Numbered from the stretch's first letter, positions 1-64,000 are shown. The stretch is 64,000 nt of DNA from Owenia fusiformis (GCA_903813345.2 CAIIXF020000001.1:24366001-24430000), one strand, 5' to 3'. Numbers and translations: made by a program. Notes: generated by a model not told the origin, from the sequence alone.

Positions 1-374
1 ACCGTGAACTTATTGCTTCTTGGTGATGGTATATGTATACTAATGACAGTTTCTTTAAATATAGATCGTGCGCTAACTGTACATGTATGGTTATTGAGCA
101 ACTCGTCCTAGAAATGGGTTTAATTGGGGAAACAAAATATCGTACGAAAATCTATCACCGGAAGTCTGGCCATCTTGATGCAACAACACGGTGTTGTTGC
201 ATCACGATACTCCCCAGTGTTCTCTGCTTGTCTTAGATTCTTTCATGAATGAGAGGGAACTTAACATTATACATAAAAACCAGAAATCATCTCCTCCAAA
301 TAGCATACAAACCAGAAACCATCCCCTCCAAATGTTTTCTCTGCTTGTCTTAGATCCTTTCATAAATTGAATAG

Positions 375-526
375 GATGATTGGCAAACTATCCTTGTGCT
401 TGTAGGATTTATTGCATCCGGGACAAGTCAATGATGCACTGTCCTTATGCATGGCAACATGCCTTCTAAGTTGCCAACCAGTTTTCTATTCCTCCGAACA
501 TATCGAACATATGTGTACACTTTGTC
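375..526 (-). pseudogene. Degenerate exon encoding two C2H2 zinc fingers
   Basis: Minus strand after acceptor ttgttattccAG (528-527) reads QSVHICSICSEE*KTGWQLRRHVAMHKDSASLTCPGCNK, then a frameshifted SYKHKDSL..NH. In-frame TAG at 488-486. Confidence 0.6.
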
Positions 527-817
527 CTGGAATAACAAGGAAACAATTTTTGAACAAAGCATTAACTTAGTGAAGAGATACAGACATTCAATCAATTTAA
601 CATCACTTCTTGTTGGTAGCATGCTAGCAACCATCAATTCACAATGGTCACCAGGAGAAAATATGGCTGGTTTCTATCTTTGAGATCTGCATTTTTAATG
701 TCAGTTAGGGTCCTATATCACTACACAGTGTCCACATCATGCAGTTCATTACTATTAATGAATTATTTCAATAGTTTATCAATAAGCATTTCAGAAGAAT
801 ATACTTAAGTAGTAATT

Positions 818-1009
818 CAGGCCCGTAACGGGGGAGGGGAGTTCGAGCAAACCCCCCTTGCCAAAAAAACTTTCAAAATCATGCAGTTTTTCACCATTCT
901 GAGCACTTTTTAAGTGATTTTGGCCACTTTTGGACCAAAATTGTCATAAGTGAACTCCCCTGGAATTTAAAAAAAGTGAACCCCTTGGCAAATCCTGGCT
1001 ATGGGCCTG
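818..1009. mobile_element. Short MITE
   Basis: Imperfect TIRs caggcccgtaac / gctatgggcctg, flanked by TAATT on both sides (813-817, 1010-1014). Confidence 0.65.
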
Positions 1010-1109
1010 TAATTTAAGGTCCTACTTCTTCTTCCTCTTGCCATTCTTCATCATCATCATATTTAATTACTCTCTGTAAAAACAATGTGATTCTAAAATG
1101 ATTAACCCC

Positions 1110-2110
1110 TTCCCATACATGAATCTTCATGGTCAGCCAGCGACTATATCAATTCGGGGGTTCCCCAAGGGCCCATCTTAGGACCTTTGCTATTTTTAGT
1201 TTACATAAACGATTTACCTGATAATATTTTAAGCAAGTGTTTTCTGTATGCAGATGACACTTCTCTTTATCAGCCCTTCAGCCATGATAATATGCCTGAT
1301 TGTATAAACACCCTCCAATCTGATCTAAATTCTATAAACAATTGATCTGATAAATGGCAATTAAAATTCAAACCCTCTAAAAGTGATGATTTGACATTTA
1401 GTAGTCCAAAATAGAATGAAATAATAACCCCTGACCTAAAATTGGGAACTGAATCTATACCAAGGTGTGTTTCACATAAACACCTTGGCTTTATTTTTGA
1501 CTCCACATTATCTTTCAATCCTCACATTACCCAGCTTGCAAAGAAAATTGATAAGCTTTTAAATCCACTTAAAGCATAAAGTAAAAACTTAGTGGAAACC
1601 ATCTAAATCTTATGTTCAAATCTTTTATCTTACCACATTTTGATTTTTGCGACATTCTCTATGGATGTGCAGATATTTCCAAATTAAAACGCATTGACCA
1701 ACTCTACTTCAAGGCAGCTCTGATTTGTAGTGGAACTATACATGGGTCATCTTCTGAAAAGGTGCTCAATATTCTAAATTGGCTTAAACTAGAGACGAGG
1801 AGGAAGTTTCATTGACTGACCCTCATGTTCAATATCCAAAATCAGAAAGTTCCTTCATACGTTCAAAACATATTTGATAAATATAAGAGACAACAACCTC
1901 CTCTCTATTTGAGAAATCCAACTGAATTTGTCTTGCCTGTTAAAAGATCTGTGATATTTAAAGAACACATGCATTTTTACAGCTATCTCAGAATGGAACA
2001 AACTACCCCAACAACTCCAAGAGATAGACAACTTAAGTACTTTCAAATCCAAATTGTCACTTGTATAAATAAAACATGATAAATAAAAAAGTAAAAAAAA
2101 ATAAAAAATA
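1110..2110 (+). mobile_element. 5'-truncated, degenerate non-LTR retrotransposon (CR1/L2-like RT and C-terminal region)
   Basis: From 1157: [38 protein letters not shown]; later KHLGFIFD and FKSFILPHFDFCDILY. Several stops and frameshifts. A-rich tail at ~2080-2110. Confidence 0.9.
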
Positions 2111-2243
2111 CATTTATCAACATCATATTAGTAATATTGCCTCTTCATAACATAATAATTAAGTTCATTCAAATTAGTACAACAATAATAACATTTCTGC
2201 AATCTTGATATAAAAGATTTATAGAATGAACACATACTGAACG

Positions 2244-2800
2244 CAGAGATCAGGATAGTTGAAAAAAACTTGTTAGCCATTGTGGCTAATTCTTACAAAT
2301 AAAATTTAGCCAACCAAAATATGAATTAGCCATTTTGACCGAAAAAATTAAACACTTTTCGTACTTTTACTGTAGGTTTCACAGCTAGTACAGAATAATT
2401 TCTCACGCCGGTGAAGCAGCCTTGGCCTCCCACGGGCCCATTCCTCACAGAATTTGCGTTTAAGATTGTTAGTCATTTTTATGGCATTTTTGAAGGACAC
2501 AACTACCCCGGAGTGAATATACAGATACATGTACATGATGACGCGCCACAATACTGATAGAGTTCTACTGTGAAATAGCATAGTGTGTAAAATTAATATA
2601 TGTTGTGTTATGAGTGTCCAGAAATCTACTTTTCCGAAAAAACTTTTCTTCTGAAAAGTCATTCAATTTCAACATTTATGAAGTGTTGTTTGGTGAGTAA
2701 ACCGTAAAAAGGGAATTCGCCATAACTGCAAAATACCTTTACATATTTTTCGCCACCTCTTTCGAAAATTGCGAATGTCGAATGTCTACCGTGATCTATG
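2244..2800 (-). mobile_element. Internally deleted hAT-like element
   Basis: TIR cagagatcaggatag / ctaccgtgatctatg; flanking duplication CTGAACG (2237-2243, 2801-2807). Minus-strand remnant KRKFCEEWARGRPRL..LFCTSC resembles the N-terminus of ZNF862-type hAT transposases. Confidence 0.6.
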
Positions 2801-2816
2801 CTGAACGTATTACATG

Positions 2817-2950
2817 TATATTGACCCCTTGTTAGATATGCTGAACAATAATGGGTGTAAAATGTTTAGGGTAACAATAGGTGCTCTAGGATATGCTGAT
2901 GATTTAGTGGCCCTTGGACTCCTCAGAAGAAGTTTACAAGATTTTTCAAA
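2817..2950 (+). mobile_element. LINE reverse-transcriptase fragment (second copy at ~6649-6785)
   Basis: Translates YIDPLLDMLNNNGCKMFRVTIGALGYADDLVALGLLRRSLQ (YADD motif). Confidence 0.7.
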
Positions 2951-2954
2951 AAAC

Positions 2955-3260
2955 TTGGGCATGGCTCCTTTAGATAACAATCTTAAATAACTTCTGTTAT
3001 GTCACTCCAATCATGTTCATACTTTCAGAGACTATGTATATACATATAGTGAGTTGATATAGCAAGTCTGATCATGTTTGGTTCAATGGCCATGGAAACG
3101 TGCATGCAAACAATTGTAGCTATTTCAGATTAACAAGTAACTGCTAATCTCTTAAACCAATCAAAATAAAGTTGTGTTTAAAACCCTTTTTGGTCAATAA
3201 AACAACATGATTTAGATGATTAATTGGTAATTGGTTGCTATTGTAACACAGATGAATGGC
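2955..3260. repeat. Dispersed repeat unit; inverted copies at ~5560-5870 and ~5930-6260
   Basis: 2955-3100 is the reverse complement of ~5720-5870 (ccatggcaa..catgatcagacttgctat..tgattggag). 6080-6200 repeats the same block. Confidence 0.6.
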
Positions 3261-3435
3261 ATTGTTCTTTGTGAATATGCTTGTTTGGCTTGTGTGGAGA
3301 TGGTAGATAGATATATACGTAGTTCATTTAGATTAATTTCTGTATTGTTCACAGTTTTTCTTTAAGATACTATTTTAATTTCTACGATATAGTCATATTT
3401 ACAACATCATATTATGTCCTTATTTAATTTAACTA

Positions 3436-3974
3436 CAGGGTGTCCCAAAAGTATGCCCCCACCGGGGCCCCCACTATCTAGACATATACCAATGTCTTCA
3501 TAGTATGTGTCCTTAATCATTTTAAAACTCATCCAAAGTTACATTGATTTGTGTCCCTAGGTCATGTTAACAGCAGCAATGTTTTTCATATATGACCCTT
3601 AACACGCTTCAAATAGGGATGTGGCATTTTGTAATCCTCATAAAATTTTGTTAAGCCATTTTAGAAGAATTTCATTGGAGTATCTACCCTCAATGTCCTC
3701 TTTTTAGAACTCAACATCCATCCTATCTTCGTCAATAGCACCTATATTAATGGTCACATTCAGGTCAGAGCTGTTTCCAGGATACTGAAATGAACTATAT
3801 TTTTGGCCAAACATTAAGTTTTGAAATGCCTGTTACTTTTTACCATTTGTGAGTTGAACCTGATACTTGGCAAATCAATGTAACTTTGGATAAGCTTTAA
3901 ATGATATATGACACATACCATGGAGACATTGTATATGTCTGCCTAGAGGGGGGGCATACTTTGGGGACACCCTG
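3436..3974. mobile_element. Tc1/mariner-type MITE
   Basis: TA|cagggtgtcccaaaagtatgccccc ... gggggcatactttggggacaccctg|TA; inverted similarity extends ~120 bp. Confidence 0.85.
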
Positions 3975-3976
3975 TA

Positions 3977-4960
3977 CATATTAGTATGGTGGGGAAGTTA
4001 GAAACATTGTTCTGTATGTCTTCACAGCCTGCTGTTTCGATTTGCATCACCTCAGTGTAGGCCAGACAATGTCCATTACGATTCATTAATGTAACAATGT
4101 CGGCAATACCTGTGAGATGGTGTCGTGTCTGGGCTAGTAAATAATGTTTTGGTATCTGAAATGAATCTGAATGATCCATTTGAAGTTGCGAGACAAATTT
4201 CTTGTGCAATAGAATGCAGCAGCCGCTGTTGTTTCTCATTTAATATCTTGTTCTCATTGCGCTGGAGGAGATTCATTAAAAATTCCTTAGGAACATTTGG
4301 TATGAATTCTGATGTTCTTGGGGGCCAATTAAATGAGGGGTATTTTGTTTTGGCATTTAATATGATGCGTCTTAGATGCGACCCAGCATTGGTCAATAGT
4401 TTTTTTTTTCTGAATTGATATTCTTATGAAAAGCCTCTGCAATAGATTTTTCGGAGATGCCCCTTAAATTGCCAAATACAAGTTCATTTTTCAATGAAGA
4501 TTCTTTTGGGCGATAGAAATTGAGTTTATTCCCCAAAATGAATACTAAGTCCACTTTTGAAGTTATCTAACCTTCTGTACTTTGGTGTAGGTTTGGTTGT
4601 GCACTCATATGTGTTTGGGACATATTGTGAAGAGAGTCTAATGTAACAATTATGGGACCACCAGTCAACACCGTTTCATCTATATATTTTCAAATAAATG
4701 TGAATGATAAATCAATTACTTTATCACATGTATTTGTGTGTTGGCGTTTACTGGCCAGGTAATATTTTCTGCATGAATTATGGTACATTGCTTATGCAGA
4801 AACTATACAACGTCCACCTATTTTTGCATACAGCTCCCAGTCTTATTCAATGACTGCATTCAATATAGACGTTGATGCAGTATCAGTTTGACGTTTTGCT
4901 AGAGTTTCTCTTGTATTTCCCTTTTGGTATTTCTTTTATTTATCACAAAACAGGTACAAT
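3977..4960 (-). pseudogene. Degenerate large DNA-transposon protein, probably Academ-type transposase
   Basis: Overlapping frameshifted ORFs QRLLHSIAQEICLATSNG and IPKHYLLAQTRHHLTGIADIVTLMNRNGHCLAYTEVMQIETA match a motif block (SIAQD..PKH..LTGS..LNRxGH.xSY..ETA) recalled from Academ-like proteins. Confidence 0.55.
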
Positions 4961-4998
4961 TGCTATAGAAGGCTGAATGTGTTAAGATCTATCAATAT

Positions 4999-5519
4999 CA
5001 CACCGGAATAGCCTGACTACGGTAAAGTCAGATACCGTTGTCACAAATGACGGACATAACCATCGCTTCAACTGTCTAATCACTTGGTCTTCATTTCATG
5101 GGATTTTATCGCCGCTAATTCCGTGCATGCATTAAGCTCTTGTGATAATGTATAATATGAAATCCCATTTTCCATCAAATTGGGTCGTGACTCACCACAA
5201 TATAGCATCTTCGATATTGTCAATGACAACGGAATCTGAATTTGAGTAATTTAGAAAGACAACGGTATTTGGTAATAATTACAATGTCCGTTGTCCCATC
5301 ACTCATTTTGGTCAAAATTAAAGACTTTAGTTCGATGGTAGAACATTATTAACCGTACAATGAGTATTAAGACACTTTGATTGATTGTTGTTCCAAAGGA
5401 ATTTAGTCTAGGTGCTCTATTAAACCTACAGTTCATGAAAATCTAATTGAAGCGACGGTTATGTCCGCCATTTGTGACAACATTATCTGACTTTACCGTT
5501 GTCAGGCTATTCCGGAGTG
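4999..5519. mobile_element. Transib-like MITE
   Basis: ~75-bp TIRs with CAC...GTG ends (cacaccggaatagcctgac / gtcaggctattccggagtg) and a 5-bp TSD AATAT (4994-4998, 5520-5524). Confidence 0.8.
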
Positions 5520-6397
5520 AATATAAGAACACAGAGTAGTTTCTGTTTATTAATTAACCATGAGTTGATATCATTGACTAATAGATGATTTCAGTCATGT
5601 TTTCTTAAAACCAACTCCTATAATATGTTTTCAAAAAAAACTTTTTATTGATTGGTACAATCTGGAACTATGTGTAGATTTATCCAATACTTGTTTATAC
5701 TTCTTTATAAGTAAGTTGTGTTTCCATGGCAATCATTTCACCAATCATGATCAGACTTGCTATACCAACTAACTATATATACATATATACTCTCTGAAAG
5801 TATGAATGTGATTGGAGGTACATAATATGAATTACTCAAGATAGTTACTTAAAAGTGCCACGCCCACTTTTGAGCAATGTGAATGGTAGTCACCAAATAG
5901 AGTTATGGACTAGAGTCATAGATATCATTCAATTAATCATTTTAATCATGTTATTTCATTGAAACCTCCTTAAATATGTTTTTAAAGTCAACTTCATGCT
6001 GATTGGTGCAACCCAAAGAGATTAGTAGTCGTTTACCTTTTAAAGAACTGGTGGATTTATGCAAAATATTTACAATTTTTCGCACTTAAGTTGTGTTGCC
6101 ATGGCAACCACTTGACCAAGCATGATCAAACTTGTCATGGGAACTTTTTATATATAGATACATACTCCCCAGAAATATAAATTTGATTGGAGATATATAA
6201 CATAAATTATTGATGCTTATCGTATTACCCCCTCATAAAAGTAGCAAGGAGGGTATAAATGGCAATTATTCGAAGAGGCTGAAAAACTAGACCCTATTAT
6301 TTTCAAAATCAATGAGAAATGATAAACTACAAATAATTAACATAATTACAAAAATGCAATAGTGTGAGTAAAAAAGTGGTCCGAGCTCATCCACTAT

Positions 6398-6792
6398 GAT
6401 AGAGTTCTACTGTGAAATAGCATAGTGTAAAATTAATATATGTCGCGTCATGAGTGACCAGAAATCTACTTTTCCGAAAAACTTTTCTTCTGAAAAGTCG
6501 TTCAAATTCAACATTTATGAAGTTGTTTGGTGAGTAAACTGTAAAAAAGGGAATTCGCCATAACTGCGAAATACCTTAACATATTTTTCGCCACCTCTTT
6601 CAAAAATTTGCGAATGTCTACCGTGATCTCTGCTGAACGTATTACATGTATATTGACCCCTTGTTAGATATGCTGAACAATTATGGGTGTAAAATGTTTC
6701 GGGTAACAATTATAGGTGCTCTAGGATATGCTGATGATTTAGTGGCCCTTGGACTCCTCAGAAGAAGGTTACAAGATTTTTCAAAAAACTTG
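6398..6792 (+). repeat. Direct duplicate of 2556-2957 (hAT end plus LINE fragment)
   Basis: Near-identical from gatagagttctactgtgaaatagc to tacaagatttttcaaaaaacttg. Confidence 0.9.
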
Positions 6793-6794
6793 TT

Positions 6795-6890
6795 TTGCGG
6801 AAGATTTTGAAAAATGTGGTAGTTTTAAGGTAGATTTGAAAAAATACGGTAGTTTTTTAGAAGATTTTGAAAAAGGTGGTAGATTAAAAA
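6795..6890. repeat. Short imperfect tandem repeat (~30 bp, 3 copies)
   Basis: Recurrent agattttgaaaaa..ggtagttt. Confidence 0.6.
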
Positions 6891-7657
6891 AAGTATGTTT
6901 TTCTAACACAGCATTGATGGAACTCTTTCATAAACAATTTGAGCACATCTGTGCTTTTATAACTGCATTAGAACCTGTGGTAGTTGATGCAAAAACACCG
7001 TGTTTTTGCATCACAAAACTCCCAAGTGTGTTGACTACACACCAGCTTACAAACCAGCTTACTTATATAAGTACGCAATAACCACTGTCACAGACCTACT
7101 GACACCTATTTATTTTCTGGTTGGTAATGGAATATTACAGGGGCAATACGGGCAGACTTCAAATTTTCAGAATTTCCAAATAATAACAGTAGGTTTTATG
7201 GTAGATTCCCCTAAAAATAGGGTAGGTTGTCAGATATGCTATGTTATGCTAATTTGCAAGCCCCCACCCCTCAAAAGCACCCGCCCTGGGAAAAAAATTC
7301 ACACTCAAAAAAATCACACATTAATTTCAGGTATAGCCTTGGATGACCCTTTTTTTGAATATATGAATTTTTAGCTTAGAAATTAGATATTTAAAATATT
7401 GTGGTCAGCTTTGATCCATGTAACAAGTATTTTTAGATAAAAAAACATTTGAGTTGAAAACTTAACCCTAGAGTCCCTTAAGGGGTGAGGGGTTAATACC
7501 CCCCCCCCTCATAGAGTGTAGCTGCTTCTAGGGATATAGTAAACAGAGTAGTAATTAATTTGTTCGATTATATCTAATTTATTATTATTCGAAGACATTT
7601 ATTATGTGATATAGCATTTTTACTTTTTCACATCCATATGCTAGATGTTATGTTTTA

Positions 7658-8639
7658 CGAGGGGGGATTCATAAGTAGTGGGACAAATGCTATAATTTCA
7701 CTTATATCAACCAGATTTTAGTCAAATTTGGAACACAGAACCACAAACATGTGATAATCATTGTGTCAAAAGGTTACACCCAACTTCAGTAAAGTGAGAG
7801 TTCCAATCATAACGTCACAACAGGGTCCACGGAGCACATTGTTTGTCACTAATTGCTAGTTAACTGATATTCAGAACGTGATCTAATCCGTGACTTCTAG
7901 CGAGTCCTTTAGTAGAGCACATCAATTCTGTGCAAGACTATTGATTTCTTATCCTTCTGGTGCAATCTCACTCATCATGACAATCAATGTATTTTGGCAC
8001 CTTCTCAACCATTCAAGGTATGCACCCTCAAAACCATATTTTCCAAGATTGGTCATCTCGGCTCTCACAGCATATTCAGAATACATATACAGAATACCAC
8101 CTATATACTGTAGATTTTTTACATCTTCTTTCCAATAGACTTCCAACAAAACTATAGGTCTCTAATACTGAAAACTTCTCCAAAGCATTAAATTTAATCA
8201 CAGCACGGATGTTTATACGCGATTCTTGCTTTTTTCATTGCTATTTTATTCAAATTTTGCTCCATCCAAGGACTGAAAATGTCCTGGTGTCACTGCTTTG
8301 TGTGACATCACAATAGTATGATAATGTAATATATGTTACAGTTGTAATGACTACAAGGCTTGAGACAATATGAAACCAAATATTTGAAAATAACTGTCAT
8401 TTTGAGATATTTATGAGCATATTTATGTTGATCAAGCCCTTCATTTTTTAACTGCTCCGTTAACCCCTACTTTTGGTTACCATAGCAATCGTTGTTGCTA
8501 GGGAACAAAATGAATTAAAATGAAATTTCACCAAACAATGCCTTATATCCCAGTCTGTTCATGTGCCAAATTTGGTTGAGATATGTACACAGGGACTTGC
8601 TGCCTCAGAAAAGTCCCACTACTTATGAATCCCCCCTGG
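7658..8639 (-). mobile_element. Degenerate mariner-like element
   Basis: TA|cgaggggggattcataagtagtgggac ... gtcccactacttatgaatcccccctgg|TA. Internal minus-strand FEGAYLEWLRRCQ weakly resembles a mariner C-terminus. Confidence 0.7.
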
Positions 8640-10229
8640 TACATTGTCAAAATACATAAAAAACATGATTTCTCCATATTTTGTTATACCCCTACTGTAG
8701 TTGTTGTCTCCTTATACAAATTGTTATGATGGATTATCAAATTATAAAACAATACACTCAACTTGTCAACAATAGGCAATAGTAATTATTTGGTAAAATA
8801 AGGATTATAAGGATCATACCCCCCTGGCCTAGGGACTCTCGTAGATTAGGAACTCAAGGGTGAAAGGGTCTTGTCACACTAAAGTGAGCAGTCGTGGGTT
8901 GAATCCCCACTGGGGTAGACTGACTTTTCACATCTGATAATTCAGCCCTTAGGACAGGATTTCATTCTGAGTTTTCTTTAACTATAGCCAAACAAGTTTA
9001 AGAGGCAGTATGAACCATTTTCCTATTTGAAACCAAAGTCAAGAGGAATCAGATTTTCCAGGCTTGACTTTCACGACAAATTCCCCTGCATTTTTATACA
9101 TTTCAGAAGTCTCCAACTTATTCAGCTTCCCTTTCTGAAATTATTAATTAAATGTCCACAAGCTTTTAAAACTTTGAGACCGGATTTCTTTGTACCTACC
9201 TTACTGGTAATGTAATATCTGCACCATCAAGAGAATGCATTGTTTTAGGTAATAATTCCTACATGTAGTTATGTCCTAATTTTACTCTATTATGGATATC
9301 ATGAAAAGGTAATTAGCCCTGTAATGGAGCCTGTGCCAGTTATTTACCACAGCTGGTTAGTCTACATGCTATAGCTAATATGTATGGTTTATTGAAATAC
9401 ATGTAATAGTCCTAAAATTAGAATATCAGTGTCATTTGATGCTATTACAGCAGTCCCACATGTTCTGCTGAATGTAAAACAGATTGAATAAGTTTGAAAG
9501 CAGCCTCTTAAACAATGGATTTAATAGAGGGTTTCAGTTATCTTTTTCACAGACATTATTTGAGTTCTCTCCAATAGTTCCACTTAAAACAATCTTGACA
9601 TATGGCGAACCTTTACGATGCTGCTTTATTGAATTTCTTTGTAAACTTTGAAAATTCGTCTTATATTATATTACTTGGCCAAAAGGTATTCATATTTTTA
9701 GAGCTTTTTAGTTAATGGTGAAATTTTATATATGGATAGTTCAATAGGGGTAGTATCCATTGTTTGCATTCTTTTCAATATTTTATAGCAATGGAGATAC
9801 GTAGGAGTCAAATATGAAATCTATTCTTTGGGCTCCTGTACCAGATTTGATGGAGAAGTCAAATATAGTCAATATTGTCAGTTGAACACTAAATTGTAAT
9901 CAAGAATGTATATGGATATAATATTGGAATGTGAAAATAATTCCAATAGAAGCTTCACTGCCTGTTGTTTGAATTGAACATTCCATAAAATGGCACAAGT
10001 TTCCAACAATATTTCTAAAATATGTAATCAAACTATTTGGAATTAAATCTGGTATGGCCAAAGTTAAAACTTATATTATATATCGACGAGCACTGTCTGA
10101 AAATGTTGAAAATATCTTCCCAGATTCTGAGACTTGAAACTTCAATTATCTACAAAAAATAAAACTCAACTCACCGCTGGATGTTGAATGCTAAACTATT
10201 TTTATTCGTATAAACTTCTCATATTATAG

Positions 10230-10970
10230 GTTTTGAACAGCATCCTGTAAGAGTTCAAGATGCCACTGTCATAATCACTGATGTCACTAATGTCATCAGA
10301 AGCTGATTCATAGTCACTATGAGTTTCAGCATCATGATCGTTTTCATTATTCTTTTGGTCCCCATTCACATGACCTCACTCATATCTTCCAGAGCTTGCT
10401 CTTCTCTATCACTTGCTTCTATGACACACTTTACAATACCCTTGGTCCGCCTCCTAGTTGATCTTCTACCTTTCATCGCCATCCAAGTTTCAATAGCTTT
10501 GGTCGGGTCAAACTCGCTTACAGGTGCACTGTTGAGTTTTACATTCATAAGTCTTGATAATGATCTTGATTGGAGCCAATTCCGGGAGTATGTTTTAATC
10601 AACTTCATAACTGAGAAACCACGCTCACATTCACTGCTACTTGCTGGTAAGGAGAGGATAAGATCTATCAGCTTAGGATGTTTTCGAGTTCAGATCGATG
10701 TTTGGCATTAACTTCTTCCCATGAGAAAGGCACTGAATGGCTGAAAAGAAATAATAGTTCAAAATACTTTGCGAGAAGAAAATGTAATTCAAAAGAAAAG
10801 AAAATACTATAATGCTCATTTTCAGCCACAACAGGTTAAAATAAACATACTATTTAGTAATGCGAACTTTGAGCCAAAAAATTCTGTTTGAAGGGCATCT
10901 CTGTCGACTCCATTGGCTTCCAGTTGCTTGCTGAAGTGGTTGCTAAGTACTAACACTTCTTCACCAAAGT
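10230..10970 (-). pseudogene. Intron-containing hAT (ZNF862-like) transposase, C-terminal dimerisation region
   Basis: Exon after acceptor ttatttcttttcAG (~10741) encodes LIDLILSLPASSSECERGFSVMKLIKTYSRNWLQSRSLSRLMNVKLNSAPVSEFDPTKAIETW. Upstream exon ~10970-10853 encodes DFGEEVLVLSNHFSKQLEANGVDRDALQTEF. Confidence 0.8.
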
Positions 10971-11204
10971 CTGTATTTATGAATATATAGTATATTAGTA
11001 CTATACTAGTATATTAGTGTTTGGATTCTTGTTTTCTGGGATATATATTTGAGATCTTTTAAATGCGCTTGTCTGGCAGTTGTAAGGTGCAAGATCTGAT
11101 GAATAGATGACATTTTACAACAGTTTAAACCCCAGCTTATTCGAGCTTCTCAAACACATGTCGATTTTTGGGAGGGAGCATTGTTCTTTTTTGGGGGGGG
11201 GAGG

Positions 11205-11350
11205 GCTTGTCGAGTTAGCCAAGTGGTCTAGTGTGCCACAGTAAAATCAGCTAGGCACTGATGTCACAACCATGAGATTGTGAGTTTGAGATGTGTGAAG
11301 TCCTTGTGTAAAACCGTATGAAATTCTTGTTGCGAAATGCCAATCATGGC
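11205..11350 (+). mobile_element. Possible degenerate tRNA-derived SINE head
   Basis: A-box-like tagccaagtgg and a weak B-box gtgagtttgagat. A similar B-box (gggttgaatccc) lies at ~8896. Confidence 0.3.
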
Positions 11351-11452
11351 AGCCTTAATCATCTCTAGATCTGTGTAAAGAAGTGACCTTTCATCTTACT
11401 TTTCATGTGTCCAAAGAAATAGAAGTCGTAAGGTGCAGTATCTGATAAAAAG

Positions 11453-11824
11453 TAGAGAAGTCACAGAACAAAGAAAAATCGGAACGGTTCGGTACGGAAC
11501 ATTTTGCTTCGGAACGGAACAATTTCTGAACGGTTCGGAACAGAGTGACTGCGTGTATAAGATTAGAATAAGTTGATCATCTAGGTCTATTTGGTAGCTA
11601 AAAGCTATTCAAAACTCTTCAATGAGAAGGAGTGAAAAGAATGAACCTCTTTTGGTGCAAAATATTGAAAGAAAAATGCTGTTTTGTGGCGATTCAAGGG
11701 CCAAAAGTTGTGAAAGGGTAAAATGTTCATGTTCCGGAACTGAACCGAAATTCTCAATTTGTGTTCCGTTCCAAGGGCATAATTCCGCGGATTGGAACAA
11801 AATCGGGTATCCGTGACACCTCTA
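11453..11824. mobile_element. hAT-type MITE with cggaac subterminal repeats
   Basis: Ends tagagaagtcac / gtgacacctcta. Degenerate 8-bp TSD ataaaaag / atgaatag. The empty site survives in the paralogous segment 11082-11185. Confidence 0.65.
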
Positions 11825-12542
11825 ATGAATAGATGGCATTTTACAACAGTTTAAACCCCAGTTTATTTAAGCTTCTCAAACACATGTCGATTTTTGGGAG
11901 GGACCATTGTCCTGGTGATAAATATTGTTTCCCAGGTCTCTTCCTCCTAAGGGCATTGACTAGGTTTGGCTTCTAACCTGTTCATGAGCATGTCCATACA
12001 ATCCAAGAGTTTTGGGTCTACCTCTGCTTCCATAGGCAAAATGATATCGCAGCATGTTATAAAGTCATTTTTTCAATAAAATTCTAACAAGCTGTTTTCA
12101 CTTACAATCAAGCCATTGCTAACTGGAAGTTGATTCTAATCACATCTACTGCTGATAGATCTCCATCAAAGCAATAAATGTTTCCCTCTACTTTCATCAC
12201 AGGTTACAATAGCTTTTGTAACTTCTTCAAAAGAGAGAGTAATATAAGTAAAACAACCATGCATACTTGGATTAAATGGTGGCAATTCTCACTATTGGTA
12301 ATTGAAAAGTGTAGCTTTAAAATATGTGTCGCAATAGTCTTTAAAGTAGTGGTTGGAGGTAATACTGCATTACTGACAACGGTTTGACCTTACTGGTATC
12401 AAAATTTTCTACCTGCAATGAAGAGCATTGACCTAATCAGATTCTTTAGTACACTTTAAATTGTTTTTGTTCTCACTTATGAACCATTTTGATATTTATT
12501 CAATGTGTATACATGAATAGCGGTAAACTAATAGACTCTAAA

Positions 12543-13031
12543 TAATATGAGGTTATATAATGATTCATTCTGTATATCGTGTTTATACTCAAGTGAGTAT
12601 ATAATATATTCACAAGTGAGCGTAGCGAACGAGTGAATATATTATATTCTCACGAGAGTATAAAATGCACGATATACAGAATGAACCATTATATAATCTT
12701 ATTATGCCACTCTAAGTTCAATTACAGTTGATTCAAACACAATCATAACATTATAAAAACCATAAAAATATCCCATAGCCAACTCAGTAATGCCGATTTT
12801 GATCTCGATCCATTTATGACGTCACTTGATTCTAGGAAATCATATGTAACAAAACATTCACCTCGTTCTTCGGTCAATATTCATTAGTTCCCAGAATGCA
12901 CTTCTACAGTGGTATACGCTGGAGTGTATACGGAGGAGTTGTATACGATGACGATATACCACTCTCCACTGTATATCGTTGTTATAGACCCATGTTATAC
13001 AACTGTAATCGGACTAAGAGTGGTATAATAA
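12543..13031. mobile_element. Palindrome-headed non-autonomous element (Crypton-like architecture)
   Basis: ~70-bp-arm palindrome 12543-12703 centred on gagcgtagcgaac, plus inverted repeat ttattatgccactct (12699) / agagtggtataataa (to 13031). Confidence 0.55.
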
Positions 13032-16000
13032 GATAATATAGTTTATGGCAGGTTATGATTGCTAATGTCTACTTTATGGCTAGAACCTGAGGCTGAAGGA
13101 TACCTCTTTTTCATAAATATGTTTTTGTAACTGTATTACCAGCAACACTGAACTGGCATTCACTAGATACACTTGATGCAGGAATAGAAGGAAATCTGGC
13201 AGCTTATGCTGCAATTCTAATATAACAATTGGTATCAAGATATTCTTGTTGTTGACACTTTGGTCCCATGGCACACCCATTTCAGAGCCACTTTTTCTGT
13301 TAGGGGGTACAACTTGTTTTAAGTTATTTATGGCTTCTTGGAAATTTGAGATCGCACCAGGAGTGCTATGGATTACACTGCCGTCATTAAGTTCAACTCA
13401 TTTAAGCTTGACATTTGTAACCTTTGTCTTGTTAGTAGATGGGTTAACTACATTTGGACTTCATTGTATGATGCAAATGTCCCCTTTGGCATGGAAGTAC
13501 CTTAGGGCAATATAAATAAATTTATCCAAAGACACAAGCTAGATGGCGCTTTATATTGGAAATATACACATTTTTCAAAATGGCCGCCAAAAATTCATCA
13601 GAGACAATATTTTTGATTCTGTGCATGCTACAATTATAAGATTGGTGTAAAAAAAAGACAGCGATGTAGTCGTAGAATCTATTTTATTAGATCTTGAGTC
13701 TTGAAAATTAAGAACTTCCACTTTATATTCAAAATATACGCGTTTTTCAAAATGACTGCCAGAAATATTACAAAGAAGATATCTTGCTTTACGAATACTT
13801 ACAAATTAAGATTTTTTACCTTACAAAATGTCCCCTTTGGCATTGACATACCTTAGGGCAATAGAAACAAATTTACCCAATGACACAAGCTAGATGGCGC
13901 TTTATATTGGAAATATACACATTTTTCGAAATGGCCGCCAAAAATACATCAGAGACAATAGTTTTGCTTCTGTGCATGCTACAATTATAAGAGTGGTGTC
14001 AAAAATATATTAATGTAGTTGTAGAATCTATTTAATTAGGTTTCGAATCTTGTAAATTCAGCACTTGCACTTTATATCCAAAATATATGCATTTTTCAAA
14101 ATGGCTGCCAGAAATATAACAAAGAAGATATCTTCGCTTCTAAGCATGCTGCAATGATAAGAGTGGTGTCAAAGTATACATAATATTGGGTTGTTGAATC
14201 CATTTAAATTGTTCTTTCAAAATAAGAATTTTCACTTTATAGGAAAGTATGCGTTTTTAAAAATGGCCACCAGAAATATAACAATGATGATATCTTCACA
14301 TCAGTGCTTGCCACACTGATGTAACGATTGGTGTCAAGATTTTATATTTATGGGGTATGAGAATCAATTTTATTAAGTCTTGTGAGATTATAGTTTTCAC
14401 TTTGCATTGGAAATATATGCAGCTGAAAATATAACAAAAATTGTATCTTTGCTAACAAAGATTGTACCTTTGCTAACAAAAATTGTATCTTTGCTAACAA
14501 AAAGTGTATCTTTGCTAAAAGTTTCTTTACTTCTGGGCAAAATATTTCATAAAATTGGCTTCAAAATCTACATTTTTTGGGAATGTAAAATCTATTCAAT
14601 TACTCAGATGCAAGTACATGTAGGTAGTCACCACTTTCCCCACCAGGTGGTTAATTCGGGTGAAATAACATTGCAGGGTATTACAAAGTTCCCTTGAACT
14701 TGAATATTCTTAATTTTTAGTGGTTCACATTTCACATCACTCTTTTGTATCTGATAGTTGTACAAACTAAAATATCTCCAGTTAAAGAAAATATTATCTG
14801 CACAACACAAGAAAAGATATTTCACTTTTTGTGTTTTACAACATGGGGACTATGGGGAATATCCCTGACCTAAATGTCACATTTTCGAAGAAAATTCAAT
14901 TTTTAAGTTGATGATTATAATCGTTTTCGCCTTAACACAGCAAATGTGTATTTATCTTTCAATGTTCTTTTTACTCAAATTCACCAAAAAGACCAGTGTC
15001 TCTTTAATAACTTGCAATAAACATGCATATGCAATGGTAGTGCAACTTAAGTTGTTGCAATGCAACATACATGTGATATGTGATATGACATGTGAGAAAT
15101 GTGATAGATAGAAACCACTCAGGACAGACATACATATGTACCTACAGTTAGAAAGGGCCAGAAACCTTCTGGCGAGAGAAAATCTTGGAAGATCGGAATA
15201 GATTTCAAGGGCTGCATATTATGACAGTATTGCAGAACCCTCTTCATATCCTCTGACCAAATCATGGACGATGTCTTTGTTTACCGAGTCTTCCACTAAT
15301 CCAACCAACAAACTTTTAAGCTTGTTGTTGATTGGCAACCATTTTGAAAAAGACATGTATGTACACACATACAGCACTGAATATTGTCATATTGAGAAAA
15401 ATATTCTTATTTTCTCATTTCAACATTTAAGAGATTAAAGATTTTAAACGGCAATATGTCTTTCACCATGAGTACTTTCTGGCCATAAATACAGTGTTCA
15501 TTATTAAAAAAAATGTGTTTTATTCCAAGTGAAGTCCCCATGATTGTAGAATATGAATCCAACTTTCTGGAAAATTATGGATTAGGATCCCATCCCTTGA
15601 CACTTTTTTAAAATGTTAAGCTTATTTTGTAAAAAGATGATCTTGTTTTTCTCAATTAAAACATATCAAAAGTTGCCTCACTTTATATCAACAATTACTT
15701 AAAAGGGGACGGTATTTGAAATGCACTGAAGTTGAAAACCACATCTCCCATGCTATCCATTGTTTTCAGCATAGTTTCCATCATCGCAAATTGATATTCA
15801 AAACTACACTTTCAAACTATTCTACTTTTGAAGATGTATAAGAGCCCTTATTAGATATAATTTTTTGTAATATTTTCCATAGCCATTGAAAAAAGGCATA
15901 CATTTTCAATAAAAACAAAATGTTTGTTAACTAATAGACATACAGTACAATATCAGAATTTCCGCTGATTTAAACATTTTGGTGACCATTTAGTCAACGC

Positions 16001-16952
16001 TAAAAATTTACCCTGCGTGCAGAGTCTAGTTAAACTACACTCTGCCTAGTAGAGACCATATTACAGTTTAGTAGCCCCGCCCCCACGACAGGTACTGGTG
16101 ACAGTTAGGGTAATAATTAATCACTTTTGACATACGCGCTGACCTTTCTTCCACTAATCAGCGAGCTTGAAGAAACATACGCCAAATGCGTTCTAATTAA
16201 ATATGCGCATGTCATTGGTCAATTCCGAGCTCAACGATGACGTCAGAAGGAATGACCATATATAGAACGTCGGTCAAATTTGGCCGACGGACACTGATTG
16301 GCGCGGTGAGTTCACAGGTTTATTTTAGTTTGAAAGAGTGAAGACGGAGCTCTCTTTTAAGAAGTGAAGTCAAACGAATACAAAGGGTACTAAAAATTAT
16401 ATTTAGACAATAAAAAAATTGAGATCTAATTTAATATAATGTAACCATACCTTGACGACATATCTAGTAAGTAATAGCTAATCAACTCCTTCTCTGGGAC
16501 ATTTTGAATTTTCTGAGGCATTAATCATAAAATTAACACCATCTTCAATTTAATTGAGTACATATGGCCATACTTTGAAGGAATCTGACAAAAATTGCAA
16601 AATCATACATAAGACAGACGATGTTCTGACAGACTGACGGACGGAGGGCTTCACTACATCCCTACTGAACTTTCTTCGTTGGGAAAATAAAGACTATAAA
16701 CCTTATCAAATGAATTCCACCCCCCATTAATGTATACTTGAACATCAATCTTACTATTGAAGCATGCATAACAAGTGAAGATATCATCTTTGTTACATCT
16801 CTGGCGGCCATTTTGAAAAAGGCATAATTTTTTGATATAAAGAGGAAGTTCCTAATTTTCAAGTCTCAAACCCATACTAAATTGATTCTTCACTCACAGT
16901 ATGTATTTTTAGCCACCAATCGTATCATTATAGTATGCATAGAAGAAAACAT

Positions 16953-18920
16953 CCCTTACGGAAAATAAAAGCTGTGACAGCGCTGCTACAGCGCTGTCGC
17001 AGCGCTGTGACAGCATATAGGCTTAAACTGATGGCTGGATCAATTTCAGCGACAATGCTCTCACATCCATACGCTGCGAGAACGCTGTGAGAGCGCTGTC
17101 ACAGCATTCTATTTCCATCCATCACTGCGAGAGGGATGTGACAGTAATTAAGTGGCTGGATCAATTACAGCAACATGCTATCTTAGCCAGAGTTTGTGGC
17201 AGCGCTCTCACAGCGCTCTCACAGCCCTCTCACAGCAGGAAGTACCAATGCATTGTGGGTTAAAAAATTCAAACTGAAAATCAGTTAGAGCAGGAAGTTT
17301 GTAGGAGGAAAAAGCAAAGGAATTATGCTGAAATGGCCATCATATCATTACTGATTTATAAAGCACATGTAAGGTATTGCACTACTGATTATTTATAGAT
17401 ACCTTTGGAATGTTTTAGTGATCTAAGGAAAAGGATCAAATGATATGAATTTTGTGCAAGTTAGTACTGGTTAAACTAGAAGTCTGAAATATCAATGTAT
17501 AGTCCATATAAACTATATGTCCATATAAAGACTTGCAGATGAACTTTGTAATTTCAGAAAATTCCAGGTTGGTTCACATTTGATAAGTTGAATTGGTTAA
17601 ATGACTTAAAATATGTATGCAAAAATGCTAAAGGAAATGACCAAAAATTGTTGCAGAACCCATCCAGACATAAGAAAAAAACATGTTGGGCCTGAAGCCA
17701 ATGAGGGGGTCACCTTTCAGAAAATTCACAGTTGGTTCACCCCTCCTCCCTCTCCTGCCAGTCATAAGGAAAACAAACTCCAGCTAATTTCATGGCCAGT
17801 TCATTTAAATATGAATATAAATGAGTTGGTCATGAATTAGTAGGTTAATCCATCAGCCAACAACCAGCAGTTGGATTGGCAAATGTTAGCTAAGTCGATC
17901 AAGTCAAAGAGAGTAATTGTTTATGAAACTTGTCAAATAATAGTACAATAACGTCATTTCCAAGGGCAATATAGTGAAATATTGGGCTGAGGGCCGAAGG
18001 CCCAAGGTCCAATATTTCACTATATTGCTCGCAGAAATGACTTTATTAGTATTATTACCACTGTTGACGACCAGGGCTGAAATAGCAAGAAAATCTTACG
18101 CATTGAACGATATCTAATTTCCCAGGGAAAAATTGCCGGTCCAGAATATATTCTACACCGGTCCATATGGACCACCACTATGACGTCACACATTTCTCAG
18201 GTCGATATAGTAAAAAAATGAATGCCTTCTAAACAAGCACTAAAACCCCTAGAACTGGCCCGGCAAGGTGGTAATAACTGGTAATAATAAAGGTTGGAAA
18301 CAAAAGAAATAGCTAATAATTGCTCCCCTTAGCAGGCACTCCAATCTCAACCCATATTATTAAAATCGTTTCTTATTAAAGTTTAGTCAACTAGTCAAAT
18401 AGAGTTACTAATTTCGTTAATGGGATTCATATTAATATTGGTATGTATGCAGCAAAAATAGTGACTGGCCAGGTTTAACAGTGTGACTGGTAAGATGTAA
18501 CAGTTATTTTTTAATTTTGATTACCCATTACTAGTATTACAAGCCTAGAATCTACTTTTTCCATGCTGAATTTGAAATTTATAATTTGAAACGTTTTAAA
18601 GATATTTAGATTTATAGGCTATAGGTAATTAAGATTTATGTGTATGAAGGATACATAATCAATGCCATATATGGCAATGCTGTGACAGCGCTGTCGCAGC
18701 CTCATTTGCATGGTACATTCCGATGGGCTGTCACAGCGCTTTGAGAGCGCTGTCACAGCGCTGTGAGAGCGCTGTCGCAGCGCTGTGACAGCGGGCTGTG
18801 AGAGCGCTGTGACAGCGGGCTGCGAGAGCGCTGTGACAGCATGCTGCGAGAGCGCTGTGACAGCGGGCTGTGAGAGCGCTGTGACAGCGGGCTGTGACAG
18901 CCAGTAAATTTGTATAAGGG
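16953..18920. mobile_element. EnSpm/CACTA-like non-autonomous element nested in the Academ-like element
   Basis: Ends CCCTTA / TAAGGG, 2-bp TSD AT, and dense subterminal gcgctgtgaca/gcgctgtgaga repeats at 16968-17235 and 18678-18902. Confidence 0.75.
17936..18277. mobile_element. Second palindrome-headed element (Crypton-like architecture)
   Basis: Palindrome 17936-18056 centred on gggccgaaggccc, plus inverted repeat ttattaccac (18052) / gtggtaataa (to 18277). Confidence 0.55.
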
Positions 18921-21900
18921 ATATTGTCTCCGTTGTATTTTTGGCGGCCATTTTGAAAAATTTGAATATTTCCAATATAAAGCGCCATCTGGCGTGTGTC
19001 TTTGGATAAATTTGATTCTATGGTCCTAAGGTACTCTCATGTCAAAGGAAACGTTTGCATCATAGATTGAAGTCCTGACCCCCTAAAATGCAGTTAACCC
19101 ATCTACTATGTTGGGGAAAATCAAAGCCAACTTATGACATGAGGAGTCATGCATGGTGAATCGATTTAATACTCTTAGCAGAGCAGTCCTTTTCTATCCT
19201 CCTTGTATGTGGTAAATTGCTCATTGTTGAGTTTTAATTTATGGGTTCTTGGTTTTCTCTTTGGATTATTTACAAAGTAAGGATTGTTCTTTGAGTCCGA
19301 ACCCATCCATGAATCAAGAGAACTTTTCAATGATTATTGATTATATTCTCTTTGTAACAATTCAAGCTTTAAACAAATATTTTCCTCCATTTTCAACGAT
19401 AAAAAGTGACTCTACAAGTAGCATTGTTACTGGGAAAGATGAGGCCATTGATGTATAAGAATAACTGATTTGTGTGATAAGCCATTATGAAAGAAATTTC
19501 AACAGAATAGTGCTAAGAACATATTTGCTTTCTGTGAGTGGTCTGTCACACAAAGCATGTTGGGAACACTTGTCTAAAAGGAACAGGTTTGGCCATTCCA
19601 AAGAGTGCATTTCTTTTTTTTTTACTTTTAACACTGCAATAGAAAACGCCTTATTTTTTTTATTTCAGTGCTCTGTAATGAAAAATATGATTTTAAGATA
19701 GAACATGGTTGAACTGAAGAACGAAACAAAAATAAGCTCATATTAAAATTGCATTGATCAGATCTTAAAGATATACCATAGCTTTCTCGCCCAGCCAATC
19801 AATGGCATGCCATTATTATTGCTCATATAATATCTCACATACCATGGATATATCTTTAGAATAAGGTATGGGTATTCAATTGCCGCAATATTGAAAGAAT
19901 CAACAGAACAACCGACCTTAAGAATTAAACACAATTGATTCCTCGGCTAGCGAGGGGAACCCCCGTTGAGTCATCAAAGTGCCCACACGCACTTTGAACC
20001 AGGCAGCCAATCAGGTTCATGATAAACAAATTCAACTAACAATCAGATAACAGGGGATTTTCCTGGTATATTCAAACTTCAGAATTAATTTCCATGAAAT
20101 AATCAGATCGGTCAGTACAATCTCAAAATTATCACTGAAAGCAGAGGATTTGGGACTTCTGCGTTGGTAAGTAGAGAGGTGCATATGTGGTGAATCTCAA
20201 TATGCAAAGAGTCTTGCTTGTACTACCCTATGGTATAGAGTCTCTTTAAAGAAAAACCAAGAAAAATAGCCTAATAGCGACTTATCAAGGGCGACAAGTC
20301 ATGTTAGTCCAATGAGCAGTACAGTGTACGTCAATCATCCAGGGTTAATCATGTACTGAAGCTAGTACAGTATGCAACAATATGAAGGTTAAGATTAGCA
20401 TAAATAGCCCATTTACCTATACTAAGCATTATTTTACCTAAGTTACAGGGTTTGTGATATGTTATTTCCTATAATTGGCCAAAGGTGATTGGGAAATGTA
20501 TCTTTTTATCCAACAAATTATGTCGTTTATAGATCAAATACCATTCATTAAACTTCAGAGTAGTGACAACAAACATTTTTTTTCGATCTTCAAACACAAC
20601 CATTGATGTTCTAAAGATGTCATGGGATGATGCATAGAATTGTTGAATTTTTACATTCTTCATCAATTTTGCTTATTGTAAATGTATGAAATTGGTCATT
20701 TTCTCATGGTTTTAATTGATTAATTTTACTATTTTTTCACTCTCATTGCTGGATTATGCTAGAAATTTAACATTTCTCCTGAAGTCACTGCCCCTTTAGC
20801 AACACACCCTTTAACAACCCCCCCCCCTTTACAGTAGCTACACCACACTCTTTTTTTAAATGTATAAGGTGGATCCCGGCTATGGCATTAATGGTTGAGA
20901 AATAGGGATCAAAACCAGTCATAGTTTTCTCCTGATGACCATTGTGAATTATTGTGTTTTATGGATTATGGCGACGGCTTTTGTAAATAATGGATGTTGA
21001 CCCTTTGAAATGCCTATGGACTTGGAGACTGGATTTTATCAATCTCACATCATTTGAGACTGAATGCTCTATCTTGTATGAGTATTTGTATCTACAACTA
21101 TTTTTGATGTTATGAGTATTGGATATCAATTTCTAATTTTTTCTTCAACATGTATTGTATTGACTTCAGTATGAATGAAATGTCCCTTGGTGTTCTGGGC
21201 TTGGATTGTGATATCGGTTCTTGAATGGTGGGGGAAAGGGGGTATTAGACATTGTTTCTTTTCACATTAGATCATGGTTTTGGGATATATGTTTTTTTTT
21301 CTTAACTGGTATGCACTTAGAGTTTGCCTTTTCTTGCTAAGTTCCATTACAACTTTTGGTCCTTTCCCTTTGGCACTTGTGCTTAGATATTTAACAGTTC
21401 TTGGTCGTGACATATACTGTTAGATGCCATTTAGATTAGTGTTGATATTGAATAAAGAATACATTGATGTTTACAAATATGAGAAAGCATAATTTCAATT
21501 CAATTTGTTCATTTCAAAATTCCATCATACACTATTTCAGAAATAACATGAAAAAGACACCCCAAGGGGCGTATATATTCCATGGGTCATAATTTTTGAT
21601 AGTAATGTTTTAGTCGTAGATCAAAAGCTGAATGAATCAAAATGAAAGAGATTAGTATACTTTATGAAAAATGGCAAAGGTGAAGTTGAATTCAAAAGAG
21701 CTTTTAATGGATTTTTATGAGTTGCTCGTAGCACTTTGTCTCAGTGACTCTAAAATACTATTGCTGGCACTGATCTAAAAATCAGGAGACTTTCTTAAAT
21801 ATTTTTTGTGTCCGTTTGTGTCAGCCACAGACATGAGACAGTTTTTGGTTAATACTATATTGATTGACATGTTTTTACGTTCATCTCCGCGTTTATGAGG

Positions 21901-22784
21901 CATTGATCAATGCGTTTATCATTAACCTATTTTTGTGTTTATTTTTGAAATAATTTAAACATTAAAACTTGTTTATGTGTTTCTATTTTAACACAAAAAT
22001 GTGTTTCAGGGCTTGCAACAGATAATTGACATGAAAATGTTTTTATCTCTAATAATGTGTTAATAAAGTGTTTATGTTTAATGCTTCTGAAACACTTAAA
22101 AAACACCAAGAATAAAATGTTATAAAAGTTCACATTTTATTCAAAATAATCAATATTGAATGAATTGAGCTACAGCTTTGAATGTCAGTATCTTACATAT
22201 ATTTCAATACTAAAGACTAATGAGTAAAATTTTAACTAAATATTTTTGGATAGTTCTTCACATACAGTAGTTTCTCACTTATGTTTTCCACATATCATTG
22301 TAGTTCTCCCTACCTATATAGGTCACAATTATACATTATTGTATAAGGACAAAGTTTGTTTTTGACTCTGTTACATACTGACCATAAAAAATTGTTGAAT
22401 TGAAATGTCTGTTATCACATATTTCTATTTCAATTGTCTTTCAAATTTTTATCTTTGAGCTATATTTAATAAGTTCATTCCCTTTTTAAAGGAAGATGGT
22501 TCTCCTACAACTTTTTCTTGTAGAAAACCAAGACATTGAGTGTATATTGCAGGGTATTCTAAATTACAAATATAATAGACACATAGACTTAAAATAATGG
22601 CTTGCTTGATTGTACAGTCTGTTACCCGGATGAAATCTTTTTGGCGCTTTTCAAGCCACTCTCTATCTCTTCCTCTACTGTTTACATTCCTAGTTTACTT
22701 CTTTCTTTCTCTACTTTATTAGGTTGACTTATCTTTGTCAACTTCCTTACTCTGTTGTGTAGATTTTGTCTTATCATCACTCGA

Positions 22785-22852
22785 TTTCTTATTGTCTCTA
22801 TCAGTGGGTTTCTTATTGTCTCTATCAGTGGGTTTCTTATTGTCTCTATCAG
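22785..22852. repeat. 24-bp tandem repeat, ~2.8 copies
   Basis: tttcttattgtctctatcagtggg repeated. Confidence 0.9.
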
Positions 22853-23570
22853 ATTAGACATGATGGAGAAACGAAATGGCAGACATGTGGCAATTATCTT
22901 TGCCTAGCTATGTTTGAGTGTTAAAGAACCATACCAGGAGTCCTGACCAGGAGTCATGGCTTTGGTAATATACATACGTTTTTCTCATTAAATGTCTTGC
23001 AAAACCAATATCTTTATAATGGTACATAAAATGGTTCTCCATCCAACTGGGTTAATCTGAAATGGAATTCAAGATAATTTATGGATTGCATAGTTATTTA
23101 TCAAATGCTTTTTCTTAAAAGATAGAAAACTTTCTCCCATGAAAAGATAATACAATACAAAGATACAGGTAATGACATGGGAAACATTTGAACAAAGAGG
23201 CTCTCTATTGCATACATATTTTTGAGAACATTCAGAACCATATATGCATGAATTAGCATCCTCAACCATTTAATCTCTCTGGTGAACACTTGCTTCATCA
23301 AATCTGGAGCTTCAACATGAAGATTGTAGCTGTCCACCTGAAATATGTCCCTAGTTTTTCTCTCTTCTATGATGGTTTCCATGAGCGTTTCTTTTTCTAC
23401 ATTACCTAAAACATTTGAGAATCAATAATATGGCTTAAGAAATAACATTAAGTTAATCTGTTGTGATATGCTGAAGTTAACTGCAGATTTCTAGTATATA
23501 GGACTTTAATTTTTTCAAAAATAGACCTCACATCTTCTCTGGGGAAGGATAGTATCTTAAATAATCTATT

Positions 23571-24062
23571 CACTAATGTTTGACCTACAGGTCATTTATA
23601 ATAGAGGACTCGGATAAAAATTTCAGAACCCCTATTTCAAACATCCATAGGCCTATTCCAATGGCAATATCAGTATCATACCTTTCACATCAATAGATCC
23701 AATAAATCAAATCTTGCAGATCTTGTTACCCTCAGGCTCTTCTGCTGCCTCTCTATCTGCTTCCTTCTCATGCTCATCATGATCATGAGTCTTGTTACCC
23801 TCAGGCTCATCCGCTCTCTCTCTCTCTATCTCTCTCTATCTCTCACTAATGTTTGACCTACAGGTCATTTATATAGAGGACTCGGATAAAAATTTCAGAA
23901 CCCCTATTTCAAACATCCATAGGCCTATTCCAATGGCAATATCAGTATCATACGTTTCACATCAATAGATCCAATAAATCAAATCTTGCAGATCTTGTTA
24001 CCCTCAGGCTCTTCTGCTGCCTCTCTATCTGCTTCCATGTCATGCTCATCATGGTCATGAGT
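23571..24062. repeat. Recent tandem duplication (~273-bp period) with a (CT)n tract at the junction
   Basis: cactaatgtttgacctacaggtc... starts at 23571 and again at 23844, near-identical for ~220 bp. Confidence 0.9.
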
Positions 24063-24586
24063 GCAAGGCAGGAAATAAAGGTGTATTGTTAAGTATTTGC
24101 TTAATAAATATTGCTAATTTTGCAATTTTATCTAATTTTATCTTATTTTTAATAATATTTGGTTGTGGGCATTGCATTGCCCATGACCAGCCTTTAACAT
24201 AGCAATCGAAAATAACTTTATTTAAGAATGTAAATGGTAAGGTACATTTGTGGTTCAATTTACCATATCAGTGGTGGGTCAGAGTGGTATATTTGAAATG
24301 ATTGTGCAGGGTATTGACCAGACAGAGGAAAAAAACATTGAAATATTAATCAAAATTCCCCTAGGACCAATCACCCGAGCTAAAAATAAGTGTAAGACCT
24401 AATTGCTTTATATGAATCCAGTGGGCATAAAATGTTGTTTCTCAAAAACTGCTAAGCTGCTGACCTGAAATTATAAAATGGGATATCAAAGAATTGAACT
24501 ATTAAAAATTAATCTCTTAAAGAGGCCTCTCTCAATTACCATATTGGGTTCATAAATTATGTCAATTTTGGAGAAAATATTTATAA

Positions 24587-26095
24587 CTAGATTGGTAAAT
24601 TGAACAAAGTTCAATTTAAGACTCCAGATTGATTTACTTGAGTAAAGAGCTGAGTAGGAAGTTGAGTAAGTAGATGATTAAGTAATTGAGTAACCAGCTG
24701 AGTAGGTAGCTGAATAAGTAGCTAAGTAGGTAGCCGAGTATGTAGGTAGGTAGGTAGGGAAGTAGGAATTTTTGACCGGAAGTCAGATTGAAATTTGGTT
24801 TGCAGATTCAGATTCCTGGGAAAATTCTACCCTTATTTCATAACTTAAACATTAAAGGACGATTCTCGGTTTGGAGAACAGTCTCCTGGGCTAATAATTT
24901 TTTCATGAAAAATATAGAAATATTACCCAAATTAAACTATGAATATTCAAAAGAGGACATTTAAATCTACAAGATGTAAAAATAACAAATTGGTCTGAAG
25001 CAGGGATAACGCTCAATTAGACCGATTCAATAAAATACAAGTCTCTTTGGGGAAAGAAGTTCATCAGTGTACTGCGCTAATATTTATTTGCGAAATATCT
25101 AGAAATATTACCCAAATTACATTATGACTATGCAAAAGAAGACATTTAAATCTATATTATGTGAAAAAATCAAATTTGTCCGAAGCAGGGATAATGCTCA
25201 TTTAGATTGATGAACTCTGTTCTCCAAACCGAGAATCGTCCTTTGGAGATTTTTTTATTTTGACCCACTTTTAGGACGCCATATCTCAAAAGTGGGTCAA
25301 AATACTTTCTGACGGCAAAAGGCTATCACTATTAACACACTCTTTTCTACCTGTATACAAAATTTTGAAGCAAATCCTAAAAGTGTAGTGCCAGAATCGC
25401 AAAAATAAGAAAAAACTGAATTTGACCTAGATTTTGACCTAGGCATTTTGGTGTCCAAATATTGAAACTAGGTAGCTTATGAGGTCCCCTTCTTTTATAG
25501 GAATTATCTTAAGCTGTACTCAGTCTATATCTCGTATTTTACACTTCAAAAAAATCTTTTTTTCCTTGACTTTCTATCAGGATACCATCAGATCGATTTT
25601 TCTTGAAATTTCAAAACGCCATAGCTTCCGAACGGGAAGTCGGATCGAAATTTGGTTTGCAGATTCGGATTCCAGAGAAAATTCTACCCTTATTTCATAG
25701 CTCATATATTAAATTTGGAGAACCTTTTTAGTTTGACCTACTTTCCGGACGCGATATCTCAAAATCGCTAAGAGTTATCAAAAAACGGATGGCACACTCT
25801 CGATTTGTTTTTTTCTAAGCTACATGGTGAAAAAAAGATGAAGGAGTAACGACAAACAACAACATAGATTATTGACAGAATGTTGATTTGACCTGAATTT
25901 GACCTAGTTCTTGACCTTTGACCTAGATACAAATTTGACCTAATTTCCCAGAAACTAGGTTGATGGGCTATGTTAGCCATGTAAATAGGTTAAAGTAAGT
26001 TGCTGAGAAAAAGTGTTTAGAAAGAAAGAAAGAAAGAAAGAAAGAAAAACTGGCAAAAGCAATAGACTACAGATTTTCTATCTGGAGTCTAATAA
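24587..26095 (-). mobile_element. Helentron-associated (HINE/DINE-1-like) non-autonomous rolling-circle element
   Basis: Minus strand begins ttattagactccagatagaaaatctgtagtcta (subTIR plus hairpin), then (TTTC)n and internal duplicated blocks. It ends atctggagtct + hairpin aaattgaactttgttcaattt + CTAG. Confidence 0.7.
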
Positions 26096-26335
26096 CAAAA
26101 CACAGAGTGAACAATATCACACCCTTTATTAGAATAGACAGTCTTTAAAGGTTTCCTAGGTAAGGGAAAGGATACTAATACTTTATCAACACAAGCCGGA
26201 CAGAGCTACTGCCCTGCCTGTCCATCATTTTGTTGAAGGAAGGTGTCGCACATTAAACACCAATCAGACATGTCTGAAAATATTACACACATTTTTATGT
26301 AATGGCCTGTAATAACCTTATATATCTTATATAAT

Positions 26336-29300
26336 AAGGCCATCAGCTTCACCCCAAAATTTAGGTTATCGGTATCAAATCAGGGGAATAATCGCCATAG
26401 TGATTTTTGGGAAGGTTAAGACCTCTAGAGTAAGAAACTATGTGATAGCATTGCCACAGTTGTAGCTAAATGGGTGTTATCACCCGTTTTTCAAAATGGC
26501 CGCCGGTGCACTGAGATGCAGAAACACTGAGATGCAGAAACTGTGATTTTAGGGCCTATTTTGAGGTTTTAGGGGTCAAGGATTTCATTTATGCCAAAAT
26601 CTAAGTCATCAAGCAATTACTTCTTGTAGAAATCCAAGATGGCCACCAATATGGGTGCCAAAACGAATACCGGTATGTAACCATCGATTTAAGCTCAAAG
26701 AACAGTTAAGAACAGTGATTTTGGAGATCATGTCACAGTTCTCGAGTCCAGTGGAGACGATAACCCCATTTAACGTGTAACACGGAGATTGCCATTTTGC
26801 ACGTCAATTGACGTGAATCACGCCAATAAGCATAATGTCCATTGTAATTCATAATTTAAACACCAGGTTAATTAAAAGACCTAGTGTTTAATATATATAC
26901 AATCTAAGTAATATATCTTTTATAGTACATATACTTTGGTAAACATTAATGATATATTAAATCCCAGGGAAGTATTTCATTCCAAAATTGTGGAGAAAAA
27001 TGCCGTTCAATCTTGTGAATTTTCTGTCAATGTTACGAACCAATGAAGTCACCAACGAACTTGCATTCTTGGAAAGTCTAAATCGATCGATGGAACGCTT
27101 TTTATTGCATTTTCTTCAAGTAATTAATCTAATCTAGCACTTGTATGCAGGAATTCGCGATCCTATGTGGGAATTTTGCGCTAGAACTAATCAAAGTTAC
27201 CTCTCACGAATCCTAGAAAAACGCCATATTGGAATTACTAATACTCCTTCAATTGTCTAGATATCGTCTTTCCGACGGGTTTTATGACAATATTGGTACT
27301 GACCCAATGTTATTTTAATCTCTTAACACAACGTGAGCCCCAATTCCGAGAAAAGACCACTGGAAATCACTAAAATGGGGTCTACTTTCCCTCTTCTTAT
27401 TGACCGGAAGTGTTTTCCTGACCTCGGTGTGTTGCCGATTTTTTCGTTTTTTTCTGGCTGGATTTAGTTTTAAACCTTCTTTACAATGATCTAATGATTA
27501 TCTTAAATGAATTTTGAACAATTTAAATTCCTATCCTCATTAGATCAGAATGTATTAGTTTTCTTTCGATCATTTGTTTACTTCCGGTTTGCTGTTGAAT
27601 AAATATTTCGAGTAAACATTGACGTAAGCACATGATAATAGTTGTTAGTTCAAAATGCAACCCGGACAATAGCAAATGTTTATGATTATAACTATTACAT
27701 ACGATGCAGATCATGATTTACCCACTAGTTTCCCAGTTTATAACTGCCTGTTGTCCTGCCGATAATATGTGAAACTTTTACAAGATAATAGTTTGCACGT
27801 CAATTGCCGTGCAAAATATTGCACGTCACTTGACGGACATGACGGCAATTGCCGTTATTATCTATTGACATGCGCACTTATGCGTCATAATTTCACGTCA
27901 ATTGTCGTGCAACATGGCAATTGCCGTACTTCACGTTAAATGGGGTTATCGTCTCCACTGGAGTCAAGGATCTCATTTATGTCTAAATCAGAGTCATCAA
28001 GTAATAAACTTTTCATAGAAATACAAGATGGCCACCAAAATGGATGCCAGAATGATTGCCAGTATGTTACCATTGATTTAAGCTCGAATGAGAGTTAAGA
28101 ACAGTGATTTTTTTGGAGATCATGCCACAGTTCTAGAGTCAAGGATTTCATTTATGTCTAAATTGGAGTCATCAAATAATAACCTTTTCATAGAAATACA
28201 AGATGGCCGCCAAAATGGGTGCCAAAATGAATATGTAACTATTGATTTAAGCTCAAAGAACAGTGATTTTGGAGATCATGTCTTGGTTTTAAGGGTCAAA
28301 GATTCCATTTATGTCTAAATCTAAGTCATCAAACAATTACTTTTATAGAAATCCAAGATGGCCACCAAAATGGATGCCAAAATGAATATGTAACTATTGA
28401 TTGAAGCTAAAAGAACAGTTAAGAACAGTAATTTTGGAGACTCTGTCTATTTTGTAGGGGCCAAGGATTTTATTTATGTCTAAATCTAAGTAATCAAATA
28501 ATAACTACTTCTTATAGAAATCCAAGATGGCCACCAAAATGGGTGCTGAAATGAATATGTAACTATTGATCTAAGCTCAAAGAACAGTTAAGGACAGTGA
28601 TTTTGGAGACCATGTCCAGGTTTAAGAGGCCAAGAATAACTATTTTGTCTATAATTAAGTCATAAAACAATTCCTTTATTTTGATATCCAAGATGACCGA
28701 CCACCAAAATGGCTCCAGAGTCACGATTTTGAGGACTGACTAAAATGTTTATCTTCATCAAACTCTTTCTGGTTTATCATACACTTGTCTTTGAGGAATT
28801 TCTTGTGCTTGATCTTCTCCATCCAATAATCTACTTCTTCCCATGGGCAGTCTACTTCTTTCTATAGCCAATGTTTATGATACTGAGCCACCACAAAACT
28901 AAGGGAAAGGAAGGCAAATTACAGTAATATTGCTAATGCGATGATCATAAGATTTTATTTCGCAAATCTTCATGTAATTGTTTGTTCTTATTTGACCTTT
29001 TATAATATAAACACTTTGGCATCCATCTTGAATTCTGATATTAATCACAGATTGTTTGGTGATCTATGTGGTTAAATGGATATGAATTCATTTTGGAGGC
29101 CATCTTGGATATCCATATAAATAAAATATTTGTTGATTTTATTAAAGACAAAATTAAAATCATTGACCCCACAAACTTAAAATATCAAAAATTAATGTTC
29201 TAACTCCTCTATATGTTTGGATAATAAATCTTATTTTCACTTCGGCAGCAATGATGGAAGCCATCTTGGATCCAAATAAAGGAATTAGTTATAGTTTTAG

Positions 29301-30561
29301 ACATAACTGAAATTCTTGACACCAAAAATCTTGACATGGTCTCAAATTACTGTTATAAACTGTTCTTTGAGCTTAAATCAATATTTACTTGTTATTGGCA
29401 CCGTTTTTTGTGACCATCTTGGATTTCTATGAAAAGCAATTATTCGATGACTCAGATTTAGACATAAATGAAACCCTTGACCCCTAAAACCTAGACATTG
29501 TCTCCAAAATCACTGTTCTTAACTGTTCTTTGAGCTTAAATCAATAGTTAAATATTCATTTAGGCACCCATTTTGATGGCCATCTTGGATTTCTATATAA
29601 AGTAATTGTTTGATGACTTAGATTTAGACATAAATGAAATCCTTGATCCTTTAAACCAAGACATTGTCGCCAAAATAACTGTTCTCAACTGTTCTCTGAG
29701 CTTAAATCAATCAGTTACATATTCATTTTGGCACCCATTTTGGTGGCCATCTTGGATTTCTATTAAAGTAATTGTTTGATGACTCAGATTTAGACATAAA
29801 TGAAATCCTTGACCCCTAAAATGCAGACATGTGCTCCAAAATCACTGTTCTTAACTATTCTTTGAGCTTAAATCAATAGTTGAATATTCATTTTGGCACC
29901 CATTTTGGTGGCCATCTTGGAATTTTTATTTAAAGTAATTGTTTAATGACTTAGATTTAGACATAAGTCAAATCCTTGACCCTTAAAACCTAGATATGGT
30001 CTCCAAAATCACTGTTTTTAACTGTTCTTTGAGCTCAAATCAATAGTTACATATTTGATTTGGCATCCATTTTGGTGGCCATCTTGGATTTCTATGAAAA
30101 GTAATTATTTGATGACTCAGATTTAGACATAAATCAAATCCTTGACCCCTAAAACGTAGACATGGGCTCCAAAATCACTGTTCTTAAGTGATTCTTGAGC
30201 ATTAACAGTAGTTACATATCCGTTTTTGCACCCATTTTGGCGGCCATCTTGGATTTCTATGAGAAACAATTGTTTGATGACTTAGATTTAGACATAAATG
30301 AAATCCTTGACCCCTAAAACCTAGACATAGGTCCTAAAATCACAGTTTTTGCATCTCAATGTGCTTAGATATACACACTCTTGTATTGTGACACGTACAC
30401 TGACGGCCATTTTGAAAAATGGGCGATAACACCCATTTAGCTACAACTGTTACAATGCTATCACATATTTTCTTACTCTAGAGGTCTTAACCTTCCCAAA
30501 AATCACTATGGCGATTATTCCCCTAATTTGATACCGACCAATCCCCCAGGCTGATGGCCTA
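26336..30561. mobile_element. Academ-like foldback element carrying ~166-bp tandem arrays in opposite orientations
   Basis: Ends (a/t)aggccatcagc / gctgatggccta, ~200-bp TIR, 3-bp TSD AAT. ccatcttgg units at 29414, 29580, 29747, 29912, 30079, 30244, with mirror units at 26636 and 28025-28690. Confidence 0.8.
26749..27960. mobile_element. MITE with 5-bp TSD nested in the satellite arm
   Basis: TIR cagtggagacgataaccccatttaacgtg / cacgttaaatggggttatcgtctccactg; TSD GAGTC (26744-26748, 27961-27965). Confidence 0.9.
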
Positions 30562-31548
30562 AATAAAGTAAATGCAAGTAAAAAAGTCGATTGAGACAAT
30601 TGAGAAATCATATGAAATGAACATGAAAAATGTGTACTTGTTATTGTGTTAATAGACTAGATGTGAGTAGAAATAATCTTGATTCACGTCATTAAAAATT
30701 CTGTCAAAGTGATATCATATTTGAAATCTACATGTAAAATTACATCTAGAAATGTGGTTTTAAAAATTTGAAAACTTAATTTTTTTGAAAATGTGTGTAG
30801 GTCGTGGAGATTCCCCATAGACCCCATGTTATGAAATCACAAACAGTGAAGGTCAACGCATGGAAACTAGCTAACTACATGTAACTAAAGTGAGCGATGT
30901 CATTAGTGTTCTGATAATAACGTCCCTTATACCTATTTATTACATGTCGTGTAGACCATTGATGCCTGATTTATAGCAAAACATTTGACTTTTGCATGTC
31001 GGTGATAATGCACCTTTTTTAATAGATCTCATATCTTAGAAGCTTATCAGTTAAAAAAAATACTAGAAGACCTAACATATTTTGCCATGCACTGCGCCTA
31101 TTCATTAAATTGGCAATTCAGTTGTAAAGTTTCTCTTGAAAAAAATAAATCTTTCAAATTTGTTGAGTTTTCTTGCAGAAATCATGTACTCCCCCTCCAT
31201 CCATTTTGTACGGATCTTCATCTTTCATTCCATAAGAAGAAAATATAAATTGATAACTGAAATATTGACAGAGTGGGAGCTGTTACAATGACCACTACTT
31301 TTAGCAATTTTCAAAATGTTTCATCCAGTGTATTTAATGAGGGGCCCACCTTAAAGGCATAATCAGATCTATAGGGGGTTACGAAATTACAAGCAACTTG
31401 TATAATTGACCTACCAATCTATTTATTATTACAATATCAAATACAATATCCCCCTTAAGATTCACAATTTTTTATAAATTGGTGAAGTTATCAATGATTC
31501 AAAGTGGTAAAATGGGTGAAAAACTTATTTTACCCAAGTAAGAGTTAA

Positions 31549-32042
31549 AGTCTCCGATAAATCTGACTAAGTATACCGCCGTGTTTACATAAGGGGATTA
31601 GAAGAGTTTATTTTTATTTAGGTATGCAAGCAATATCAATATTAGGCCTTCATGCATGCACTCGTGTGTACAATCAGCATGCCTTTCAATATTATATAAA
31701 CCAGGCTATTCAAGTACAACATAATGTACACTATTTATGTGTGTACTACATGGTTATACGATTCCCTGGGAAACAAAACACAAATACTTTTTATATGTTC
31801 AAAATGAGCCATTTGATTGATGCATACACTTAATAGCTCATAAATAACATCTACAAAGTATATATAATAGTAATTTTCAATTTCAATGGTGAAACTTGCC
31901 TGTTTACGATTATACAGGAAATCAACATGGGATGAAGAGTGTTCACCTTCCTGACTTACCTCTGAAGCCTGTACCTTGTAATCTCTTTATATAGGTTAGC
32001 GAGAGCGCTGCGCCTGCGCAGTTTTAAACTTTGGTGCACACT
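31549..32042 (+). repeat. TTAA-bounded dispersed repeat (second copy 47204-47659)
   Basis: ~450-bp high-similarity copies; both begin ttaa|ag and end cacact|ttaa. Confidence 0.8.
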
Positions 32043-34309
32043 TTAATTTTGTATATAAATTGAAATAATTGGGAAATCCGCTAACAGTTTGGGGGTTTCT
32101 CCAAGGCTAACGTTGTTAAAGGATTGACGTCATGTCTAATAGACACATAACTCCCCCCTGTTCAATTTTTATAATTTTAGATTATTTTTTATATAACGTA
32201 TGGTAACCAACGATAACAATAGTTTTGTACCCTGTTACTTGATTTATAGCAAAAACATTGGTGTATGCATGTTGGCGACGCTGCGCCTTTTTTAATAGAT
32301 TCATACGTCTAAATCCATATAATAATATATACCAACACTCTTAACGATAAAAAATCAATTTGATTTAGGTGTTCGGAATTACCCCCATGCTAGTGTTTCG
32401 GAATTACCCCCACAAACCCTATGCCTCTAAATAAATAGATGTCACTTATAAATCAATTACACAGTGAAACCAGTGTCTAATCAGAACGCCCATGGGACCA
32501 GCCAAAAGTGTTCAAATTGCCAGGTGTTCAAATTTCGAGGTTTTTGTTGGTTGGGGGGGGGGGATTTTCATTGTTCAGTTCCCTATATTGAACACTTAAT
32601 ACGAAGTCAAGAAACAATACATGTTGTTGATGAGTTTATTCTACAGTAGGCCTATAGCCTATATGCTATGTTTTATTTACTTTTTAACAATTTCATTATT
32701 TAAGTAAAATAACTCTTATATTTTGGCAAAAACTTTGTAATACACTGTATAAGTATATGATAGTCTCGTTCTAAATCTTATGTTAATCAAAATGACTAAT
32801 CCAATATTATGGTTATATAGCACTGCTTTACTTTTCCTTGAAAAAGTCCTTCATTTTTGTTTGTTTCTTGGCAGTTTTAGCATTAGCAATATTTGAGTAG
32901 ACGAGTGTTCATTCGAGATGATGTATAATCTTTCAAAACATTGAGGGCATTCAGGATGTCAGATGTATGCCTTTTTAGGAACTTGTGTAAGAATTTGATT
33001 TTGTGTATTTTTATTTTTTTTATTTTGTGTATGACTATAGCTGACCCTTATAGTTTCTAGATCCATCCCTCTATGATGATGTTTATGGATTTATAGTGTG
33101 GAACTAACATGTAAAACATACGATAATTTAGATGGGGTTTAAGAAAGTGTGTTTGAAGGTACGGTTTTTGTGAAGCGATAAAATTAAATTTTCCATATTT
33201 AACCATTACATTTTGCTTAAAATTAATAACTTTCCCATTACTCTACAAGCAAACTTGAATCTGGCTAAGTAACATAATGATGCAAAGTCTTAGTTTTCAG
33301 AAGAAATCGGAGTCTAATAAATATGATGATTTGATTGAATGATTGAATCAGGATAAAACAACAATGCAATTTCAAAATACATTGTGTACTGTATCCTGTT
33401 CCATGCCTGAGTGAAATAATGATAATTCAGGAAAGAATAATGTTACTGTAATTGTTGTCAGATTATAGGGTCAAAAGGTAGTTGTACATCACTCTTATTG
33501 CTCCTGTAAGCTATTAACTTAGTTCTGAATTGCATTTGAAAGTCAAATTACCCTTTGATTTCATGACGAATTATTGAATGGACTTTGATGTTTATAATTA
33601 ATTGATTGGATTATTATCCACTAAAAGCTTCTCTGAATAAACATCTGTATACTAGTAGCAGTGGGAGGATAAAGAACATGGCAATACAAAGATGTGTGCC
33701 TCTAGTAGTAAGTTCATGTAGTCAATCACAGACGTTCACTAAAATAAATTACATACTAGGCTTAGTACTTTTTTAGTGAGCGGATGCTAGTTTTTAGGCG
33801 AATATAATATCTCAAGTTTTTTTTTTTCTATACTCATACTTCTGACCAAGTGTTGTTTCGTGTCATGCTGCTGTACATCTTCAAATTCGATCCGAAATTC
33901 TGGCATTCTGGTGGTTTTGAAAAACCATTTGCAATACTGGGTTAGTCCTTTGTCTCATGCTGACTCTAAGCTCTGTAGTTGCACATAGTGTTCTTCAGTC
34001 AACCGTTCGTTTATACTCTTTTGCAACCTTGCCTCATTATTTGTAAATGGTAAAACAACTTTCGTTGCAAGTACCATTATAATAAGACCATGTTACGTTT
34101 TCTTCTACGCATTATTCTTAGTTAAAGGATTAACCTGTCATTGAAGAGGTAGCAGAGGATTATATGACCAAAGAACTGTACATTTTTGCATCTAATGTTT
34201 ATGTTTCTCTTGTTTGTAGTTAAAACTAACCATATTTGAGGAATAATCAAGAATATGCCATTCCCTTTGTTCGTTGATTCACATGTCCGTTTGAGTGATA
34301 ATCCATATG

Positions 34310-34645
34310 CAGGGTGTCTCAAAAATTGTACACAAGTTACACAGGAATGATTATTTTCCCTCATCGAAATAGATGAACTTTACACATGATGAAACAAATT
34401 CATTTTTCAATTAGCATTTAAATCTATGAGCAATCTGTACATTTTTCGGAAAATTTTAACATTATGGATGACATGATCTAATTTGGAGCTGAATGCAAGT
34501 CCAAACCTAGAAAATTGGTATTTCTCTAAAACTAAATAGAGTTTTTTAACTTTCGGATGTTGGTTTATGATAATTCAACTCTTTCAGATGACTCAAATAG
34601 TTATTTTACTTTTTGTTTCGGTACAGTTTATTTTAATACACCTTG
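34310..34645. mobile_element. Degenerate Tc1-like MITE
   Basis: cagggtgtctcaaaaattgtac ... gtacagtttattttaatacaccttg|ta. Confidence 0.4.
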
Positions 34646-35493
34646 TAACATTTTTCAGTTGCAATGGATTTTCATGATCCTACCTAAGGGATATATTGCA
34701 AGGACTATTCACTAATCAATTTACAATATCATCTCAATGTGATACCTTCCAAAATGTAAATGCTAGGCTACTCTAGCAATTTGTTAATTGCATCGCTTAC
34801 CATACTTATAAGAGGTTATTCAATTGAAATAAGATATAAAACGTGAAATTTTATGATGAGGAAAAATCTTGGAATTATTTGACAATTTCTAAAAAAATAT
34901 ATCACTTGATAGTTAACATTGGCAATGTGGGATCTGATTGCTATGACATGTAAAGCTTTCATACCGGGCTTTCACATAAAAGGTCCAAATTAATTAGCTA
35001 AATTACTCTCATAGGTGCTCTTTGCAAGACCTCACTTCCATAATTATTTGATCTAACCTTTATCCGATTATCAAGATGCCAGCAGGTAGTTACCAATATC
35101 AACACCAGGTGGCTAATACGGGTCAGATAAAATGACAGCGACAATGGCTGAAAAGTTCCCATAAACTTGAATTTCAACAAATTTAATGGACCAATTAGCA
35201 TTTAACCTTTTGAGTTTGATAAAAATATTGTCCAATAAAAAGTATTCGTCCAATATAAGAAAGATATTTCATGTTTCATGATTTTATAACATGGCCTCTA
35301 AGGGGATACAGTACCTTTTGCATTTGTTTGATTACACTTCGCTTCTCAAAATGAATGTTGGCTAAAGTGTCAGAAAATGAACAAAAAAACGGATATAATT
35401 TTTGTCAATTTTTGGAACAAAATTATTTCATACAACTACTCTTTACAGTGAAATGGATTTTTACAATGCTGGACACCTGAAATTATTAATGAA

Positions 35494-37622
35494 CCCTTAA
35501 GAAAAAAGCCATGGTAACCATGGTATTCCATGGTGCGCCCATGGTAATCCATGGTTTTCCATGGAAATTCATGGTTTTCCATGTTATTTTCCATGGAAAT
35601 TCATGGACGCCCATGGTAATCTTCCATGGATATTTACCATGATTTTCCGTGGTAATTGTTGGTTTGGTAATTGATTTTAATGGATGTGTCATGGAGATGT
35701 AAAATCAACAATTTTGGTAGGATTTGTATTTACCAAAATCTCCAAAATGAATGTTTTGATGATATATCCCAGTTAGACTGAGACTTATCATTGAGAAAAA
35801 AGGGTGGACATTTCATTTTGAAGGTATAGCAAGAACATTCATCGCATGTTAGACTCAGCTTACAAATGAGAAAATATGTGAAACAGCAGAGCAGAGAGTA
35901 GGCCACAAGATTTCAAAAACAATTGTGCAAAGGTCTTTTGTGTAGATCAAGACTAGATAGAGATTGCTTATTTTTTAAGCCAAACACTTCTTTCCTTTGA
36001 AAAAGATTAAGTCAAACTAGCCCAAGCTCTGTTTTATTTCAATACTTTCTTTAATTTTCAGTTTTAAAAATCAATATGAAGTAATTTAAGAAATAAATAA
36101 CTTATTTTCTTAAATTACATTTCGTACATTTGAGAATACAATCAAAAACCATGGTTTCTTTCATTGAAGTTGAGAAAACTGCAATCAAAATCCATGGAAG
36201 ACGGTTGATTGCAATCGAAAGCCATGCTTTTCCATGGTTATTTCTTTGATGTTTTGGAAAGTGCAATCAAAAGCCATGGTTTTCCATGATTATTCTTTTG
36301 ATCTTTTGAAAGTCCATGGTTTTCCATGGGCTATTTGTTTGGTCTTTTGGAAGCAGAAAAATGAATAATACATTATGTTTCTAAATGAACTTCTACAAAT
36401 TAAGTCCCATTCAACTTTTATAAGCATTTTATCTGAAAAAATCCACAGAAAAGTATATACTTTTACAGAATTTTGACTTGAAATTGAGATGGGGGATTAA
36501 ACACAAGCCTATGGCTGCAAACTGAAATGTTATACCTAAGTGATAAAAATTCAATTTGTCTATGTAAGAATATTATATTTAAAAAGAAGTTGCATGAAGG
36601 AAGGGGAGGGGGTTAACAACACCATTTGGCTTAAAACATGAAACATAGTATAAGTAATTAAAATTGATTTGTCTTTGAATAGGAATAAATAATCATTTGC
36701 ATAATTTTTAAATATTTGGTTGCCATTATTCTATGTTAATTAGGTGTCTTAACTCTCAAATTAATGTCAAAAGATTAATCACTTTACAACAGATTATAAG
36801 AGTTCATTTGCATAATTCTTAAATATTCTGATCTTAATTGTTATTATATATGATAATCTTACTCTTTCTAATGCTCCCTCTTCAGTAATTATTATTGTCT
36901 GTGAGTGTAGACAGTGCAAGTCAAAAACTCATTGTTGATCAAATAAAACCAAATAGGATTTACTCCAAGTAAAAATGTTTATTCAGTCTGCAATAAGGGA
37001 ATCCAGTGAGCTGATTTTATCACGTATTTTGTCTTTTTTACATAAGTGCCAAAGTTAAATGATAGCAAATCCCAGCAAACAAATTATTACTTTTAATTGT
37101 GGGGTCAATCATCAATTAAAAAAATATTAAGTAAACAGTTCTTTGTCATATGACACTATGTACAGAATGTACTAAACATATATTCAGATTGTAAAAACAT
37201 GGTTGTATTTCAGGCCTGAAACCAGCTTTTGTCAAGAAGGTTGACTTTCTCAAAGATTTTGGGGTGGGGGGGTGTCATATTCTTTTATCTATGATTAATG
37301 AGACTAATTCTCAATCCAGCTTGGATTCATTCGTTAAAATATTGATTCAATTTTGAAGATTTTGGTAAAAACAAAACCTGCCAAAATTGTTGATTTTACA
37401 ACTCAAGTGTCATGGTAAAAACATGGCATGTTCATGAAAAAACAATTACCAAACCATCAATTACCACGGAAAATCATGATAAATATCCATGGAAGATTAC
37501 CATGGGTATCCATGAATTTCCATGGAAAATAGCATGAAAAACCATGAATTTCCATGGAAAACCATGGATTACCATGGACGCACCATGGAATACCATGGTT
37601 ACCATGGCTTTTTTCTTAAGGG
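35494..37622. mobile_element. EnSpm/CACTA-like non-autonomous element rich in CCATGG repeats
   Basis: TIR cccttaagaaaaaagccatggtaaccatggtattccatggtgcg with its exact inverse at the other end, inverted similarity for >250 bp, 2-bp TSD AA. Confidence 0.85.
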
Positions 37623-40600
37623 AAGCTAGCAAATGGTCCAAAAGTGATTTTTGCGAAAAAAGGCGGCCATTTTTAAAATAGGCGAGCTTTTGAATCAGGA
37701 GCCATAGGGGGTTTTCTAGATTTATGTTGAACAAAAATAACTTAAAATAGGAATCCCATCAATAGAGGTTTTAAAGCAAATGGTTCAAAAATGAATTTTG
37801 CGAGACAAAAAATAGCGGCTGTTTTGAAAATAGGCGAACTTTTCAAGCAGGATTTGAACTAAAATAACTTAAAACGAGAATCCTATCGACAGATGATTTA
37901 AAAAGAGCAATTTGTAGACAGACAGAGGCTTTAAAACGTGCCACTATTTTGGACTGACTGAGAGACAGATGGATAAATCAATGTTAACTAATATGGCTGA
38001 AAAATAAACGGATATGATTTTTTGCCAATTTGTGTAACAAAATTATTTCATACTACTTCTCTCTACAGTGACATGGCTTTTTACAATGCAGGACACCTGA
38101 AAATATTTGTAAAGCCAGGAAATGGATCAAAAGTGAATTTCGCGAAACAAAAATGGCGACCATTTTGAAAATAGGCGAGCTTTTGAACCAGGAGTCTAGT
38201 AGTTTTTTTCTAGAGGTCATTTTTCACGTAGATTTCAATCATTTCACTTTCATGTTGTCTATTTGAGTCAATGCACTGTCAGTTTTATTTAAATAGTCTT
38301 ACAAGACCATGAAAGCTACCATGCGGTCATAAAAACTTAACAAAATTATAATTGAGCTCTGATGGTACTATTGGTACTCTTGGTGGCCATGCATTTCGAT
38401 GAATCGATAATTGAATAAATTAGGACATATCCAATTCCCATGGCACTATTTTTAGATTTAAGGCATGTCATACCAATAATAACCTATCAGTTGAATTAAT
38501 GCAACCGATGTTATCACCGATGTGTTTTCTGACTGGTGGATTACAGGATGTCTCTTATCTTAAGCCTACTCGCATCTAAAAGGAGTTTATACAAATTATT
38601 GAAAAGCATAATAAATTCAAAATAGAACTACATTTATCCTCCAATATGTAAACAAACTATCGGCTTCAGTAATATTGATCTGTTGATAACCTATTAATCT
38701 AGGAAAACAATTCTAATAGGGATGTGTGAACCCAAATGGCCAAAGGGGAAAAATCATGGCGGGGAATTAAATAGACATTTCAATGATCGATAGTGTTGTT
38801 CTAACGTTAATCGACTAAGATAAAATGGCACAGCTAGGTTTTTAATAACAATTTGTAGCAATTTGATGATATGAAAGCTACAGAACCTTGATGATTATTG
38901 ACATTATGTGTTCACAAACTAATGAGTAACTTCCCTTTGTCACTTGTTGTCAACGTTATAGAAGTAAAGATAAAACTAAAGTGCACAATTATTTGTTATT
39001 TTCCTTTTTGCTTGGGTCTAAGTATTCTAAAATAACTCCCTGTCAATGTGGCTGTATCTTAAAATGTTGGCTCTTTAAAGGTTTTAAATATTTAAAGGCT
39101 TTAAATATTTATTCTTTAAATTGAATCGCCCAAAGCCAATGAAAACTGTACCCCTTAATCGACTACATTCCAGTAATTTACATGTATGAGTGATTCACAA
39201 GTAATGCGAATGTGACGTTTTGATTATTATCTCATCACGCCTCACATTGTAACTTAGTCACACGAAAAACAAGGGTGCTCATAATCAGCATTGACTGGCT
39301 ATTTGCTTACAACGTACGATTTTATTATATTAATAAAATTATAACAATTATAACAAAAATTTCCACTTCTAATTTTGTCTTGACAGCGATGATCAATTAC
39401 TTTTTACTATGAATATTTTTTTGTGAATAAATGAACTGTTGACTCTGACATAGTTTAGAGTCAGCTCGGCGAAAAATCTCTCTATACGTTAATTTTTTCG
39501 TTGCAATGTAATAATTCATTTAAATTGAGATTGCTATCTAACCTGATGTGATTACTACGTCCATGTGGGGATTTTACTTTAATAAAGAGAGGGGAACCCC
39601 CAGGGTTCAGAGGCGTCTATAATGTAATGTGTATTGAGAAGACATCATCGCTAATTGGTCAAATCGACAGACAATTAATGATGTCATTCAACTGTTCAGT
39701 GGTTTCAAAATTTTATAAAACGCTTCGAATAAAATATTTGCTTATATCTGGCATGTTAACCTTAATCATGGGTAATTAAAGAAAGAATTAGCAAAATGTA
39801 ACAAACCATCGTGTGCTTATTTGTGTATAAATTGTGGTAAAACTAGTGCTGATGGGTTGTTAAAGTCTCTTACCTTGCTCACTTGTGTATACTTATTTAT
39901 AAACTGGTGCATTGTTGCTGTAATTTGGGATCTTTTTTGCAACATTTTTCAGTTTTGCTTACTTCCTGTTTATTTTCTGGTCTCACTTGGAGAGCTCTTT
40001 TGTGAGTCAATTTTAGCTATTTTTGTGACAGTGAATGTAGTGGGAAGCAAGAAACATAATGACTGTCTCTAAGCTGTGGTATTTTCTTCCTACTCTTTTT
40101 CCGCTCCTATTAGACACATACGCAGTATGTGTACTTTTAGTGCAGTCAGTTAGCTGTTCAATTGCACATGCTATATATTAAGCACCATTATTTGTCAGAA
40201 GTATCATTAATAAATAATGTTTTTGATATCCAACGAAGTGGTGGTGAAAAGTGACCCCAATTGATAGAGGCAGGCCAAGAAGATTTTGCACATTTACATT
40301 GAGCTCCATGTTAAATTATCAATTTTCAAAAGACCCCCTGCAGAAAAGTTTTAAAGTAATGAAGCCCATATTCCTAGATTCTTACAATAACATGATTATC
40401 TTCTAAATAAGAAGGGTTATTTTTTTCTTTTGCCTAGCCTTGTCCAAGTCGGTATTTTTTTACTTATCTGATCTTGAATTATTACCGCCTTGCACAATCC
40501 AATACATCTCCGCTGATCTGGATATTATGCTGAGATATTCAACGGTTTCGAGATTTCCGTAATACCCACTCTATCAGGGGTATCGCAAAACCTTATTGAT

Positions 40601-42112
40601 TGACAGATCGCGTGGACACGACGTGTGACTTATGACTTTAGGCTGATTGACCAATCAAAACGTTATGAGGTTGACCTGCATAAAGAAAGCAAACATCCTA
40701 GCCTGTCTACGACTTGAAATTCAATGATCTGATCCAGTGTTTCTTAAAGAGTTACAATATATTATGTAATTAAATGTACATTGGAATGAAAGATTCATTA
40801 ATATAAATTAAATCATGCAATTCAATGTTCATTTAAAACTGATTTCGTGATGAAAATGCACAAAGACCTAGGCAGTGTTGCGGGTCATGTAGTCGTCGAT
40901 CAGTGATTGAATCTCAGCCTACATGTTCGATCATTTGAATTCAGCGATCGATTCAACGTTTATTGTTGAAATCTTCTCACCTCCAGTTATTCAATCGATG
41001 CTCCAGCATCCACTAAACTCTGATTGATACTTATCTGTGATTAAGTGTCATTTTATAAAAAGTTTTAATCACAGGCTGGTATCGAAACATTTGTCCGCTG
41101 TGACGGAGCATGCTATTTTGCATAGAAACACTAGGAAATCCACACAATTTATTTTTTACTCATATGTTTCGCTATATCAAAGCAATTACCTACTCCATAC
41201 AATTGATATATCATTTGCGGGTAACTTTAACTTCTGTTTTAAGTCCAACAATGCTAAGAGTAAATTAAAGCTATTGAAAACGGCGCCAGAGTATCATACT
41301 CCAAAATGTACCATTTCTTTTATTTCTTTTTAATGGTACAATATAGTGGCACGATAATATTTACATATGTTTTCAGCATAACTCTGAAGGTATTAATGAG
41401 ATATTGATGTATTGGGTATTTTTAAGAAAATTTATAAAAAATAATGTTTAAATTTTTTGTCCGCTGTGACGGAGCAGCTAATCTGAAGAATTTAAGATTC
41501 ATAATATATCTTTTACAACTACACTTTAGAGGAGCGAATGTGTCAAATCTCTTTTCTAAAGTATTCTGAAAAATTAAACGTAATAAAAGTACACAATTCA
41601 AATTCTGGGATGTATATACGATCACTCTTTAAGCTTTTTTCTCAGTTTGTACTGCAATCCAACTTATACAAGGTAACTCATTAAAATGATAGTCACTTTC
41701 ATTTCAGTATAGGGTATTTGCCTTCCGTAGTGCCTACTGTGGATCCATCACCTGACATGGTCATTTTTTACGGTAACTTGATTATTTGAAGTAAAATTAT
41801 TTGATGAAGATGAAGCTAAATACATATAATGGTATGAACTGTGGATTGTTCTACCCTCTATAGTCGTTCCAAAAGGTAAGTGGAGTGTATCTTGAAATAC
41901 GAAAATGCAAAATTAGATTTTAAGATTGTTTTTTATTTGAATAAGAGTTATGGTAATCTGATGCAACTGCAGTAAAACATGTGTACAGTGAACACATATG
42001 GAGCCCCAAAAATGTGTTCTCAGTTAGTAGATGTTCACTCCATAGGGGAAATTTCATACAGAGGAATATATGATAAGAAGAGTTCACTAGACATGCTAGA
42101 GAAAGATGTTCA

Positions 42113-42480
42113 TTATCCCACCAAACGAAGTTCGAGGGGGATATAGAAAAGCTGTCCGTCTGTTCGTGTGTCCGGGCAATAACTCAAATACCGGTTGAAG
42201 GATTTCATTCAAATTTTATAGGCTTATGCCTTATGGGTGTAGGAACTCTGCTCGAGAAGGAATTTTCAATATGGCCACTAAATTCAAAATGGCGGCCATT
42301 TTTCCGAAAAAATATAATCTTTGATTACTCAAATACTATGATGGATGGATTTGGTTCAAATTTTATATGCTCTTGCCCAGGTACAAAGGAGCCTTGCTGA
42401 AGAAGACATTTTCAAGATGGCCACCATATTTCAAAATGGCGGCCATTTTTTGTAAAACACGTTATATTTGATAACTGAAG
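42113..42480 (+). mobile_element. Partial HINE-like element (5' hairpin, gtcc/gtct tract, aaaatggcggcc units)
   Basis: ttatcccaccaaacgaagttcgagggggatatag..gtccgtctgt, followed by two repeat units. Confidence 0.45.
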
Positions 42481-44610
42481 TACCATTGAATGGTAGAAAA
42501 CAGTTTGCATTGTGTTAAAAGGATTTCAGCCCTGGACTCAATGCATTTTGGAATCAACATTGCTTCCAGGCGATGTTTCCTCTCAACAAATGGTCCAGGG
42601 CTTAAATTCTTAAATGAATGCCCTATTCCGACCTTGTATTTTCTGTTTGACCCTAAGTGAGATATCGATGTCATTACTTGATATATTTGCATCACCTTGT
42701 TTTCCAGAATTCTTGGTATTACAGTTTGTAAAGAAGAAGAGACCAGAATGTATCTGTACGACTGTGATTTAAAGAGTTCTAGGATTATGCAAGCTGTTAC
42801 ATCATTCGTATATAAGCATGTAAGTATTGTTGTATGGTAGACACCCGGGGGATCAGGGTCGAATATGAGGACCCCAATAACCCGGGCTGGTGGACTGTAC
42901 ATCAGATTTCACAGTTCATAGAAAATAAGAAAGAAAATCTCATATAAACTAGTACAAGACTCTTCCATAGATTTTAATTTTAAAAAGAATTATGATCGGG
43001 TGAATTGTAATTATCTTGTCATACATTACCTAAGAAAAATATAATTGTTTATAGGAGTCCTATTCCTTCGTTCCTCGTAAGTGCTTGGTATCGTGTTATA
43101 TATTTATGTTTGGCCTCTACTAATAACATTTTATAATATACAGGGTTGACCAAAAACTTGGAATACTAAAATTTAATTGTTATAGAATTTCAATTGCTGA
43201 GTGACTACATGTATTTTTTTATTCATCTCATGTTTAAATGTGCCTAATCACTTATTGAATTCAGTTCACAAGGACCACAAGTTGTTTGAAGAATTCAATT
43301 CATATTGAAATATCAGATGGGCAGCAGATCATCTGAGCAATCGAAGGAACAATCATCATAATAACATCATTATCTTGAGTATTTCTACACTGCTTTTTCG
43401 TGTTTGTTCATTATTTTATAATATCTCATAGCTCAAAATATTGATTGAGTTGGTTTTGTTCATATTTTCTAAGTTAAAGTATCCAGGGGTCCATTAACAA
43501 GAACTTTGTAAAGTTAAGAATTCGTAAAACCTTGTGATGTCATTATATCCATGGTTACAACAATTGATTTACTTATTTGTAACTTAAGAAGTTTCTGTTG
43601 ATGACCTCCTGACTTATCCTTTGATAGGCTTATGTTGAAATACCTACCAGTTATTGAATTTGGTGCCTGTGGTGTTTTGGATAAATGAATGTGGGTAAAG
43701 CAAACCTGATAACAAGAGCTTGCTTGGGTAGTATCATGGCTGTCCTATGGGGCTTAATGTGTTTGCAAGCCTTGTGGTATTTTCAGCTCAACAATGATCC
43801 CCAATGCTCACAATCTCATCTTTGCTTTTCCCAATGAAATGTTTATTGTTTTGATGGGATTCGACACTCCATAGAGTTTGTTTATCTTCATGTTGTGTTA
43901 TATAATGAATTGTTATTTTACTGGGTCAGAGTATTCCCTCCACCACAACCATACATATGATCAACCAACCATCTTACCAATCCACCATTGTACCCACCAG
44001 CCAACCATCCATTCATCCAATCAATCCAAACCAACCATCTATCAAGCAATGATACAACCAACCAACCATCTTACCAATTAACCAAATGACAATACAACCA
44101 ACACACCATAAACCTACTGGCAGGGAAAATATTTAGTCCCAGTATTTCACCTAAACATATGAAACAATGTGAAACATATTGTCTTAATTTTGTCCTCTTA
44201 ACAAATGTTTAGGTGGAATAGTGGGAGTTTCATACTCGTTGGGCGTTTATACTTTGGATGTTACATAAATTGCTCGTATGTGATTGCTTTACAGGACTTT
44301 GGAATCACCAGGAATGAGTATATGTTATACTTAAGTTAAATTGTACAAGAACCATCAGATTAGTCAGATAAGTATACACTATGCTTAATACTACATGTAT
44401 AATAAATAATAAGAATTTAAAGAATTTAAATGAATCTTAAGTAGTACCTAATTTAGATTTATCATCCATCTTGAATCTTTAATAGTATATTCTTTATGTT
44501 GGCGTAATTGATTCATTATTTATGAGCTATATGTATATAAATGAGGCATATGTATGTAACTTTTTGATTTTAAAATCAGTTCTTAGCTTGTGGTAAAATT
44601 ATATTTTCAG

Positions 44611-45525
44611 GTCCTCCAAGCCTTCATTTTCAAGTGGAAGGAAGGATTCATACCCAATCTACGGGAAGAAGAAGGCATACTTGCCCGAGTTGTTACAAGA
44701 AGTATAGGGATCTTCCAAAACACATAAGACAGGTCCACAAAAAAGACGCAAATTATAAAATACCTGAAAACTATAAAGAATTGTACAAACACGAGTACTC
44801 AAGACAAAGTAAAAATAAATATCGAGGCCGTGTTTATAAGTACAAGGAATGCAAGAAATGTGGAAAAATGTACAGAGATTAGACAAGCATAAATGTAGTT
44901 CTAATGTACTCTTAAATGAAAGCAAACTAAATAACAAATTAGACAAATTAGACACAGATTTTATCGATTGGCAAAAAGGATCGGCCAAAATGTGAAATTT
45001 GTACTGGGCCTGCATGAAGATGTTGGTGGATTTCAGCCACAGGACCACAATTTAATTTATGCAAAATTCATTGAACCTGCCATTAACGGAAAGTTTAGTA
45101 ATATAAAGCAGGCCAGTACTGTTAAAGCATATCTTGAAAGACTGCAAGTTTATTATAAGTATCTCTTACTGAAAAAATGTACAATATCAGAATCAGAGTA
45201 CAGCATTTTTGTCAAACAAAATCGTATCTGGTGTAATTCCATGGCGCTACAAAACAAGAAAAGAAACCTAGAAAATAAGGCCGAAGGGGAAAAAAACTTG
45301 CCAACTAAGGAGGAAGTGCACAAATATTTAACATCAGAATTTGTTTCAAATGTAAAAAAACTATTCGTAAAAGAAACTCCCAGCATTTCAGAACTCAACA
45401 AAATGAGGAATTACCTTATCACTATAGCTGTAATTATAAATGCTTGCAGAGCAGGTCCTGTCATAAACCTTGAACCAAGGCATGTTCTGAACGCAAATAG
45501 AAAAAATGAGAGATATGTCTACCAT
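44611..45525 (+). pseudogene. Tyrosine recombinase gene, exon A (C2H2-like fingers, helical core-binding region, catalytic Arg I); two frameshifts
   Basis: Acceptor attttcAG at 44610. CPSCYKKYRDLPKHIRQVH and CKKCGKMY(fs)LDKHKC; second frameshift near 44970; then MRNYLITIAVIINACRAGPVINL...ERYVYH. Donor GTGAGT at 45526, phase 0. Confidence 0.8.
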
Positions 45526-46065
45526 GTGAGTATCCTAATGGTCTGGCAAAAAAGGCCGTTCACTTTTATTATATTATTTGTTACCACAGGCTGGTATTAA
45601 AAGATTTGTCCGCTGTGACTAGCATGATATTTTTCATAAAAACACTGCCATGATGAATCTAACACTTCATAACCTAATGTGAAAATCTTCAATATACAGT
45701 ATTTGCCATTTAAAGTGTTCCTGATAAATATTCATTTTTTAACAAATGCACCAATAATGATATATCATTTTAAAGATGATTTAATTTGCAACAAAATGAT
45801 TTAAAAATAAACAAATTTAACCACCCTGGCTTGAGATATAACCTAATAAATATGATAATCAACGGGATAGGCTATATCATGTATCAGTAAGCAAAAGAGT
45901 GATCTTAGAAAATAAAGGAACCAATCATTACTTCCGCAACACTAAATTTGAACCCAGAATGATGTATCATAGTTTGTTCATTTGTTAACAAACAAATATT
46001 TATCAAGAATATTGGCTAGGGGGTGGGTTTTTTGACCCACCCTGTATAATATGTCAAATTGTTAA

Positions 46066-46382
46066 GGTGCCATAACAAAACAGGAATATATTTGGGCACA
46101 TTTTCTGAAAAATTCAAGATTCTGTTCTGTGACCTTCCCTAGCTCCTACTTTTAGCTATTTTTTCAGTCACATTTTCAATGGGCTGAAAAGGTTATTTCA
46201 TCATGTTAAGGGTCATTCTGACCATGCAAATTATGATTTTGGTCATGTAAATGATATGTGGAAATAGTTTAATTGACTGGAGGTCAAAACAGAACTCTAT
46301 TATCTTTGTTCAAAAAATGTCTAAAAATGCAGATTTTTTATCACTTCCTGTTTTGTCATTTCCTGTTAAGTATCATGGCACC
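46066..46382. mobile_element. Kolobok-like MITE in recombinase intron 1
   Basis: TTAA|ggtgccat ... atggcacc|TTAA. Confidence 0.65.
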
Positions 46383-46474
46383 TTAAGATGTGATTTTGAT
46401 TTTCTTTATTGAACATAGTGATGTATGCTCTTCTTGTTTCAAGTACATGATATTTAATCTTACATTATTGTATA

Positions 46475-46685
46475 CAGAGTGACCCAAAAAATGTTTACTA
46501 GTTGTTTTACCATCGCCTATTATTCATTTTCAATTAAAATATCAAATGAGTCTTTCATTTTATAAATTAATTTTCTGTAACAAATTTGATATCAAATTAT
46601 CATCCAAGTTTATGCACATAAAAATTTGATTGATAGGATAGAAATCATTACACTTTTAGAGGGTTCTGTTTTTTGGGTCACCCTG
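46475..46685. mobile_element. Tc1-like MITE in recombinase intron 1
   Basis: TA|cagagtgacccaaaaaa ... ttttttgggtcaccctg|TA. Confidence 0.75.
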
Positions 46686-46704
46686 TATGTTATCATCATT
46701 ATAG

Positions 46705-46983
46705 GTTATTGAGGGTCAGAAGACCATGAAAAGCAGTGGGGCTGCCCAGCTTGTGCAGGATCCTGAAGTCCATGAGAATTTTGTGCAGTTCTTGCAAATG
46801 AAAAAAGCCCATTTTGGGGAAATGGGAAAATATGTTTTTTCAAATTTACAAACCTCTGCATCCAAGAAGGACCAAATATCAGCTAGTACTTTGGCAAGTG
46901 CCATTAATGCCCAGCTGCTTGCAGCTATAGGCTACGACAAGAAGGCTAGCTGCACTATCTTTAGGAAGTTTGCTGTGTCTCTT
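46705..46983 (+). CDS. Tyrosine recombinase gene, exon B (catalytic Lys and Arg II)
   Basis: Acceptor attatAG at 46704; 279 nt open: VIEGQKTMKSSGAAQLV...YVFSN...ASCTIFRKFAVSL. Donor GTGAGT at 46984; phase 0 at both ends. Confidence 0.8.
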
Positions 46984-47203
46984 GTGAGTTCTATAAATTG
47001 CACCTACCAAATGCCACTGGTGGATATCAAGCAAATATGTAAATATGTCAAGGGAGGTTGTATAATATACCATAATGAGAGTAATCACAGCCAACATATA
47101 CTTTTTTTATAATTACTCAGATGCGAGTAGGTAGTTAGCAGTTTCGCCACAAGGTGGCTGACTCGGGGAATTAACATGGCAGGGTATTACAAAATTCCCT
47201 TAA

Positions 47204-47659
47204 AGCCCCCGATAAATCGGGCTACGTATACCGCCGTGTTTACATTAGGGGATTAGAAGAGTTTATTTTTACTTTAGGTATGCAAGCAATATCAATATTT
47301 GGCCTTCATGCATGTACTCGTGTGTACAATCAGCATGCCCTTCAATATTATATAAGTCAGGCTATTCAAGTACAACATAATGTACACTATTTATGTGTGT
47401 ACTATATGGGAATACAATTCCCTGGGAAACAAAACACAAATACTTTTTATATGTTCAAAATGAGCCATTTGATTGATGCATACACTTAATACCTTCATAT
47501 ATAAACATCTACAAAGTATATCTATGCCTGGTTACGATTATACGGGAAATCAACACGGGACGATAGTTGTTCACCTTCCTGGCTTACCTCTGAAGCCTGT
47601 ACCCTGTAATCTCTTTATATAGGTTAGCGGGAGCGCAGTTTTAAACTTAGGCGCACACT
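47204..47659 (+). repeat. Copy of the 31549-32042 repeat, inside recombinase intron 2
   Basis: Direct sequence similarity; TTAA at both ends. Confidence 0.8.
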
Positions 47660-49057
47660 TTAAAGATTCTCGCAATCTTTGTCCAATCAGCGTTTGCGAT
47701 GTGTACCGGCTCACGTATAAAAGGCGAATCCAACTCAAATCCATGCAGGGGTGTATGAGGTACTCGAATAGGAAAGAGCTCGTGAAATCTGAATTTATAT
47801 GCACATGGTCAATGTTTACACATGTTTGGAGTTATTGAAGAAAATTTGATATGGGTGTGGTTCCGAACTTGAGGTCATTGCTGGAAAATATGATTTTAAT
47901 ACGTGAAATTATATCGATGAATACAGCACTAAAAATAACAGTACACATGAAGTACATGTATGATTGTGTCCAGAAATGTTTGAAACCCTTACGGAAAATT
48001 CTGTCTGCATTTTGTCACCATTGCTCTTTCTTCCCGCATTCTAGTGCTGTTTGAATGAATATATTAATAAATGTATTTCTAACTAAAATATATCACATTT
48101 TTTTTATAAACCACAAACATTTAGATCATAAAAAAATTATTCAATACTTGAGTGAGCACGATATGCAAGGGTTACTAAGTTGACACAGTATGACCACTGA
48201 TATTGTGTTAGTCCATGCACACAGCGTAACACCCCTCACTTGCATAGTGAAGTGACTAATTGGTTTATGTTTACGTTTTAATGTGTTTTGTGTTCCTTGT
48301 TACAGCAAGGGGGGCCAGTAAAGTAGACTAACATGTTTACATGGCAATTTTTGATCGAATATGTGAGACACTTTAAACTTGAATATGCATCAGTTTTAGT
48401 GTTTCACTTTTCATATTGCCCCTATGTATGTGATAGCTATACAAATTAAAATATGTCCATTAAAAGATAATATTATCTGCCCAACACAAGAAAAGATATT
48501 CCACTTTTTGTAGTTTTACAACATGGGGTCTATGGGGAATCCCGCCTACCTAGAAGTCACATTTTCAAAGAAAATTAAATTTTCAAAGTTGATAAACTCT
48601 TCAAAACCACATTTTTAGATGTAATGTTATATGTAGATTCCAAATATGACACCAGTTTGACTGAATTGTGAATTTTTAATGATGTAAATCAAGATCAGTT
48701 CTACTCGCATCTAGGATATTGGCCAAACCCAAAAACAAGATATAATTAGGAATATTCTCCATATCATCTAGACAGGCGAATGATGATTAAGTTATAACAT
48801 GATTCAGTTTCCCTTGCTTGATATCTACCAGTGAATACTTAAAGCTCATATACAGATATAACACTGGTGATCCGCTGGATTATGCTGGTTAGGGAAACAG
48901 TTCGTTTCGGCTATATGAGCTATATTAGAGGTGATTCAAAAGTAATGGACAAAATTTTAAAAGCATACTTTACGTTACTCAGTCAGTCTAATCTTTTGAA
49001 TGATAGTTGAATATTTTAGCCATATCTGTTTATTATATAAAGTGAGGATAATTTTAG

Positions 49058-49240
49058 ATGTGCCATCTTGACCCCGGGCAAGAGGACCGCCAAAGGCTTG
49101 CCGGGCACATGAAGCATAGCATGACAATGCAGAGGGAGGTCTATGATCTGCATGATCAATCCCATAATGCCACCACCGTCCACAGCCTCATCAGTAATGT
49201 GCTGATGGACCAGGACGAGGACTTAGTAGAAGGAGGTTAG
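49058..49240 (+). CDS. Tyrosine recombinase gene, exon C (catalytic His and Tyr nucleophile)
   Basis: Acceptor attttAG at 49057; MCHLDPGQEDRQRLAGHMKHSMTMQREVYDL matches the YR box II pattern LAxxMxHSxxxxxxxY. Ends at TAG 49240 or splices at GTTAGA 49236. Confidence 0.8.
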   Translation: MCHLDPGQEDRQRLAGHMKHSMTMQREVYDLHDQSHNATTVHSLISNVLMDQDEDLVEGG

Positions 49241-51919
49241 ACAACCTAAGGAATTCCTTACATTTATATTGTATAAACAAGATTCAAGATATCCAAAAAT
49301 ATGACATAAAACTTAATTAGATAAGGCGTGGAAAATATTGTTACAAAACACTGTTAAAACCCTGTTCTTCAGGGACAGTTAATGAATCCAGTTTAGTGGA
49401 TGCTGCTCTTGTTGTAGGCGATGGGGAAGAAAACCTTGCGACAGTATGTGTGAATGTTGTATTGACATTATTGTGTTATTTTTTTCTATTTTAGCAATTA
49501 CATTATGCTGATTGTATTAACAACTGTTTGAATTACAGATTACAGTTAACCTTGTCTTTATGAATACCATTCACTGGAAATTGCTAATAAATTCCCATCA
49601 TGAAAATTATTGAAGAAAAAAGCCAGCAATCATTTCATTTTCCTACCAACCCAAGAAATTGAAATTGCACAAGCTTAACTGTACAGTACTTAGTGTAGTG
49701 TTTTCTCATAAATAATGAGATTATTTATTATTTATGAGAAAATTACAAATACTCTTGTTAATTTGTTTATTTATGAGTGTTGTTACTTTTAAGTGTTTAC
49801 AAGGGTGAAGATTGCAGGACTTTGTCAGATAAGTACACTTATGCTTTGTTAATTTGTTCTACTCAATTTTTTAACATGAATTAACATTTAAATGAAAACA
49901 AAAACACACTATATTTTTTATACCTGTGTCATACTCGTTGCTGTCTGGATTAAAAGTTAAAACTTAAATTCATAATGTTATGCTGAGACAAAATCCAATT
50001 AGAAAACATTTGATTATTAGTTTGAATGTATAGGTTCGCCTGACTTTTAACATCAGCCCATAGCTCAGATTATCATTCAGTGTTTTCATTAAATGATGAT
50101 GTATGTTGTACCCATACTTTTGTCTAAAAAGTAGAACTATTTATTTTTTCAGATGTCTGATGCAGAGATGCCATCCAATGAGAACCATCCAGCTGTAAGT
50201 ATCTCTTTTTTGCTTGAATGGGTAGAATGGGACTAAGGAATTTTCTGGTATATTGGTCCATTGTCCATTGTATGAGGGGTGATTCAAAAGTTATAAACAA
50301 CATTTTATAGGCATACTTAACATTGTGTTTCAACCTTGCAATAAAGAAACGTCTCCTTCACAATAAATTAAAGTTAAAGAAAGAATTATTTTGTATACAT
50401 GTATTTGCCTTTCCAGGATGGTGAAATAGTGATAGTGAAAATGATGACCCACAACATCCAAAGACATCACATGTGTTTATTTTTTGTTTTACAGGAAAGT
50501 CTAAATGATTCCCTGGTTCCCCTTTAAAAAGTGATAATTCAATCAAATGCATAGCATTCATCCTGAGTCTTGTCAAAAAAGTTAAGTTATTCTTAACGAA
50601 GATAAAATATTCTGAGACGTCAATATCTTTATATTTTTTCTTTTTTAGGAAACATATAATGAGTTGGTAGAACAAAACAAAAGGCGGAACAGAGAATTTA
50701 TTTATTTATAATTTATTTATTAATCCATTAATCCATAAACAAAACAAAAATAATTTGGCAAGGCAAAACAAACCTTATTACAGAGATACTCTCAGTTTGA
50801 TTAGAGTCTGCTATAAAGGAAGCATCTTATGTAATTTAATTATTCCTTACACAGAACTTGATAAATTATAATTTGCCAAAGAACAATAACTTAATCCATA
50901 GATCCATAAATAAAAATGAAGTACAAAAATTCTGAAAATATTATTTTCAGTTTCATATACTTGCTATTTGAGATTTCTTAGCACTTATTGAAGCAATTGA
51001 ATAAAGAAATAAACCCTCAAAAATCTGAAAACACTTTTTAAATTTTTAAGCCCCCCCCCCCTTTAGCATGAAATAGAGAATATAAATAAATATATAGTAT
51101 AACACAAGGTGAAAATAAATATAACAGAAACTATGACTATGAACCCTATTTCTGGTCAAGCAATTTAATTAGCTGTCCCACCGTTTTAATTAGCTGTTCA
51201 ACTGTTTTAATTGGCTGTTCAAGCATTTTGATTTGCCTAAACCTATGAGAATGTTAATATGTAGTACAGTAGTAGGTATTGTTGTGTTGAGCATTATTAT
51301 AAAAAATATTTGCCAAGAAAGAACATGATAATTAAATCTGTGGTGAATAATGTGTTTCACACATAATATACAGTCAATATCAAAATAGTTATCTTGTTTG
51401 TATTTTTTAAAGTTAGTGAGTCATACTCTTGATATGAGGTGTTAACTACACATAATATTGATACATTTGAAAAACATTCTCACTAAATATTTGGAGATTT
51501 GCTCAATTCTTTTCATAATTAACATTAAAGATACATCATTTTGGCCATATCAGATAAAAGGAAATAAAAACCCTACATATCAGTCTTACAGACTGGGCAT
51601 TATGTCTCAGCTACTATATAGAAAGCATATTACTATAAAAATATAAATTCTGTATACAAAGTTTTCAAACCTGTATGTTATAAAATAATATGGATAATCT
51701 ATTATTTTTTAAAAGTCATTTTATTCTAATAGATTTTTTTTAATAGAAATATGAGATTTTTATATAAACATACCCCATTATATATTAATTAGGGACAGAA
51801 ATCACTAAGATCACCTGATTCAGTTTAATCAAGCGCTTCCAAATTGGTTATAGCAGGGGGAAGGAGGTACGGATTCTGGATACCTGCTTTGGAGGATGGC
51901 TGATGAACATGCCAATATT

Positions 51920-52140
51920 GTGTTGAATTTTGCCAATAGTTAACTGAATACTGCCAAAAGCTTAATGAATACTGTCAATAGTTTAATGAATACTGGCAAT
52001 AGTTTAATGAATACTGGAAAAAGTTATTGAATACTATTATGAATACTAACAATTAGTTCATTGAATACTGGCAATAATATAATGAATACTGGCAATAGTT
52101 TATTGAATACTGCCAATATTATAATAAATGCTGGCAATAG
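51920..52140. repeat. 21-bp minisatellite
   Basis: About ten degenerate copies of gaatactggcaatagtttaat. Confidence 0.8.
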
Positions 52141-54170
52141 AACATCCTTCTTCAAAGGACTTCATTTATGCTTAAATTCAGCCCTTCACTTAAGCCCAGT
52201 TAGTTTCATTTTAGGGGTCATAAATAAGCTGAGTTTCCTAGTGGTCAACGCAGAAAATGCGTTACCAATCACAATGCTCTATACTAATTTCAATGGGCAT
52301 GTTTTGTCCCTCCTCTGTTTATGACCCTTAATAGGATGTAAATTACTTATAAATTGGATTCTTAAAGAGAAATGCATCCAGACTGGGGCAATAAACTCAT
52401 TAGTGAACATGACATATTGCAACCATTTACATTTCAATGTGAAATGGTTGCAGTTTGCAATGGTTGCAGATTACAATGATTGTAAAGAAACGGTTGTGCA
52501 GTCGTTGAAAAAGAGTTGACTTTGCTTGGTTGAACGCAATGGTTGCACAATGATTGCTTATCATTGTACAATGGTTTTTCCTTTGATCTTAGTAGTTGAA
52601 ACAATCAGTATTCAATGATTGATGGAAATGCTTTAAATTCGGACTTTCAAGGTTGAATTTTTTATAAGGGTACCATAAAGTATAATTCTATTCAACTTCT
52701 TCGTCACCGTAAGAGTCTTGAACAAGGTCCTGATGTATAAAACTTCAATTTGAATAAATCCAACATCATGATTTAAGATTTCCATCAACAAAAAGCGGCG
52801 ATATGAACTATGGTACGAGCATTGCACTTTTTACGACTTCCTGGATGGACTTTTAGCATTCTTTTATGCCTCAATAGTAACAGGCTTTCGAGATAATAAA
52901 AGTGCTTGTCTTGTGTTTTATGTAAGTTTCTCACTGTGCATGACTTGAAGGGTGTTCTATCTTATATCGTGTATCTATTGCTCTCATGACGTTGTATCAG
53001 TTTTCGAGGTTATCTCAACAAATATAAGACATAGGCGAGATATAAAGGTCCTTCATCATTCTTGGTCCCATACATATTAGACATTAGGTTCACCTTTAAT
53101 AGTTAGCAAGTTGCTTAAAATAAATCGTTCATATCCAAAGCCTCTTCAATCTGAACACCTCCCAATATGAACACTTTCTCGGTTCCTCTATACAATGTAT
53201 GGTAGTATAGGGTTTGTTTCATTTTGACTGACCATACTTCATACCTTATTTTTCCTGCTTTCCGTTTCTATAGAGCGCAGATGGCATTAGCACCGAAACC
53301 TGCCTTCACCAAGAAACATATATATGTCCGAAGGTATATTAGTACAGTTCCGACCGAGCAAAACTTCAGTCGGTTATTAGCCACTGATAACCTTTACGCA
53401 GATTGGGGGCGGGGCCAGGTGCAAAACTTACACAGCCTCTTGAGCACTTAGTTTACATGAAGCTAGATTGCTAGTTAGTCCCGCGACCCCTCTCCAAACT
53501 CCCACAATCTTTACAATACAGTAACAGTATGGTTCGCCCGTCACCGATCTGCTCATATTTTGTGAACATATGTTTGGTTTATTGCAGATGGTTTTACTGA
53601 AACATTCATATTTATGAAATAACTCAGATCTAAGAATGTAAATTGTATTTATCGTGTATTTCTTTATATACTATATTGTATTCCTCAGTTTGTTCTGTCA
53701 GACTTGGTCTTGCTATTTTGAATAATTGTTCAACACTATCTTAAAGTGTCTTTCAAAGACTTAGAAGGAGAATTTGAGATTTCGAGCCATATGTCTCAAG
53801 AAAATGCTCTTACCTTTCTAGTAGGATGAGTTCATGTGCCAAAAACAGCTGATCAAAGGATATATATCATTTTCCAATTGACAATTTTTGTTGAGCCCTG
53901 CATTTTTAACACTGTTTTTGACAGGAAGTCATACCCAAAATGAAAACTGAATAAAACAACATTTATCCTAAATGTAGATCAAAATACTTACTCAGACATG
54001 CAAAATGTTATTATTAGTAGTAATGCTGATCATTTTTAAGAAATTTAAGCATGTAAATAAGACTTTTTTCGTCCATGATTATATAGATAAATAAAACTAT
54101 ACAAAACGTGCATTATATCCTGGATTACAATTTATATAATAGTAAAATAGGATTTACACAGCATTACATG

Positions 54171-56203
54171 TGTAGCATATATATATACTTGCTATTTATT
54201 ACTCAGTGGTCTTTTCAGTGACAAACAAGCACTATTACGGTTATTAAACTTTATTAATACACATATAAATTACAATAAATACGACTCTGAAATATTACGT
54301 GTTTTAGAGAATTAAGTTAATATTTATTAAGCACGATAGTCCATAAAGATGCACCAATACGTTAATGAAATGAATGTTTATTGGTATGTTTACTATGTGA
54401 ATATATTTAGTGTCAATGTTCACTTTAATTCAATAGATTGTGATCTAATATTTCATCAACAATGACAACTCTCTTCGGCTAATGGTTCGGCTAATAAATT
54501 CAGCTAATTCGTCGACTAATCTGTCGGCTAATTCGTCGGCTAATCTGTCGGCTAATTCTTCGGCTAACAGGGTTGTTTATGATATTAAGTTCGGCTAACC
54601 AGCTTCGGCTAACAGGATTATTTATAATGTTCGGCTAACTCTTTCGGCTAGCAGAACAATGTTTATAACAATTAGAATTCAGCAACTTGTTTCGGCTAAT
54701 CACTTGATTGAGCTACCATGAAGACTTTTTGTGTGCTTCAATAGGCTAACCAAGAATAACATAACCTTAAACCTGGAAATATATAGAATACAATTCGGCT
54801 AATTAACACAATTCGGCTAATCAACACAATTCGGCTAATTGCTCTGTTCTACTGAATTGACCCATAGATTCGGCTAATTTCCCTGATCGGCCGGCTAATG
54901 TTGTGGAATTTCCGGCTAAACACCAGGCTAAACTCCAAAACAATCGGCTAATTGTAACCCTAGAACAACCCAATATAGAGGGAGAATGCAACATCGGCTA
55001 ATATACCTTTACAATAGCTCAATAGTCGGCTAAAATGGCTAGCTCGGCTAACTTACCACAAGTCTTGTCAGTGGTTTCCGATTCTTCACGAGAATGGCGG
55101 TCGTAACCAGGACACGGACTTATATAGGAATCCAAACCATTGTTTTACGTCATATTCAAACTTCGCGCTTCTATAATGGCAAACTTTTTGCAGAACGGAA
55201 ATAATCTATATATCACTAGTTTTACTTATTTACTCCAAATTAAAGCTTCAATTATATTCTGATAAATCATTTAAGATCCTTGCATTTAATTGCAACATTA
55301 TCAAATATTCAGAAACAGCTTAACGCTTCTCATAAGTTTTGATTTCGTTTCACCATTAATAATCTACTTCCGGTCAGAGCAGAAGAAACCAATTTTAAAG
55401 GAATATTCCTTGCCAAACCATCTCTCTCCTCATATGGTAGCTATAACCATATATATGCTTGCCATGTTTAGCAAAACACGCAAAAATGTTTTGATATGGT
55501 CAAATTTGATCACTTAGAAATGTGATGCTCAATTCCAGTAAGCTGCCATCTTTTAAAATTTCACACAGGAAGTGATGTCATCGACTCTCAACTTTGCATA
55601 TAGCATTAGGTGAGGAGCTATTAAGAATTACAAAACCAGCTAAATATTCTTTTTCAACTTTGTATCTTATTTAATCCTTCTGAAAATCTCTTCTTTTATT
55701 CTAAGTTGACAAGCCCTGAAAATATTTTTGCACAGAAAGTAATGGTCACTTGTCTAGAAGTGATTTTGTGCTACTTTCCTATACTGTTATGGGCAAGGTT
55801 ATAGAAGTTGAGAGTTGATGACATCACTTCCTGCAAGAAATCTTAAAAGATGGCAGCTCACTGGAAATAAGCACTAGCTTTTTAAATGATCAATATTGAC
55901 CATATTAAAACATTTTCCCATGTTTTGCTAAATATGGAAACTATATATATGATTATAGCTACCATATCAAGAGAGAAAGGGTCTGGCAAGGAATATTCCT
56001 TTAAAGATTTCTCGGAACATTTTGTAAGTTTTCTCATTTTTATACTAGACTTCATGTCATTTACGTATAATTTATCGTTTCTTTACATTACAGGGGTAAC
56101 TTTGATCACTGATATAAGTTCGATTTATTATATATATCATATCTTATTGTATAAAAGGACTTCAGATTTTCATTCATAAAAATGACGATCCACGATCGTC
56201 ACA
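54171..56203 (-). mobile_element. Putative 3' LTR of the Gypsy element (left boundary uncertain)
   Basis: Starts TGTGAC at 56203, right after the PPT. Minus-strand TATATAA at ~55120-55126, AATAAA at ~54250-54255, candidate end ...GCTACA at 54171 (alternative GTTACA at 54953). Confidence 0.5.
55399..56000. mobile_element. Kolobok-like MITE inserted in the LTR
   Basis: TTAA|aggaatattccttgcca ... tggcaaggaatattcct|TTAA, with ~200-bp TIRs. Confidence 0.85.
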
Positions 56204-56220
56204 TTACTCCCCTCTTCTTT
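56204..56220 (-). promoter_or_regulatory. Polypurine tract of the Gypsy element
   Basis: Minus strand aaagaagaggggagtaa immediately followed by TGT. Confidence 0.75.
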
Positions 56221-56291
56221 ATGAGATGTGTCCTCACATCTGTCATAAAAGAATAAATATATATATTTAACATATTTACAATTTTCCTTTA

Positions 56292-57537
56292 TTACAATAT
56301 AATACAATTTCTATTAGAGGTCTCTGGTCTATCCCATTGTAGTCTTGCCTGACAGGCAACGTCCTTAGTGTTCAAATTGCTGTCTACAACATTCCCTACA
56401 CTACAACTGTCCTCATCACTACCGCTATTACCATCACTTTCACCGCTACTACTATCACTGTCCCCACTACTACCATCACTGTCCCCACTACTACCATCAT
56501 TGTCCCCACTAATACCATCACTGTCCCCACTACTACCATCACTGTCACTACTACTACCACTGCTCTCACTGCCATCACCCTGTCCATCCCTGCATTCATC
56601 GTCACCAGAACCATCACCTCTATCGCCACATTCACCATCATCATCCTCCACTTCTACACTCTCCTTCGCTACAACAGAGTTCATATATTTCAATATCTCT
56701 CACATATTATTAGTGTTTACTTATTCATTATATACCTTCTATGTATATTACTTTTATTAGTTAAATTATCTCACCTTCTACACTCTCCTTCGCTTTCTGC
56801 TCTTTCTCCCACTCTTCTCTCAACTCCTTCCTCATCGTCTCCCGTTTCCTCTCCTCTCTTTTCTCAGTCTCCTTCGTTCGTCTAATCATTCTCTGCAAGT
56901 TGCTTTCTTGCCTTGGGTTTCTCTTTAGACGAACTAGTGTTGGCGATTCTGAATAAACAGGCAATCCAACCAAATCTATCGACACCCCTGGCTCCTCTCC
57001 CAAATCCTCTTCCGCCTGTATCAGTCTTTGTTCCACCACCTTCTTGTTTTCCACTTCCATCCTCCTTCGCTTTCTCTCCGCATCAACCCTCTTCACCTGC
57101 TCCTTACACTTCTGCTCATGCTCCCTCACTCCCTCAGCCAACTTCTGCTCCAATCCTCGCATCTCCTCATCGAACTTGTTGCATCTTTCCTTGAACTCCA
57201 TCTCTTTACGTCTCCCACTTCCTGCTTCTTCTCTCTCCTTCGTTCTCTCATCTTCTACTTTCCTCCTTTTTACACTCTCCTCCTCCTCCTCCTCCTCGGA
57301 CCTTCTCTTCAACGGTTCTACGTAGTACTTGCTTGGGACAACTTCAAAACCATACTGATGTTCTCTTGACAACTTATGAAGCCTGAGCCTGTGGTTAAAG
57401 AGATCTTCTTTCCTTGTGAAACGTCTATTGCATACATCACATATAAACAACTTGACTGTCCTTTGGTGGACCCGCCTATGCCTGCTCAGGCTACTTGAAT
57501 GTGAGAAGCTCACGTCACAGGATTCACAGGGAAACAT
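56292..57537 (-). CDS. Spliced accessory gene in the Gypsy element: two C2H2 zinc fingers, charged coiled coil, Ser/Gly/Asp-rich tail (~379 aa)
   Basis: Exon 57537-56775 (CESCDVSFSHSSSLSRHRRVH; CDVCNRRFTRKEDLFNHRLRLH), GT-AG intron 56774-56669 (phase 1, G+CG = Ala, in frame), exon 56668-56292. Total 1140 nt, open. Confidence 0.7.
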
Positions 57538-57855
57538 CTGCAAATATAACATGGCAGTTATTAATGATATCTCTCTATCATTTATTTATTATTACTTAAT
57601 TATTACTTTTTTTATATTTTCCTTTTACAGAGCCTATTTAATCACATCAGGATTTACTACATAAATTTTAATACTAAATTTACAATAACCTGACAGCTCA
57701 TTCTCCCCACATCCTCTTCAAAATCCTCCTTCCCCAGAACAGATTTGTTTAAAAAAACAACAAAAAAACAAACAAAACAACAACAACGATAAACATGCGT
57801 CATTATAAATCAATATTTATTAACAGCATATTTAATAAACACTATTTCAATGGAT

Positions 57856-59600
57856 CTAATAAATCCAATCTCCATATCTATTTGGTGACTTCCATAACCT
57901 TCCCCTTTCACTTGTTTTAAGGATAGGTTGGGTATCGTCTTCATCTTCTTGATGATCTGGTTCTTCTATGACTATCTCTTGTTCCATATTTTCGCTACTC
58001 ATACTTTCATTGTTAGTTTGAACATCTGGGAAATATTTCTTAAGTCTGTCTATGTGCACAACTTTTGGAGTTCTATCACTGCTTAATATCTGAACTCTGT
58101 AATTCACGTCAGACATTTTCTCTGTTACTACACATGGACCCTTCCATGGACAACTCAGTTTCTTAGTGTTACCAACTGGGATAGCAGGACAATGCACCCA
58201 AACATGATCATTCTTTTCAAAGGTTCTTGGCTGGACTCTGACATCATAATTCTTCTTCTGTCTATTTGCAGCTTTTCCTAGAACGTCCCTTGCAATTTGA
58301 TGCGCCTCTTCCATCTTTTGTCGAAGTTCAAAGGCATATGCATTCGAGGGCATTGTTGTATTAGGTGGTGCACCAATCTGCAGATCAATAGGCATCTCCA
58401 CTTCTCTTCCAAGCATTAACATGTTTGGACTTTGTCTGGTACTCTCGTGTTGAGGTGCTCTGTATGCCATCAAAAGACACGGTAAATGTTCGTCCCAATC
58501 CCTCTGATTCTTTTGTACATACATGCTCAACATCGTCTCCATGGTTCTGTTAAACCTCTCTACAAGGCCATTACATCTAGGGTGAAACGCTGTCGTACGT
58601 GTTTTCTTTACATCCAGAAGAGAGCACATTTCACTGAACAAAATCGATTCAAAGTTCGACCCCTGGTCTGAGTGAATTTCACGAGGAATTCCAAATCGTA
58701 CGATAAATTCATTGACTATTTTCTTTGCCACAGTTACAGCTGTCTGATTTGGCATTGGGTAACATTCAACCCATTTAGTGAAGTAATCTGTAAGCACCAG
58801 TATATTCCTATTTCCGGAATATGTTTCTGGTAATGGCCCTACAACATCAACAGCCAGCCTCTCCAGAGGTGCTCCAACAGTACACTGTTGAAGTTGAGCA
58901 TTTTTACTACCACCATGATGCTTCTTGGATCCACATTGGTGACACTTTTTAACCCAATCGACAACATCTTCTTTCATTTGATACCAGAAGAAACGATTCC
59001 GCACTTCAGTTAACGTTCTTGCCATACCCAAATGTCCTGCAGTCTTTGAATTGTGCAGAGCATATAATACATCACTTTTCAAGCATGTTGGTAGCACTAG
59101 TTGCCACTTAGTTTGACGTTGATCATCAGAATCCCATTTTCTATATAGAATCTGATCATGAATGACTAAACGTTCCCATTCAGCCAGCAGCATTTTTGTT
59201 GCTGGTGATCTCATAGATACTTTCTCTCCTGTTGGTCGGTCCATACCAGAGGACTTCCAACGTAAGACATGTTTTATGTTATGATCTTCTGACTGCATTT
59301 CCAGAATGGAACTGCGAGTCCAACCTTCAATCCAACTATCGGAATGATTATCAGTTGTATTGACTATGTACACATGGTTTATCACATCACCATGCTTCTT
59401 ATTTTTACTATGTTCTTTTGCCTGTTGTTTCAGGACATCAGATTTAGTTTCAGAGAATAGATCACTCTCTTCGCTTATCCCACATTGTTTACAGGGTATT
59501 CTACTTAACCAATCAGCATTCCCGTGCTTTTTACCAGGACGGTGCTGAATTTCCAATTTCATAGGTTCCGAGTATTTCTAGCCATCGTGCCACCTGCCCT
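57856..59600 (-). CDS. Gypsy/Ty3 integrase portion of pol (open frame, frameshifted from RNase H)
   Basis: HNSKTAGHLG...CHQC (HHCC); AVDVVGPLP, IHSDQGSNFES, NGLVERFNRT (DDE); WKGPCVV (GPY/F-like). Confidence 0.95.
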
Positions 59601-61023
59601 TCAGGTTCTTTGAAATTGAACAGCCAGTGCAATGCAGCATGGTCTGTACGTAGCAAAAACAACTTCATTGCCTTCTTGAACCTGACTCAAAACTCCACCA
59701 ACAGCCCAATCGCTGGCATCAGTATCCAATATGAAACTTTTATCAAATTGTGGATACCTCAATATAGGTGCGCTTTTCAACCGACTTTTCAAGTTCACAA
59801 ATGCTTCTTCACAAGCAGGTGACCAATTGAATGGTTCTTTCTTTTCTGTCAAAAGAGTCAAAGGCTTTGCTATTTCAGAATAATTCTGCACAAATTTCCT
59901 ATAGTACCCACATGTACCAAGAAATGATCGCACTTGAGATGCATCTTTCAAGTGAAGCCATTTTTCAATACACTCTATCTTAGCTGGGTCAGGTGCAATT
60001 CCCGATTCTGAAACAATATGCCCTAGAAATGTCACGCTTTTTCTGAAAAGAAAGCACTTCTTGGCTTTTAATTTGAGTGTATATTTCCTGAATCTCTCAA
60101 AGACATGACTCAATCTCTCAACTTGAGCCTCAAAAGAAGGGGCATAAGTTATGACGTCATCTAAATAGACTAGGCATTCTTCGTATTGTAGCCCTGACAT
60201 AACAACTTCCATCAATCTCTCAAAAGTAGCAGGGGCGTTACACAGCCCAAAAGGCATTACTCTAAAATTATAGAGTCCATTGCCTGTACAAAACGCAGTT
60301 TTGTCCCGATCTCTCTCATCAACTAAACAAGAATCTAAACAAGAATCAATTAATGGTAAAGGATATGCATCCTTATATGTTACATTGTTGACCTTTCTAT
60401 AATCCACACAAAAGCACAGAGTACCATCTTTCTTTTTAACCAAAACGATGGGTGAACTCCATGCACTCTGAGATCTTTCAATAACACCTCTTTCAAGCAT
60501 ATCATTTATTTGTCTATCAACTTCAGATTTCTGATGATATGGGACTTTCCGCGGCCTCTGTCTTATAGGCCTCGAATCACCCACATTTATAGTGTGTTTC
60601 ACAGCATCTGTCTGACCTAAATCACTATCAGATGTAGTAAAAATGTCTTCATAATCGATTAGCAATTTTGTAACAATTGCTTTTTGATCACAGTCTAGAT
60701 TTTCCGTAGACCTTTCAACAAGATCCACCATATGCTCTGGTATGGCTTTCAAAGTATCTGATTTATTGACTAAATTTACTCGCACATTCTTACCAGGCTT
60801 TGCCTTTTTGGTATCAACTATTTCATCGACATCTAAGGATATCATCTCAAATTGCCCTAAAACCGACCCCTTCCTAAGAAACTGGGGCTCAGTACTGGTA
60901 TTAATAACTTTTACAGGCATTTGACCTGCCATTTGTACCAGAGAATTAGCAATAGCAATATCACTGTCTTGATGATTTATTATCACACCCAGTATGACAT
61001 CATTGTCTAACATCTTGTTTGTA
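59601..61023 (-). pseudogene. Gypsy/Ty3 RT-RNase H portion of pol, with internal deletions
   Basis: WSSPIVLVKKKDG, FCVDYRKVN, MPFGLCNAPATFER, YLDDVI, FILDTDAS are present. The first catalytic Asp block (LDLxxGYxQ) is missing at ~60324-60347, and the RNase H core is deleted/frameshifted at ~59660. Confidence 0.93.
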
Positions 61024-62929
61024 CACTGTAAACCTGCATAGTATAAATGCGGCAGTTCGCTTGTCACTGGTAGAAAGTCATTAATCACACATCTGGTGTT
61101 CTTGCACATGCGTAGTGGTAATAAAATCTGTCTTAGAAAATATGGCTGTGGTGTTTGAAGGCTATGTCATGTTGTCTGGTAAGCTTAAAATCTATGATTT
61201 CTACCTACATTTCTCTGTTTAAACCTATTGCCTAATTATCTTAAGATATTAAAGACTTGCTGAATCATATTTATTTGGTCATTATGTTACTATTTTAAAG
61301 GTATCAGTTAATTTAAAATATATATTTTTTGCATTTTTAAGTGTACTTTTCCTTCATATTTTCTATCTTTTCCTACTTTTTTACTTCAAAACTTTTTTCA
61401 TAGTGAGAATCAATGGGGTATTATGAAACAATATCACTTGAAGAAAAGTGTACATTATTTTGTTTAAAGAAGATATTGGAATTTTAATTTGGTAGGTGTT
61501 GGCCAAAGTTGATATTTTTAACATTAGTTTGAATAGGCAACTTTGAGCTGTTGCTTGCAGAAAACAAGTGATATATCAAAGGAAAAAAATAATGTAGAAA
61601 ATTGATTTAGATGAGCAGAAAGACGAGACTTTTAAGTACAAAACCATCAAAAAATTATAGGATTCAAAAAGTAGAATCAATTCTCGAAATCGTTGTTCCC
61701 TCTTCAAAAGAGAAGACGCGAAAATCTTTCCTTATAAGGGCAAAATATTTCCCATGATGCAGTTCGCGGAGGAACAAATTTATACTTCCTTATTTTCCCT
61801 CATAGGTTTAACATGGGGATTTTCACACCTATTTTTCAAACGATATATTCATTCATATTCCCGTACAAGAGTACAGAAAAAATTATTAGAAACGATTGAT
61901 CTCTCATTAATCTTAATATAACAGCTATTTTTTTCATTGTATTAATTAATAGCGCGGTGAAAACGATGATTGAAAAGTGAGAAAATATTCCGGAAGAGAA
62001 TGTCACGTGATCGGTAGACTAGTCGCCATATTGGAAAAAACAATTCCATTCGACTTTCAATACTTTCATGCCAATCTTACCGCACTACAAACTGCGACAT
62101 CGATGCAACAACTGAATAAAAGTATTCATCTTCAAATTACATTATAGAGTTACGTTGAAAACCCACAAACAACTGAGCAGTAGACCAAAGAAGACGCGTC
62201 GCTATTATATAGGTCAATCTGTTCAGTGGTCTGAAAGCAAATCTATAGTACTCGTTTCCGAATTTTGTTGTTCATTGTACAATCTTTTATTGATTAAACT
62301 CGGTATACTGACTATTAAAGCAATGACAAAGAAGAATACTTACGATGGTGCCATTGTTTTATTTAGCGTGCGGGTGTAATCACAAAATTGAGTAATTAGT
62401 TTGATTTAGAACTTTCGTGTCACACAAATAGCTACGCGAAATGCAGTGGGAAAATATTGACCAATCAAATTTTGTCCTTTTTGAGTGCTTTTTCAGTGTA
62501 TATTTGCGAACGTTCTGATTCAAAGAGCGAACCGCGAAAAGGAGAATTGGAAAAGTGACTTTTCATGCAAATGTGTACTAAAATTAAAATTTTATTCATG
62601 AACTAGTGTTTCATTTACAAAAGATAGATACAATGGAATGTGTTAGAATTCGGTTGATTATGATTGAAGTTTGTTAACTTTTTTTACATCTTTGAATTAC
62701 CAATTGATCATTCTTTCTAGTTATTGCAAAAGATAAAGTTTCTAAGTAAGTTTAAACGAGGAATAACATGAAAAGAGATTGCGGTTTAATTAACCAAAAG
62801 TGGCTATAGCATTAACTTTCTACAGTGGAAGACTGTTTGACCTACTAGTAAACAAAGCTAAGAACTGGATACTGGGCTAATTAATCAAAACCAGCTTGAC
62901 AAGCGAACTGCCAGCTTAGGTTTACAGTG
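61024..62929. mobile_element. CMC (Chapaev-like) non-autonomous DNA element inserted in pol
   Basis: TIR cactgtaaacct..ggcagttcgcttgtca / tgacaagcgaactgcc..aggtttacagtg; 4-bp TSD TGTA (61020-61023, 62930-62933). Confidence 0.8.
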
Positions 62930-63772
62930 TGTACACAATTCTATAGAATCAATCTTATTCTGATCTCGGAAATCATGTCTTTTTAAGTTATTTCCTTTGA
63001 TCTGACTTTCACCATCTCCATTTTGATTCATAGGACTCTTATAAGTCTTTGTGTGTTTTGTTGATGTATACGGTACGGTACCTACATCCGGTTCGGCACC
63101 AACTTCCGGTACGAAACACATTTCCGGTTCGTTACCAACTTCCGGTTCGCGTACTTTGGTTTCATTTACACACCCTATACTACTTTCGTTTTTAATAAAT
63201 TTTCCAGAAATAACCATTTCGTGTTTTCCAGGAACAAAAATGGATTTTGCTACCACTATTCTATTTACAATACCATCGCCATCGTTTTCAAAGACATTTC
63301 TGTTCTCTTTCCTAGATAATTGTAACATATTTGACTTAAAATCTATATTACAATGATACTTTTCAAGTACGTCTGTACCAAATAACGCGTCACAATCAAT
63401 GTCAGCAACAATCACATCGTGCTGTATTTCTAGTGCATCCATCATGATATTCAATTTACATGAACCATGCACTGTCATTGGCCTTCCATCTGCCACTTTA
63501 TATACATTATTTACATCATTTAGCAACGGTCTATTGCCGTTAGCACGTACTTCCACAAACACATCATACGATATAATAGTAACATCACAACCACTATCTA
63601 CACAAAATTTTACACGTTTATTATTTACAAAACTATTTACAAATATTCCATTTGGTTCTTTATACATAGGTACTGTAACACATGTCCCATTTTCGTTACA
63701 GTTGGCTGAGTTCTGGGACTCTGCCTCAGCCATCGTTAGTTTCCCTGTTTGATTACTTTTGGATTCGTACAC
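62930..63772 (-). CDS. Gypsy aspartic protease portion of pol
   Basis: VKFCVDSGCDVTIIS and ALFGTDVL motifs. The element continues past the right edge (gag not identifiable in the window). Confidence 0.9.
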
Positions 63773-64000
63773 CGATCTTTAAAATGTCCAAATTCCAAGC
63801 AATTCCAACATTGTATCTCCTCCATGGAATATCGTTTCTTCTTACTATCATCCTGTTTGTTCTTCATGTTCATCTTTGACATTGATTCCTCTATTCATGT
63901 CAGCGTTTTCTTTAGTTCTGCTATTTCATCGTTACTATTAGTGATCGCCCTTACATTACTAGTGATACTAGAAGCACTTCTTCTTTGTCTTTCCGCAAGA

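Follow-up and report, generated by a model that had tools for sequence, protein, structure and literature searches.

Additional open reading frames (ORFs) and spliced accessory genes are already known in LTR retrotransposons, as documented in the accessible text of the reports cited here. In Cer1, a Ty3/Gypsy element of Caenorhabditis elegans, the ORF downstream of pol encodes part of a nuclear protein, CERV, which is produced from a spliced mRNA whose acceptor precedes the start codon, and which was shown by experiment to be required for export of the genomic RNA (PMC10309623). The accessible text describes CERV as a protein of 517 residues encoded by five exons, three of them common with gag; its putative zinc site is a C4 loop, it contains a helical zipper region and a basic cluster resembling an NLS, and its homologues are confined to a narrow group (PMC10309623). 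The LTR elements of bdelloid rotifers carry varied ORF3s, including coiled-coil types, that are described as "expressed from spliced messages" (PMC5408684), and additional ORFs (aORFs) are likewise on record for plant LTR retrotransposons (PMC7264820, PMC11963269, PMC9289625). What these rotifer and plant ORFs share with the gene reported below is an extra, family-specific position after pol, often without envelope character; unlike that gene, however, none of the types described in the accessible text is a C2H2 zinc-finger protein. Indeed, the word "zinc" does not occur in the accessible text of the rotifer paper (PMC5408684), and neither "zinc" nor "ORF3" occurs in that of a survey of mollusc LTR elements (PMC6238403). 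Among the open-access papers considered, judged by title or the opening of the abstract, we found no C2H2 protein in the post-pol position of an LTR retrotransposon.

Here we describe a gene for a C2H2 zinc-finger protein that begins 318 nt past the pol stop of a Gypsy copy, on the same strand, in a 64,000-nt stretch of Owenia fusiformis DNA (hereafter, the window; Table 1). By description, rather than by comparison of sequences, the gene resembles that of CERV in its post-pol position, its basic cluster, helices and zinc site, its orphan status and the acceptor before its start codon. Unlike CERV with its C4 loop, the protein predicted here has classical C2H2 fingers and an acidic tail, and the gene is known from its sequence alone.

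Table 1. Features of the zinc-finger gene, the adjoining Gypsy copy and the region downstream (positions counted from the first nucleotide of the window).
Feature	Position	Strand	Basis or remark
Protease part of pol	63071..63778	minus	tblastn to P0154 residues 19-173
Nested insertion, 1.9 kb	61015..62938		about 50-nt inverted ends, without pol homology
RT and front part of RNase H	59601..61014	minus	Pfam, tblastn
Integrase ORF	57856..59577	minus	Integrase_H2C2, rve, Integrase_p58_C
AT-rich spacer, 318 nt, pol stop to ATG	57538..57855	minus	sequence
Purine-rich candidate tract	57735-57724	minus	further purine blocks to about 57700, then TG
TATA-like TATAAAAA	57616-57609	minus	72-79 nt ahead of ATG
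Exon 1	56775..57537	minus	ATG 57537-57535; 254 codons + 1 base
C2H2 finger 1 (residues 2-24)	57534-57466	minus	Pfam
C2H2 finger 2 (residues 31-54)	57447-57376	minus	Pfam
Direct-repeat copy 1, 20 nt, end of exon 1	56775..56794	minus	blastn
106-nt GT-AG gap	56669..56774	minus	GT 56774-56773, AG 56670-56669
Direct-repeat copy 2, 20 nt	56651..56670	minus	first two bases are the acceptor AG
Exon 2	56292..56668	minus	coding 56668-56295, TAA 56294-56292; acidic S/G/D-rich tail
Earlier polypurine candidate AAAGAAGAGGGGAG	56207..56220	minus	followed by TAA, then TGTGA and palindrome 56201-56183
Putative 3' LTR	54439..56203	minus	starts TGTGA, ends TCACA 54443-54439
MITE, later insertion in putative LTR	56005-55394		inverted arms of 201 nt (85%), flanked by TTAA on either side
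TATATAAG	55126-55119		inside putative 3' LTR
GGTAAGT	55057-55051		inside putative 3' LTR

Pfam recognized RVT_1, RT_RNaseH_2, Integrase_H2C2, rve and Integrase_p58_C, in this order, on the minus strand. By tblastn the window is colinear with a 1327-residue relative (P0154), the protease aligning at 63646-63176, RT at 60953-59652, and the rest of RNase H with the integrase at 59556-57859; the Pfam aspartyl-protease matches were weak, falling under the curated cut-offs. The pol domains thus stand in the order protease, RT, RNase H, integrase, which is that of Ty3/Gypsy (Metaviridae). The end of pol is also the C-terminus of its relatives, since residue 1306 of 1307 of another one (P0157) aligns to 57859. 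The search for longer proteins returned 1116 pol relatives at E≤0.001 among 3016 candidates; the best 120 of the 1116 were 34-48% identical across the integrase ORF, and those with names among the relatives listed were mostly "K02A2.6-like" or "hypothetical protein". None of these 120, which are pol proteins only, matched anything between 54000 and 57850. With the integrase as query, one distant locus (L001, 28% identity) was found in metagenome contigs and none in viral contigs.

The Gypsy copy is dead: RT has lost 18 residues in frame, and with them motif A and the first catalytic aspartate; the frame changes near 59659-59652 and again at 59558-59556; RNase H lacks about 38 residues; and the nested 1.9-kb insertion sits between protease and RT. 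Inside the pol pieces of 573 and 521 codons there are no in-frame stops; the copy is young in substitutions and damaged by indels, and is not an intact, potentially active one. An initial reading of this DNA, made from the sequence alone (the sequence-only reading), had described a Gypsy element with an intact accessory gene: the open frame after pol stood up to examination, but the reading missed that the element copy is dead, so that here the "intact accessory gene" can be no more than a relic or a gene that has been domesticated. Pol has at least five indel lesions versus at most one in the 1.14-kb zinc-finger ORF, which fits selection on the gene at the locus rather than its passive carriage, though by a rough count zero or one lesion in an ORF of this length is not improbable. 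No LTR pair lies within the 64-kb window, and the 5' part of the element extends beyond position 64000.

The two exons of the zinc-finger gene join, 763 + 377 nt, to a frame of 1140 nt, or 379 codons and a stop. The joined frame is free of stops. When it was shuffled 5000 times with dinucleotides preserved, the shuffles had 26.3 stops on average and every one of them had at least one (0/5000 stop-free); the two remaining sense frames across the gene contain 20 and 58 stops. Antisense open frames of 102-180 codons also cross this DNA, because the sense strand is purine-rich, and they do not weaken the result for the open frame. The 379-codon frame is thus a real protein-coding gene, beyond chance. 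The A+T content is 77% in the 106-nt gap and 52-53% in the exons, and an AATAAA overlaps the stop codon. Within the window we found no second copy of the gene, of the insert in it, of the spacer or of the downstream region. Several structural claims of the sequence-only reading were borne out on rechecking of the coordinates: two ORFs that join in frame through a 106-nt GT-AG gap into a protein of about 379 residues (379 codons), an integrase ORF that ends at 57856, a 20-nt block encoding AKESVE on both sides of the gap, and an acceptor directly before the ATG, whose AG occupies 57539-57538 with a pyrimidine-rich run ahead of it.

The product is a C2H2 protein. Pfam matched it to zf-C2H2 (E 1.7e-10, 41.1 bits, cut-off 25.2) and to zf-C2H2_4 (E 7.5e-7, 29.8 bits, cut-off 27), and the exon-1 protein contains two matches to the pattern C-x2-C-x12-H-x3-5-H with all eight ligand residues present. 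Downstream of the fingers, E, K, R and D make up 55% of residues 78-254, and this charged region has the basic clusters KRRK and RKRRR. AlphaFold2, run on the single sequence, predicted helices at 78-180 and 208-253, with block pLDDT values mostly of 79-98; the model as a whole has a mean pLDDT of 75.5 and a pTM of 0.29, with finger 1 and the linkers at low confidence. The acidic tail (89 residues: 22 D, 6 E, 26 S, 21 G) contains a tandem repeat with a 21-nt unit in 6.4 copies (56425-56559), and no Pfam family was recognized in exon 2. Among seven 21-nt tail units, 4 differences are synonymous (3.7 sites) and 15 are non-synonymous (17.3 sites), a ratio of about 0.8 that is uninformative with so few differences and one unit out of register. 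The architecture proposed earlier was two C2H2 fingers, an E/R/K coiled coil and an acidic repeat tail; the fingers, a charged region with predicted helices and the repeat-bearing tail are all present. The same reading had seen no transmembrane segment, and rightly so: the highest Kyte-Doolittle means over 19 residues are only 0.91 and 0.13 for the two exons. An env-type ORF3 was accordingly rejected, there being no hydrophobic segment and only zinc-finger families in Pfam. From its domain make-up, the protein may be a transcriptional regulator or an anti-silencing factor.

The frame is interrupted by an AT-rich insert of 104 nt (56774-56671) that lies between the two copies of an exact 20-nt direct repeat, the sole internal repeat of the gene found by blastn in the window; the 106-nt gap is this insert extended by the AG with which the second repeat copy begins. 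Insert and one repeat copy add up to 124 nt, which is not a multiple of three, and the frames flanking the insert are mutually in register. The register of the frames and the exact repeat suggest that the frame was once continuous and received an insertion with a target duplication. By these marks, the "intron" is a young insertion into a formerly uninterrupted frame, and such youth would ease the paradox of a sense-strand intron in a retroelement.

The signals at the borders of the gap are close to consensus. The donor, AAG/GTGAGA, matches 8 of 9 consensus positions, and its GT opens the insert; the acceptor, TAG, has 6 of 10 pyrimidines and a pyrimidine at -3. Predicted splicing removes 106 nt and retains 18 nt of the duplication in frame, as a second AKESVE; read-through of the unspliced RNA would reach a stop after 4 further codons in the gap. 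When the 104-nt insert was shuffled 20,000 times within its real context, 18 of the shuffles yielded an in-frame, stop-avoiding GT-AG pair of equal or better quality. The real sequence holds 11 in-frame, stop-avoiding GT-AG pairs, of which the proposed one alone reaches that quality, and the proposed donor is one of two strong donor-consensus matches on the gene strand in the 3.5 kb scanned. The gap thus has the GT-AG borders, the consensus context and the frame expected of a candidate spliceosomal intron, and splice signals such as these would be unlikely in a random lesion. Because this case was selected out of a very large number screened, however, we give splicing of the gap roughly an even chance.

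The exact 20-nt repeat also gives the gap what looks like the footprint of a neo-intron formed by repair of a staggered break. In Daphnia pulex, new introns are reported to arise by repair of staggered double-strand breaks, and their splicing is documented (PMC4202315). According to the accessible text of that report, the end of the neighbouring exon recurs as a direct repeat at the far side of such introns, the repeats measuring 4-12 bp in 33 cases (PMC4202315). The likeness to the gap lies in DNA inserted into a coding exon, with an exon-end repeat at the far end of the intron; unlike the Daphnia cases, with their 4-12-bp repeats and documented splicing, the repeat here measures 20 bp and the splicing is predicted.

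We searched for relatives of the protein in several ways. A word-indexed search for proteins of near length with the exon-1 protein gave 300 candidates, none at E≤1e-3, and one with residues 56-254 alone gave 371, none at E≤0.01. An exhaustive phmmer search of 1.84 billion representative proteins returned 21,644 hits at E≤1e-3. The best 150 of the 21,644 are long multi-finger proteins (5-44 stretches) that align via the finger region, their matches starting at residues 1-4, the fingers in the top hits being 33-46% identical to those of our protein; their best stretches run past residue 83 in 6 of the 150 and past residue 144 in none, and residues 145-254 are covered by none of them. A near-identical protein would rank first in such a search, so the gene is absent from the 1.84-billion-protein library, although a moderately diverged relative could hide below the multi-finger hits. 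Among these 1.84 billion proteins, the zinc-finger protein thus appears to be without a detected relative beyond its fingers.

Searches in other collections agreed with this picture in finding nothing closer. With the zinc-finger protein as query, 321 pattern matches in metagenome contigs, one in viral contigs and 519 in prokaryote genome contigs all yielded no confirmed case, and an exact look-up of six ORFs of the locus in a protein collection found none of the six. In the ESM Atlas, recognition stayed under a useful level, the hits being unnamed clusters or other finger families. Of 24 sequencing runs listed, 17 contain part of the stretch and seven contain at least half of its words; they come from six studies and one organism. 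There are no RNA runs among the listed holders of the stretch's words; for the same species, three RNA-seq runs exist.

Whether the gene belongs to the element depends on where the internal region ends, and there are two candidate polypurine tracts, both of them purine runs outside coding and MITE sequence. The 14-nt G-rich run AAAGAAGAGGGGAG stands 72 nt past the zinc-finger stop; the sequence-only reading had placed a polypurine tract at 56204-56220, and the purine run is indeed there, but its bounds are 56220-56207. The other candidate lies in the spacer, 120-160 nt past the pol stop, in the usual place of a polypurine tract, and if it is the true tract the zinc-finger gene falls outside the internal region. 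Downstream of AAAGAAGAGGGGAG a 3' LTR may extend to the TCACA at its far side, but this end is putative, TCACA being present at five places within the 4.2 kb scanned. This putative LTR contains an array of TTAGCCGA (577 nt with 18 exact copies and 6 that differ by one mismatch), with all words on the strand of the gene, about 1.2 kb beyond it and behind a TATA box and GGTAAGT.

Other signals in the region were scanned as well. Inverted or direct repeats that would bracket the zinc-finger segment were limited to AT-rich weak matches; target-site duplications or terminal inverted repeats of the segment's own, which the sequence-only reading had named as the sign that would tell against it, were looked for around the gene and gave nothing beyond these. 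Nothing here thus points to a transposon that inserted on its own. The TATA-like box in the spacer and the AATAAA fit a self-standing gene, though neither motif is rare in this AT-rich DNA: the 3.5 kb scanned contains eight matches to TATA-like boxes and fourteen to poly(A) signals. Rfam gave no hits on 53000-64000, a tRNA search gave none in the whole window, and Pfam recognized no family in 12 other ORFs of the window.

The reading that we tentatively favour, at a little under an even chance, is that the gene is a third ORF borne by the element, and that it encodes a nuclear regulator which binds nucleic acid, much as CERV does in Cer1. It would be an additional ORF (ORF3) of this Gypsy family, in the post-pol ("env") position. 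This is suggested by its location on the same strand, 318 nt past a pol stop that matches the C-terminus of the relatives, by the G-rich purine run and TG that stand 72 nt past its own stop, by its orphan status, which is usual for accessory ORFs of elements, and by the lack of terminal inverted repeats or a target duplication of its own; the post-pol ORF of Cer1 and the rotifer ORF3s are precedents. The second purine tract, near the pol stop, and the absence of an LTR pair from the window speak against membership, as does the fact that the 64 kb contain no further copy of gene, insert, spacer or downstream region.

According to the same element-borne reading, the gene would encode a small protein of the nucleus whose two C2H2 fingers bind DNA or RNA; the fingers, the basic clusters, the predicted helices and the lack of a hydrophobic segment point to such a product. 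The charged helices, of roughly 100 and 45 residues, may oligomerize or extend the protein, and the acidic S/G/D tail may recruit partners. Acidic S/G/D tails are typical of activation or histone-binding regions. The role of the protein would be in regulating the transcription or expression of the element itself, or in the handling of its RNA. Its frame would originally have been uninterrupted, as expected of a gene on the genomic RNA of a retroelement, until 104 nt of AT-rich DNA were inserted with a 20-nt target duplication. The insert begins with a strong donor, and the duplicated target supplies an acceptor that could be used; this may be coincidence, or the insert may have been kept for these signals. 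The 379-residue protein with the repeated AKESVE would then come from spliced RNA, and a 258-residue protein without the acidic tail from unspliced RNA. If the intron is both spliced and selected, this would imply an intron common to the family, or host-level selection at the locus.

A bolder version of this model is a long shot in our estimation. In it the Gypsy family would encode its own sequence-specific transactivator, which would bind the TTAGCCGA array in the putative LTR and so form a positive feedback loop, with alternative splicing of the young intron as a switch between an activator and a competitor that lacks the tail; in an invertebrate retrotransposon, this would be a counterpart of Tas or Tax. 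The loop would mirror the array of binding sites through which gypsy and Su(Hw) interact, except that the zinc-finger protein would be supplied by the element and not by the host. Complex retroviruses have transactivators, foamy virus Tas among them, that combine a DNA-binding part with an acidic C-terminal part; their genes lie close to the 3' LTR and are expressed from spliced or internally promoted RNA. Tas is not known to contain C2H2 fingers. The resemblance to Tas-type transactivators is one of layout only, with no known relation in sequence and with a different host and element class.

The most serious rival, though not in our view a likely one, is an independent host gene, or a domesticated former ORF3, beside a 3'-truncated dead Gypsy copy; its promoter would lie in the spacer, its intron would be a young product of staggered-break repair, and it would have its own polyadenylation signal. 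Such a gene would explain why an intact ORF stands next to a pol with at least five breaks, and why the splice signals at the insert borders are so far above chance (18/20,000), as selection would leave them; TATAAAAA before the ATG and AATAAA over the stop would serve it, the purine tract and TG right after pol may mark the true end of the internal region, and exon-end direct repeats are borne by Daphnia neo-introns too (PMC4202315, accessible text). It would, however, be an unlikely chance neighbour with its start on the same strand 318 nt past the pol stop, a distance short for a polypurine tract and a whole LTR, and its once-uninterrupted frame looks retroelement-borne or retro-copied. The layout of two fingers, charged helix and acidic tail is unlike that of the multi-finger host proteins among the phmmer hits listed, and the finding of no relative with the same architecture in 1.84 billion proteins, which refers to the best 150 of 21,644 hits, would be unusual for a conserved host gene. 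A different possibility accepts an element-borne ORF3 and takes the 124-nt insertion-plus-duplication for a mere lesion, never spliced, with coincidental GT-AG borders. We consider it unlikely. Several further indel lesions and a nested insertion in the dead copy accord with it, as do a length that is no multiple of three and a read-through that ends after 4 codons; with 11 in-frame, stop-avoiding GT-AG pairs present some pair was to be expected, and very many windows were screened initially. The quality of the proposed pair, unique among the 11 and equalled in only 18 of the 20,000 shuffled inserts, and a donor that is one of just two strong consensus matches in 3.5 kb on the strand, weigh against coincidence.

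Two further readings concern the origin of the frame itself. It may be a captured host cDNA, a passenger without a role for the element, which we judge improbable: the frame was formerly intron-free, its fingers are of the ordinary host C2H2 type and the post-pol position is known to harbour captured sequence in retroelements, but no donor gene was detected, nothing matches beyond the fingers, and all 379 codons are open. That the frame is a chance opening in purine-rich, low-complexity DNA is scarcely credible. The long antisense open frames across the same DNA, the 21-nt tandem repeat that forms the tail and the lack of a synonymous excess among its units (4 versus 15 differences) would be in keeping with chance; the complete absence of stop-free shuffles (0/5000), the 20 and 58 stops in the other sense frames and two Pfam-significant fingers with all eight ligand residues are not.

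Extra genes in LTR retrotransposons show simple elements turning into complex, retrovirus-like agents. To our knowledge, CERV of Cer1 is the only well-studied accessory case in animals outside envelopes. The evidence base here is a single dead copy, and its value is that of a well-defined and cheaply testable lead. With a duplication of 20 nt and splice sites close to consensus, the insert is a clean candidate for a newly born intron and, if it lies inside a retroelement gene, makes one ask how such an intron can persist through an RNA stage. If the element-borne reading is true, a classical C2H2 DNA- or RNA-binding protein encoded after pol would be a new kind of element-encoded regulator, and it would also represent a possible source of host zinc-finger genes.

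Upstream of the zinc-finger ORF, the 379-codon gene that follows pol of the dead, minus-strand Gypsy copy, we noted an additional in-frame ATG (57550-57552, minus strand), five codons ahead of the proposed start (MLYLQ-M...). Read from stop to stop, the zinc-finger frame opens at 57585. An unspliced transcript could, therefore, begin translation at this additional ATG.

The coding part of the Gypsy copy is itself interrupted, by a 1.9-kb stretch that carries imperfect inverted ends of ~50 nt. We found no pol homology in this stretch, its two frames of 86-87 codons are free of Pfam domains, and we saw no clear target duplication around it. The stretch is probably a non-autonomous DNA transposon that is nested in the copy. 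The 18-nt tandem repeat in the protease ORF encodes repeated copies of an acidic hexapeptide made up of E, P, V and G (for example, EPEVGN).

Repeats are also present elsewhere in the window. Six copies of a ~166-nt repeat occupy 29376-30350, and their partner arrays, in inverted orientation, lie at 28256-28700 and 26369-26669. Together, these arrays make up a large structure of the satellite or foldback type. The 21-nt periodic repeat has eight registers that are 60-82% alike, and TGAATACTGGCAATAG-like units are abundant in it.

Repeats and insertions of the Gypsy copy and of the window
Feature	Position	Strand	Location or size
Foldback or MITE-like insert	55394-56005		612 nt
Stretch nested in pol	61015-62938		1.9 kb, between protease and RT
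Palindrome, 8+8 (TGACGATC gtg GATCGTCA)	56183-56201	minus	
18-nt tandem repeat, 4.6 copies	63071-63160		C-terminal portion of Gypsy protease ORF
~166-nt repeat arrays	26369-30537		
21-nt periodic repeat	51895-52161		

The possible 3′ LTR of the Gypsy copy contains the MITE-like insert, the inverted arms of which (201 nt, 85% complementary) enclose a loop of 210 nt and which is flanked on each side by TTAA, a piggyBac-type target. The palindrome directly follows the purine tract proposed in the sequence-only reading and occupies the position of the would-be first LTR bases.

Within the same possible LTR, the word TTAGCCGA forms a dense array (54475-55051), in which every copy is on the minus strand. 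The array holds 18 exact copies, as against 0.73 expected in the whole window, and a further six with one mismatch; none of 100 shuffles attained a count of 18. GGTAAGT immediately precedes the start of the array, and TATATAAG lies ~70 nt ahead of it. Spacing between copies is irregular (12-103 nt). The array looks more like a binding-site cluster than a simple satellite.
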